Source: Naegleria gruberi
Lineage: Eukaryota
Length of the DNA: 3,648 bases
NCBI GenBank assembly: GCA_000004985.1
Contig: GG739216.1
Strand: one strand, 5' to 3'
The notes beneath the pieces were generated by a model. That model did not search any database. It was not told the DNA's origin and was given only the letters and a program-made list of their open reading frames with translations. Numbering within the stretch: the first letter of the stretch is position 1; the number at the start of each line of letters is the position of its first letter. Both the position numbers and the translations under genes were made by a program. Below are positions 1 to 3,648 of the stretch, piece after piece.

Positions 1-2
1 CA

Positions 3-149
3 AATTTAGAAACTATCCTCTTTAATATTTTATCCAATAACCAAAACAATCAAATTGAGAATCCACATTCAATCAGCAACACTTCCAAAAAATTGAAACC
101 ACCACCATCAACCACCACTTCTTCTTGTGATTTAAATGAGCATACATAA
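3..149 (+). CDS. C-terminal fragment of an unidentified protein-coding gene whose 5' end lies outside the window. Frame 3 is open from the window edge to TAA at 147-149 and translates NLETILFNILSNNQNNQIENPHSISNTSKKLKPPPSTTTSSCDLNEHT*.
   Basis: 49 codons are open from the window start. GC is locally higher (about 35%) than in the flanking spacer, as in Dictyostelium exons. Codon choice is typical (cca Pro, tca/tct Ser, acc/act Thr, caa Gln, aat Asn), and the low-complexity Ser/Thr/Pro tail is typical too. No homology is recognised. Confidence 0.4.
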   Translation, partial: NLETILFNILSNNQNNQIENPHSISNTSKKLKPPPSTTTSSCDLNEHT

Positions 150-399
150 ATTACTAATAATTTCCATTCTAGTTGTATTTATATCATATATATTATTATT
201 ATTCATTGAATTTGGTCCTTCAATACAAGATGATGAACATTTAAAATATTGTAATCAATATTTACAAAAAGATCAAGATTCAAATGTTAGCAGCAGCAGT
301 AATATTTCCTTAGAAACAATTAAATGTTATTTACATAAAATAATTTATCAATTAAAACAATTTTCAAAATATTTACAATTATTTGATTACATTAAATAA
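136..399 (+). CDS. Hypothetical 87-aa protein with an N-terminal hydrophobic segment (LLIISILVVFISYILLLFIEF) that could be a signal anchor or single TM helix. It may be a separate small gene or part of the upstream gene.
   Basis: The ORF runs ATG to TAA. 87 stop-free codons in DNA of this A+T content are unlikely by chance. The 3' half (230-399) has normal coding composition (gat gat gaa cat..., agc agc agc agt), but the 5' half uses ata/cta codons that are unfavoured in Dictyostelium genes. It overlaps the frame-3 ORF at 136-149. Confidence 0.3.
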   Translation: MSIHKLLIISILVVFISYILLLFIEFGPSIQDDEHLKYCNQYLQKDQDSNVSSSSNISLETIKCYLHKIIYQLKQFSKYLQLFDYIK

Positions 400-408
400 A
401 TACTATTC

Positions 409-414
409 AATAAA
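409..414 (+). terminator. AATAAA polyadenylation-signal candidate 10 nt downstream of the stop at 397-399. Further AATAAA copies lie at 434-439, 446-451 and 469-474.
   Basis: The hexamer is read directly from the sequence. Its position just after the stop codon fits a 3' UTR, but an A+T-rich spacer contains such hexamers by composition alone. Confidence 0.3.
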
Positions 415-422
415 ATATTAAT

Positions 423-502
423 TTGATAAATTTAATAAAACTTAAAATAAACTTGAATTGATAAAATTAATAAAATAATAATAACTTGATAAAAATAAAA
501 AA
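423..502. repeat. Three degenerate tandem copies of (A)CTTGA..TTGATAAA-(T/A)TTAATAAAA. Unit starts are at about 423, 458 and 486, and the array sits in the spacer between two convergent genes.
   Basis: TTGATAAATTTAATAAAA is at 423-440, TTGATAAAATTAATAAAA at 458-475 and TTGATAAAAATAAAAAA at 486-502. ACTTGA precedes copies 2 and 3. Confidence 0.6.
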
Positions 503-520
503 TTTATTTAAAAATTTATT
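503..520 (-). terminator. Two minus-strand AATAAA hexamers (plus-strand TTTATT at 503-508 and 515-520), 2-19 nt downstream of the minus-strand stop codon at 522-524.
   Basis: The hexamers are read directly and their position relative to the stop fits a 3' UTR. The composition caveat given for 409-414 applies here as well. Confidence 0.3.
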
Positions 521-521
521 A

Positions 522-844
522 TTAATAATTAAAATTATTTCCTCTTCTACATTTTTCACTTCCTTTTTGAATAAAATCTTGTAAAATATCATCGAATGGA
601 TAATTTAAATCAATTAAATTAAAAGTATTTAAAATAATATTACCAATTGGAGTATTTGAAATTGATAATTTAACAATATGATTATTATTTCTACTAATTA
701 GTAAATTAATTTCAGTTTTAAATTCTCTTTCAAATAATTGTAATGTATTAATTGTCCATTCTTCACAATGTATTCCATTTATATTTTTAAATCCATTAAA
801 TTTAATTGAATAAATTTCATTTTTAATTTCTTTTAATTTTAATT
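522..844 (-). CDS. 3'-terminal coding exon of an unidentified gene; upstream exons lie in or beyond the N gap. It translates ...EIYSIKFNGFKNINGIHCEEWTINTLQLFEREFKTEINLLISRNNNHIVKLSISNTPIGNIILNTFNLIDLNYPFDDILQDFIQKGSEKCRRGNNFNY*, with the stop at 522-524.
   Basis: The minus frame is open for 114 codons from just after the in-frame TGA at plus 867-869 to the stop at 522-524. It contains no ATG, TTG or CTG, which is why the ORF track misses it. Codon usage is canonical Dictyostelium (tta, att, caa, gaa, aga, ggt, cca). Candidate 3' splice acceptors are ccattAG ending at 845 and aaaAG ending at 830. No homology is recognised. Confidence 0.5.
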
Positions 845-879
845 CTAATGGAATTTGTAATAAATGTCATTGACTTGAT

Positions 880-2044
880 NNNNNNNNNNNNNNNNNNNNN
901 NNNNNNNNNNNNNNNNNNNNNNNNNNNNNNNNNNNNNNNNNNNNNNNNNNNNNNNNNNNNNNNNNNNNNNNNNNNNNNNNNNNNNNNNNNNNNNNNNNNN
1001 NNNNNNNNNNNNNNNNNNNNNNNNNNNNNNNNNNNNNNNNNNNNNNNNNNNNNNNNNNNNNNNNNNNNNNNNNNNNNNNNNNNNNNNNNNNNNNNNNNNN
1101 NNNNNNNNNNNNNNNNNNNNNNNNNNNNNNNNNNNNNNNNNNNNNNNNNNNNNNNNNNNNNNNNNNNNNNNNNNNNNNNNNNNNNNNNNNNNNNNNNNNN
1201 NNNNNNNNNNNNNNNNNNNNNNNNNNNNNNNNNNNNNNNNNNNNNNNNNNNNNNNNNNNNNNNNNNNNNNNNNNNNNNNNNNNNNNNNNNNNNNNNNNNN
1301 NNNNNNNNNNNNNNNNNNNNNNNNNNNNNNNNNNNNNNNNNNNNNNNNNNNNNNNNNNNNNNNNNNNNNNNNNNNNNNNNNNNNNNNNNNNNNNNNNNNN
1401 NNNNNNNNNNNNNNNNNNNNNNNNNNNNNNNNNNNNNNNNNNNNNNNNNNNNNNNNNNNNNNNNNNNNNNNNNNNNNNNNNNNNNNNNNNNNNNNNNNNN
1501 NNNNNNNNNNNNNNNNNNNNNNNNNNNNNNNNNNNNNNNNNNNNNNNNNNNNNNNNNNNNNNNNNNNNNNNNNNNNNNNNNNNNNNNNNNNNNNNNNNNN
1601 NNNNNNNNNNNNNNNNNNNNNNNNNNNNNNNNNNNNNNNNNNNNNNNNNNNNNNNNNNNNNNNNNNNNNNNNNNNNNNNNNNNNNNNNNNNNNNNNNNNN
1701 NNNNNNNNNNNNNNNNNNNNNNNNNNNNNNNNNNNNNNNNNNNNNNNNNNNNNNNNNNNNNNNNNNNNNNNNNNNNNNNNNNNNNNNNNNNNNNNNNNNN
1801 NNNNNNNNNNNNNNNNNNNNNNNNNNNNNNNNNNNNNNNNNNNNNNNNNNNNNNNNNNNNNNNNNNNNNNNNNNNNNNNNNNNNNNNNNNNNNNNNNNNN
1901 NNNNNNNNNNNNNNNNNNNNNNNNNNNNNNNNNNNNNNNNNNNNNNNNNNNNNNNNNNNNNNNNNNNNNNNNNNNNNNNNNNNNNNNNNNNNNNNNNNNN
2001 NNNNNNNNNNNNNNNNNNNNNNNNNNNNNNNNNNNNNNNNNNNN
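880..2044. other. Assembly or scaffold gap: 1165 consecutive N.
   Basis: Read directly from the sequence. Every ORF spanning it is an artefact, and the X-filled ORFs in the supplied track fall in this class. Confidence 1.
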
Positions 2045-2518
2045 CAACTGAATTCCATCATTTCCAAATAAATTACCAAATTCATGAACATGAAATGGTA
2101 ATTTTTTATTTGAATATACTAATGTATTTAATCCTATAATACTACCATTTATATTTATATTTAAATTATTATTTAAATTTAAATTTATATTATTATTATT
2201 ATTTACATTGTTATTATTATTTGAATTTAAATTATTATTTAAATATTTAATAAATATAGTACCATGAAGAGATGGCATATGAATAGTACCACGCATTCTA
2301 CATATTAATTGTGATGATTTATCTTCTTGTTGATTATATAATGGTTTTATTAAATTATTATAATTATCAATATTTGATGATGTAATTGGTGAATTTAATG
2401 ATATTACTATATTATTACATAATAATAATAATAATAATAATACAATAATAAAAGATGATTGACTATTAATCATCATCCGATGATCAAATAAATGATCAGT
2501 TAAAAACTTATTGATCAT
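2045..2518 (-). CDS. Cu/Zn superoxide dismutase, N-terminal part (158 codons from M at 2516-2518, or 144 from MM at 2471-2476), with a predicted signal peptide. The 3' half of the gene is lost in the gap.
   Basis: The translation (QLICRMRGTIHMPSLHGTIFIKYL ... INGSIIGLNTLVYSNKKLPFHVHEFGNLFGNDGIQL) aligns with human SOD1. It lines up with [20 protein letters not shown]...[22 protein letters not shown], including the copper-ligand HVH motif at 2084-2092. A signal-peptide-like MMINSQSSFIIVLLLLLLLCNNIVISLNS precedes it. The track ORF 845..2629 starts at a TTG (2627-2629) that the ORF finder rendered as M. The first in-frame ATGs are at 2516-2518, 2474-2476 and 2471-2473. Confidence 0.75.
2147..2239 (-). 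repeat. Asn-rich low-complexity insertion inside the SOD CDS (NNNLNSNNNNNVNNNNNINLNLNNNLNININ). It sits between the GxIxF strand and the GSIxGL strand of the SOD fold.
   Basis: (AAT)n-type codon runs on the minus strand appear as att/tta runs on plus. The frame is maintained, and conserved SOD motifs flank it on both sides. Confidence 0.8.
2420..2440 (-). repeat. (TTA)7 trinucleotide microsatellite, (TAA)7 on plus, encoding the Leu7 core of the SOD signal peptide.
   Basis: Read directly from the sequence. The minus-strand codons are gta tta tta tta tta tta tta tta tgt, giving V L7 C. Confidence 0.9.
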
Positions 2519-2683
2519 ATTTATATAACAGTAACAAAGATTGAGTGGTAGGTGTAATAGTACTATAGAAAAGTATTGATCAATGATATTGTGATGATGA
2601 TAAATGATATCAATACTACTCTTCAACAAATAGTACTATGTTAGTAGTGGTAGCTATTTGTAATCGAATGTCAAAATAATTTT

Positions 2684-2689
2684 TTTATT
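2684..2689 (-). terminator. Minus-strand AATAAA (plus TTTATT) about 120 nt downstream of the mevalonate kinase stop; candidate poly(A) signal.
   Basis: A hexamer match in the 3' spacer. Composition alone makes such matches common. Confidence 0.25.
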
Positions 2690-2705
2690 AAATAATAAAT
2701 TTGAT

Positions 2706-2721
2706 TTCAAACATGTTTGAA
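2706..2721. promoter_or_regulatory. 16-bp perfect palindrome TTCAAACATGTTTGAA in the mevalonate kinase-SOD intergenic spacer, about 190-235 bp upstream of the candidate SOD start codons.
   Basis: Its reverse complement is identical, as verified base by base. Flanking bases 2705 and 2722 break the symmetry. A second ACATGT sits at 2791-2796. A regulatory role is inference only. Confidence 0.3.
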
Positions 2722-2810
2722 CTTGTATTACATCTATCACATAATCTAATAATAATAATAATTAATAATAATCTAATCTATGAATAACACACATGTAATC
2801 TCTATATAAA

Positions 2811-3648
2811 TTAATGTTTAAAATATTTTTCACATTGAACACCAATTCCAGCAACTTGATTTGACATGAAATATTGAAAACCTTCTCTAGTTAAATCTTG
2901 TTTCAATTCTTCTTCTTCTTCTTTTTGATTATTATTATCAATAATATTATTAATATCATTTAATAAAATAAAACCACATCCACCACCACCTGCACCTGTT
3001 AATTTAGCATGTAAATTATATTTAGATGCAATTTTACAAATTAAATCTAATTTAGGATGACCAGTTCCAATATCATTTAATAATGAATGATTTTTATCAA
3101 TTAATTCTTCCATTTTTAATCTTAATTCATTTGAAAATAAATGTGATGAATTAATTTTTAATTGATTTAAATATTCATCTGAAATATTTTGAATATCATT
3201 TAAACATTTTTCATAAAATTCAAAATTATTTTCTCTACGTTCTCTAACACCTTGAACAATTAATTTTGTATTTCTTTCAACACGTGTATTAACAATTAAA
3301 ATACGCATATTTGGTAATATTTGTGGTGATAAAAATTCTTGAATTTTACCTTGTGAAAAACTAATTACACCTCCAAATGTAGAAACTGAATTATCAATAC
3401 CAGATGGTGTACCATGAATTAATGATTCAACAAAATATGACCATTCATTAATATATTTTAATACATTTTCATTTGTTTCATTCTTATTTAAATTGTTATC
3501 ATTTAAATTATTATTTAAATTATTATTAATATCATTGGTATTAGCACTATTACTATCATTTAAATTATTATTATTAATATCATCAGTATTATTAATAGAT
3601 TGATGATTAAATTGAATAGAATGATAATTAATTCTATTAAATAAAATT
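2811..3648 (-). CDS. mvk: Mevalonate kinase (GHMP kinase family), C-terminal ~278 codons plus the stop at 2811-2813. The CDS continues upstream past the track's ATG at 3306-3308 to the window edge, so the 5' end is outside the window.
   Basis: The minus frame is open from 3648 to 2811. The translation reads ...[79 protein letters not shown]...[48 protein letters not shown]...[23 protein letters not shown]. This is collinear with human MVK (MIHGNPSGVDNAVSTWGG...[24 protein letters not shown]...[48 protein letters not shown]). The GHMP motif [11 protein letters not shown] lies at plus 2976-3008. Confidence 0.9.
   Translation of the reverse strand, partial: [278 protein letters not shown]
3471..3599 (-). 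repeat. Asn/Asp-rich low-complexity insertion in mevalonate kinase ([46 protein letters not shown]), just N-terminal of the conserved ...KYINEW...[10 protein letters not shown] block.
   Basis: It is in frame, free of stops, and followed by conserved mevalonate kinase sequence. Dictyostelid proteins typically carry poly-Asn tracts of this kind. Confidence 0.75.

Follow-up and report, generated by a model that had tools for sequence, protein, structure and literature searches.

A gene split by an assembly gap in Naegleria gruberi probably encodes a secretory three-domain protein whose first domain is of the copper-only superoxide dismutase type

Results and Discussion

Genes and features of the scaffold

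The stretch of DNA that was analysed (the window) is a whole scaffold of N. gruberi, with 3648 bp and a G+C content of 19.4%, about one third of which is a run of 1165 N at 880-2044. Its features are collected in Table 1. The annotation of the scaffold consists of a mevalonate kinase (MVK) fragment alone, and neither half of the superoxide dismutase (SOD)-like gene that lies next to it has been annotated. The MVK of the window is 100% identical to a partial N. gruberi protein and 68% identical to the MVK of N. fowleri. In both N. fowleri and N. lovaniensis the order of the genes is the same as in N. gruberi, with MVK followed by the SOD-like gene. In N. fowleri the gene after MVK is on the same strand and codes for a product of 667 residues with a weak match to Sod_Cu; the orthologous gene of N. 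lovaniensis is represented by two separate models. The synteny with MVK is not kept in Willaertia magna, where the orthologue (KAL9642829.1) is found on another contig.

The orthologues from these three species have about 556-667 residues, are 42-46% identical to the sequence encoded in the window, and carry two further domains in addition to the SOD-like one with which they begin, which does not agree with the simple SOD proposed in the preliminary description of this locus. All of them are deposited as hypothetical proteins, and a literature search returned no description of the Naegleria protein and no data on its expression or activity.

Table 1. Features of the 3648-bp window
Feature	Position	Strand	Basis or remark
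SOD-like gene, inferred whole	522..2518	-	ATG 2518..2516, TAA 524..522; about 660 codons expected
Hydrophobic leader FIIVLLLLLLLCNNIVISL	2396..2452	-	putative signal peptide or type II signal anchor
Domain 1, N-terminal half (beta1 to start of loop IV)	2045..2311	-	hhalign to SOD-repeat profile; BLASTP
QLICRMRGT, beta1 motif with conserved Cys	2311..2285	-	translation
LHGTIFIKYL motif	2269..2240	-	translation
Asn-rich low-complexity tract, 31 codons, beta2-beta3 loop	2147..2239	-	translation; MAFFT/hhalign
GSIIGL motif	2146..2129	-	translation
LPFHVHEFGN motif	2101..2072	-	translation
H-V-H of FHVHEFGN, aligned with the copper ligands H46 and H48 of SOD1	2084..2092	-	column mapping to human SOD1
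Assembly gap	880..2044	.	N. fowleri residues 151-531 (about 381 residues, 1143 nt) lie between the matched blocks
In-frame TGA	867..869	-	11 nt from gap edge; Leu (QLHL) in the three orthologues
Last 114 codons of SOD-like gene	525..866	-	BLASTP to N. fowleri; followed by TAA 524..522
Mevalonate kinase (MVK), C-terminal part, runs off window	2811..3647	-	GHMP_kinases_C E 3e-7; upstream neighbour

One gene on both sides of the gap

The minus-strand frame that enters the gap runs for 195 codons without a stop, between 2629 and the edge of the gap at 2045, and its first ATG is at 2518. At about 19% G+C we estimate that stops would make up roughly a tenth of all codons, and therefore an open frame of this length is very unlikely to have arisen by chance. 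The translation of this part matches the orthologues of N. fowleri (BLASTP E 9e-24) and W. magna (E 1e-18). Beyond the gap, the frame at 866..525 is 55% identical to residues 536-647 of the N. fowleri protein (BLASTP E 6e-41). The fact that both flanks fit one N. fowleri protein of 667 residues, and in the same order, means that by this comparison the assembly gap lies inside a single gene, whose C-terminus is visible in the window. It is, thus, interrupted and not cut off, and the truncated gene of the preliminary description has to be replaced by one with its 3' end at 866..522. The resulting span of 1997 nt (2518..522) is close to the 2004 nt of the N. fowleri gene.

By orthology, the gap would hide about 380-390 codons. 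These are expected to include the equivalents of H63, H120 and R143 of SOD1, the remnant of the zinc loop, a short loop VII (ESL) and the linker, followed by a degenerate second SOD-like domain and the first half of a C-terminal domain. It is now possible to extend the gene model of N. gruberi over the gap.

The reading frame of the second flank is preceded by a TGA that is one substitution away from TTA. This is probably an error at the end of a read; a nonsense allele, or an edge that was joined wrongly, could also account for it. A stop codon at a position where the orthologues carry a leucine, in a scaffold of only 3648 bp of which one third is N, would be expected if this copy were a defective or redundant haplotig, in the form of an allele that has become a pseudogene or of an artefact in the assembly of the locus found on a 530-kb scaffold. 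The Asn-rich tract of MVK, which differs between the window and the 530-kb scaffold, and the nominal length of the gap, which breaks the frame with 1166 nt between the flanking codons, point in the same direction. Nonetheless, we consider this explanation very improbable, given that gap lengths are estimates, that the TGA requires a single change from TTA and is located 11 nt from the contig end, where errors concentrate, that apart from it the sequence flanking the gap on either side is open and conserved, and that the frameshifted MVK is the copy of the large scaffold and not that of the window.

The N-terminal domain belongs to the SOD family

Translation of 2518..2045 bears out the hydrophobic leader, the four SOD motifs and the Asn-rich tract at the positions where the preliminary description had placed them. 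The four motifs are assigned in the same way when MAFFT and hhalign are used to align them with SOD1 and with SOD-like repeats. Direct searches with the fragment encoded in the window were less informative. A Pfam scan gave no Sod_Cu match at E<=1 because only beta1-beta4 are present and the domain is split by an insertion of 31 residues. No SOD was among the matches of a sequence search of the PDB (phmmer), and when the Asn tract was taken out of the fragment the best SOD, from a schistosome, was retrieved with an E of only 2.9. A word-indexed search of a set of 5.8 billion proteins returned nothing for the window fragment, and for the N. fowleri protein it returned that protein alone, the candidates having been swamped by low-complexity words.

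The relationship becomes visible with a profile of 93 SOD-like repeats, to which the window fragment aligns from beta1 to FHVH with an hhalign probability of 90.5% (E 1.4e-6). In hmmsearch the fragment scores 18.9 bits against the same profile, and the maximum over 500 shuffles is 10.1 bits. The first domain of the orthologues aligns to it over its full length (hhalign 99.5%, E 4e-23), and a profile built from it retrieves from the PDB only Cu/Zn SODs, SOD-like proteins and CCS, with 7b4o as the best match (E 6.5e-8). The Sod_Cu scores (PF00080) of the orthologues are 31.7 bits for W. magna, 29.8 for N. lovaniensis and 27.5 for N. fowleri, against a gathering cut-off of 28.9. The Sod_Cu match anticipated in the preliminary description is, thus, missing for the fragment at E<=1 and obtained for two of the three orthologues, with N. 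fowleri just below the threshold. Read literally, its absence for the fragment is the outcome that the preliminary description had named as its refutation. The N-terminal domain of Cu/Zn-SOD fold that had been proposed is upheld by the repeat profile, by the shuffles and by BLASTP to the orthologues, and both the orthology and the membership of the SOD family are nearly certain from these comparisons. The model of the full-length N. fowleri protein obtained with AlphaFold2 from 6 sequences was poor (pLDDT 39).

The metal site of domain 1

Residues of domain 1 were mapped to the columns of human SOD1, with the numbering of the ligands as in PMC13017621. The window itself carries the equivalents of the copper ligands H46 and H48 (Table 1). 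H63 and H120, together with the catalytic R143, are kept in all three orthologues, and in the window these positions fall in the N run. The same is true of the region of the zinc ligands, where the orthologues have replaced both H71 and H80 and do not conserve D83. The loop between H120 and R143 (ESL, loop VII) has 8 residues in each of the three; in SOD1 it has 22, and in SOD5 it has 5. What the window shows of the catalytic domain is its least diagnostic half.

The C57-C146 disulfide pair of SOD1 is also absent, with a glycine at the C57 column in the window and a glutamine at the C146 column in the orthologues. An invariant pair of cysteines is found instead, one in beta1 (ICRMRG, in the window) and the other in beta8 (GQCVI), one position past the C146 column, and we propose that these could form a beta1-beta8 disulfide. 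The region of the E110/D113 pair, a signature of active Cu-only SODs, reads IQD in N. fowleri and N. lovaniensis and IEP in Willaertia, and its placement depends on the alignment: HMMER puts the aspartate of IQD on D83, hhalign puts it on the position of the glutamate, and MAFFT puts it elsewhere. An aspartate or glutamate is found within one to three positions of the signature, which is not clearly present.

According to a 2026 review (PMC13017621), the traits that define Cu-only SODs include the lack of a zinc site and an abbreviated ESL. Judged by its aligned residues, domain 1 of the orthologues has the traits of a Cu-only SOD as given in PMC13017621, except for the disulfide and the ambiguous E110/D113. 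The site is, thus, predicted to be of the Cu-only and not of the Cu/Zn type, an assignment that for N. gruberi rests on the orthologues.

The best matches outside the orthologues, with E from 1e-19 to 1e-5, are CSRP-like multi-repeat proteins of protists. These come from Ancyromonas sigmoides, from the euglenid Ploeotia vitrea and from metagenomes, and consist of 3-12 tandem Sod_Cu units that lack the zinc triad, mostly have a glutamate at the position of H80, have an ESL with a median of 5-8.5 residues, and are accompanied by C-terminal TM segments. Canonical zinc-containing two-domain SODs, including that of a dictyostelid, are reached only with E of 1e-4 to 1e-5.

These observations bear on the bimetallic extracellular Cu/Zn SOD of the preliminary description, in which the zinc and electrostatic loops would be hidden in the gap. 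The visible half of the domain, with its canonical FHVHEFG and beta1-beta3 motifs, would suit such an enzyme, and the orthologue profile does match Cu/Zn SODs in the PDB. However, none of the three orthologues has H71, H80 or a conserved D83, their ESL has 8 residues, the nearest relatives outside the orthologues are repeats without zinc and with a short ESL, and the gene encodes about 660 residues with two extra domains. Taken together, this makes a canonical Cu/Zn SOD highly unlikely, and a Cu-only-type site remains the preferred assignment for domain 1.

The leader and the C-terminal end

The N-terminal hydrophobic stretch includes the segment FIIVLLLLLLLC at 2452..2417, as placed in the preliminary description, and reaches Kyte-Doolittle maxima of 3.76 (12-residue window) and 2.86 (19-residue window). 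Each protein of the four species has a single strong hydrophobic segment at its N-terminus, and that of N. fowleri has no other along its whole length. This is compatible with a signal peptide as much as with a type II anchor. The secretory-pathway character that had been claimed for the N. gruberi protein is supported by this leader, conserved in four of four species.

An anchor at the C-terminus, placed in the N run by the same claim, is not borne out, given that the visible end of the protein (...KCRRGNNFNY*) has no hydrophobic tail. No GPI signal or TM anchor was, therefore, seen at the C-terminus, which means that none is hidden in the gap.

A degenerate second domain and a lineage-specific C-terminal domain

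Along its whole length, the region at residues of about 300-440 of the N. fowleri protein aligns to the SOD-repeat profile (hhalign 92.6%, E 4.6e-7). This second domain has lost ligands, with serine in place of both H46 and H120 and leucine in place of R143, and is by its alignment a degenerate SOD-fold domain without its metal ligands. A direct hhalign comparison of domains 1 and 2 was insignificant, and their kinship is visible only through the deeper profile of the repeats. The linker between the two is long and rich in S/T, with about 70 residues in N. fowleri.

The C-terminal domain comprises the last ~227 residues, of which the second half is encoded at 525..866, and conserves HCEEW, YPFDD and KC motifs. 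When 1.84 billion representatives were scanned exhaustively with HMMER, the domain was found only in Naegleria and Willaertia, and it has no match in Pfam and no sequence match in the PDB. The possibility of a third degenerate SOD domain was rejected, as hhalign related it neither to SOD repeats nor to either of the first two domains. An AlphaFold2 model of the C-terminal part from 4 sequences was poor (pLDDT 38). In a Foldseek search of the PDB with this poor model, the top hits all belonged to the LolA, LppX, LprG or ependymin types, at E>=3e-3 and TM of about 0.2; these matches are below threshold, and a LolA/LppX/ependymin-like fold, a half-open antiparallel beta-barrel with a hydrophobic cavity, may be taken as a lead only.

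Comparison with known SOD-like proteins

In the sequence that was aligned as Candida albicans SOD5, the numbering of H75, H77, H93, E110, D113 and H153 agrees with that of PMC13017621. Domain 1 resembles SOD5 (PDB 4N3T) in the motifs of the SOD beta-barrel, in the four copper histidines and the catalytic arginine, in the lack of a zinc site, in a loop VII/ESL that is cut short (8 residues versus 5) and in a putative secretion signal at the N-terminus. Nonetheless, 4N3T is absent from the PDB matches of the domain-1 profile at E<=1, and no specific sequence kinship between the two was detected. In addition, the C57-C146 disulfide is replaced by the cysteine of beta1 and the one next to the C146 column. 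A clear E110/D113 pair is lacking, and there is no GPI signal in the heterolobosean protein, which has about 660 residues and three domains, whereas SOD5 is a single domain of about 25 kDa.

CSRP has 4-12 tandem Cu-only SOD-like domains joined by linkers of 5-9 residues, and its N-terminal repeats are without copper sites (PMC13017621). The heterolobosean protein shares with CSRP and with the CSRP-like proteins of protists the short ESL, the absence of the zinc triad, the cysteine in beta1 and an xQCVIG motif in beta8, as well as the mixture of copper-competent and degenerate SOD-like domains in a single secreted or membrane polypeptide. It differs from CSRP in that its SOD-like domains number only two, with a long linker between them, and in that the copper-competent domain is the N-terminal one, whereas in CSRP it is the N-terminal repeats that lose their copper sites. 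It differs from both CSRP and the CSRP-like proteins in having no glutamate at the position of H80 and no CxxC in the loop, in its extra C-terminal domain that is unrelated to SOD, and in the absence of a C-terminal TM or GPI signal.

The dictyostelid framing of the preliminary description does not hold up. The best dictyostelid relative, KYQ89785.1 of Tieghemostelium lacteum, has a putative signal peptide, two SOD-like domains, the cysteine in beta1 and a GDGMSVGGH motif after FHxH in common with the heterolobosean protein. Nonetheless, it is a distant relative and not an orthologue (E 1.1e-4). It keeps the full zinc triad, scores 100.8 bits with Sod_Cu and has a C-terminal TM, in contrast to the heterolobosean protein.

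Domain 2 finds a parallel in domain II of CCS, a fused domain of SOD fold that has lost its catalytic ligands (PMC13017621). CCS domain II, unlike the heterolobosean protein, keeps its zinc site and is cytosolic, and neither an ATX1-like domain nor a CxC tail was seen in the N. fowleri sequence. CCS appears as a marginal match among the PDB hits of the domain-1 profile (6fol, E 0.98).

Proposed function of the heterolobosean protein

Considered together, these comparisons make it probable that the N. gruberi gene encodes a secretory heterolobosean protein of three domains, the first of which is a SOD domain of the Cu-only type. In this protein, the signal peptide or anchor at the N-terminus would direct the chain into the secretory pathway. 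Domain 1 is predicted to bind a single copper through four histidines, without zinc and with an open active site, and could then dismutate superoxide outside the cell or in the lumen of secretory or phagosomal compartments, with the arginine guiding the anion. Domain 2, having lost its metal ligands, is probably a structural partner, and the beta-rich, cysteine-containing C-terminal domain specific to this lineage may act in binding, to a ligand or to a surface, or in anchoring.

The loss of the metal site in domain 2 also brings into consideration a protein of SOD fold that is not catalytic at all, with a copper-binding, chaperone-like or structural role at the surface and with its function residing in the C-terminal domain. 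CCS and CSRP provide precedents for SOD-like domains of this kind (PMC13017621), and the scores of domain 1 at the Pfam gathering threshold, the absence of the canonical disulfide and the lack of a clear E110/D113 pair would all be compatible with it. Nonetheless, the four histidines and R143 of domain 1 are invariant in three species in which the identity of the domain is only 53-74% overall, which points to a copper site and an anion guidance that have been retained. A non-catalytic protein is, for this reason, considered unlikely, and a secretory protein with a Cu-only-type first domain is preferred. A more specific version of the preferred reading, in which an active extracellular Cu-only SOD without zinc, stabilized by a beta1-beta8 disulfide, is fused to a degenerate SOD and to a lineage-specific domain that may be LolA/ependymin-like, is put forward only tentatively and is itself somewhat doubtful in all its parts together.

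Cu-only SODs of pathogenic fungi have a role in handling the oxidative burst of the host. The orthologue of N. fowleri, which is a pathogen, is a candidate secreted protein for the same task.

Up to now, Cu-only SODs with an open site have been placed in fungi and oomycetes only, and SOD-repeat proteins in animals and Capsaspora only (2026 review, PMC13017621). A SOD domain without zinc and with a short loop in Naegleria and Willaertia, with multi-repeat proteins of Ancyromonas and a euglenid as its closest relatives, would widen this picture of PMC13017621. If the more specific version given above is true, then, taken with the CSRP-like multi-repeat proteins of Ancyromonas and Ploeotia, the designs of Cu-only SODs would not be an invention of opisthokonts and oomycetes, and would be either ancient in eukaryotes or have evolved repeatedly.

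The Asn-rich tract

The placement of the Asn-rich tract in the loop between beta2 and beta3, as initially described, is confirmed by both MAFFT and hhalign. Its DNA is an imperfect tandem repeat with periods of 6, 18 and 24, all of which are multiples of three. An intron was considered for this tract and rejected, given that the frame stays open, that the repeat periods are multiples of three, and that by our reading the only AG available downstream would remove ING, which is conserved in the four species.

The same loop has 28-31 residues across Naegleria and about 10 in Willaertia. In N. fowleri and N. lovaniensis its 28-30 residues are rich in Q/S and unrelated in sequence to the Asn tract. 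A comparison with dictyostelid SODs had been suggested for this insertion; KYQ89785.1 has no long beta2-beta3 insertion. Within Naegleria the loop keeps its position and its content is free, the pattern expected if replication slippage fills a loop that is tolerated at the surface. The Asn tract is the species-specific low-complexity filling of this loop, which is long in Naegleria and short in Willaertia and, thus, probably a tolerated surface loop.

Multi-repeat SOD proteins outside Opisthokonta

The best non-orthologous matches to the SOD-like protein are multi-repeat proteins (P0125-P0136) found in Ancyromonas sigmoides, in the euglenid Ploeotia vitrea and in metagenomes. Each of them carries 3-12 Sod_Cu units in tandem and has a C-terminal TM segment, with a WW domain also present in some. 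The Zn triad is absent from these proteins, the position of H80 (SOD1 Zn-ligand numbering) is usually occupied by Glu, and the electrostatic loop has a median of 5-8.5 residues. These proteins are a CSRP-like architecture outside Opisthokonta, which is missing from the list of a 2026 review of Cu-only SODs and CSRP (PMC13017621).

The C-terminal domain and the Naegleria orthologues

The C-terminal domain of the SOD-like protein (Table) is found in Naegleria and Willaertia only. The motifs HCExW, YPxDD and KC are invariant in the window and the orthologues, and the full domain has four conserved Cys. Foldseek with a low-confidence model of this domain hints, weakly but uniformly, at lipid-binding folds of the LolA, LppX, LprG and ependymin type. 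The position of the in-frame TGA is a Leu in all three relatives compared (N. fowleri, N. lovaniensis and Willaertia), and this codon could be a nonsense allele or a read-end error.

The N. lovaniensis orthologue requires two frame changes, one of which lies within the beta2-beta3 loop, and its annotated intron deletes the conserved ING residues. The frame changes are probably assembly indels, rather than the mark of a pseudogene.

Features of the window and of the N. lovaniensis locus (L004)
Feature	Sequence	Position	Strand	Remarks
ORF running off left window end (..KKLKPPPSTTTSSCDLNEHT*)	window	3-149	plus	
87-aa ORF	window	136-399	plus	N-terminus hydrophobic; overlaps ORF 3-149
C-terminal domain, part seen in window	window	525-866	minus	
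In-frame TGA	window	867-869	minus	11 nt from gap edge
Mevalonate kinase	window	2811-3647	minus	C-terminal GHMP domain intact
Asn-rich insertion in mevalonate kinase (NNNLNNNLNDNNLNKNETNEN)	window	3480-3594	minus	encoded by tandem repeat
SOD-like orthologue	L004, N. lovaniensis	7573-9566		annotated as two genes (P0124, P0122)

Neighboring genes and status of the window

The mevalonate kinase model of the 530-kb N. gruberi scaffold (P0002) has a frameshifted C-terminal tail (..SHLFSIKIKNGRIN) and looks truncated, whereas the GHMP domain encoded in the window is intact; the Asn-rich tract also differs between the two. For these reasons, the window looks like a redundant scaffold or an alternative haplotype. 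Nothing equivalent to the two plus-strand ORFs at the left end is present at the locus of N. fowleri or of N. lovaniensis; in both species, the gene after the SOD-like gene is methionyl-tRNA synthetase.

Like the SOD-like gene, the mevalonate kinase gene encodes an Asn-rich insertion, which is missing in the enzymes of N. fowleri, N. lovaniensis and Willaertia. The expansion of Asn tracts thus seems to be general in this region of N. gruberi, whose G+C content is 19.4%.
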